64,000 bases of DNA from Felis catus. Lineage: Eukaryota. Of the stretch, positions 1-64,000 are shown in pieces; the first letter of the stretch is position 1, and every line of letters begins with the position of its first letter. Both the position numbers and the translations under genes were made by a program. A model generated the notes under the pieces. That model was not told the DNA's origin. It saw nothing but the letters and a program-made list of their open reading frames with translations, and searched no databases. The stretch spans positions 31,992,001 through 32,056,000 of the forward strand of contig NC_058372.1 of the NCBI RefSeq assembly GCF_018350175.1, given 5' to 3'.

Positions 1-75
1 TTGCCCTGGGGAAGTGTATGGGTATCTTCCCTCCCTGGGGTATGCTGTGGTTTGGGGTTCACCCAGTTCTCTCAC

Positions 76-5499
<5,424 letters not shown>

Positions 5500-6641
5500 G
5501 GCTGGCGACCCGAACGCCCGGTCCCAAGGACCTACGGGCGGCCGGAGGCGCTGAACGCCCCCAAGGCTGACAGGAGAAAGCGAGCAGGCTTTGAGCCTCG
5601 GACGCCCGGGTCCTGCGGAGGTCAGAGGCTGTCGGGTAGCAACAGCTCTCAGCGGCCCAGCTCCATGCAACGAGGCGCCGTCGGGGCTCTGGCGCTGCTC
5701 CTTCCTCAGTGGCCGCCGCTCCTGTGTGTCCCCGGCCACCCCGGCGGCCCACAGCCCCCACCCCGCCCCCGCCCCCGGCCCAGCCCCCGCCTCCAACCGC
5801 CCGCCCACAGCCACCGAGGGGAAACCCCACCTTCGATCTCCACCTGGTTGGGGGGGGGGGGGCGGTGGGAGACAGCAGCCCTCGTTCGCTGACCCTTGCT
5901 CCTTGCAGAGGCTGAATGGCCTATACCCCCGATTCCTTTTCGGGAACCCCAATATCTATTCCTCTGCCCCTTCCTTTTCTAGGACTCAGACGTCCAGTCA
6001 AAGCCCCCACCTCAATTCCCTCCCCGTTAAGGGCCCAGAGCCCCTTTTCAGCAGTCCTGGGCGGGATTTAGGGCACTGTGGGAGGAGAGAGGCGGGCCTG
6101 GGGGTCTCTACCTCCCCCCAACAGGTCTCCATAATTACTTCCCCTCGCCCCGCCCAGTGTAATTACAGAGCCGGCCTGGGGTGGGGGTATTTATAGACAA
6201 GGCTATAGATAGCGACTGGAGACCTGCAACCCGACGGCTGCGGGGGGGGGGGGGGGGGGGGGGGGGGGCAGGTGGTTAGAGGGGAGGCAGAGGGACTTAG
6301 TTTGGGGGCGGAGAGAGCCAGAGACTGTACAGCCCGACACGGGATAATCAGGTCCAAGGAGATGAAAATGGGGGGACGAGGTCAGGGAGTCCGGGAGCCC
6401 AGGTGGCAAGGGATTCAGGGGGCCGTCGACGCTAGTTGGAAGAGTCCGGGGAAACAGGGTCACTCAGGGACGAGAGGCCGCCTCCGGGCGGCCAACGCCT
6501 GAGGAGGCCGCCGCGCTCAACGCCCAGTGCGCCCCCACGGACGGGCACGGCGCCGGGTCTGCCCGGAGCCCGTGGCGCGGCCGGAGAAGACAGGAGCGAG
6601 CCGAGGCGCCGCCGCCCGCTGGCGCTAGGAGGGCGCAAGCG

Positions 6642-6747
6642 AACAAGGCGCCTTTGAGAATCAGCTGCCCCCCTCTTCCTCCTCCGGCCGGCCCCGCCCC
6701 CAGCCTGGCACACCCTCTCCCCCCTCCCCGACAAAGCGCGCCTTGTG
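6642..6747. promoter_or_regulatory. COL11A2 upstream paired SOX motifs within a CpG-rich region
   Basis: AACAAGG-cgc-CTTTGAG at 6642-6658 and GACAAAG-cgcg-CCTTGTG at 6730-6747. Confidence 0.7.
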
Positions 6748-6920
6748 TCCCCCACCCTGTGCCCGCCTCTCAGGCCCCGGGGAACCTCGGCGGCGGCGTC
6801 AAGGGAGCTCGTCCGGAGCTCCCGACCGGATGCCCCCCCCCCCCCCCCACACACACACACGCGGCCAACGCAGTGCTGCCCCCCCCCCAACACAGTCACC
6901 TCAGTCCAGAAAACAGCGAT

Positions 6921-7417
6921 TTTAATTTGAAAGCTATTTTATGTGTGAGTGAAAGAGAAGGGAAAGGAAACCCAGAGAGAAGGGCTGCGAGGCAAAAATC
7001 ATGCAGCCCCAGCACCCTATCTCTGCAGGCTGACCATCCCCCCCTCAATTCTCAGGCCAGGGTCCTGTGTCCCCAGTCTACACTGTGCCCAGGTCTGGGG
7101 GAAGGCTGTGAAAGGAAGGGCCTGAGGACTACTCACCAAACCACCCTGCCATCACATCCCAGGCCCCTTCCCCAAGTTAGACAAGAGATGGGGGAGGGGA
7201 TAGGGAAGGCCAGTGCTTGAAGGGCCCCAGGGACAGACCATCTCAGGGCCCTGCCTNNNNNNNNNNNNNNNNNNNNNNNNNNNNNNNNNNNNNNNNNNNN
7301 NNNNNNNNNNNNNNNNNNNNNNNNNNNNNNNNNNNNNNNNNNNNNNNNNNNNNNNNNNNNNNNNNNNNNNNNNNNNNNNNNNNNNNNNNNNNNNNNAACC
7401 ACCACCACCTTTTTATT
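6921..7417 (-). terminator. Candidate RXRB poly(A) signals
   Basis: Minus-strand AATAAA at 7412-7417 and ATTAAA at 6921-6926; the latter is followed by a GT-rich downstream tract. Confidence 0.55.
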
Positions 7418-8024
7418 CAGTCTGACTGCAGCAGGAGGTGAAGTGTGAGGGGGGCTCTGAACAGGAGACAGTGACAGGGCTCCTCCCTCTTCCAGAGTAG
7501 CCCCCACCTGCTGGGCTACTGTCAAGGCTGTCAAGGCCTGGAGGAAAGCCTGTCAGAGTGCTACTCCCATGTCCATCAGTTTGGGGGGCCTGCCCCCCAG
7601 TATCCATCTCCGGGAGAGTTCCCATTTTCTCTCTTCACATGGGTAGCTGAGTGAGGCAAGATGAGAAGGAAGCAAGGTCCTGTGAGCAAGGCCAGTGCTT
7701 TGTGCTGGGGGAAGGAGAGATCGTTCCAGGCAGGGGGTAAGAAATCACCCCAAATCATGACAGACCCAAGACAAATTCAGAGACTCAAGGTCACTGAAGG
7801 ATGAGGTCTAGCCCTCACAAGGATCTGGGGTCCCCTCTGACTTGGGATATCAAGCAAACCTCTTGGAGGGTTTATGGATCCCCTTGGAGGTCTCAACTCT
7901 GCCCCGTACTCCTCACCCCACCAAGATTCTAGGACACGGCCCCTCCCCACCGTGCCCCCAAGGCTGGAGTCCCTCTCAGATGTGTACTCCTCAAGTGTGA
8001 GGAGCACCACGTGTAGGTCTGGGC

Positions 8025-11000
8025 TCAGGCCAGCTGGTGGGGAGCCTCAAGCATCTCCATGAGGAAGGTGTCAATGGGGGTGTCTCCAATGAGCTTGAAG
8101 AAAAACAGATGTTCTAGACACTTAAGGCCGATGGACCTGAGGGCAGGAAGACGTAGCAGCAGCTTGGCAAACCTGAAGCAGAGGTGGGAGAAGACAGCTG
8201 GAACCACACGGGCCCTGAACACAACTTCATGGCACCCCACAACCCCACACCCCCACAGCTCCTTCTCACCGTCCCTGCTGCTCAGGGTACTTCTGTTTGC
8301 AGTAGGTCTCCAGTGATGCGTACACTTTCTCCCTCAGAACCTCCACCTCACTGGGGTTGGAGAGACCCTTGGCATCTGGGATGGCAGGGAAGAGAGGAGG
8401 AAGAAGACAAATCAAATCAGGACAAATGTGGAGATGTGGCCCACACGATGTCCCTTTTGGGCCCCACCTACTGGCCCTTTAACAGGTGCCTGACTAAGTT
8501 GTGGAATGGGGCCAAAGGGGAACGTATCAGTGCATGTGGGTTTTTCTTGGTCAGCTGGAAGAGTTCCAGATTGAGGGGGATAGCTGGGTAACTTAGGAGT
8601 CTCCGGAGAAGAGGAGGCTCCAAGGTTGCCTTGGTCTTGAGAAACAGGGGTAATCCTCCTCNNNNNNNNNNNNNNNNNNNNNNNNNNNNNNNNNNNNNNN
8701 NNNNNNNNNNNNNNNNNNNNNNNNNNNNNNNNNNNNNNNNNNNNNNNNNNNNNNNNNNNNNNNNNNNNNNNNNNNNNNNNNNNNNNNNNNNNNNNNNNNN
8801 NNNNNNNNNNNNNNNNNNNNNNNNNNNNNNNNNNNNNNNNNNNNNNNNNCAGCCTAGCCGAAGGCCACTGACCGATCAAAGATGGCTCCCACGCCTGCAG
8901 AATGGGCTGAGTTGCGGTGCACATGAAGACCTGTGGCGAGGAGGATGCCATCTCGGACATCAATGGATCGGTGGGAGAAGGAAGCAATGAGGAGCTCGTT
9001 CCAGCCTGCGTGGGGGGCGGCAAGGGTCAGGAGCCAGAGCTCAGACCATGGGATTCAAAGCATATCAGGGGAAGAGAAGAAGTGAGGAAATCAATGAACT
9101 TGGCTCCCTTGGTATGTAAGTATGCACTGGGGTCACTGAAGGTCAGAGGTCAAACAGGGATCAAATATCAAGAGATAAAGGGGATCCAAGGTCACTGACC
9201 TGCCCGTAGCAATATGACCTGGTCATCCAGAGGCAAGGAAGAAAAATGTGGGATCCTCTTCGCCCACTCAACAAGCGTGAATAGCTGTTTGTCAGCTGCC
9301 TGACAGATGTTAGTCACGGGGTCATTTGGCTGCAGGGGATGGGGAGGTAAGAGTTACGGAAGGTCTGGAGGTACACTGGAAGTCCCCCCCTTGTAAGAGG
9401 TTTCTGACACCACCTCCTTATCTAGAGTCTCCCTTCAAACCCATCTGAACCAATCCCCGTTAGTCAGGCTTCTCTTCTGGCATTCGCGAAAACAATTATT
9501 TATTTAGGACTAGCCCGTGGTTCTACCACTGGGTTGTTTTGGGATGGGGACAGAGAAAGCTATCACACCCACCTCAGATGTTTGAGAGACCTTGTTTGGC
9601 AGCACTTCCAGTCCCAGGCAGTGTTAGGGGGGATGGAGGGTAAAGGGAGGGGAGAGGGAAATAGAACCAACCTAGACTCCCGTCCCCCATCCCCCATCAG
9701 GAGAGAGAGTGNNNNNNNNNNNNNNNNNNNNNNNNNNNNNNNNNNNNNNNNNNNNNNNNNNNNNNNNNNNNNNNNNNNNNNNNNNNNNNNNNNNNNNNNN
9801 NNNNNNNNNNNNNNNNNNNNNNNNNNNNNNNNNNNNNNNNNNNNNNNNNNNNNNNNNNNNNNNNNNNNNNNNNNNTTCCCCCGCTGACGTTCCTCCTGTA
9901 CCGCTGGGGTGGGGGGAGGGGAGGAGAAGAAAAAGTGGAAAGTCAACAGTCAGCTGTGAAGGGTTCTGAAATGTCTTTAGGGCCTTATCAGGGTTCTCAA
10001 GGCCCTTAGGAGATATTTATAGAAATTAGAGAAGTCACTAGAAATGGTAGACTAGGGAGTCTGGAAGCAGGGGCTATAAAAGAGCATATAAATAAGCCAA
10101 GAAGGAGAAGAGGAAGGCAGGATAAAGGAATTAGGAAGAAAACTAACATTTAAACCTAGGGTCTAAGAAATGGGCCAAATACATTTTAACATTCACTCAA
10201 TTATTATGAAAATTCCAGGATCTCTTATCTTTGTTATTAAAGATGAAAATTTTAGGGAGCGCCTGGGTGGCTCAGTCGGTTGAGCGTCCGACTTCGGCTC
10301 AAGTCACGATCTCACGGTCCGTGAGTTCGAGCCCCGCGTCGGGCTCTGGGCTGATGGCTCAGAGCCTGGAGCCTGACGGCCCAGAGCCTGGAGCCTGCTT
10401 CACATTCTGTGTCTCCCTCTCTCTCTGACCCTCCCCTGTTCATGCTCTGTCTCTGTCTCAAAAATAAATAAAACGTTAAAAGAAAAAAAAAAATTTTTTT
10501 TAAAGATGAAAATTTTAGGGCTTGGAGAAGTTAGACAGCTTGTCCAAGTTCTCATAACATAGAGCAAGTCGTCCATCTAAATCCAAGTGTGCCTGGCTGC
10601 AAATCTGGTGCTCTTCCAATTCAACAAAGTCACAGTGAAAGGATCCCTGGCCCGGGTCTTCAAACTTGTGGGTTCTGATTGCAACCCTGCCCCCTCTTTC
10701 GTTGCATGACCCCAGGAAAACCAGGCCTCAGGCTCATCTTCTCTAAAATGAGGCATTGGACCAAGATACCTTAAAGTGTCTGAAAATTCCAGAATTAGAC
10801 TTAAGAAGATAAGAGAAAGAGAAGGGGAGGCAGCCCTGAGGTCTTCAGTAAAGTCTGCAGCTTCAAAGAATAGAGTCCCAGACTTTGGAGGAGGAATCAC
10901 AGATAACAGGGAGACAGAGAGAGAGGGAGAGGTAAATCACAGGCACACAAGCACTGGTCAAAAGAGGAGGAACTATTCAGGTTAGTGAAGGGGAGACAGA

Positions 11001-13675
11001 GAAACTCATCATGGGTAAGGAATAGTTATCCTACCCTAGCACCAGATGGGAGGGGTCATGGGTGCCGGACACAGAGAAGCAGCCCCATTAAAAAAAGGAA
11101 ACTCAAGAGAACAGAGCGGAATTCGAGAGACAAGAGCTGATGAGGAAGGAAGAGAGAAATCAAATATCGCCCTCTGGAGGAGGAGGGAGAACAGTCCAGT
11201 CCTGAGAGGTACAGTCTGCAGTTTCCTGCAGTCTTCCCTCCACCTCCTCCCTCCTCTCCCATAGGGTAGCCAAGGAAGCCTGGCTGACGCAGGCCCTTAC
11301 CCTCCCTCTTCATGCCAGTGGCCAGGCACTTCTGATAACGGCAGTACTGACAGCGGTTTCGCTGGCGCTTGTCCACTGTGCAGTCCTTGTTGTCCCGGCA
11401 CGAGTAGGTCAGGTCCTTACGGATGGTCCGCTTGAAGAAGCCTTTGCAGCCCTCACAGCTGTAAACCCCGTAGTGTTTGCCTTGAAGGAGACGGGAACAG
11501 CAACAGCAAGGCCGCATGTAGATCCCTCACAATCAAGTCCCTTGCCAACTTCCCTCCCAGCAAACTTAGTTTAAATCCATCCACACAGATGGGGAACCAG
11601 GACATGAGGGATGACCCGGTCCCACTCTCCTTACTGTTCAAAAACCCTATACCAGCCCCCTCTTCCCCCTGACCATCCCCCATCCCGCATCTGAGCTTCA
11701 GGTCCCTTAGTCATCACCAGGCTTCCTCCCATCCACTTGCTCCAATGCAACCCCATGAGCCCCTGGGAATCCCACAGGTGATGGTACATGTCAGATACTC
11801 TCTTTCTTCCTTTCCAATGATCTCTGAGCCCCATACCTGAGCTTCGGTCCCCGCAGATTGCACNNNNNNNNNNNNNNNNNNNNNNNNNNNNNNNNNNNNN
11901 NNNNNNNNNNNNNNNNNNNNNNNNNNNNNNNNNNNNNNNNNNNNNNNNNNNNNNNNNNNNNNNNNNNNNNNNNNNNNNNNNNNNNNNNNNNNNNNNNNNN
12001 NNNNNNNNNNNNNNNNNNNNNNNNNNNNNNNNNNNGAAGGAGAATCTCTCAGAGGTCATGGAAATCATCCCCTACCACCTAGGCAGGGCCCTGCATTGCA
12101 CATCACAGAGGACATTATTTACATTGCAATCTATGTGAAGGGCCACCCTTGGAGCACAACCCCCCAAAAATTAGACATACAGTTCTCCTTGAAATTGTGC
12201 AACACAGGGGCCCTGAAGGGCATATATCTCAGGACGGCAGATGGGATAAAAAGGGCAGAAAAATAACTGATAGATGAAAGGGACATCAGAATATCGGGTT
12301 GTTTTATAGGGCTGGGAAGGAAGCATGCACTGAAAGATCAGTCACCTCAGGAAGGGCAAGGGGTCTCACAAGGACCACAGGCCTGCCAGGATTAGAGGAC
12401 TGGAAGGTCAGTGGGCCATGGGGAAGTTCACACAAGGATCTGGGGTCACAAGGAAAACAAGGAAATGAAAGTGGAGAGGCAGTCAGTGAGCCACGACCTC
12501 TCACCTGGGGACTGCTGACAGGCCCGGAGAATCCTGGGGGAGCTGGAGGGGGCAGACCAGGGGACCCCATGGAAGAGCTGATGACTGGGAAAGGGGAGCC
12601 CAGTGGAGGGGGTGGCATTGGGGGTGGGGGTGGGGCCCCGGAACCTCCAAGGGTTGGGGCTGCTGAAGGGGGTAGGGGTAGGCCAGGAGGAGAAGGGGGA
12701 GGGGCCCCCTGGGGAAGGGGATTCGGGGAGGAACTGTCTGGGCTTCGGGAGTCTGAGGGAGGGGTACGTACAGGCACAGAGACACACAGACAGAAAGACA
12801 AAAAGAGAAAATGAGTCTTAGATCATCCAACTGGAGGCTTTAATTCTCTCTAATCCCCCGCCGCGCCCCACCCCAACCCAACCCAACCCAACCCAACCCA
12901 ACCCACCCCACCCATCCTCAAGTCCAGAAACACCCTGTTGTCAAACAACGGTTTAACTCCTAATTGTGGTGAGGGGAGGGGGTTAACAAAAGGCAGGATA
13001 GTTCAAGTGAGGGACAATTCCAAGCAATCCGTTTGGTCACCCCAAGCCAGACATGTCTTATGTGGGTGGGGCAGCACGTGGGGTGGAACTGACAGCCCCT
13101 CCATTCCCAGCGTGTAGCCAGAGCGTGCAAGGAAAACAGGTGGAAGGGACCCTTCCTAGGACGCAGCATCTGCCTTCAAACGACCAGAGTCCCCAAACTC
13201 GAGGACTCAAATCCCATGCCCGCGACCTCTGGATTGTAGGGCCTCAAACAGCCAAAGCTAGGAGGGCGGAAGCTCCCCCGCCCCGCCCCGGTGGGGGAGG
13301 GCGCTAAGGCCCTCGGGAGGGAGGGGACGCATGTTTACAAACAAGGGGGCGGGAGCGCCAGGGAAAGAGCTCCAGGGGACGGGGGGGAGGGGTCGCAGAT
13401 AACGCGGTGACTGGTTCGCCGGTCNNNNNNNNNNNNNNNNNNNNNNNNNNNNNNNNNNNNNNNNNNNNNNNNNNNNNNNNNNNNNNNNNNNNNNNNNNNN
13501 NNNNNNNNNNNNNNNNNNNNNNNNNNNNNNNNNNNNNNNNNNNNNNNNNNNNNNNNNNNNNNNNNNNNNNNNNNNNNNNNNNNNNNNNNNNNNNNNNNNN
13601 NNNNNNNNNNNNNNNNNNNNNNNNNNNNNNNNNNNNNNNNNNNNNNNNNAAGGGCGGGCGAGCAGCCCAAGACAT
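8025..13675 (-). CDS. RXRB: Retinoid X receptor beta (10 exons; four exons partly or wholly in N gaps)
   Basis: ATG at 13675 (MSWAARPP, then gap); exon 2 12505-12752; exon 3 visible 11837-11863 (AICGDRSSG); exon 4 11301-11480 ([22 protein letters not shown]4 zinc finger); exon 5 visible 9876-9903; exon 6 9200-9329; exon 7 8873-9005; exon 8 inferred in gap 8662-8850; exon 9 8270-8375; exon 10 8025-8172 ([49 protein letters not shown]). Confidence 0.96.
10255..10500 (+). mobile_element. Carnivore tRNA-derived SINE (felid-type CanSINE) in RXRB intron 4
   Basis: Head gcgcctgggtggctcagtcggttgagcgtccgact, (CT)n, AATAAA and A tail; 20-bp TSD TAAAGATGAAAATTTTAGGG at 10238-10257 and 10501-10520. Confidence 0.95.
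12872..12905. repeat. (CCCAA)n pentanucleotide repeat in RXRB intron 1
   Basis: About 6-7 tandem CCCAA units. Confidence 0.9.
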
Positions 13676-14451
13676 GACTCTTGGGTGAGTGCAAGGATAC
13701 CGTAGAGGTACCAGGGATTCCCACGTATTGACCGGGGGACTAGCTGAGCACGAGGAAGCCCCAGAGAAAAAGACTCTGGCCTGAACCGGGTCGAATTAAG
13801 CGCTTCGCTCTGCTCTGTACCAAAATGACAGCGCCGATATGGCAGCCATCTTGGTATAGACGGGAAGTCTCCGTGCTAGTTCCCGCCCCCTCGTCTAGTT
13901 GGAAACGGAGGAGGCGGTCTCCTCAGCCCAGTTAGCCGGCCTCGCCCAGCCTCCCCTCAAATAACCTCCACACCTGCGCATGCGCGCCAGAGCAGCGTGG
14001 CCTCGCCGCCACCGGTGTGTCGCCATCTTGGTAAAGGTATCGGGACGGAGGTGGAGCGGAACTTCCTGTTCTCGCGGGAGCCAGAGGCGGGACTGCCACG
14101 TCCGAGCAAACCGGGAAAGGAGAAGATCCTGAAGCCGGTGAGAATTCCCTGCTTTACCCTACCGTCCTTTCCAGACCTTTTCCATCTTCTAGTGGATCAT
14201 AGAGACTAGGGCCCAGAGAGTCCGTAAAGTGGAGGATCAAAGCCTAGAGCGGTGTCCCAGGGCCCTACATCCGGGAGGGGGTTCGAGATAAAGAGACCGA
14301 GTCTTGGGAACAATGTGGGTGGGGACAGAACGGAATGGGGGAGCGGCCCATAGAAGTGGACAGAGGGCACGAACGGAGTAAAACTGACCCTGCATAGGTG
14401 TAGAGTTGAGGGTCAAGTGGAGTCACTATCTCTGTCCCTCTGGTCAGCGTG
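13676..14451. promoter_or_regulatory. Divergent RXRB/SLC39A7 CpG promoter
   Basis: Head-to-head ATGs 776 bp apart. NRF1 TGCGCATGCGC at 13975-13985; YY1-type GCCATCTTG at 13845-13853 and 14022-14030; ETS ACTTCCTG near 14061. SLC39A7 non-coding exon donor after 14137, acceptor at 14447/14448. Confidence 0.85.
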
Positions 14452-17049
<2,598 letters not shown>

Positions 17050-17902
17050 GAGGTGGGGTAAACCGTCCCCACTCCAGCCCTAAATCTCTAGTGTGTAAGC
17101 CTTCCAGGTCAGGGGTCTGTGGAAGTTGGGGACCCTGGCCAGGGATGTCTGCTGAAGGAAGTTGTAAGCTAGGGAAGTGGTAATGTTGGCATTAGGGCCA
17201 TCAAGATTTTGCAGTCTTATAAGAGCTGCAGAAGTGAGAATGAGAAGTCAGAGGGACCATAGTGTTAGTCATGTGCTAACCATGTTGTTGGGTTTAGGGG
17301 GTTAAATGGGGCCATGAAGAAGGCTGGAGAAGAGAGGTGATGACAGCCTACCCCGTGTCCCCTACCGAACCTGTTTGCAGAAAACCAAGCTACCAAGAGC
17401 AGGTTTATCCAAGGTCCACCCTCCCTTCCCACCTGTTGGTGGAAGCTTCAGGGAAGACCAGAGTCCTGGACAGAGTGGGTAGCAGGAAGAGTGGGGGATA
17501 TACATCAATTAAACATCAATCGTGTGTCCTGATTTGGGAGTGATTGAGGGGGGGGAGGTGGGCTTGCCAATCTCGTGGCCTGATTTTTTTTTCCTATTCT
17601 TTTGATATCACTGAATTGAGGGGTAGGGGTGGTAACCGGAAATAAAGTCCTCGGATCTTCCGCCCCAAACGCGGTCTTTGTCTTTTTTGAGAGAATGAGG
17701 GCCCCTCATCTTCCCATTCCCCAGGCCCCCAAGCGGTGGCGCGTGACCACGCCCCCGCGGTGGAGGGTCAGCCTGTGCTGGTGGCCTCCGAAGGCTCAAC
17801 GCTGGCCGGGCTTAGGTTGGCGCGGCTTTGCACTTGCCACGCCTCCTCTGCGCTAGGATTGGTTCAGTGCTGGGTTCAGTGCCCGCCCACCCGCCGGCGG
17901 AC

Positions 17903-19509
17903 ATGGCGTCTCAGCTCCGTCTCCGCTCGGCGCTGGCCCTGGTCACAGGTTGAGGGAATGTTCTTCCAGGGCGGGTCGGGGTGCCGGAGTGTTGTCCGGG
18001 GACGCCCTTGGGGTCTGCAGCCGCTGTGACCTCTGGCCCCTGGTCCGAATTTTACTACTTTGCGCCCTGTTGACCCCTGATCCTGCCTACTCCTCCCTTT
18101 CTCCCCTTCCCCCCACTCCGTGTGTTCTCTCCCACCTCAGGCGCGGGTAGCGGCATCGGCCGAGCTGTCAGTGTGCGCCTGGCCAGAGAGGGGGCCGCCG
18201 TGGCCGCTTGCGACCTGGACGAGGCGGCGGCAAGCGAGACGGTGCGGCTGCTGGGCGGGCGGGGTAGCGAGGAGGTGGCGCCCTGCGGGGGCCACGCAGC
18301 CTTCCAGGCTGACGTGTCTGAGGCCGGGGCGGTCAGGCGCCTGCTGGAACAAGTACAGGTGAACGCGAGACGACCTCGCCCCCTTTAAAGAGCCAACACT
18401 GATTGTCTTCACTAACCCGGCTCTACTTGGGTTTTGGTGTGTAACCGCCCCCTTCCATAGGCCTGCTTTTCTCGCCCACCGTCCGTCGTTGTGTCCTGTG
18501 CTGGGATCACCAGGGATGAGTTTCTGCTCCACATGTCTGAGGATGACTGGGACAAAGTCATAGCTGTCAACCTCAAGGTGGCGACTTCTGAACCTGTGAC
18601 TTCTGGTTTCTCTAGCCTGGGGGAGGGAGCTGGAGGAGGACTGTCACCCAACTGTTCCTTTCTGCCTTGTTACTCTTTCCCCACCAGGGTATTTTTCTAG
18701 TCACTCAAGCTGCAGCCCAACTCCTGGTGTCCAGTGGTTGTCATGGTTCCATCATCAACATCAGTAGCATCACAGGGAAGGTCAGGTTGAGTTAGGAGAA
18801 GGTCAGCCAGCCAATTGGGCACAGAGAGGATAGCCCCTCCTTGGGACTCCTGACTCATTCCAAATCTCTGACTCACCTATAGGTGGGGAACATGGGACAG
18901 ACAAACTACGCAGCATCCAAGGCTGGAGTGATTGGGCTGACCCAGACTGCAGCTCGAGAACTTGGCCGGTTAGTCAGACACAGCTGGGGGTACAGAGGGA
19001 TTTGCTGAGCCATGTGGGAGGTCTGGGGAGGGTCAGTGTTCAGCCCTTTCCAGAGTCAGCAGCCACTCTCCCTTCCACAGACATGGGATCCGCTGTAACT
19101 CTGTCCTCCCAGGGTTCATTACAACACCCATGACACAGAAAGTGCCACAGAAAGTGCTGGACAAGGTAGGAGGCTGTGGGTAGAGGGCAGAGTTATTCAG
19201 ACACCCAATCTCTCTGGGCTTCAGACAGAATGCTGAGCACAGGGCCTGACAAATAGTAGATATTCAATAAGTGTACAAGGAATGAAAAAAGAAAAAGGTG
19301 CCACAGACAGCCTACCAAAAAAAAAAAAAAAGTAAAAGAAACATTTACACATGTATGAGTGTTTTCTTACAGGTGACTGGAATGATCCCGATGGGGCATT
19401 TGGGGGATCCTGAGGGTGAGCACTGAATAAGGAAAAGGAGTTAGGGAGGGGGCCTGAATGAAGAAATCCCAAACTTTGTGGGATCTGAAAGGATCTCACC
19501 AGGATTGGT

Positions 19510-19559
<50 letters not shown>

Positions 19560-19929
19560 GGTGGGGAGGGGTTCTGGTGGGAGGTGATGACTTTGAATCT
19601 ATGAAAGTGAATAGGATTCTGCCTTTTCCCCACCATTCCCATAGATGTGGCAGATGTGGTGGCATTCTTGGCATCTGAAGACAGTGGATACATCACAGGG
19701 GCCTCAGTGGAAGTCACTGGTATGAGGCCATCATGGGGAGGGAGAAGGCAGAGAAGTGGAACCCAGATGATAAGAGAAAGCAAGAGAAGGGAGTCTGGAG
19801 CCACTAAGGGAAGAGCAGAAGTTCCCATAGGCGAGGGACTGAACTGGGCACCCCCCCCCCAGCCCATTTGTCTCCACCTATGCATCTGTCCAAATGTTTC
19901 TGCCCCTCCCAGGAGGTCTTTTCATGTAA
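17903..19929 (+). CDS. HSD17B8: 17-beta-hydroxysteroid dehydrogenase 8 (SDR family), complete, 259 aa
   Basis: Exons 17903-17948, 18141-18358, 18461-18577, 18688-18780, 18883-18968, 19081-19165, 19373-19415, 19645-19719, 19913-19929, totalling 780 nt. TGAGSGIG Rossmann motif, NISS, catalytic YAASK, C-terminal EVTGGLFM*; AATAAA at 20079-20084. Confidence 0.97.
19511..19558. repeat. (GT)n microsatellite in HSD17B8 intron 7
   Basis: Pure GT run of about 24 units. Confidence 0.95.
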
Positions 19930-21034
19930 CTGCTTCACGGACCCTGGATTCTGCTCACTCCCCCACCACTCCACCCGGCCTCCTGCTGATGAGGACTCCG
20001 AGTTCCCAGGCTACAAAAGGGGTGGCAGTGTATGGCTCTGGAATGCTGAATATGGGAGGCAGGGGTGCTTGTGACCCTAATAAATTCCAAATCCTCTTCC
20101 CTGCCACCTCCGGNNNNNNNNNNNNNNNNNNNNNNNNNNNNNNNNNNNNNNNNNNNNNNNNNNNNNNNNNNNNNNNNNNNNNNNNNNNNNNNNNNNNNNN
20201 NNNNNNNNNNNNNNNNNNNNNNNNNNNNNNNNNNNNNNNNNNNNNGTCACTGTGTATGCGTGACATTCTGGGTCTTTATAGAGGGAGGGGGTCTCTGCCC
20301 CCACCCCCTTCCACTGGTCCTACAGCCCCAGTACCCTCTCCCCAATTCCCTGGGTCCTTATGGTCCCCAAGGGTGGTTTGTTCATGGCCCCATCCTGGTG
20401 TCCAGTCTGGCCTTGGGAGGGGGTCTTGGAACAGGTGGCCCTCCCCTACCCCCTCCCTTTTCTGAGTCCCCCCCCCCCCTTTCTCTCCACCTTACAATAG
20501 CTGCAGCCGGCCTGGGGTCGGGTGGGGGGGATTAGGGGAGGGGGCCAGGATTAGGGGACTGGACCAGCCGATGAAAGGGGCTGGAGGAGAGCAGAAGGGA
20601 GGGGGCTGGGAGGAGGAGGAGGAAGGGGAGGGGGTCCGCGCTAATCGACTCTGGAGCCCACATAAGGACTGGCCACGGACTGAAGGAGAGGACAGGGAAG
20701 TAGGGGGGAACTGGGGGAGGGGGCGAGGGGACCCACTGCTGCCTTGTCCCAGAAACAGGCTACCCCCTGGCAGCTGCAGCCCAAGTCCGGGAGCCCCAGC
20801 TCAGGCTGGAGGAGACAGGACGCCCACTACGGTCTTTCCCCCCCGCCCCCCCACATCTCATCCCCTGCCCTCAATGGGGATCGCTCTGCCCCTTCCTCTT
20901 CTCTTTCCTCCCTGTCCCCTTCCTTTACAGAAAAGTCCTGGAGGAGGCTTCTGTCCGCTTCCCACTCCAGACATTCTGCCCCTTGTGCCCCCACCCACCC
21001 ACACGCGCACACCCCCTCCCCTATAGGGGCCCCA

Positions 21035-21036
<2 letters not shown>

Positions 21037-21084
<48 letters not shown>
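21037..21084. repeat. (GT)n microsatellite just upstream of MIR219-1
   Basis: Pure GT run of about 23 units. Confidence 0.95.
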
Positions 21085-21088
<4 letters not shown>

Positions 21089-21139
21089 GCTTCCGCGTGG
21101 TGTCTCCATTCCCCTGTTCCTCCCGTGCGCCTCCCTCCC

Positions 21140-21249
21140 CCGCCCCGGGCCGCGGCTCTTGATTGTCCAAACGCAATTCTCGAGTCTATGGCTCCGGCCG
21201 AGAGTTGAGTCTGGACGTCCCGAGCCGCTGTCCCCAAACCTCGAGGGGA
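21140..21249 (+). ncRNA. MIR219-1: pre-miR-219-1 hairpin
   Basis: Mature 5p TGATTGTCCAAACGCAATTCT at 21160-21180 and 3p AGAGTTGAGTCTGGACGTCCCG at 21201-21222. The arms pair (GGCTC/GAGCC, GTCCA/TGGAC). Expected position between HSD17B8 and RING1. Confidence 0.97.
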
Positions 21250-21339
21250 GAGCGGGTCGGAGGGTCTAGGGAGAGCCAAAGCGAAGGGTGCAGCAAGTCC
21301 CCAGGGTGGTAAGGGGAATCCCGGGCTCATCCGGATTTA

Positions 21340-21962
21340 GTTGCGTTCACAGGACTGGAGGACTGAAAAGGCCGAAGATCCTTTCCAGCCTTCCCCCTCC
21401 CCTCCCCGGAATGCCGGGCTGGGGTTACGGAGTTGTGGGGAGGGGGGCAGTTGTCCCCCAGAGCCGCTAGGGGACGCGGAGTGGGGGAGGTGGCCCCTTT
21501 TCCAACCCCTCTCTACCCTCCCGGGGTCCAAGAGATCCCAGGCCCCGCCCTCCGGAGCGGAGGCCCCGGGTGGGGACCTCGGGAAGGGAACGGTGGCTAA
21601 GGTTGGCAGCGCGACGGTGCCGGCCCGGGGATTGAGACCGCGGTCCCCACGTAGCGGGGGACTCCGGGGACGCCGGCTCCTCACGCGAGGCGGACGCGCC
21701 CGAAGGCGGGGGAACCCGGGAGCCCACGTCGCGTCCCACCCGAGCCCGGAGTGGCGGGTGACGTCTCCGCTGGCGGGGGCGGGGGGGGGGGGGTAGCGGA
21801 GGGACAAACGGAAGTGACGTAGGGCCCCAGCGCCCGGGCCATGGCGGCGGCGGCGGCGGGAGCTGCTGTCTGAGCAGCGGCTGCGGAGCGAGCGAACTGG
21901 GGCTGAGAGCCCGGGCCCAGTGAGAGGCGCTGCGGCAACGGGGCGCGGACGGCTGGAGCCCG
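21340..21962 (+). promoter_or_regulatory. RING1 CpG-island promoter and non-coding exon 1
   Basis: CpG-dense; overlapping ETS-CRE CGGAAGTGACGT at 21809-21820; G-tract GC box; donor cg|gtgagg at 21962/21963. Confidence 0.8.
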
Positions 21963-22132
21963 GTGAGGGGCAGCGCGGCGCGGGGCGGAGGTTGTGGGGG
22001 GAGCCACAGGAGGGGCGGGGTCTGCGCGAGGGCGGCCCCCCTAACACCCTTCCCCCCCTTCCCCCTTTCCCCAGCCTACCTCTCCTCCTCCACCGCTGCC
22101 GAGCCCGGGTGGGGGGTCTGTGCCCTGTCACC

Positions 22133-25100
22133 ATGACGACGCCGGCGAATGCCCAGAATGCCAGCAAAACGTGGGAACTGAGTCTATACGAGCTCCACCG
22201 GACCCCGCAGGTGATAGGGACTTTCCTTTCACAGCTTACTCCCTTTCCCCAAACCCTTCAAACAGACCCCTATCTCACAGCCTCTTTTCCATTTTTCGCC
22301 CTATTCTGCCGACCCTGCCGGATGTCACAGACTCCCTTGACCCCACCTTTGAATCACCTTAATCTTTTCCAAGCACTTTCACATTTATCTCGTTTCGTTC
22401 TCACATCAGCTATTGCCACAGATGTAGGGCGACTATGACTGCCTTCATCTGAAAAATAGTAAACACATAGATATTACCTTCAGTGTTCCTCAGTTCAGTG
22501 TCAAAGGTCAATGCATATAAGACTTTCCTTCCAAGTTTACTAGAAATGGAGCCCTCCCCTGCGCAACCCACCCCCTCACCACGCCTTGCCAAATTTCTGA
22601 TACCATAATGAGATGGGGCCCCAGAATCTGTGTTTTAAACAAGCACCATAGGGTATTCTGATACAGGTTGCACCCAGACCACACTTTAAGAAATTAGATT
22701 GAAGAAGTCTTCCCCAAACCCCACATCTGTGCCACCTCTGCCCCAGACCTCTGACCAAACCTCAGATCCTCCTGTTGCAAAGCTCCTACTTTCAGTTAAT
22801 GGACACTACTCCTTTCTGTTCTCCATTCTCTCCAAGTCACTAGCTCCTCTTTCTCAGAATTCCCGTCTTCCTCAAGTGGTCAACACGGGGTACCCAGATT
22901 CTGCTATTTCACTGTATTTCTCAAAACTCCCATTCCATTGACCACCTGTTTCTAAAACCCCTTTCCCCCCAACCCACCATCACCTTTCCACTCACTGATG
23001 TCTCCAGGAAGCCATCATGGATGGCACAGAGATTGCGGTTTCCCCTCGGTCACTGCATTCAGAACTCATGTGCCCCATCTGCCTGGACATGCTGAAGAAT
23101 ACAATGACCACCAAGGAGTGCCTCCACCGATTCTGCTCCGACTGTATTGTCACGGCCCTGCGGAGCGGGTAATGGGAGGGATGTGTTTGACATGGGGTGA
23201 AGGGTACAGGGTTGGGGCCTCAGTGTCCTAGCGACTGAGACTGACTCGTTGAGGGCCTCCTCTCTCCCACCCCAGGAACAAGGAGTGCCCTACCTGCCGC
23301 AAGAAGCTGGTATCCAAGCGGTCTCTGCGGCCAGATCCCAACTTTGATGCCCTGATCTCTAAGATCTATCCCAGCCGGGAGGAATATGAGGCCCACCAAG
23401 ACCGGGTGCTCATCCGCCTCAGTCGCCTGCACAACCAACAGGCACTGAGCTCCAGCATTGAAGAGGGGCTGCGCATGCAGGCCATGCACAGGTTCGGGCC
23501 GGGAGAGAGGCGATAGCAGGGCTGGTGGGACAGATCCGTGGGTCAGACTCCTGGTGCCGTCTTTGCTGCCTGCCAGCTTCTAAACCTTAGCATCTTAATA
23601 GCTAACCACAGCCTGATTGTCAAGGTCTGGAAGCCGGGGGTGTAAATTGCAGCTTCCTAGTTAGCAACTGGTACTACTATTCTTAAAAAATTAGCTCACC
23701 CTCTAACTTTCTAGAAGTTAGAACAGTGGAGTGATTTTGAGCATAAACTCTGGATTCACCTTGCGGGGAATTAAATGACCTTCTAGGCCAGCATTGCTCG
23801 GTCTTTAATAAGCATCCAGATTACCAGAGGGTCTGTGAAAAATGCAAATTCTAATTCAGTAGGTCTGGAGTTGGGCCTGAAATTCTGCATTTCTACAAAC
23901 CTATGCGACTGGTTCTTGGAGTCCATGTGGAGAGGCAAGAGGCTGTGGTTGCACACAAGTTATCTAACATTTCTAAGCCTCAGTTTTCTCAACCATAAAT
24001 AGAATATAATCACCTGCTTCTAAGATTTGTACTATGTGAGGCGATCAGTGCAAAATACTTAGCAGTGTGTTTGGCGTGTAGTTAGTGTTTAATAAATATT
24101 AGGTGTCATCATTAAGATTTCCCTGATCTCTTGTTCTCTTAAGTTTAAAGTTTAAACCCCTTATCTGTGGTGCTTTCTAACCTCAACCACTTGCTTCTAC
24201 AGGGCCCAGCGTGTGAGGCGGCCGATGCCCGGGTCAGATCAGACCACCACGATGAGTGGGGGGGAAGGAGAGCCTGGGGAGGGAGAGGGGGATGGAGAGG
24301 ATGTGAGCTCAGACTCTGCCCCTGACTCTGCCCCAGGCCCTGCTCCCAAGCGACCCCGTGGCGGGGGTGCAGGGGGGAGCAGTGTAGGGACAGGGGGAGG
24401 TGGCACCGGCGGGGTGGGTGGGGGCGCCGGTTCTGAAGACTCTGGTGACCGGGGAGGGACTTTGGGAGGGGGAACCCTAGGCCCCCCAAGCCCTCCTGGG
24501 GCCCCCAGTCCTCCGGAGCCAGGCGGAGAAATTGAGCTCGTGTTCCGGCCCCACCCCCTGCTCGTGGAGAAGGGAGAATACTGCCAGACTAGGTGAGAGC
24601 CCTGTCTTTCCCCTGACCTCTGAGAAATCAAAAAGATCATATAGATGTCCATCAGAAGTGGGCTTCACCCAAACCCAGAAAGAAACCCTAACCCAGAAGC
24701 CCTTTTGGAAAATCCCCTACTTCCCTTTTCCATTTGTGGCTTCCTGTCCCCTAAACCTGCCTTCTTTCCCACTTCAGGTATGTGAAGACAACTGGGAATG
24801 CTACAGTGGACCATCTTTCCAAGTACTTGGCCCTGCGTATTGCCCTTGAGCGGAGGCAGCAGCAAGAAGCCGGGGAGCCAGGAGGGCCTGGAGGGGGCGC
24901 CTCTGATGCCGGGGGACCTGATGGGGGTGGTGGAGAGGGTGGGGGTACCGGAGGAGGTGACGGCCCTGAGGAGCCTGCCTTGCCCAGTCTGGAAGGTGTC
25001 AGTGAAAAGCAGTACACCATCTACATCGCCCCCGGGGGTGGAGCTTTCACGGTGAGAGCCTCTGAGGGCAGTGCTATAAGAGGGGAGAGGCTGGGAGGGT

Positions 25101-25455
25101 GGTCTGGGGCCACACAGACCCTGGATCCTGACCTCCTAACTAGCCCACCCTCCACTCTCCCTCTGCATCTCTCATCTCACGTCTGTGTCTTATCTTCTTC
25201 CTACTCACTCCCTATGCCCCTGCTTTACCCCACCTTTTTTATTATTCCTTTTTCTTTCTTCCTCCCTTGGTCACTTTCTCCCTCTCATTCATATCCTTTA
25301 CCACCTTCTCCAACTTTTTCTTACCCTGCCTCTCTCTTCTACCCCCTCTGTAGACACTGAATGGCTCGCTGACCCTGGAACTGGTGAATGAGAAGTTCTG
25401 GAAGGTGTCCCGGCCACTGGAGCTTTGCTATGCCCCCACCAAGGATCCAAAGTGA
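22133..25455 (+). CDS. RING1: E3 ubiquitin ligase RING1 (PRC1 subunit), complete, 406 aa
   Basis: Coding exons 22133-22210, 23008-23168, 23276-23491, 24203-24592, 24778-25051, 25354-25455, totalling 1221 nt. C3HC4 RING (CPICLDML...CLHRFCSDC...CPTC), Gly/Pro-rich linker, RAWUL end (...[12 protein letters not shown]). Non-coding exon 1 donor after 21962. Confidence 0.98.
23785..23935. mobile_element. MER5-type hAT-Charlie DNA transposon fragment in RING1 intron 4
   Basis: Contains aaaaatgcaaattctaattcagtaggtctggagttgggcctgaaattctgcatttct. Similar fragments at about 22590-22690 and 27815-27890. Confidence 0.65.
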
Positions 25456-26249
25456 CACCACAAGGGGACGTCAGAGGATGGGGACCAGGGGGTGTCCCTG
25501 TGTCCTGGCCCACCACCCCAGCTTCTTTGTTCCCCAGTGCCCCCCAGCCCAGACAGTCAGCAAGAGGACACAAATGAGGACAAGTGGCTTTTATACAAAG
25601 TGTCTATATCAGATTCTTCTATATTGTACAGAGTGGGGCATGCGCCCCCATCTACTGCCTTTTCTATTGCCCCTCAACCTCCCATCTCTACAAGATGTTG
25701 GGGAAGGTGAAGAACCCTCCCCTTCATGCTCCCCTACCAACAACAGATTTGCTTCTTTTCCTCTTTGAAACCTGCAGTTCTGTGTGTGTTTATCACGGGT
25801 GTACTAGAAGGGGTGGGGGGAGATTGGGGAGACAAGCTGGAAATCATGTGGAATCAACCTTGGAAATAGGGAGGAAATGTCAAAGGTTATTCACGGTATG
25901 TAAATCCCATTTTTCTGAGTCCCCAAATCAGCAAATATGTTCGAAACTAGCGGGGGACCAACCTATGAAGTTGAAAGGGACAGGGTGAAGAGGTAAGCGT
26001 TGTCCGAAGTCTTCTCAAACTTGCCCCCTAAAAGCTGAATCGCCCAGCTTGAGATCCAGGATTTAAAGACCAAAGGGAAAGCAGGAAAGTGGCTCGAGAG
26101 TAAGGCATGTTGGTAGACTCCAACGGGACCCACCGTAGTGTTTGGAAGGAGGATAATTTTTTCTCACTGCAAGAAGCTAGTTTCCATAGCTGGAAAGACA
26201 AGAGGGAGGGAAGTGGGGAGCGCTGCCAGAACCCCCGAGCTGGACATCT

Positions 26250-26700
26250 CGGCCGCCTCCCAAAGAAGGCGGACAGGACCAGGGACTACAGTTCCCAGGA
26301 GTGAGCGAGCCGATGCCCGCTGCGCCGCGGGCTGAGTGGAGGGAGGGCCGCGCGGGAGGTGTAGTTCTGTGCCTGTCCAGGCAGCGGCCCAGAGCTGAGG
26401 GGTGGGGGCGTCAAGTGAAGCCATCGCTGGCTCCGGGCCTCGAGTTCCGCGAGCGAGCCGGGCCCCAAGTCTGGGCGGGGGACGGGGTGCTCGGCTGCGC
26501 GCCGGGTCTCGGGCACTGCGGGGGTCGGGGAGGAGGACCGGCCTCCCCAGGAGTAACTGATGCTCCTTCTACCCCCTTCAGCCTCTCTGCCCCTCACTTC
26601 CTGTTTCCGTTGCCCTTCGCGCCCCCACCCGACCCGCCCCAAATTCCTGCGGCTCGCTCAGTTCTCCGCCCCGCTGGCAAAGAAGTCAGCCTCTCGATCT
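26250..26700. promoter_or_regulatory. Orphan CpG-rich promoter-like element downstream of RING1
   Basis: ACTACAGTTCCCAG at 26285-26298 (+), AACTACACCTCCC at 26354-26366 (-), tandem ETS CACTTCCTGTTTCCG at 26595-26609, GC boxes at about 26633 and 26664. Confidence 0.65.
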
Positions 26701-27361
26701 GATCCACAGACCCGAGGGCATCCCAGCCCACGCTTGGGATTTCTCTTTTCCCCTGGTCCCTAACACCTTCAATACCGACTGAGGGGCACCTCGAGCCCCA
26801 GCAAGTCTCGCAGACCTGATGGCCTGGAGCTCACCCCCAGAGCCCTCTCGCCCTGCAGAAATAGACAACACCCACTTCACCCCTGTAGGAGCCTCTTTCT
26901 GTGCCCGCTCCCCGGAACCCCTGATCTTGGCTCCTCTCCTCTCCAACCGCAGGTATCCAGCGGCTGGGGAGCTCCCGGGACGGTGGGTGGGGCGGGAGGA
27001 GAGGTGGGCGTTGTTCCTGAAGTTTCGAAGAGAGACAGAAACTGATGCGGAGGAGTCGGGAAGGATGGAAGGATACCGAGGTGGAAGTTGATGCGTATGT
27101 AATGAACCCGGCTTCTCCTCTGGTTCCAGGCGCTACCAGGAGCGTCAGCGCAGCCTCACGTTGCTCATTCCCTCGCAGCCTCTTCGGTCTCTGTTCCCCC
27201 GCCCTCTTGCTGAACTCTGGAACAGCCAGCTGCCCCTGGCCCCTGTATCTCCCTTCCTATGGCTTCTCTGTCCCTCCGCGGCTCCCCAGTCAACACCACC
27301 CCACCCTCCCCTTCTGTCCACTTCTCACATTTCGACCCCTGTCTCCTCTCTGCTGCCTCCA

Positions 27362-28256
27362 TGACTGAACTTTGAAGATGTGCCTGTTTATTTGGGTGAC
27401 ATCATATGGGAGACCTAGCAAACTGTTGCCCTAGGTAAATCTCCTTCACCCACGCAGGCAGGAAAGAATAACTACCCTACTTGACCAGGTGGTCTCCCTC
27501 CCCAGTGCTGGGAGAAGGAGGTGTTGTGGGGTGGGGGTTAGTTCAGATTCTGTTGCACCTCTAGCTTCCCTGCGTTAGTTCCCCAAATCTTTCAGCCTCT
27601 CTCAATTAAGCCTGCATATATAGATTAGGCAAAGCAAGAGATACAAAGTATACAAAAAAGCAATGGACTGTTTTGTTGAGGAACAACATACCTGCAGGAG
27701 GGTAACTAACAATGCAAAGGAGCAAGACAGAGAAAGAAAGGTTACTAGAGTCGGAGAGACCTGGGACGAAATCTTCACCCCGCCACTTAAACTGAGGGTG
27801 CTAACACATAAAACTCTGTAGGTGGGGCCATTGTGTTCTAACAAACCTTCCATGTGATTCTGATGTGCACCAAGGCAAAGAACCACTGCTGTAGGTGCTC
27901 CATGAGATGTTAGCTTTGTCCTTATAGGGTGAACGGCAAATGTCCCTCGAAGGGGCTCCATACCTCTGGAGCAGGGGGATCACTGGGAGCCTGTAGGGTG
28001 GTTAGGAAGGGCCTCACGGGGGAGGTGGGACCAGGCCAGCCAGGATCAATGAGAAGGGAAGAAGAAAGTCTTGGGTGGGGGAAGGGGTGGGGGGTGAGGG
28101 GGGAAACCTCTCTCTCTGTCTCTCTCTCTCTCTCTCATTTCTCTCTTTCTCTCTGTTACGCATCCACCTCCCCCCTTTTTCCTCGCCCAGGCTTCTCAGT
28201 CCCCAAACCGTGGCAGGTCGTGTGTCTGAGTGCAGAAAAACTTAGAACTCCTTCAG
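27362..28256 (+). pseudogene. Degenerate KRAB-domain exon remnants (fossil KRAB zinc-finger gene)
   Basis: 27365-27434 reads LNFEDVPVYLGDIIWET*QTVALG|gtaaat, matching the KRAB-A FEDVAVYFxxEEW register and phase-1 SLG|gt end. 28191-28256 follows a strong acceptor and reads GFSVPKPWQVVCL..., matching the KRAB-B GxxVSKPDLITCLE register, phase 1-1. No zinc-finger exon found. Confidence 0.55.
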
Positions 28257-28480
28257 GTACAAGTGTCCCAAGGACGTCTTCAGTGCGTGCCTTGCCCCCC
28301 CAGTGTTGTCAAGCCCCAACACAAGCACTTCCTGTCCTGTTATCTCTACTTATTTCATGAAATTGTTTTCTTCATGTCCTCTTCTTGTGCTGGGAAGCTG
28401 TTTCTTGTGCTGGGAACGCTGGGAAGCGTCCCCTCCCCATGGTGCCTCTGGCCCCAGCCTGGCACTGAGGAGGGTGCTGT

Positions 28481-28740
28481 TATTATTTATTTGTCATTCA
28501 CCTATTTATTTATTTATTTTTATTATTTTTTTTATTTATTTATGTTCATTCATGAGAGAGGGCGTGCCAAACAGTGTGAGCGGGGAAGGGGCAGAGAGAG
28601 AGGGAGAGACACAGAAACTGACACAGGCTCCAGCCTCTGAGCTATCAGCACGAGCTATTGATTCGAGGCTCAAACTCACGAACCGTGAGATCGTGACCTG
28701 AGCCGAAGTCGGACACTTGACTGAGCCACCCAGGCACCCC
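28481..28740 (-). mobile_element. CanSINE
   Basis: T-rich tail, (AG)n, and gagccacccaggcacccc end. Confidence 0.9.
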
Positions 28741-29149
28741 TACCATTCACCCTTTTAGAAGGTTCTGTTGGGGGAGTTGCTGCCTTGGGCAACACTTGCA
28801 GTAAGTTTATTGTTACCATTCACGTTAAAGGAAAAGGTAGACCTTAGTACTTGGGTTAACTCCCCCCTAAGTATACCCTTTAGAATTTGGCAGATTTCTC
28901 CCCATGATGTGTCAGAGAGGCTGATTATTGACACATAAAAGAAGCAAGGAAAGAACCTTTAGAGGCAAAAGGATCACTTGGGGGACTGCTGGTCAGTTTC
29001 ACCTTTTCAGGAAGTGTGTACTGAGTCCACACCACCTGTCAGGGGCTGTTCTGGGACCTGGGTCTTACAAACAGGCATCCTATGATGTAGCCCCTGCCTT
29101 TGAAAAATTTGACGTAGAGGTGTTCATGGCGAGCATGTCAATACTGAAT

Positions 29150-29905
29150 CCACCTCTAGTCTGATCAGTTGTATCCGTTAAAATATGTCTCAAGTCTGTC
29201 CCTTCTTGTCCATCCTTCCACCTCCCTGTTCCAGCCACCATCTGGACCATCTGGCTCCCCTCTGAATCACGGCAATAGCTGGAGAGGCTGGGAATGGCCT
29301 TCGAGAATACAAGCCCGCATACCTGTTAGGCCTTTTTGAAATGCAAATCCGATTGTTTCGGGCACCCTGCTTAAACCCATTCAGTGCTTTCCCATTGATT
29401 TTAGGTTAAAGACACAAGTCCTTAACCTGGCCTCGAAGGCCCTGCCTACTGTGATCCTGCGGGCCTTTCCGGACTCCTCTCCCACCACATTTCCACTCAG
29501 TCTGAAGACTCCACTTCCTGTCCGCTTTGCACTTCCTCCCGCAGACAGCCTTTGTGCAGGCTAGGCCCTCAGGCCTGAAAGGCTCTTCCTCCCATTTCTC
29601 TTTCAGCTAGCTCCTCTTCATTCCTCAGATCTCAGCTCCTCTGCCAATCCTCAGGAAAACTACCCTGACCTTCCTTCCTGGGTCAAATCCCCCTCTTCTG
29701 AGCCCCCACACCAAGGTGTACCTTTCCTCTGAGGCACTTGGCATAGTTGCAGTTCCGTGTTTGTTCATTATTTGATGGATGTCTGTCTCCCTGGAAGATG
29801 TAAGTGCTCTGAGGGCAGGGATCATGTCTGCAGATGCTCGCTCTTGTCATATTCAGGGGACCTCGAACTGGACACTCCATAAATATTGAGTTGAAATATT
29901 GGTTT
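29150..29905 (+). mobile_element. L2 LINE 3' fragment
   Basis: L2 3'-end motifs: aaatgcaaatccgatt...cttaaacccattcagtgctttccc...gtccttaacctggcc...ataaatattgagttgaa. Confidence 0.7.
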
Positions 29906-30664
29906 AATGGATGCCTGCGTGCCAGGATCTGGAGTAGGGGGCTACATATTTCAGAATCTCAGAGAGGATTGTTTGAGGCCACGATTCTCCCTCCAGCAAT
30001 GCAGCCCGGGAGTTCCATATGCCATTTTCTTAACACCATCACTTCCTCCATACTTCCTAGCATCATTCATCCCCACAGTCCCGGCTTCATCCCAGGCTTT
30101 CTCCATCTTGCCCATGAGACCCTTTCCTTTTAACTTTGTAATCCCCTTTTCTGGTCTTGCCTCATTGACTGCAGAAGGCAGCATGGAATAATGTGGCAAC
30201 AGCCCAGGATTCAGAACCGTACTGTGTTCAAAAGTATTAGTGGTGTGGCCTTTCTCAGGCTCTTGAACCACTCTGAACCCAAGCTTTGTTATCTATAAAA
30301 TGAGAACAGAATCAAGCAAGATGGAGGAATTAAAAATCTAAATGTACCATCACCTAGAAATACTGGATAAAATATGGGGGGAAAGTAAACATGACTGAGT
30401 TTTCAAAAGAAAAATAAAATCCCAAGTTCTAGAAATGAAGAGAAAACTGAAAGCCAGAGGATAAGCTGACCATGGTTGCTAGAAGGGGACTGGGAGAGAA
30501 TTGGTTCTATTAACTTAGAAATGTTTTACCAGCCACCCAAGGATGGGAGAGGAGGTTTTGGTCCTGAAGAGGTAGGGAAATTAGATGAACAGCGGCCAAA
30601 GCTGACTCAGAAGAAACAGAAAACCTGAACAGATCTATAAATTCTAATAAATTGAATGAGAAGT

Positions 30665-30698
<34 letters not shown>

Positions 30699-30726
30699 TT
30701 TACAGATGTATTATTCTGCCAACTCT

Positions 30727-31033
30727 TTTTTTTTTAATTTTTTTTCAACGTTTATTTATTTTTGGGACAGAGAGAGACAGAGCATGAACGGGGGAGGGGC
30801 AGAGAGAGAGGGAGACACAGAATCGGAAACAGGCTCCAGGCTCCGAGCCTGACGCGGGGCTCGAACTCACAGACCGCGAGATCATGACCTGGCTGAAGTC
30901 GGACGCTTAACCGACTGCACCACCCAGGCGCCCCTCTTTTTTTTTTTTAAAGTAAACTCTACGCCTAATGTGAAACTCACGATCTTGAAATCAAGAATCA
31001 CAAGCTCTACAGACTGAGCCACCCAGACATCCC
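30727..31033 (-). mobile_element. Young CanSINE inserted into the poly(A) tail of an older short SINE
   Basis: Full element 30727-30934 directly followed by a T-run and a degenerate short SINE ending gagccacccagacatccc. Confidence 0.85.
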
Positions 31034-31172
31034 TATTTTGCCAACTCTTACAAACCATTTGTTTATTTATAATACGTCTGTCCCAGACGATGAAGAGGGA
31101 CAGTCACACTTATAAAATTAAAATCCTGAATAAAATATTAGCAAACTGAATCTGGCAGAATCCGTGCAAGTG

Positions 31173-31206
<34 letters not shown>

Positions 31207-31269
31207 AGACCAAGAAGGGTTTATTGCAGGAACACAGGGATGGTGTACTTTAAAAATCTATTAATGAAA

Positions 31270-31301
<32 letters not shown>

Positions 31302-31371
31302 GAAAAAAGAAAGAACAAAGAAACAAAGAAAGAAAGATATTTACAACTGGATGTAGTAAAAGGAAAAAAAT

Positions 31372-31856
31372 GGGAGCACCTGGGTGGTTCAAGAGTCAGT
31401 TAAGAATCAGCTCAAGCGGGGCACTTGGGTGGCTCAGTCTGTTGAGCGTCCGACTTTGCTCAGGTCATGATCTCACGGTTCATGAGTTCGAGCCCCACAT
31501 CAGGCTCTGTGCTGACAGAGTCTGGAGCCTGCTTCAGATCTGTGTCCCTCTCTCTCTTTCTCTCTGCTCCTCCCCTGCTCACGTTCTGTCTCTCTCTCTC
31601 TCTCAAAACTAAATAAATGTTTTAAAAAATTTTTTTAAAAAAAGAATCAGCTCAAGAGTCAGTTAAGCATCCAACTCTTGATTTCCACTCAGGTCATGAT
31701 CTCACAGTTTCATGTGTTTGAGCCCTGTGTGGGCTTTGAGCTGAGAGTAAGAAACCTGCCTGCAATTCTCCCTCTGCCCTGCTCCTCCCCAGCTCATACT
31801 CTCTCTGTCTCTCCCAAAATAAATAAATAAACTTTATAATAAATAAATAAATAGGA
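31372..31856 (+). mobile_element. CanSINE nested inside another CanSINE
   Basis: Inner element 31417-31641 flanked by TSD AAGAATCAGCTCAAG (31402-31416 and 31642-31656); the outer element resumes afterwards. Confidence 0.85.
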
Positions 31857-32966
31857 AAAAATGATTGTCCCAGTAGCTTCAGAGAACACACTGGATGAAG
31901 TTTAACACTAATTCATTATTTTTTTTTTTTAAAAAAAATCCAGTTAACTAAGATGAGAAAATAACTTCCAAAGTCAAGACAAGGATAATGCTTTTTACTG
32001 TTTGTATTCAACTTGTTCTAGGGAGTCTGACCTGGCACAATAAGAAAACAAAGAAATAAAGCCATCACTACACATAGATACTTGATTAGTGACAAAGAAA
32101 ATTTATGAAAACCCACAAATAATTAGAACTAATACACCCCTTTCTGGGGACAAGATTAATATGCAAATATCAATATGCCTATATTACAACAACAAATAGA
32201 AGATTTTGTTTTTAAAAATTGCCATTTGGGGACACCTGCTTGGCTCAGCCAGTTAAGCCTCTGGCTCTTGGTTTCAGCTCAGGTTATGATTTCGTGAGTT
32301 CGAGCCATGTGTTGGGCTCCACTCTGGCAGTGGGAGTCTGCCTGGAATTCTCTCTCTCTCCCTCTCTCTCTGCCCCTCCCCCACTCAGCACTCGCAAGTT
32401 CTCTCAAAATAAATCAATTTTTTTAAAAGAGAGAAAAAGTCATTTGTAATAACAATGAAGACTATAGAATACTTAGAAATAAATACAACATGATTTTTAT
32501 GGAGAAAATGATAAAACCTGATTGGAGAACATTTTGAAAAGAAGACAAAAAATGACAGAGAGATATTCCATGCTCAAGAAGAGGCAAATTCGATATAAAG
32601 TTGGCAACTTTTCTCAAATATACAAATTTCAGTATAATTCTAATCAAAACCCCACCAATATATTTTACGGAACTTGACAAACTGTTCTTAACATTTTTAT
32701 AAAGAAGTAAATGGCCAAGAAAAGCCAATACAAGTTTGAAGTGGAAGAATACCAGGGTGCTAGCCTTACCACATATCACAACTTTACTATAAAACCAGAG
32801 TGATTAAAGCAGTGTAGTCCTGGCACATGGGCAAATAACTAGACCACTGTTACAGACTAGAACTTCTTGGAATTAGACCTTTAAAGACATGTGAACTTGG
32901 CATATGACAAAAGTGATGTACAATCGGTGGAAAAGGATGGACTGTCTGTTAAATTGTCTCGGGGCA

Positions 32967-33186
32967 GGGGCGCCTGGGTGGCGCAGTCGGTTAAGCGTCC
33001 AACTTCAGCCAGGTCACGATCTCGCGGTCCGGGAGTTCAAGCCCCGCGTCGGGCTCTGGGCTGATGGCTCAGAGCCTGGAGCCTGTTTCCGATTCTGTGT
33101 CTCCCTCTCTCTCTGGCCCTCCCCCGTTCATGCTCTGTCTCTCTCTGTCCCAAAAATAAATAAAAAAACGTTGAAAAAAAAAAATT
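32967..33186 (+). mobile_element. Young felid-type CanSINE
   Basis: ggggcgcctgggtggcgcagtcggttaagcgtcc...gtcccaaaaataaat with CpGs largely retained. An older copy lies at 32227-32420. Confidence 0.95.
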
Positions 33187-33854
33187 AAAAGTGCCTGCCT
33201 CCTGACATTGCAGAGAATGTTAAGTAAGTTACTGGCAAGTGCTTGGAACATTTCCTAACTTAGACTAAGTACTCTAGAAGTTTGTTCTTGTTGACAACGA
33301 TGATGTTAGAGTTCTTAACTATCACCTCCAGCTGCATATAATTTCTTTTTTAATCTCAAGTTTTAAAATCTCATAAGAACCGCATTTGGCAATGAAAGTG
33401 CCCAGTATCTGAGATGACCCAAACGCTGCCTTCAAGGACCTAAATTAAGGACTGCAAACTCCCATTTCTGTGAAGGCCAGGCAGGTAATGTGCCAAGTGC
33501 CAGGGTAAGGTTATCTGGGGAGGCAGCAGCTCCTGGTCAGGTGCTGCCACGAAGGAATTCGGAGCCAGCATTACCACATTTAAAGCTTTTTTTTTTTTTT
33601 TATGAAAAGCTATAAATCCCAATTTTTCTGTAAAATTTCTCAATTTTTAAGTGTTATAATTTATTCAAAAGAATAATAAAAGCACATTGTGAACCAAATG
33701 AAATACTTGAGTGGGCTGTCAGTTTCTGAGCTGTGAGACGGAGGCTGGCACAGAGACAGATGTATGAGCGGGTCTTAAAACTACAGTGTAATTAGAGCTA
33801 CAATAAAGGTGAGTGACAGAGTGCCATGGGAGTGGGGGGGGAGGGCGGGGTTGA

Positions 33855-34337
33855 AGATGGCAGCAGATTCTTTGTGACTCCTCCCATTAAGATGTATAGT
33901 CTGTCTCCCCTTCCCTTGAATCTGGCTTGGCCTTGTGACCTGTTCTGGCCAACAGAATGTGGCGGAAGTGAATGTGTAACTTCTGAGGTCGGGCCTTATG
34001 AGATCTGCAGCTTCCACTTTTGCCACTTGGAGCATGCCTCCTTGGACCCCAGTCACCATGCTGTGAGGAAGCCCAAGCAGCCCACTGAGAGACCCACAGG
34101 AAGCAGAACCAAGGTCCACAGATGCTGGCAGTGGCTGAGCCCCAGCTGGCAGCCAGTGTCAACTGCTTGCCAAACGATTGAGGCTCTTTTGAAACATCCA
34201 ACCACCCCACCATCCCAGCCGACACTAACTGAAGCAGAACTGCCCAGTCAACCCGCAGAATTGTGAGATGCAATGCATTTCTGCCAACACGCTACATATT
34301 AGGGTGGCTTGTTGAGCAGCAGTAGATAACCCAAACA
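33855..34337 (+). mobile_element. MLT1-type (ERVL-MaLR) solo LTR
   Basis: Contains ccttgaatctggcttggccttgtgacc...ccatgctgtgaggaagcccaagc and ends gcagtagataacccaaaca. Confidence 0.8.
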
Positions 34338-34363
34338 GGCAGCATTAGAAAACAGAGGTCTCA

Positions 34364-34683
34364 GGGCACCTGGGTGGCTCAGTCTGTTGAGCATCTGACT
34401 CTTGGTTTCAACTCAGGTCATGATCTCACAGTTCGTGGGTTCGAGCCGTGCATCGGGCTCTGTGCTGATGGGGCAGAGCCTGCTTGGGAGTCTCTCTCGC
34501 CCTCTTTCTCTTTGCCCCTCCCACACTCTCTCTCTAAAAAATAAATAAACTTTAAAAATAATAAATAAAATAAGAGGAAAGAAAAAAAAAGAAAAAAGAT
34601 GTCTCATTCTACCTAGAAGAATCAAAGATGGCTTCATAGTATTTGAGAGTTGAGCTCATTCTTGAAAAAAGGCATGTGTTGGC

Positions 34684-34717
<34 letters not shown>

Positions 34718-37700
34718 AGGGGGAGTGGACAGTATGTAGTAAACTTTCCAGATAGAGGAAGAAGCACGCACACAGCATGGACAATGAAAAGTAGGACATA
34801 ATTAAGAATCCCTAGTAAGTCAGTGTTGTGATTGAAGCACAAAGTACAAAGATGGGAGGGAAGGGAGACAACAATCTTTAACATTTATTGACCACTTACT
34901 ACGTGCCAGGCACAGTGACAGATGATTCACAAAATCCTATAAATCATGAACCTTTACAACATCCCTGTCTCATTTTGTACAGGAGAAGGTTGCAATCCAG
35001 AGTAACTTGCCAAATATCACAGAGCCAAGAAATGGCAGAGCCGAGGTTTAAAGCCACTCTGTAAAACCTGTGCTCTTTCCACCATATTGTGAGGACATTA
35101 CGGTTTCACAGAGGAAGTCAGATCCTGAAGGGCCTTGCGTGCGAAGTGAACAAGTCGAGTATTTTACCTGAAGGGGAGGGGCAGCCACTAAGGAACTGAG
35201 TAGGAGAGTGAGAGGTTCTGGTCTTCACGTCAGAGGCCGGGAGGAGCTTGGGCCAAAGAGGGACTGGCAAACTAGAAGTCAGAGGACCAGTAAGGAGACA
35301 TCTTCAAAGGCCTGGGGGGGGGGGGGGGCCCTGAGCAGTGCTGCCTTCCCTCCTCGTGGGGACTAGCACAGGCCACCTGCGGCTGGCCAAGTGGCTAAGA
35401 TTGGGAGTCGGGTTCAGGGGCAGAACTAGGATGAAGACTGTCTTTGAAGCACATAGAGCACTAGAGTCACAACCCAGTAGGGGAAACTGAGTCAGACCCT
35501 GGAATCCAAAAGTCCAGAGATGAGATTTAGGTTGGAGCCCTAGGCCCGAGAGTTAGGAGCTGGAAAGAAGCAAGATTAAGGGAGTAAGTCAAGAACGACC
35601 AGGGGAGGTCCTGAGCAGAGACTGCAAAGCCCAGGGAGCGTTTGTGATTCACCCATGAAGACAGTGGACATATGGTGCCCGGAGCTGGAGAAAGGCCAGA
35701 GGTAGGTAGGCAGGGAGTGGCAGCAGGGTTGCTAAAATAATGATATGGTGATGAGCTAGACAGTAAAATTGCTAGGACTTGCTTATTAGAATGGGAGGTG
35801 GGGCGGGGAAGGCAAGAAAGAGTGTGATCTGGGGATCCTTCCAGGTTTCTGGCTTGGGCAACTGTGTGGTTGGTGATTCTGTCTACGAAACCAGGGATAA
35901 TGAAGAAGGAGTGGGTTTGGGAGAAGAGACAAGTTTCAAATTAACGAATATTTGGTGCTTGCTCAATAAGTTTAAATTGAAACATTAATTTTAAGCAACT
36001 GGGACATTCAGTTGGAGAGATTCATGAGACAGATACCGGGGAGTGAAGGTCAAGGGAGCAATCTGGGCTAAAAATACACATTGCAGAGTCACCAGCATAG
36101 CGATGGGTACGAGAGTGACTAAGATAAGTGTACAGATGAGGAGAGAAGGGAGCCTGGACCAAGTCATGGAAAGTAGCCTGAGAAAGACCAGGCAGAGAGG
36201 CAGGAGGCCAGATGAGAGGGAGAGAGAGAAAGAGAGTGGTTTCACAAAAGCCAGCAGAGAAAAGAACTTCAAAGGGCAGTCAGCAAGGTCAAATGCTCCT
36301 GGGAAGAAAAGCAAAGCAAAGATGAAAAATGTCCAGTAGGGGCACCTGGGTGGCTCAGCACCTGACTTTGGCTCAGGTCATGATCTCGAGGTTTGTGAGT
36401 TCGAGCCCCGCATCAGGCTCTGTGCTGACAGCTGGGATTCTGTCTCCCCTCTCTCTGCCCCTCCCTGGTGCGCTCTCTCTCTCTCTCTCAAAAATAAATA
36501 AACATTAAAAAATTTTTTAAAAAGAAAAATTTCCATTGGATGTGGCAAAAAGAAGGTCTAACTGTGTTACCCTAGTGAGAGCAGGTTCAATGGGGGAGGG
36601 AGGGAGGGAGGGAAAGGGAACGACGGTGAATTGAGGAGGTTGCATGACTTATCCATGTTGTTTAACAAAGTACTCAAATCTTAGTGGCTTACAACAGCAA
36701 TAACCATACTTTATCCCATGGATTCTGCAGTTAGGAATGTGGGCAGGGCACAGGTGGGGCCACCTGTCTCTGCCCTACAATGTCTGGGGACTGTGCTAGA
36801 AGTGACTCCATGTCTGGGAGCTGGTACTGGCGGTTGATTGCAACCTTAGACGAAACTGTTGCCTGCAACCAGTGATGCCTGGGTTCCTGGGGAGCAAGCC
36901 TTCTGAGGGAAAGAGAGAGAACCCCAGACATTTGGGGGGCCTGCGTACAGACTACAAATAAGGAATATGAAGTTGCAGGGATTTAATCTCCCCATTCAGC
37001 TTGTGGATTTGATAAAAAATGAGCGAGAAAATGACTTCATGAAATCTACAACTTGAACACATAAAATTCACACAACTTCATATTCTTTGTCGGTTTAGTT
37101 ATGGGTCAAAACAATGAAGATACATGTGGCCTCCATTTGTACGCTTTTCTCAGGTTTCGAAAACTTCAGTAGATTGCTTCCTTGAAGATCCCCATTTTTC
37201 TTTGAGTTCCACATTCATAGTTTCTACTTCTATCATGATTTGAGTGCGTGCTCATTCTCAGTGATTTATAATTAGACAATAAAATAGGGGCATCTGGGTG
37301 GCTCAGTCGGTTAAGCATCTGACTCTTGATTTGGGGTCAGGTCATGATCTCACGATCTGTGAATTCAGGCCCCGCACTGGGCTCCATGCTGATGGGGCAG
37401 AGTCTGCTTGAGATTCTGTCTCCCTCTCTCTCTGCCCCTCCCCTGCTTATTCTCTATCTCTCTCTCTCAAAATAAATGATAAATCAACATTTGAAAAACT
37501 AAAAATTATATAGTATAGTATAGCCAATGTTTAAAAAAATTAAATGTATTTTTACCAAAATATGTAAATGTAAATGTAAAAAAAAACCCTTAAAATTATT
37601 TATTTATTTATTTATTTTGAGAGAAAGAGAATGCAAGCAGGGGAGGGGTAGAGAGAGAGGGGGGAGAGAGAGAATCCCAAGCAAGCGCCACACTGTTAGC

Positions 37701-38566
37701 ACAAGCCATACGTGGGATTCGATCCCAGGAACTGTGAGATCATGAGAGCCGAAATCAAGAGTCAGACGCTTAACAACTGACCTACCCAGGTGGCCCCTAA
37801 AATCATTGTAGTAGATGTCATAAAAGTTATTTTCTTCTAAAATATTCAAAATTATGTATTGAAAAGGGTAACATTAAAATTATAACTCATAAGTATTAAT
37901 ATGCTAAACCAAACTAATTTAAGTAAAGCTTTTTTGCTGACTTTAAAAATCCTTATTACATATTTTTATAGAAATTAAACTATTCATAATCCAGTATTCA
38001 ATGTTCATCCACTTACTAAATAGAAAATCAATATCATACTTCACAAAAGTTATGTCTAGACCTACATGCAGACACATTTAGCAGTAATAATAATTTAAAA
38101 TTGCAAGATATTGGGGCGCCTGGGTGGCGCAGTCGGTTAAGCGTCCGACTTCAGCCAGGTCACGATCTCACGGTCCGTGGGTTCGAGCCCCGCGTCAGGC
38201 TCTGGGCTGATGGCTCAGAGACTGGAGCCTGTTTCCGATTCTGTGTCTCCCTCTCTCTCTGCCCCTCCCCCGTTCATGCTCTGTCTCTCTCTGTCCCAAA
38301 AATAAATAAACGTTGAAAAAAAATTTAAAAAATATAAATAAATAAAATAAAATTGCAAGATATTCCTCAATTGTCATTTGCAACTATTGGGAATGCAGCA
38401 CCGCGTAGATCATACATCAATACCTCCAGAACACAAAGAGAAGCAGGAAAAATGGACATTCAGCACTACTGGGAAATGATACTTTATTATGCTACATGAG
38501 AGGTAATATTTTTTAATGTTATTTATTTTTGAGACAGAGAGTGCGCGCAAAGGAGGGGGAGAGAGT

Positions 38567-38609
<43 letters not shown>

Positions 38610-38730
38610 TCTGAAGCAGGCTCCGAGCCGTCAGCGCAGAGCCCCATGTGGGACTCGAACCCACAAACCATGAGATCGTGACCTGAACCGAACTGGGATA
38701 CTTAACCGACTGAGCCACCAGGTGCCCCGA
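34364..38730. mobile_element. Cluster of CanSINEs on an L2/MLT background
   Basis: SINEs at 34364-34590 (+), 36338-36522 (+), 37285-37500 (+), 37590-37797 (-), 38113-38348 (+; TSD AAAATTGCAAGATATT at 38097-38112 and 38349-38364) and 38505-38730 (-). L2-like purine-rich sequence at about 35000-36340; MLT-like piece at about 36660-36900. Confidence 0.8.
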
Positions 38731-39619
38731 GAGGTACTATTTGACGAATTAATTAAGTTGCATTTGCTCTTGTCTAAGTGCTTCCAACACTTAAATCCTC
38801 CCGACACACCTCCGAATCTGGCAGAGGCACAGCCTAAACTTTCACAGAATTCGTTGTAGTCACCTTTTGTTTCCAGGATACAGGGCAAGAGATTGCAGAA
38901 GCCTCTCCCTGGGGCCCAGACAGTGTTAATTATGAGAGCGCACGTTCAGAGTTGCAGGTTGTGCTGCGCCAGCACTGAAGGCCAGATCCCAAGTGCCTGG
39001 GTGTCATTTAATAAGTGTTGTATGTGGTAAGTGAGTCCCCCTAAAGTACGTGAGCCAGGGCAAGGACCTCGTGGTCCAGATTTAATGGTGATACTGTTGG
39101 TGGGGGGAGACCATGGTTCAGTTTCAAATATGCTAAGTTTGGGGTACCTTTGAGACATCCACGTAGGGATGCCATGTGCGCAGCCAGATACAGAAGTCTG
39201 GGGATCGGAGGAAAGACACAGATTTGAGAGTGATCAGCTGATAGCAACTGAAGCCATGGGTCAGGTGTGATGGGTCCCCTGGAGGGAGAGTGTAGCATGA
39301 GAAGAAGAAGGGTTTGGGACTCACTGTCCTTGACGAACCCCAGCACGGCCAGACAGCACAAGATAAGCCCACAAAGAAGCAAGGAGTAGCCAGAGGGAGA
39401 GGAAGAAGGCCAGAGGAGTGCTCAGTCCTGGAAGCCAAAGCGTTTCAAGAAAGACTTGGTCAACACAGTTGACTACCGGTGGGAGTCCAAGCAGGGAAAA
39501 AACTTAAAAAAATGGATTTAATGACAGAAAGCCAATGGCAAAAGCAGTTGAGCGGCACAGGACAGCTGGATGCCCACCTGAAAGGGCTGAAGAGTGAGTG
39601 GAAGTGAAGGAATAAGGGA

Positions 39620-39970
39620 TTTTCCCCCAACTTTTTATCATGACAAGTTGCAAACATACAGAAAAGTTGAAACTATAGCACAATTATCATTTGTGCATCT
39701 GCCACTTTACTTAGACTTAACAATCACCATTTACACGTACATACAGATATTTACGTATTTATATATATTCTTGAACCAGGTGAAAATCCAGGAAATCACG
39801 ATGTTTCACACTTTACTATAATACTTCAGCATACGGGGACTTTCTCCTACGTAACCACAATGCCATCGTTACAGTAAGAGAATAACCATTGGTCCCTAAT
39901 ACCATCTGATAATGCAAAATATACTCAAATTTCACCCAGGTTTATGTATTTTTCCAAACCAGTATGCAAT
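39620..39970 (-). mobile_element. Old L1 (L1M-type) 3' fragment
   Basis: Contains gcaaacatacagaaaagttgaaa...atacttcagcat...taaccacaatgccatc. Confidence 0.6.
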
Positions 39971-40030
39971 CAAGGCACACACAACGCTGTGTGTGAGAGT
40001 CAGGCAGGAGAAGGAGAGGTGCAGAAAACA

Positions 40031-40180
40031 GGGGTGTCCGGGCGGCTTAGTCGGTTGAACATCCGACTTTGGCTCAGGTCATGATGTCATGGTTCGTGAG
40101 TTCGAGCTCCATATCAGGCTTGTTGCTGTCAGCGCCTAGCCCACTTTGGATCTTCTGTCCCCCTCTCTCTCTGCCCTGCT

Positions 40181-40221
<41 letters not shown>

Positions 40222-40490
40222 TCTCCCTCTCTCTCTCTCAAAAATAAATAAACATTTAAAAATTAAAAAACCAAGTGGGGGGCTCCTGGGTGGCTCAGTC
40301 CGACTTTGGCTCAGGTCATGATCTCGCGGTTTGCGAGTTCGAGCCTGGCGTCGGGCTCTGTGCTGACAGCTCAGAGCCTGGAGCCTGCTTCGGATTCAGG
40401 GTCTCCTCCTCTCTCTGTCCCTCTCATGCTCATGCTCTGTCTCTCAATAATAAGTAAACGTTAAAAAAATTAAAAATTAAAAAAAAAAAG
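40031..40490 (+). mobile_element. Two tandem CanSINEs
   Basis: 40031-40265 (with a (CA)n expansion) and 40277-40490. Confidence 0.9.
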
Positions 40491-40644
40491 AGCTGCAGGG
40501 AACAGTGGGAAGAGGGAAGGTGGAGGAGTGGTTTGGTTTCTTCAAAGTGAGAGGCTGAAGATTTAGGAGGGGAAAGGGGCTGCAGAACACTGTAGAGAGA
40601 CTGGCCTCGGATGGGAGAAAGGCAGCCCCCTCTACTCAAGTGGT

Positions 40645-40805
40645 TCTCAAAGTGAGGGCCCTAGGCCAGCAGCAAGCAACAATCATCATCTGGGAACTAG
40701 TTAGAGATGAAAATTCTAGCCCTCCCACCCAAACTAATGAATCGGAAACACGTAGTTTAACACATGCTCCAGGAACTCCTGGCACACACAAAATTGGAGA
40801 ACTGT
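40645..40805. mobile_element. MER5A-type DNA transposon
   Basis: TIR-like ends agtggttctcaaagtg ... ttggagaactg. Confidence 0.7.
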
Positions 40806-41158
40806 TGCTCTAACGAGAGGAACACGGAGGTGGTGTAAATTTGGTCACCAGGGTTGAGGGAGTTCACCTCTGAAGGCTTCGGTTTCCTCTGTGACATAAG
40901 TGAGATCATCAACTGAGAGTGAGGTGAGACAGAGAGAAGAGCTTCAGAGGTTCCAGGATGAGGGAGCTTAAAGTAACAACTGACCAGCATGATGTGGTTG
41001 GGTCACTAAGGAATTCTGGGGCCTCTTTTAGGGTTGGTGGCCATGAATAAGGAGCGGTAACTATTTCCTGGAGTGGAGACTTCCTCCAACGCTTTTTGGC
41101 TCTCAGAGTCAAATCCTGAAGGAAACAGATCACTGAGCTCATCTAGGGGGAGCACTCG

Positions 41159-41183
41159 GTATATGTGCTGCCGAAGCGAGCAC
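41159..41183 (-). pseudogene. 3'-truncated U6 snRNA retrocopy (U6 nt 1-25) with target-site duplication
   Basis: The reverse complement is GTGCTCGCTTCGGCAGCACATATAC, the exact U6 5' end. It is flanked by direct repeats TAGGGGGAGCACTCG at 41144-41158 and 41184-41198. Confidence 0.93.
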
Positions 41184-42096
41184 TAGGGGGAGCACTCGGC
41201 CAGATAGGGTGAAAGGATGGAGGGGCAAGGAAGTCTGGGACACTGTCAAGGCAGTTGTTGAAATGAACAAGCCACGCGGCTGACACTGGGTAGGAGGGGC
41301 TGATGGGTTGGAAGGAGGGAAATATCACCACCCTCGAGGTACCGGCAGACTGAAAAAGGGTGGTGAGGGGGTCGACAGAGTGATGGGTGGAAGGTTCAGA
41401 GATGGTGCTGAGGCAGGCAGGCTGCTTGAATGAGGGATTCTCAAAGAGGGGGGGCTTCAGAGGACAAAGTCCAGGGGATGGCCAAGCTGGCTGGCTTTTA
41501 GTGCAGAAGGTCCTGGGACGAAGTCACCAAATTGTTGAGAGGCCAGGTGGGGACTGGGCCCTCCGTGTGGACGAGAGGGGAAGACACAGTCCGCCTCTCC
41601 GAGAGAGGCAAGGACTTCTGGCAGGTGGCAGACGGTGGCAAAGAGGAAGGAAGAAGGCAATTTAGCCTAATGGCCAAACAACTCAATACTGGGGACCGGA
41701 GGAGGTGTAGTCTGGAGGCAGCAATCTGGAGCAAGGAAAGCACCCTCCTCTGTAAGAAAACAAACAGCTCTCATTTCAGAGGGCTGCAGAGGAGGTAGTG
41801 CCCCCAGGGGAGAGTTCCATTTCAGTGAAAGCCGGGAAGTGAAGGAGCAGTTAAGGGTGTGAGGAGGTCTGCAGTTTATTCGAGGGCATGAGGGTAGCTT
41901 AGGGAGGGGGCAAGTGGAGGGCCGGTTAAGGACCAGAGTACAGAGGGTCTGGGGACGACAATGCAGTAGAGTCGGTGGGCTAGGGCATTTACATTTCCAC
42001 TAGCAAAGGATCAAAACAGGGATAGGAGGGGAGGCAGGCTGGATTTCATTTAGTCTCTTGGAAGCTATAAAAAAGTGATTAAGGATGTGGCCTCTA

Positions 42097-42217
42097 AGGG
42101 CGCCTGGCTGCTTTAGTGTGAAGAGCGTGCGACTCTTGATCTCGGGGTCGTGAGTTCGAGCCCCACGTTGGGTGTAGAGGGGACTCAAAATTAAATAAAC
42201 AGACTTAAAAAAAATAA
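42097..42217 (+). mobile_element. Short tRNA-like CanSINE inserted in a MIR
   Basis: 17-bp TSD TAAGGATGTGGCCTCTA at 42080-42096 and 42218-42234; B-box gagttcgagcc; A-rich tail. Confidence 0.9.
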
Positions 42218-42512
42218 TAAGGATGTGGCCTCTAGAGCAGAGCCGCCCGCATTCAAATCCCAGCCTTGTCATGTTCCAGCTAACCCTAACCCTTGGACAA
42301 GGTCTCTGGGCCTCCATTTCCTCTTCCATAAAATGGAGGTGACAACAGTACCTGCCTCACAGTGCCTGCCGTGATCGTTAAATGACTTCGTGTGTTAAAC
42401 GTTTGGGACAGAATCTGGGTAGCTGCCCCACATACACTTGGCGGTGGCTCCCAGACCTGGCAGAACAGCCTCTTTGCTCACTTGGACCCTGCCCCTGCAC
42501 CAGGTGGAAAAC

Positions 42513-43280
42513 ATGAGTGGCAACCACGTGGATGGGAAGGGGGAGTTTCACGAGCAGTTGTGAATGCAAGAATTATACGGAGACGCCAAGATCCCGGTGG
42601 AAAAATGGAAGCTTTCAGGTTGCAAGCCAGCTGACACCGCCTATCACTGGGATCTGGATAAGGAGCCTTCACTCCCTAAGGTCACGGGAGGTTAGATTGC
42701 TACACATCAGGCCACTTATGGCTTCTCTAATGATGACACATCTAGCTCTCCTGCAAGTGTCCAAGGTATCGATGCTAAGGATGCGGAGGAACTCCTGCAA
42801 AGAAAAACCCCAAACCCACAGATCCCCAAAGAAGGGAGCTAAGAGAAAGGAAGAATCAAGATAGTTTCAGGTTGAGGAAGATAGGAATACAAATGTATTT
42901 TATCTTACAGTGGATGGGCTTATACAGCTTTTCCAAATCCTGCATTATTATGAGAGATCCTCAGAAGGATTCAAGGTCAAGCTTTACAAAGATAACCAAA
43001 AAAGTCTTACAGGAGATGGGCTTTGCTGTTACTTCAAGATCCTTACTTGGAGAGGGATCTGCAAACCTCGCATTAAATAAAGATGAGATTAGAGACTACA
43101 AAGTTCATGTCAGGGTTGCAAAGTTTCAAGCTGAAGGAAGAATATGATGTCTCAAAAAAGTGCAGAGGCTACAAGAAGACATCCTTACGCACCACGATTA
43201 GAGCAGCTCAGACGAGGTGTCTGCTCTTTGTAGGTCCTGGGTGAGGCCCTGTGGCTACAGGTCCAAGAATGAGAGAAAAC
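42513..43280 (+). pseudogene. Processed pseudogene of HTATSF1 (Tat-SF1), N-terminal/RRM1 portion
   Basis: MSGNHVDGKGEFHEQL*MQELYGDAK from 42513 (TGA at 42561) resembles recalled HTATSF1 MSGTNLDGNDEFDEQLRMQELYGDGK. Further blocks YHWDLDK, IATHQATYGFSND, KRKEESR*FQVEEDRNTNV, CIIMRDPQ, FKVKLYKDNQ..GDGLCCY and DEIRDYKVHV.VAKFQ are colinear and intron-free, with stops and frameshifts. Confidence 0.9.
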
Positions 43281-43949
43281 TCAGAAACAAAAAATGGAGA
43301 CAGTGACACTTCCAGGTAAAATGATGAGAAGTGTTCTGAAAGCAAAGGAGGAAAAAGGAGCTTGGAACCAGGGAGGATTTCAAAAGTCCAGAGATTTCTT
43401 GAAGGACAGGACACATCTGGAGATGAGGAACAGAAATCATGCAGTGGCAAAAGCAATTGCCAAGGGGCTCAAGCACAGGGGCGCAGGGAAGAGCTGGTGA
43501 CAATGCCCACAGATGCTAAGTTTGTAGAACTTATACTGGACTATTAATGAGGCCAACGACTGATCCCTGTCCTGTCCTGATCCTGTCCCTGCCCCTGAGG
43601 GAGGCCCTCCACAGGGTTCTGGGATATACATGGGAGGGACAACATCTTCTCAGGTCTTCTCTGTGCAGATATGGGGATCTCCTACCTCCTGAACTAATAG
43701 CTCCAGGGGTGACCTATCCGTGTTTCCTTCAAGGAGCTGCTGCTCCCCGTCTCCTATAGGTGGTCTATATTGAGGATCTGCAGGAACCCGATGAGAGCCC
43801 TGGATCTGAACACTCCATGAACATCTCTGTAGCTGTGTCCTGATTTCTCTCACCACACCCCACCTCTCAGCAGCAGTGTCTGACTCTGATCAAGATCCTG
43901 AACTGAAAGTTGAACCCGGATCCTAATTCCATTTTAAAGACAATAGGAT

Positions 43950-44760
43950 ACTGCATTTCCGCAAAGTCATGACTCCTTCCCTTCCCCAAAACCAATTCAA
44001 TATATAGCCAAAACATGTTAAAATATACAAAACAGAATTTGACAAAATGAAATGGAAAAAAAGCCCCAGAAAATTCCACATTCATAGTGAGGGACTCTGG
44101 CATACCTTCCTCAATGACTGATGGGGGAAAAAAAAAACACAAGGTAAAATCAGTAAGGATATAGAACATTTGAAGGACACAATCAACAACTTGATCTATT
44201 TGACAAATACAAGACACTTCCCCCAGCAGCAAAAGAATCCACATTCTTTTGTAAAATTTTGTTTACTAAAAATTACCCCATGCTATGTCACAGAACAAGC
44301 TTCAAAAAAATGTCAAAGGATTAAAACCATTCAGTGTATGTTTTCCAGAAGGTAGAAATCAAGAATAAAATAAGAAAATACTGAACTGCTCAGATATCAA
44401 GCCATATACTCCTAAATAACCCTTGGGTTATGGAAGACACCACAATAGAAATTAGAACATCTTTGGAGCTGAATAACAATAGAAAGAGACAAAGGATTTT
44501 GTGAGCCACAAGTAAACAGTGTTTAGAGGGAAAGTTATAGAATTACGACCATATATTAGAAAAGGAGACAAGGCTGGCAACCAATGATTCGAATTCATCT
44601 TAACAACGAAAAAAAAAGGCTAGCGTATCAAGCTCAAACACAGCAAATAGAAGAAATAATAAAGTGATGGCATGAATAAAATAGAAATAGCAATGCTCAA
44701 TGAAGAAATTCAACAAAGTGAGGAGGAAAAAGCAGTGCCTTATACAGAGCAAGCATTTGA
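43950..44760 (+). mobile_element. Old L1 ORF2 (endonuclease-region) fragment
   Basis: Contains gaacatttgaaggacacaatcaacaacttgatcta...cacattctttt...aaaaccattcagtgtatgttttcc...aaattagaacatctttggagctgaat. Confidence 0.7.
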
Positions 44761-44937
44761 TACGTGGCAGTCACATTACTGTCACTCAAGAAGGGTGGAC
44801 ACTGGGCTCACAGACAGATGGCTTGGACGCTCACCCTGGAGTAGAGTGGTCCAAAAGCTTGCAGACCCCACCCTGAGTGGAGTGAGATGAGATTTGGGAT
44901 GGGGAGATTGAGGAAGTAAATGCAGTCTTTTCAAAAG

Positions 44938-44983
<46 letters not shown>

Positions 44984-45494
44984 CAGAACACCGTTAAACT
45001 CCTGCATACCAAGCAGGATGAAGTGCAAGGAGATAGCACCACAAGGAGGAGTATTTTGTCACTAACAATGTTGTAGAATTGCTGTGGCACGGGAACAATA
45101 AAAAGTTGGTTTCAGTATCGTCTTAAAATGTTCTACAGACAACACACCCTCTTGCTGCCTGCCCTGGGGCAACCCTCCCTCTGCTCTGCCGTCAGTAAGC
45201 TGCAGCCCGGATGACCCATGTGAGTAAACGGTCCACTCCTCCACCAGAATGGGAGCCCTATGGGAAGCCATGGCAAGTGAGGGTTATTTTGCACACGACG
45301 GCAGAGTTTTGAGCAGCATAGCTTTGTACAAGAGAGGTGTTTCCTATATAGTTGATGAATGAATGATTGAACGGTGTAATAATGAAGACAAGAAAATATG
45401 GGCGCTTTGTTTAAACGTGAAGAAAACCTTCCCAATTACTGATGTTGTAAAAGAATGCAAAACCAGGAAACTATAACCATCTCATGAGAGCTCA

Positions 45495-45915
45495 AGGAGT
45501 TGTTAACCTTCTTGTTTGGAACCCCTTTGGCTATAATGATGAAGTCAATGGAGGGTAAACTGCATAAAATAAAATACATAGGATTACAAAAGAAAACAAT
45601 TGTACTGAAACACAGGCATCAAAATAAAAAATCAAAGGTGTGATGGATACTAAGATTTAGTGTAGGTCTAATCACTATCGTAACTACGAAGTAACAATGA
45701 GCACACATGACATTTTGAAATTTCTGCAACTAGAAGGTGACAAGGTGACATAAAAATGACTGTGATGTCTATTGATAACAGTCACAGGTACTGCTAATTC
45801 TGCTGTGGTGGGTTGCCTACATTTATCATTGGAGGAAATGTTAAGCTGCAGCTCGAGGTTAGAGAAAATAAAATGTAATTTTTCCTGATCCTCATTCACA
45901 GAGCCTTAAGGATCT
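45495..45915. mobile_element. hAT-Charlie-like DNA transposon remnant (subfamily not assigned)
   Basis: Recalled Charlie/MER-like internal motifs (aaaataaaatacataggattacaaaagaaaacaatt; ggaggaaatgttaagctgcag...gttagagaaaataaaatgt). Confidence 0.45.
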
Positions 45916-46704
45916 TGGTTAAGAGCCCTGCATTTGAACCAGGGATGTTTCAGCAGAAAGGGAGCCGGGCCAGGAGAACATGTTGCTCTCTGCCCGTGAG
46001 CCTTGTGACCCTTAGTCCCTGCTACTTAGATCCTGTAACTGTCCTGGCTTCTGTCTTTTCCAAAGCCTGCCTGTTCACTTTTTCCTTCACTTCTGTAAAT
46101 ATCCTTCCAATAACTTACTCTAACTTCTTAATTTGTTGCTTCTCCACAGATAGCTACTTCCTCAGCCCCATGACTCCCAGCCTGGAGTCATGGAACAAGA
46201 AGTGAATGTGGGCAGAGAAGGTTCAAACCACTGAGGGGCTGGGTGGTGCTGGACTCAACTTATTCAAGCATGAGAAACAGGAACAGCATCCTCTCACAGG
46301 GCAGGTGTGTGGATTTCAGTGAGACGAAATATCTGCTCCTATGAGATCAAGGACTTTGATTTATTCTCTGTTGAATCCTATCAGTGCCTATCACAGAACA
46401 CAGAAGGGGGTCAATAAATATACCTTGGCTTAACGGGTGTATCTGAATCTGAAAACACTTGAGAAACTCCAAAATGTAACATGTATTGCTGTATCCATTA
46501 TTCCCAGGATGAAGAGAACAGATTCCTATTCTTCCCCTCAAAGTTTTGTGTTGGTCTTGCTTTCTCCTTCTTTCCTTGAATCTTTGCCCTAAGTCTCTGT
46601 TGGAATCCAGCTAATTTGCCTTCTGACTGATTTCCTGAAATTAAAAAAAAAAAGCCACCCTTCTTAAGTGGAGGGAGGATGGGTCAATAATAGGATGGGG
46701 AGAA

Positions 46705-47415
46705 GTCAGAGTGGCCAAAATGAANNNNNNNNNNNNNNNNNNNNNNNNNNNNNNNNNNNNNNNNNNNNNNNNNNNNNNNNNNNNNNNNNNNNNNNNNNNN
46801 NNNNNNNNNNNNNNNNNNNNNNNNNNNNNNNNNNNNNNNNNNNNNNNNNNNNNNNNNNNNNNNNNNNNNNNNNNNNTAGCATTGCTAGGAATTTACCCAA
46901 GGGATACAAGAGTACGGACGCATAGGGGCACTTGTACCCCAATGTTTATAGCAGCACTCTCAACAATAGCCAAATTATGGAAAGAGCCTAAATGTCCATC
47001 AACTGATAAATGGATAAAGAAATTGTGGTTTATATACACAATGGAGTACTACATGGCAATGAGAAAGAACGAAATATGGCCCTTTGTAGCAACGTGGATG
47101 GAACTGGAGAGTGTGATGCTAAGTGAAATAAGCCATACAGAGAAAGACAGATACCACATGTTTTTACTCTTATGTGGATCCTGAGAAACTTAACAGAAAC
47201 CCATGGGGGGAGGGGAAGGAAAAAAAAAAAAGAGGTTAGAGTGGGAGAGAGCCAAAGCATAAGAGACTCTTAAAAACTGAGAACAAACTGAGGGTTGATG
47301 GGGGGTGGGAGGGAGGAGAGGGTGGGTGACGGGTATTGAGGAGGGCACCTTTTGGGATGAGCACTGGGTGTTGTATGGAAACCAATTTGACAATAAATTT
47401 CATATATTGAAAAAA
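46705..47415 (+). mobile_element. 5'-truncated young carnivore L1 (ORF2 C-terminus, 3' UTR and A tail)
   Basis: Open ORF2 tail ALLGIYP...CTPMFIAALSTIAKLWKEPKCPSTDKWIKKLW...; TSD AATAATA(G/C)GATGGGGAGAA at 46686-46704 and 47416-47434; internal N gap 46725-46876. Confidence 0.93.
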
Positions 47416-47741
47416 AATAATACGATGGGGAGAAAGAAGGATGTCCTTTATTTCTTTTGTCCTTCCTCATTCAGTGGTCCGGAAATTGATGCCGAGATGA
47501 GCATGCCCATCTTGCACAGAAACAGAGCTGTGAAACACTAAGTAAATGTTTCTCTGAGAGCCCAATTAAGAAATAACTCAGGGCAAACCGAGGGTACAGT
47601 GGTAGAGAAATAGAGGGAAATGATATTTCTTTAAAGGACAGAGATCCCTGAGCAGTGTTGGAGAAACGCAAGGGGCATTGATGTTCATCAGAAGTTGAGT
47701 TTCAGCCTGGGGGTCACAAGGTTCTATCTAAGCCAAAAGGC

Positions 47742-48235
47742 TTGGGTGCCTGGCTGGCTCAGTCGAGCATGCGACTCTTGATCTCTGGGTTGTAGGTTCT
47801 GCGTGTACAGATTACTAAAAAAAACAAAAACAAAAACAAAAACAAAAACCTTTTGGGATGCCTGAGTTCACTCAGGTCATGATCTCAGGGTTTAGTAAGC
47901 TAGAGTCCCTCATCCGGCTCTGCAGCATGGAGTCTGCTTGGGATTCTCTCTCCCTCTTTCTGCCCCTCTCCAGGTCATGCTCTCTCTCAAAATAAATAAA
48001 TAAACTTACAAAAAAAAAACACTTTAATGTTTATTTATTTTTGACAGAAAGAGAGAAAGAGACAGAGCATGAGCGGGGGAGGGGCAGAAAGAGAGGGAGA
48101 CACAGAATCCGAAGCAGGCTCCAGGCTCTCAGCTGTCAGCACAGAGCCGGACGCGGGGCTGGATCTCACGAACCTCCAGATCATGACTTGAATCGAAGTC
48201 AGACGCTTAACCGACTGAGACACCTAGGCGCCCCC
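47742..48235. mobile_element. Three adjacent CanSINEs (short +, truncated +, full -)
   Basis: SINE heads or tails at about 47742, 47855 and 48015-48235. Confidence 0.85.
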
Positions 48236-48939
48236 CGCTCCCCGCCAAAAAAAAAAAAAAAAAAAAGAAAAAAACTTTAAAAAGGGCGGGGCGGGGTGTA
48301 GGCTGAAGGAAAACTCTCAGTTGCTTCAGTGTGAAGGGAGCATGAGAAAAGCTTCCTAGTCTTCTTCAGCAAGACGAGGCATCAGAGCCTGTGAACTGGG
48401 AACGACCCCATCTCCTGGTCGATGCTGCCCCCTGGAGGTCGATGTGGATGTCGCGGCTCCCTTTCACGCAGTTATGTCTCCTCATCCGGGTCCCGAGAGA
48501 CTGTTGGATGAGCGTTCTTATGGATTCTCCCGGCGAGTTCCATGTCCCCGAAAACTATGTGCATACCTCCGGGTTCCCTCATCAAGGGTCTCCTCATACT
48601 ACAGCACTGCCCCTCAGTGAGCCCTGCAAAATAACGCGCTTACCGCTCGTCTGAATATTTGGGTTCGGAGATGGATAGAAGTGGTCTGTAGTGCGCGAAA
48701 TCAAAGTGCCTGCCTGCACAGCCCTTGTCCCATCCGAACATTAGTTGACTTTCGATGCAGTCTCCTGTCTTGGAGGCAGTCCCCCTCGACCCTTTCTCTG
48801 GGAACCCGCTGTTTTGTCAAAGCGGCCTGTGCCTCCCCTGTCCCAAGTCCCAGACCCTGAGCGAACCTCCTTCTGTGCCCCTCACGCTGAGGCTGCAGTC
48901 AGATCAAATGTGATGAACATCTGGATCCGCTAAGGTTGA

Positions 48940-49670
48940 GAGCTAAAAGTGGGGAGGGTGTAGGTGGGCGAGGAATGAGAAGTGGGAAAGGAAGGCGGAG
49001 GGACAGAGTTCCGGGGGAGAGCTTGCGGGCCCCTCTGAGCCCAGCACACCACCACCACCGCCTAGCACGCGGCAGGCCTCAGGGAATGTGTGGGGCAGAG
49101 TCAGGCAGGGTAAACCTGGAAGCACGCCGAGAGCAGGGAGCAAGGGGCGGAGGCGCCGGGTGAGGTCAGTTAAGGACACTGCCCTGGTTCCGCCTCTGAA
49201 GCATCTGGGCCAATCAGGAGACGCCGACAGTCCCCCCAAATCACCCCGTCCCCGCCGCACTTTAGCCTCGGGCGCCCAGGCTCTCAAAGCAGTGAGGAGG
49301 CAGCTTTGATGTCCGGCTTCCAATCACAGTGCGGCTCTCGGAGATGGGGCGGAACCCAAAGAAGGCGGGAGCGAGAGAAGGCACACCATCCGCCACGCCC
49401 CCACCCCGCAGCAGCCAACCCAGAGAGTCTGCCAGGCGGTACAGTTCCTACTCGGCCAACCCGCACGCCTACCTTTCTCTCCACCTCCCGCGCCCTGGGC
49501 GGTTAAGGACCCAGCCTTCAGACTCTGGCGGCGCCTTCCAGGAACCCCCCACCCCGCCCCTGCCTTGGCAGGCCGGGCCCGCATCCAGAAGGCCTAAGCG
49601 GGAAGCAGAAATCATTTTCCTTCCATCACTCGCTGGCACCTGGGAAGGAATCCTCAGGCTATAAGGGGAG
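48940..49670. promoter_or_regulatory. Orphan CpG-rich promoter-like element near the VPS52 3' end
   Basis: CCAAT at 49210-49214 and 49320-49324; GGGGCGG at 49144-49150 and 49346-49352; CCCCGCCCC at 49552-49560; TATAAG at 49660-49665. No adjacent sense ORF. Confidence 0.6.
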
Positions 49671-50190
49671 GAGGAAACATCCTCAATTACCATCCCTCCC
49701 ACCCCTAGTCTGTCTGTGCCTTACCCCTTAGGACTTGAAGGCGCCTCCGAGTCTCTCCTACCTAGTCTGAGTTCAAACGAGGTGTATAGGTGGGAAGCAG
49801 CAGGAAGGCTCCAAGTCAAACATAGAAATGGATGAGACAGACACACTGCAGACCTGTCCTACACCTGCCTCAGTGGTGTAGGTGCTACAGCCCTCCATCA
49901 AGGGTTGTGCCAGCCAGAACCAGAGGAGCTCAAAAGCTGATGTTCAAGGAAAGGAGACAGTCCCAGGGTCAGTTTGGGGGCAGGGATGCAAGGAGAGACC
50001 GTAGTGGGGAACCAAGGCAGCCGTAGGACAGTGCCGGAGGCTGCACAGCCATGTTCCCAGCACCTGATGTATTGGCCATCTTAAACAGGGGCCACCTTCC
50101 TCCACCAGGCTGGTTACTCATGAAATAGTTCCTGCCTAAAACCAATGCCACCACTTCTTTGGCCTGAAGCAGTTAAGAGTCTATTATCTG

Positions 50191-50840
50191 GGGGGGCGCC
50201 TGGGTGGTTTAGTTGGTTAGGCATCCAACTTTGGCTCAGGTCATGATCTCACAGTTGGTGAGTTCGAGTCCCGTCGGGCTCTGTTGACAGCTGGGAGCCT
50301 GGAGCCTGCTTCAGATTCTGTGTCTCCCTCTCTCTCTCTGCCCTTCCCCTGCCTGCACTCTGTCTCCATATCAAAAGTAAATAAACGTTAAAAAATTAAA
50401 AAAAAAAAAAAAGTTTACTACCAGTACCCCTTCCTTATGGACACCCATCAGAAGGGAGGTAAGCCCAGGAGGTAGCCTGAGAGGAAAGGTGACCCTGGAA
50501 CAGAGATGGGGCCACTTGAAGGCCCAAGGAGGAAAGAGGAAGGAAATGGGAAAGGTGTGTTACGTCATATTAAATATTTATTGTTTTCTGCAAACTGACC
50601 TTGGAGTAACTCTCAAGCCAGGAGGGGATTGGTTAGTGTTCAAGTTGCTGAGATCTTAGGTCAAAAAGCCATAGAAAAGGGGCACCTCGGTGGCTCAGTC
50701 ATGTTCTCTTGGTTCGTGAGTTCAAACCCTGCATCAGGTTGCTGCTGTCAGTGCACAGCCCGCTTGGATCCTCTGTCCCCCCACCTCTGCCCCTCCCACA
50801 CTTACACTCTCTCAAAAATAAATATTAAAAGAAAAAAAAA
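50191..50840 (+). mobile_element. Two CanSINEs at the VPS52 3' end
   Basis: 50191-50412 and the internally deleted 50679-50840; the second lies between the VPS52 stop codon and its candidate poly(A) signal. Confidence 0.88.
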
Positions 50841-51282
50841 GCTACAAAAAACAAAACACTGGGGGTGGGGCCAGGGGAGAAGAATCAATGACTTGGAGGC
50901 AGTTTCACCTTGCCATCAATTCCAAGAGCTGGGGCTTTTGTGACTCAGGACATGGTGACAAGAGTTGAGTAAACCAGAGACCAAGGCAGTGAAGGTTTTA
51001 CTGGGGAAAGAAAACTTGGGTGTATGTGTGTGGGGGAAGGATGGCGAATGAAATAGGGAAAATGATAAAGGTGTTTTGGAAGGCCAGGGGGAAGTGGTCC
51101 TGGGAACCTGAAAACAAGGAAATTCAGCTTATCCTGATAAGGCAGGGTCCGGGGAATGAAGGCAGGGTGAGGCATGTCAAGGACCTGGGAGGCAGAGGGA
51201 GAACTGGAAAGGAAACCCCAGGTGAAGAAGAGTCTGGGATAGGGTCCATGGAGAAGGCCGGTGGATCCCAGGGTCCGAGACA

Positions 51283-54200
51283 TCAGAAGTTGGGCTTGTG
51301 CTTCTTGAGCTCCACCATTAGATGATGAATGTTGATGAGCTCAGCCCTGGCAGGGAGAGCTCGGAGCTGGGGCTGAGAGAGCACACGGTGGAACCGATGA
51401 TAGAGCTGGATCAGCTGGGTCAAAGCTCCCTGGTCAGAGAAAGTCATGGAAGGATCATGTAGGGTGGTGAAGATGATGTTAGGAATCAGGCTAGGGCTCA
51501 TCCAGAATTCTGGGCATGCTGGTAGTTGACGATCAAGGGTCACTTGGATGATGCGAGCCCAGGGAAAAAACTAGTGACAGAGTGGGGCAAAGTGAGGGCT
51601 GGGAGTTGTAAGTCACCTGGATGATACTGGTCCCATTTCTGAAGTTGGTGAAACTCCGCATTACATCCTGACTCAGAGACTCCACTGATGATTTCCAGGA
51701 ACTACCAAAGCCACGGATCAGCTGAGTAACCCGGGCTGATGGCAGGAGGAAAGAGAGAGGGTGTCAGAGAAGAACTTGGCTAGGGTGATCTTTGTCCCAA
51801 AGTCCTCCCCCAGGCACAGCCTTCCTCGGCATCCAACCCCATTTTCCTACTCTACCCTCCTCATGGGATCTGCACCCTCTCATTTTTCTTTTCCACTCAC
51901 CTTACCACTGAACCCACCACTACCACATCATCCTCATACCTTCTTCCCCTCGAAGCCGCTCAGCCTGTCCACGCTCAATCAAAGCCTCCGCTTCCTTCAC
52001 AAATGCCACCAGACCTCCAAAAGGGGGAGACAGCAACTCTTCAATGAATTCCTGTAGAAATACACATATACACAGGGTCAAGGGGCCCTGGTGTCAGCAC
52101 CTTTCCTTGCGGATCATGACTGACCGGGTCCTCAGAACACTCCCAGAGCAAGTTATATACTTTAAGACACCACTGGTCTCAGGGGTAGGGGAAATCTCCA
52201 AGGATCCCCTTCTTCAAAAACAAAAACCAAAAAACTAAACTGGAGCTGGAAGCAGAGTAATAATAAATTGGGGTCAGGGCCGGAACCAGAGGGGTGGGCG
52301 GCTGGGAGAGGCAAGGCTACCAGAAGGCAAATGGCCATAGCAAGTCTGCTATCTGGAAACGGAGGGAGTCTGATGGCAGACTCAGGTGGAGAAGCAGAGC
52401 CTGGGTCTCTCATGAGAACCTCAAAGAGGTACTGATGTAGATCTAAGTGGATTGCGTCTTTCAGCTATTACAAAGGCAGAGACAAATCCTCTTGAAAGAA
52501 AACATCCTCAGGGTGCCTGGGTGGCTCAGTCAGTTGAGCTTCCGACACTTGATTTCGGCTCAGGTCATGATCTCAGGGGCATGGGCATCAAGCCCTGCAT
52601 CAGGCTCCATGCTGAGTGTGGAGCCTGCTTAAGATTCTCTCTCTCTCCCTCTGCCCCTCTCCCCAGCTCATGTGTTCCCTCTCCTCTCTCTCTCTCAATC
52701 TCAAAAAAATAATTAATTAAAAAATAAAATTACTGAAAAAAGAAAAATATCCTCAATCCCATTTTAGGCCCATATGACTCTCCCTGATCATAAGATCAGG
52801 CAATCAACTCAAAGATCATCAGACACATAAGAAAGGAAAAACTACCATAAGAATCAGTATAGGTAGTAAGCAATGGACTTAGACCTGCAAAGATTGCCAA
52901 CATCAGAACTATCAGATACACAGTGGTTGTGCATTCTGTATGAAACATTCAAAGAAGCTAAAAATAGAGACACAAAGATGACCACTCAACAAGATTAGGA
53001 ATGGGCTGGTGAGGTGGCCCCCGATTCTAAACTTTTTTTTTTTTAATTTTTTTTTAACGTTTATTTATTTTTTTGAGACAGAGAGAGACAGAGCATGAAC
53101 AGGGGAGGAGCAGAGAGAGAGGGAGACACAGAATCCGAAGCAGGCTCCAGGCTCTGAGCTGTCAGCACAGAGCCCGACACGGGGCTCGAACTCACGGACC
53201 GTGAGATCATGACCTGAGCCGAAGTCAGACGCTTAACCGACCAAGCCACCCAGGCACCCTCCGATTCTAAACTTTTAAGAATTTAGATAAAATAAGCTAA
53301 AACTATGTAAAGCAAAATTTGATAGAACTACAGTAAAAAAGTGACAAGTCTACAAATTTCAAAGCATCTCTTTCAACTACTGATAAGTACACGCAAAAAA
53401 AAAAAAATCATTAAAGATGTAGATAATTTGAACAATACAATTAAAAAGCTTGATCTCCACACTGAGCAATTACAGAATACACATCCTTCTCAACCATGCA
53501 TGGAGCATTTATAAAAGTTGATCATGTACTAGGCCACAAGTGAATCTAAACAAATTTCCAAAACTCAGTACCAAAAAACCCCACATTCTCTACCCACAAT
53601 GTAATTAAGTTAGACATTAATTAAAAAAAAAAAAAAAAACCTTTGATAAATAAGAAAACCAGTTTTGGAAATTTTAAAATACTCCTCCAAAAATCTCATG
53701 GACCTAAAGAAGAAATAATTGAAATATTAAAATTCTTAGAACTGACTTATTTCAAAAATGCTACATATTCAAACCTACAGAATTCAATAAAAGTGGTACT
53801 TTGAGGGAATTTCATTGTTTTAAATCTTCAGAAATGCTTTTGTTGGCAAGTTCTATGAAAACTTTCAAGGAAGAGATCATTTCAACCTTAAACTCTTTCA
53901 GAATAGAAAGAAAGAAGGCATATTTCCTTTCTACCTCCTCCTCCGAATCCAGTATGACTCTGGTACCAAAACCATACAAAGACAGTACAAGGAAAGAAAA
54001 TCAATGGCCAGTATCACCTATGGACAAAGAAACAAAAATTCTAAATGAATTAGATCAAATCCAGAATGGTTTAACATTCTTGTTTTTTTTTTTAATTTTT
54101 TAACGTTTATTTATTTTTGAGAGACAGAATGCAAACAGGGGAGGGGCAGAGAGAGGGGGGAGACACAGAATCCGAAGCAGGCTCCAGGCTCCAAGCTGTC

Positions 54201-57200
54201 AGCACAGAGCCCGATGTGGGGCTCAAACTCACAAACCGTGAGATCATGACCTGAGCTGAAGTTGGACGCTTAACCAACTGAGCCACTCAGGTGCCCTTAA
54301 CATTCTTTTCTTTTTTTTTTCCTTAAGTTTTTTTTAATGTTTATTTATTTTTGAGAGAGAGAGAGAGAGAGAGAGCACGAGCATGAGTGGTGGAGGGGCA
54401 GAGAGAGAGGGAGACACAGATCCAAGGCAGGCTCCAGGTTCTGAGCTGTCAGCACAGAGTCCGACATGGGGTTTGAACTCACGAACTGTGAGATTTATGA
54501 CCTGAGCCGAAGTTGGACACTTAACCAACCAAGCCACCCAGAAGCCTCTGGCAAGGTTTAACATTCTAAAGTCTACAAATGTCATAAACCATAAAACTGA
54601 TAAAGAAGAAAAACCATGTAATTACCTCAACCACTGCAGAAAAAGCATACGTTCTTGATTAAAAATTCAACACCCATTCATGCTTTTAATAAACAGTAAC
54701 TTCTGGCCTACTGTAAATTAAACACCAAAGTGTTGGTGAGGATGTAGAGAAAAATGAACCCTCGTGCACTNNNNNNNNNNNNNNNNNNNNNNNNNNNNNN
54801 NNNNNNNNNNNNNNNNNNNNNNNNNNNNNNNNNNNNNNNNNNNNNNNNNNNNNNNNNNNNNNNNNNNNNNNNNNNNNNNNNNNNNNNNNNNNNNNNNNNN
54901 NNNNNNTTGAAAAGATAATATGCACCCCTATATTTATCGCAGCCTTATTTACAACAGCCAAGATATGGAAATAACCAAAGTGTCCATCAACAGATGAAAG
55001 GACAAGGAATATACAATGGAATATCAGCCATAAAAACAAATGAAATCCTGCCATTTGCAATAACATGGAAGGACCCTGAATGTATAATGCTAGCTGAAAT
55101 AAGTCAGTCAGAAAAAGGCAAATACCATATGTGATTTCACACATATGTGGAACTTAAGAAACAAAACAAAGTCAAAAAAAGAGACAAACCAAAAAGTAGA
55201 CTCTTAGACACAGAGAACAAACGTGGTTGCCAGAGGGATGGAGAGTAGGGGGAAGGGTGAAATAGATTAAGGAAGTTCAAAGTACACTTATCTTGATGAG
55301 CACTGAGACATGTATTGAATCGTTATATTGTACACCTGAAACTAATATAACACTGTATGTTAGTTATGCTTGAATTTTTAAAAATGAAGTAATTATTGAT
55401 AGGTAATGAAAAACTAGTAATGATAATAACTCTTGGCATGCTAGGGATTGAAAGGAATTTTCTCAACCTGAGAAAGGGTAACTATAAAAAGCCTACAGCA
55501 ATGTTACCCTTAATGGGGAAATGATGAAAACATTCCTTTTAAAACTAAGAAAAGATAAGGGTTCTCACTGTCATCACTTCTACTCAACTATTCAGCTTTG
55601 TGTGGAGGTACTAGCCAGTACAGGAGGAGAATAAAGACATAAGAAATTAAAGATTTAAGGATTAGGAAGGAATAACTAAAACTGTCATATCTACATAGAA
55701 ACACGCACACACTACCTCCAGAAATGTTTAGAAATAAAAAGTTAAGGAGGTGGCTTTGTATATGGTTGATACACAAAAATCAATAGCATTTCTTTTTTGT
55801 TTAAATACATTTTTAAGTTTATTTATTTATTTGTCTATTTATTTAGAGAGAGAGCATGTGCACGTGAGCAAGGGAGGGACAGAGTGAGAGAGAGCATCCC
55901 AAACAGGCTCCACACTGTCAGCACAGAGCTCCATGTGAGGCTCCAGCCCACAAACCAGGAGATCACGTGAGCCGAAATCAAGAGTCAGACACTTGGGGCA
56001 CCTGGGTGGCTCAGTCGGTTAAGCGTCTGACTTCGGCTCAAGTCATGATCTGGAGGTTCGTGAGATCCAGCCCTGCGTCGGGCTCTGTGCTGACAGCTGA
56101 AAGCCTGGAGCCTGCTTTGGATTCTGTGTCTCCCTCTCTCTCTGCCTCTCCCCTGCTCGTGCTCTGTCTCTCAAAAATAAATAAACATTAAAAAAAAGAG
56201 TGTGACACTTACCCAACTGAGCCACCCAGGCACCCTCAAGAGCATTTCTACACGGCAATTCAAACAACAAGAAAATTTCTTTTAAAAATGATAATATTTA
56301 AGTAACAAGTTTATTTAAAAGGCAAATTCTAAAAGAATAGATCAGGAAGTCTGAACAATTTGAAAGGAAAAAAGTTAGCAATTATTCCTAGTACTCCTAG
56401 TAATTATTCCTGAATGTGGGTTTATTCCTAATAGGAATAACTACAGTAACAACTCCCAGTACACTAGGGATTGAAAGGAATTTTCTTCAACGTTTATTTA
56501 TTTTTGGGACAGAGAGAGACAGAGCATGAACGGGGGAGGAGCAGAGAGAGAGGGAGACACAGAATCGGAAACAGGCTCCAGGCTCTGAGCCATCAGCCCA
56601 GAGCCTGACGCGGGGCTCGAACTCACGGACTGCGAGATCGTGACCTGGCTGAAGTCGGACGCTTAACCGACTGCGCCACCCAGGCGCCCCGAAAGGAATT
56701 TTCTTAACCTGATAAAGGGCATTTACAAAAACACAGCAGCATTATTCCTAATGGGAAAGTGATGAAAGCATTCCTTTTAAAATCAGGAACAGGACAGGGG
56801 TTCTCACTATTGCACACTATTCAATTGTTCAACATTGTCAGAGAGGTCCTAGCCAGAACAGTAAAAGATCAAAGATGTAAGAAATTAAACACAGAGAATT
56901 AGGATTTATTTACTCCTAGTAGGATGAAATCTATATATTACACCTACCTAGGAATAACTGACAAAAGATCTGCAATGTCTTTGTGTTGAAAATTATAAAA
57001 GGTTATGAAAGGACATTAAAGACAGGGCGCCTGGGTGGCTCAGTTGGTTGAGCGTCCAACTCTTGATTTCGGTGCAGGTCATGGTCTCACAGTTTGTGAG
57101 ATCAAGCCCTGCAATGGGCTCTGCACTAGCAGCTTGGAGCCAGCTTGGAATTCTCTCTCTCCTTTCTCTCTGCCCCTCCCTTGCTTTCTGTCTCTCTCTG

Positions 57201-60200
57201 TCTCTCAAAATAAATAAACACTAAAAACAAAAAGTTAAAAAAAAAAAAGACATTAAAGAATATCCTGAAAAATGGGGAGCCCATGTTCATGGATGAGACG
57301 TTTCAATACCATAACTATCAATTCTTCCAAACTGATTCAAATTGATCAGTGCAATTCCAATCAAAATCCTTAACGGACTTTTTTAAATGTCAAAATTTAC
57401 AAGCTGACTGTAAAATTTATATGAAAAATCAAGAGGTCAACACTACTCAACATACTCCTAAAAAAGGTAGAATTTGTGTAATAATATAGCATAATATTTG
57501 CATAATCATAGAGCATGTTTGCATCGTTATAAAGCACAATTAAAACTGCATTGCAGGTTAGACAAATTGATCAGTGGAATAGAATAGACAGGCAAGGGGT
57601 GCCTGGATGGCACAAGTCAGTTAAGCGGCAGACTCTTGATTTGGGCTCAGGTCATGATCTCGTGATTTGTGAGATCAAGCCCCGTGCTGGGCTCTGTGCT
57701 GACAGTGCAGAGCCTGCTTGGGATTCTCTCTCTGCCCCTTCTCTGCTTTCTCTCTCTCAAAATAAAAAAAAAAAAAAAAACATAAAAAAAAAAAAAAGAA
57801 CAGAGACAAAGACACATTTTGCTATCTGACAGAAGCACACTGTGTATGGAGAAAGAAAGGGATTTTCTATAGTTCTGGTTCCATCATTTTCTATACATAA
57901 AATATTAAATTAGATTCCTACCTCACATCATACACAAAATCAATTCCAGGTAAATTTAGGGCTTAAATGTAAAAACCAAAATTCTACATTAACAGGAAAA
58001 TGTAGTATAATATTTTTCTGACCCTGGGATAATGTAAGATTTCTTTTTTTTTTTTTTTTTTTCAAATTTTTTTTCAACGTTTTTTATTTATTTTTGGGAC
58101 AGAGAGAGACAGAGCATGAACGGGGGAGGGGCAGAGAGAGAGGGAGACACAGAATCGGAAACAGGCTCCAGTCTCTGAGCCATCAGCCCAGAGCCTGACG
58201 CGGGGCTCGAACTCACAGACCGCGAGATCGTGACCTGGCTGAAGTCGGACGCTTAACCGACTGTGCCACCCAGGCGCCCCTCTTTTTTTTTTTTTTTTTT
58301 TTTTTTAAGTAGACTTCACACCCAGCACAGAGCCCAGTGTGGGGCTTGACTCATGACCCCAAGATCAAGACCTGAGCTGAGATCAAGAGTTGGACGCTTA
58401 AACGACTGAGCCACCCAGGCGCCCCAACATTTCTAACAAGACAGAAAAATAAAGATCAGTAAAGTCAATCATATTAAAATTAAGATTAATTTTAAGACAA
58501 TTAAGACAATTAAGATGGACAATTAAGATGTCCATCTTAAGACAACATAAAAAAAAATAAAAAGGTAAAACACCGAAAAATATCTACAAACTATATGATC
58601 AAAACATTGGTTTCATAAATAAAATTAATACAAAAAAAAACTTTTATAAATCGAAAAATACACAGGGGCTCCTGGGTGGCTCAGAGTCAGGTTGTGAGTT
58701 TGAGCCCCACACTGGGTGTAGAGCCAACTTCAAAAAAGAAAATAAATAAAAAACAAAAACTTTAGGGGAGCCTGGGTGGCTCAGTCAGTTAAGCGTCTGA
58801 CTTCGGCTCAGGTCATGATCTCGCAGTTTGTGAGTTCAAGCCCCGCGTCGGGCTCTGTGCTGACAGCTCAGAGCCTGGAGCCTGTTTCAGATTCTGTGTC
58901 TCCCTCTCTCTCTCTGACCCTCCCCCATTCATGCTGTCTCTGTCTCAAAAAATAAATAAACGTTAAAAAAATTAAAAAAAAAAAAAAAAAAACTTTAAAA
59001 AAACAAAACTAAATAATTATTGCCTTACCATACATATATATATGTGTGTGTATGTGTATATACGTATATATATATATTTTTTTTTCTTTCTGTTATGTAT
59101 TTTTAATTTTTTTTTTCCAATGTTTATTTATTTTTGGGACAGAGAGAGACAGAGCATGAACGGGGGAGGGGCAGAGAGCGAGGGAGACACAGAGTCGGAA
59201 ACAGGCTGCAGGCTCTGAGCCATCAGCCCAGAGCCTGACGTGGGGCTCGAACTCACGGACCGCAAGATCGTGACCTGGTTGAAGTCCGACGCTTAACCGA
59301 CTGCGCCACCCAGGCGCCCCTGTTACGTATTTTTAAAAGCAAAAACATGGTAAACACAACATATAGGTCAAGGGGAGACTGTGAGAAGTGAGGAAATGGA
59401 GTGAGGAAGAATTCAGTGTTTGATGCTGGTTATTGCCAAGGCACGTAGTGGCTTCAGGAGCACGTATATTATAAAAAAAAAATACAAAAGAAAATAAAGC
59501 TGACCAATAGTTGCAAGTCTGTGTACCTAAAATACTTTAACTGCCACATCCTACACACACACACACACACACACACAGAACTGAAAACAGCACACAAGAC
59601 CATCCTTTCTTCTTCCCCACACCCCTACCTGCGTCCGAGCATTGAGCAGCTGCTGGAAACTCTCAACCTCTTTGCTGTCATCTGCAGCCCGCTCCTAAGG
59701 GACGACAAAGGGAAATCTCAAGTGTGGGGAGAAGCAGCCCTTCACTTCAGGATATCCCCTTCCTTCCTCATTTACTGTACTTGGCCAGGCACTGTGCCAG
59801 ACGCCAAGAATAAAACATGGAACAAAACCAACATCATGTCTGTCCTCAGGGAGCTAACAGAGCAGTGGGGGAAGCCAAACTCTCCGGGTGGGGAGGAAGG
59901 GAGAAGCAGTGTCTGTACCATCAGCACACCCAGCATCATGTCGTAGTTGTTGATCAGGAACACCAGCTGCTCCTTCCTTGAGGAGAACTCAGCTGCCACT
60001 CGGAGGACAAAATTCTCCACTTCCACCTGGAAAAGTCAGAAGAAGGAGGTGACACAAGTGGAGGCAAGGGCGCACGGCCCTCCTCACACTCAGGTGGCTG
60101 CGGCAGCTGGGCTGCTGGGAAGGCTGTCCTGCCCGCCCTCACCTGTAGCTGTCCCAGCAGCTGCATCGTCCGCTCGTTGGGAATTGTCTGATTGATGCTG

Positions 60201-63200
60201 ACAAGAGCAGAGGAGAATTCTGCATATCGGCGTGTGATCTTGGGGAGACAAAGTAGGAAGAAAATTCACACCAACCCCCTGCCCCTGGGAGCTGGCCAAT
60301 TAACCTTTATGACTCCTACTTCCCATCCCTCTAACCAACAGTGCCCAGCTCACCCTGAGTTCACGCGCACTCCTACACTGCCCCCTCACACAGTGTGCCC
60401 AAATATCCAGCCAGGCCCACAACACAACTGGACACCTGGCCAACCCCACAGTGAAGCTAAGAGCCCTGCCTTTCAGAACCCCTTTGTTACCCTTGTCCTG
60501 TCTTACATAGTGGGGCCGAGTATCCAGCCCCCCAAGGCGCTGAGGGTCAGTGCTTCGGACACTCTGGACGTTCATCTCCAGGATCAGCTCAAACCGTGGC
60601 CAGAGCAAGGCAAGCACCTGCTCCCAGTACCTGCAGGCTTAATCAGAATCAGAGATCAGCTGGCAAGAAACAGGGGGGTCGTGAGGAGCAGTGGGTCATG
60701 TATGGAATTGTTGAATGACCATATTGTGCACCTGACACTAACAGAATGCTATATGTTAGCTAACTGGAATTAAAATAAAAACTTAAGAAGTCAGTAAGAA
60801 ATGGGGGGGGGGGGGGGGGGGAGGCAGGGGAAGAGTTTCTGTGGGGGGGAACCCAATTAACAGCTGATGGCTGGTGGAAGCAGGACTGGTATGAAAGGTG
60901 AATCAGAAAGCAGTACTATCTCCAGGCAGATGAATGGGAGTAAGAATCAGGTATCAGGTCAGTAGCAGTCCAAAGGTCAGGGCAGGGTCATGTAAGACTA
61001 TGGGTTCAAGGGCAGTGGGCATCAAGGACCAGAACTCAGTGACCTGTCCAGGGCAGGAACATCCCTCTTCGCTGCAATGTTGCGGAATCGGAGAACAATG
61101 TGGATACAGAGAAAAACAGCAATGGCATCGTAGCAGTCAGTGAGATAGGACTCCAGGTGTTTCTATGATTCAGGAACAAACAGAAGATTGGAAAAGAATG
61201 TTACTGTGTCATTCCCAGCGGCTATGGACAAACGCATGTGCTCCTATGGGGAGGTGGCACTGGAAGGGAGGGAGAGGTGTGATCTCTCAGGAAATGCTCC
61301 CTCCTTCCCCGTCCACTGGCCACTCACATGGTCCTGCTGCCTTGCCCATCAGGATCTATGATCACAAGCCCATCACAGCAGAATTCAGGGCTGAGCACTA
61401 TTTCGGGGGCCCCTCTGTTTTCAGATGTTACTGCCTGAATGTGGGTCAGTAGTAGGGGTAACCTCAGGACCCCAAGCTTTGAGGGTTTCATATACTCTGC
61501 GAGTACGAGGTATAGACATTTTAGAATAAGGAAATCCTGGTTTCAGTAACACCACAGCTAGGACTCCACTAAGGTGTTAAAGAGGACTGAGGACAAAGAG
61601 GTCTAAGGGCACAGGAGCTGGGGATCTCACCAGGGTCATGCTGAGTGTACGGCCCATGACAGCATTGAAGAGCTCGTGCGCAGCTGAGCCAGACACAACA
61701 AAGAATTCACAGATGAAAAGATATTCACGGCAGGAATTGTCTAGGAGGGCATAGTGCTGGCTGCGGAAGAGGGCCTCGAAGGGATACTAGGATGGGAGGG
61801 GTAAAGAAGAGAAACAGAAGGGATGGATCCCAACACTGACTCCCCAGAGACAGAGCTGGAAAACCATTGAGTCTGGGTAATGAGAGCTCAGGAGGCCTTT
61901 CCCATCTGACCCAAGTGCAGACTGAGAAAGAGCAACCTGAATGTGTACTGAAAGGAGGAGGGGGGACAAGGGGCACAAGAGAAGAACCTACCCCCACCTG
62001 CCGTTTTTATGCGTGCATTCACCTCCACAACCTGCCTCATGACATGTCACGCCCCTCAGACAGTCTCTCCCTCTATATGCCCCAAAGTCAACAGTCTTAA
62101 CCCTCCTCACATCACAGAACGCTCGGGTGACCTGAGAAGGCCACTCCCAGTTCTAAGGAAATTGATACAGGGACCTACAGCATGGGTGGCTTTGCCCAGT
62201 CTGGCCTCCCCCACCCAAGGCTCAGCGTCCCCTCGTGACAGACTCTTGTTCCTTCTCCTACCCTCTGTTCTCCCCGCTGTGCAGTGTGGGGCACCAGGAT
62301 GGGGGCCTCCAGTTCAGTGGGGGAGATGACAGAGCCACGAGTCCCCAGGGTGAAGATGGTGTTCCTGCTGCGGAGGGAAGGCTTCGAGAAGAATCGTGAA
62401 GGGTCAGGGAAAATAATAAGATCACAACTGTGACAGACTCAGAGACCCAGTGCCTTCAGGGACTGGAGGCAGCTAGACACAGCCTAGATGTCCTTCCTTC
62501 CCAGTACCAGGACCTCACTCTACCTGATACTTGTGAATAGGCTTCAGAGAGCTTCTATCCTCCCTGATACCATATGCAAAACCATGTGTCAAAATGATGT
62601 GTGCCTTTTTCTGGGGAGGAAGGCCACAGCCTTCATCACATTCTCAAAGGTTTTGGTTACAAAGAAAAAGGCAAGAAGCAATGCCTTTGAGGCTGAGCTG
62701 GAAGTACCCTCCCTGTCAAGGGCTAGTATGTGGGTTTCTCAGGTCTAGGATATCTTTCTTTGCTGTGTCTTCCACGCCCATTAGATCATCCTTCTCAGCC
62801 ACTTCCTCGTACTAGAAAAAAGAGAAAAGAGAACTGATAACCATCTCTTCCTATAGTGATAAAAAATTTTTGTCTACTGTCCAGCCTTGCCCAGAGGTGG
62901 TCCCTCTTCCCAGCCCACGTTCCTAGGAATGCCTCTCTCCCTGGCCTCACCTGCACTTTCATGAGCCGCCCCAGGTAAGAGCGATAATAAGACAGGTAGA
63001 TCTTGCTCAGTGTTTCCACATATTCATCCCTGATCTCCTTTGCTGTTGCTCGTTCATTGCCCAGTAGAAACTGATAGAAGAACCTGGAGGGGCCAGGGAT
63101 GAGTCAGTATCCCTGCCTCCCCAAGAAAGCAGACACTACAATGGGCTGCTCAATACTTCAGAGGCCATCCTGAGCCCTTCCTTCAGGTGGTGACCTGTAT

Positions 63201-63734
63201 TTCAGCAGTGCCGTCTGGGGGATCTGATAGTTGGTCATTGGTTTTCTGAAGGAATAAATCTTCTGCAGGATGAATTCTCGGATCTTCGTCACTGCCTAGA
63301 CACGGGGAACCAAACACAGGGCATGAAGCTGCAACCTTATTACTGTTCAGGAAGTGGTGGGGGAAGTACCAAATGTTAAATACTGGAGGATGAAGGGTAG
63401 AGAATACCTCTTCAGTATTTCTTTAAATTTTCAGGGGAAGCCAGAGACGTGAGGATGAGGTCTGCCAGGTAAAGGTAGGGTGAAGTTTTGGGGAAAAGCT
63501 ACAATGAGCGCTGCCAGGGAAATCTAAGTTGAAGGTGTCAGGAAGAGTATTATCATCTCTGGGCTATCATCCCCATCTCTCACCTTGACCCGGAGCCGGT
63601 CGAGTATGCCTCTGACATCTGCACAGGCCGCTGTGCCTCTAGCCTCCTGCTCTCGGACTGCAGCTGCCTTGGCATCCAGTTCCTGTAGCTGTTCCAGGAA
63701 CCTGGGCTCTGTCACTGGGGCCTCCAGAATTGCC
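51283..63734 (-). CDS. VPS52: VPS52 subunit of GARP/EARP, last 14 exons (7-20 by human numbering; gene continues off the right edge)
   Basis: Exons 63584-63734, 63195-63295, 62951-63083, 62754-62811, 62262-62395, 61631-61786, 61044-61162, 60507-60630, 60143-60238, 59919-60026, 59629-59694, 51940-52051, 51617-51735, 51283-51429 (...NIHHLMVELKKHKPNF*). Phases continuous; one AT-AC intron (62396-62753); minus-strand AATAAA at 50577-50582. Confidence 0.97.
52510..59320. mobile_element. SINE/L1-dense VPS52 intron (52052-59628)
   Basis: CanSINEs at 52510-52735 (+), 53037-53260 (-; TSD CCGATTCTAAACTTTT), 54082-54296 (-), 54310-54549 (-), 55810-56236 (-) containing 55995-56197 (+), 56488-56690 (-; TSD GAAAGGAATTTTCTT), 57024-57250 (+), 57596-57800 (+), 58045-58425 (- pair), 58765-58990 (+) and 59107-59320 (-). 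An L1 3' fragment lies at 54730-55380, with older L1 pieces in between. Confidence 0.9.
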
Positions 63735-64000
63735 CTGGGTAGCAGGGATGGGTGGAAGGGGTTAGGAGGGAGACCCAGACATTCCTAGATCCCAAACCGT
63801 ATCCCTTATATCCACCGTCTCCTCTCCCTTCTCACACTGTATCACGTAGTCAGGATACATGCACAAAGTTCCTGGAACCTCTCCCCCTGCTCCCATGCCC
63901 ATAAGCCTTGAAACTGCTCACTACATGCCTGACCCTGGATGATTCCTAATCTTGGATGCCTAACGCATGCATCAAGATTGAAAGGGCTGTCAACCCACCC

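Follow-up and report, generated by a model that had tools for sequence, protein, structure and literature searches.

The window analysed here is a 64-kb stretch of the Felis catus genome (G000:C13:31992001-32056000), and positions given without a contig are counted within it, from its start at 31992001. The candidate locus lies just downstream of RING1. In the upstream gene, a RING-finger exon at 23008-23166 matched RING2 chains in a PDB search (E 1.5e-32), and the last coding exon, which ends near 25455, gave a RAWUL match in Pfam; because these two matches go together with an N-terminus that we take to be that of RING1, the gene was called RING1. A broken intronless copy of HTATSF1 was observed further downstream on the plus strand (42780-43500; PDB match near 42880-43040, E 3e-09), and if a human HTATSF1 pseudogene sits at the same place, as we assume, the copy would be an old shared insertion. 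Between this copy and the 3′ end of VPS52, a second CpG-rich and GC-box-rich stretch is present at 48400-49600, with no assigned gene. ZBTB9, ZBTB22 and VPS52 are the names that we presume for genes of the region. The minus-strand gene ending near 50570 was taken as VPS52 from the gene order in Table 1 of the cat MHC annotation, where no gene appears between VPS52/ARE1 and RING1, the RING1 model is 26 kb long, and the map begins at KIFC1 (PMC2453318). VPS52 and RING1 carry consecutive gene ids in a bat gene table (PMC5437515). Judged by its SINEs and gene order, the window appears to belong to the extended MHC class II region.

CpG island and KRAB-like blocks

Inspection of the sequence downstream of RING1 revealed a CpG island at 26121-26820, with a weaker CpG-rich tail to 27340 and no annotated gene. 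It agrees with the orphan promoter-like stretch that the original prediction had placed at the head of a fossil KRAB zinc-finger (KRAB-ZNF) gene, its promoter activity being putative. Within the island, ACTACAnnTCCCA at 26285-26297 on the plus strand matches a motif of the THAP11 site or ZNF143 SBS2 type, and a second, inverted copy, ACTACAnnTCCC, lies at 26353-26365 on the minus strand. These are the only two matches to the pattern ACTA(C/T)(A/G)nnnCCC(A/G) in the 64-kb window, 80 nt apart. The ACTA-type pattern is reported as the THAP11/ZNF143 SBS2 motif, and KRAB-ZNF promoters are reported to show an enrichment of ZNF143 peaks (PMC3627581). In our sample from this genome, the motif occurred in 3 of the 16 islands that precede an intact KRAB exon and in 1 of 25 neighbouring islands, a weak enrichment that is suggestive only. 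At the level of sequence, then, the candidate has what KRAB-ZNF genes often have, a putative CpG-island promoter with ZNF143/THAP11 sites. A strong donor, AG/GTAAGC, was noted at 25990, upstream of the island.

The original prediction placed a start exon at 26953-27080 (+). Its letters are as described: a cag at 26950-26952, the sole ATG of the interval 27030-27060 at 27045, and a reading frame encoding MRRSREGWKDTE up to the phase-0 donor GAG/GTGGAA at 27080. This arrangement did not rise above chance, as 26250-27360 contains 21 pairs of an ATG and a phase-0 GT. The donor matches 3 of 7 consensus positions and ranks 45th of 152 GTs; the acceptor ranks 8th of 219 AGs, and CAG/GTATCC at 26952 can equally be read as a donor. 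The ATG has C at both −3 and +4. The start exon was therefore given no weight as evidence. An unspliced ORF of 107 codons runs from the same ATG (27045-27368, +), with a poor start context.

The KRAB-A-like block occupies 27362-27434 (+). It reads FEDVPVYL, an internal loss of about 16 codons, GDIIWET with a stop (equivalent to the RDVMLENY half), the loss of a further codon, and ALG before a phase-1 GT donor. In the frame from 27371, the translation is FEDVPVYLGDIIWET, a stop and QTVALG; the stop is a single TAG, and the donor, TAG/GTAAAT at 27434, is in phase 1. Alignment to one intact exon (locus L071) placed the lost acceptor at 27300-27361 (+), where a pyrimidine tract ends in tcca and the AG is absent. 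The predicted motifs, coordinates, single TAG, phase-1 donor and lost acceptor thus held, and two further details did not. The W had been put in the exact FEDVAVYFxxEEW register; this is contradicted by the unbiased profile described below, in which 27395-27418 scored +10.5 bits as RDVMLENY and −0.1 in the predicted register (+11.6 versus +1.3 with the all-exon profile). By these scores the W is at the L/W position of DVMLE in the RDVMLE half, and therefore the missing DNA is internal rather than after EEW. The shortfall, predicted as about 45 nt, was measured as 51 nt from the F to the donor (64 nt versus 115 nt in intact exons), divided into about 48 nt between FEDVPVYL and GDIIW and one codon before ALG. 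The lost middle is the EEW..QR..LY helix segment. A frameshifted KRAB-A copy inside an intact GC-rich KRAB cluster (L093, G000:C41:17805400-17805640) reads RDVMWETY, with its W at this same position.

The block alone is weak by standard searches. Pfam, which the original prediction named as a check, detected no KRAB family (PF01352) on any of 16 translations of 26200-33201 at E ≤ 10, and nhmmer recovered the two A halves with E values of 4.4 and 14, which placed them 5th and 10th among 19 matches in the window. A protein homologue search, a weak one needing exact 5-mers, returned four candidates, none at E ≤ 10. The PDB search gave no KRAB chain, only four chance-level matches to viral fibre protein (E 0.036-0.1). 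In a local profile alignment that allowed one long deletion, the block ranked first in the window with 29.7 or 31.6 bits; with the unbiased profile, this score was equalled by 1 control peak in 756 kb of real DNA and by 11 across 20 Mb of Markov sequence. With a stop, 51 nt absent and the acceptor lost, the block does not have the open frame and full 127-nt KRAB-A exon of a functional KRAB repressor.

The KRAB-B-like block follows at 28191-28256 (+), and here the predicted letters were confirmed: ccag/GFSVPKPWQVVCL at 28191 and the donor CAG/GTACAA at 28256 enclose 66 nt in phase 1-1. The profile signal, about 34 nt long, consists of the acceptor and GFSVPKP (to 28209), and the remainder fits poorly. 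The block ranked first in the window (22.9 or 28.5 bits); alone, it was equalled by 2 control peaks in 756 kb of real DNA and by 72 across 20 Mb of Markov sequence (unbiased profile). The GT...AG spacer between the blocks (27435-28190, +) is 756 nt long, and KRAB A-B introns span 139-1464 nt in 35 intact cat loci. Acceptors at 27130, 27928 and 29011 score at least as high as the one at 28191.

Chance level of the candidate exon pair

We then scored the two blocks jointly. At least 150 intact KRAB loci were found in the cat genome, from which 70 were taken without regard to the candidate and 26 were chosen for likeness to it. Loci failing the exon regular expression or the donor check were left out, so that 87 of 96 were kept for A and 35 for B, and duplicates were then merged. 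The unbiased profiles hold 60 A and 23 B exons picked regardless of the candidate, and the all-exon profiles 82 A and 33 B. A joint score required B to lie 100-1600 nt downstream of A on the same strand. The null sets were 20 Mb of order-6 Markov DNA and two 378-kb stretches of neighbouring real DNA, from which 22 kb with two nearby relics, presented below, were masked after scoring there.

The candidate pair scored 52.5 bits (unbiased) and 60.1 bits (all). No control peak reached these scores: the highest were 49.8 and 51.5 bits in Markov DNA and 47.8 and 45.8 bits in real DNA, and the next-best joint peak within the window was 42.3 and 46.4 bits. Over 880 kb of real DNA, the pair ranked first with all nine parameter sets, three of them without the long-deletion state; where decay was allowed most freely, its lead shrank to about 1 bit. 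When the null tail was extrapolated, it gave about 0.05-0.3 chance pairs per 20 Mb, which is about 0.001 per window and roughly 10-80 per genome. Either block singly is borderline, and the pair is beyond chance, a result that is strong locally and not absolute. The order found is that of KRAB-ZNF genes, A then B on the same strand, across an intron of usual length, with a phase-1 donor and a phase-1 acceptor. Among single loci, the intact L071 matched best for A (rank 1 of 89) and third for B (rank 3 of 37).

These scores bear on the reading that the blocks resemble KRAB exons by chance, in a GC-rich setting, and that the island is a lncRNA promoter or a regulatory element of the RING1 region. 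Consistent with it are the missing Pfam match, the borderline single blocks and the absence of fingers. The test was also designed after the sequence was seen, with the long-deletion model and the all-exon profile chosen at that stage, and a genome-wide pattern derived from the B block itself matched an unrelated stretch (L074) besides the candidate, a circular search that we discarded. Against it, besides the empty control tail at the joint score, the test left no freedom in splice phases or spacing other than a 1.5-kb window, and the pyrimidine tract lies exactly where the lost acceptor is expected. We consider chance resemblance unlikely.

That the blocks come from an old transposon of low copy number, or from a fragment inserted as a retrocopy, is very improbable. 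Old repeats are poorly detected, and a stretch near 29332-29424, which we take to be L2-like, got one match; however, blocks and island are single-copy in the genome, and 25601-28100 gave no repeat matches in 1.28 Mb of DNA, a comparison in which very old repeats would be missed. The separation of the A and B pieces by 756 nt of intron-like DNA speaks against a retrocopy.

Search for a finger exon and transcripts, and neighbouring relics

As the original prediction had noted, no finger exon is visible. DNA and protein profiles built from 218 three-finger units detected no C2H2 finger relic in the entire 64-kb window (best E 2 and 0.3), and no Pfam finger family matched the 16 translations of 26200-33201. 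The same DNA profile does detect a fossil array nearby (E 2.5e-28), so the finger exon has either disappeared or changed beyond recognition, and the downstream exon with tandem C2H2 fingers that characterises KRAB-ZNF genes is absent. The acceptor at 29011 was tried as a finger-exon start and rejected, as its best match (31.5) was equalled by 79% of 33 control acceptors. A high-copy SINE with more than 500 matches occupies 28465-28748 in the downstream zone.

Part of the stretch is contained in 20 of the 24 sequencing runs listed. The four runs examined yielded shallow unspliced contigs at a depth of about 2-8; that two of these runs are RNA is only a guess, and X1, the deepest, may contain DNA. 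Poly(A) data contributed one read from 12.9 million records. The junctions 27080-27362, 27434-28191 and 27434-27928, by which the original prediction could be checked in RNA-seq, were absent from all four runs. A single contig skips 73 nt at 26403-26477, with non-canonical ends. That splicing still makes this a working gene, with a short peptide resembling KRAB or a spliced lncRNA as its product, is accordingly hard to credit, for the lncRNA as far as these four of the 24 runs go: the donor at 27434 and the acceptor at 28191 are intact and most runs touch the stretch, but the lost acceptor, in-frame stop, internal loss and the unspliced contigs of the four runs all stand against it, as does the 107-aa ORF from 27045, which has no Pfam match.

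Scoring of the control region turned up two clear KRAB relics on the minus strand, about 255-270 kb away, beyond the ZBTB9-like fingers. The first (L152, G000:C13:32288000-32290500) has a frameshifted A at 32289640 (88.7 bits; Pfam KRAB-A E 1.8e-06) and a B at 32288016. A CpG island that has a strong first donor contains it or immediately precedes it, and no finger array of its own stood out, the one weak match being at E 0.24. The second (L150, G000:C13:32272300-32275250) has an A at 32275063 (76.6 bits; Pfam KRAB-A E 7.2e-04) and a B at 32274576, together with the frameshifted C2H2 array used above as a positive control (near 32272300-32273500, nhmmer; fingers confirmed by Pfam). Its KRAB parts are closest to proteins named ZNF619/ZNF23. 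The unit may represent a separate, second gene, or it may supply the second KRAB of a single gene. For its finger array, 163 of 166 candidates were scored and none stands out as an intact orthologue, with a best identity of 47% among the 120 listed. Because the same method found these two Pfam-confirmed relics, dead KRAB-ZNF genes do occur in the neighbourhood. Their KRAB-A scores are 77-89 bits, compared with 30 for the candidate. The candidate was also considered as their paralogue and this was rejected: the matches listed were to SINEs, and the relic exons were not among the best matches.

Origin and fate of the locus

We conclude that the candidate is probably the 5′ remnant of an unprocessed KRAB-ZNF gene, which degenerated at its original site just downstream of RING1 and no longer codes for a KRAB protein. 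The original prediction of such a dead gene, with A and B remnants behind a CpG island, is supported by the calibrated pair test, although Pfam gave no match; its start exon and W register did not hold up. Because both a Pfam KRAB match and a finger exon are missing, we file it as a probable pseudogene fragment and not as a full family member. Like unprocessed KRAB-ZNF pseudogenes, it has A and B remnants ordered and in phase behind a CpG island, with a stop and splice loss; it differs in having no finger exon left and in a decay too deep for Pfam. The best DNA matches are the GC-rich FEDVAVYF/FADVAVYF lineages, namely L071, presumably ZNF316-like, and L091-L095, presumably of the ZNF688/764 group. 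They have F-E-D-V-x-V-Y, E-T-Y..A-L-G and G-F-x-x-P-K-P in common with the candidate, whereas several loci score closely and none has notable intron or promoter homology with it, so that a family is not assignable.

The gene would have arisen by genomic duplication of a GC-rich KRAB-ZNF gene. Its finger exon would then have been lost by deletion or decay, followed by long neutral drift, in which the CpG island may have outlived the gene through factor binding. The sites for sequence-specific factors would likely hold the island unmethylated, with a predicted output of at most weak, unspliced non-coding RNA. In simulated decay, held-out intact exons with the same internal loss dropped to scores like that of the candidate after about 0.3-0.4 substitutions per site, with a 10-90% range that covers 0.2-0.5, and scores like those of the full-length neighbours fitted about 0.1-0.2. 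The neutral distance of the cat lineage since the primate-carnivore split is about 0.2. The simulation fits an early death; it would come out differently for a more or a less typical ancestral KRAB, and it gives no date.

The human ZNF70P1, which we take to be ZNF314P, presumably lies just beyond RING1, and there too we assume that an HTATSF1-like pseudogene follows, as the HTATSF1 copy follows the candidate. ZNF70P1 is a zinc-finger pseudogene in the matching region, whereas the candidate has no finger sequence. ZNF314P is described as a zinc-finger pseudogene located in the class II/extended class II region and as absent in gorilla (PMC3626023), and with this absence the human pseudogene may be unrelated to the cat relic. 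A wider reconstruction is rather doubtful, namely that the extended MHC class II region once had at least three KRAB-ZNF genes, all dead in cats, that the death on the RING1 side preceded the primate-carnivore split, that ZNF70P1 is the lost finger exon, and that the island was kept as a regulatory element. LncRNAs from gene-loss relics offer a parallel, in that a promoter may survive the death of its coding gene, as proposed here; the candidate differs in having no spliced or clearly expressed RNA, and the main text of that report mentions neither ZNF nor KRAB (PMC10195156). Literature searches turned up no account of a relic beside RING1. The relic is likely an ordinary type of pseudogene, absent from the published maps of the region.

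If the relic is real, a lost repressor gene would account for an orphan CpG island of the MHC, which would have been its promoter, and exon-pair scoring would be able to recover KRAB relics that have decayed below the reach of Pfam. Together with the two clearer relics, it would place vanished KRAB-ZNF genes in a region whose maps show none, and unless the island has a regulatory job, it would be a footnote to the history of the MHC and of the KRAB-ZNF family.
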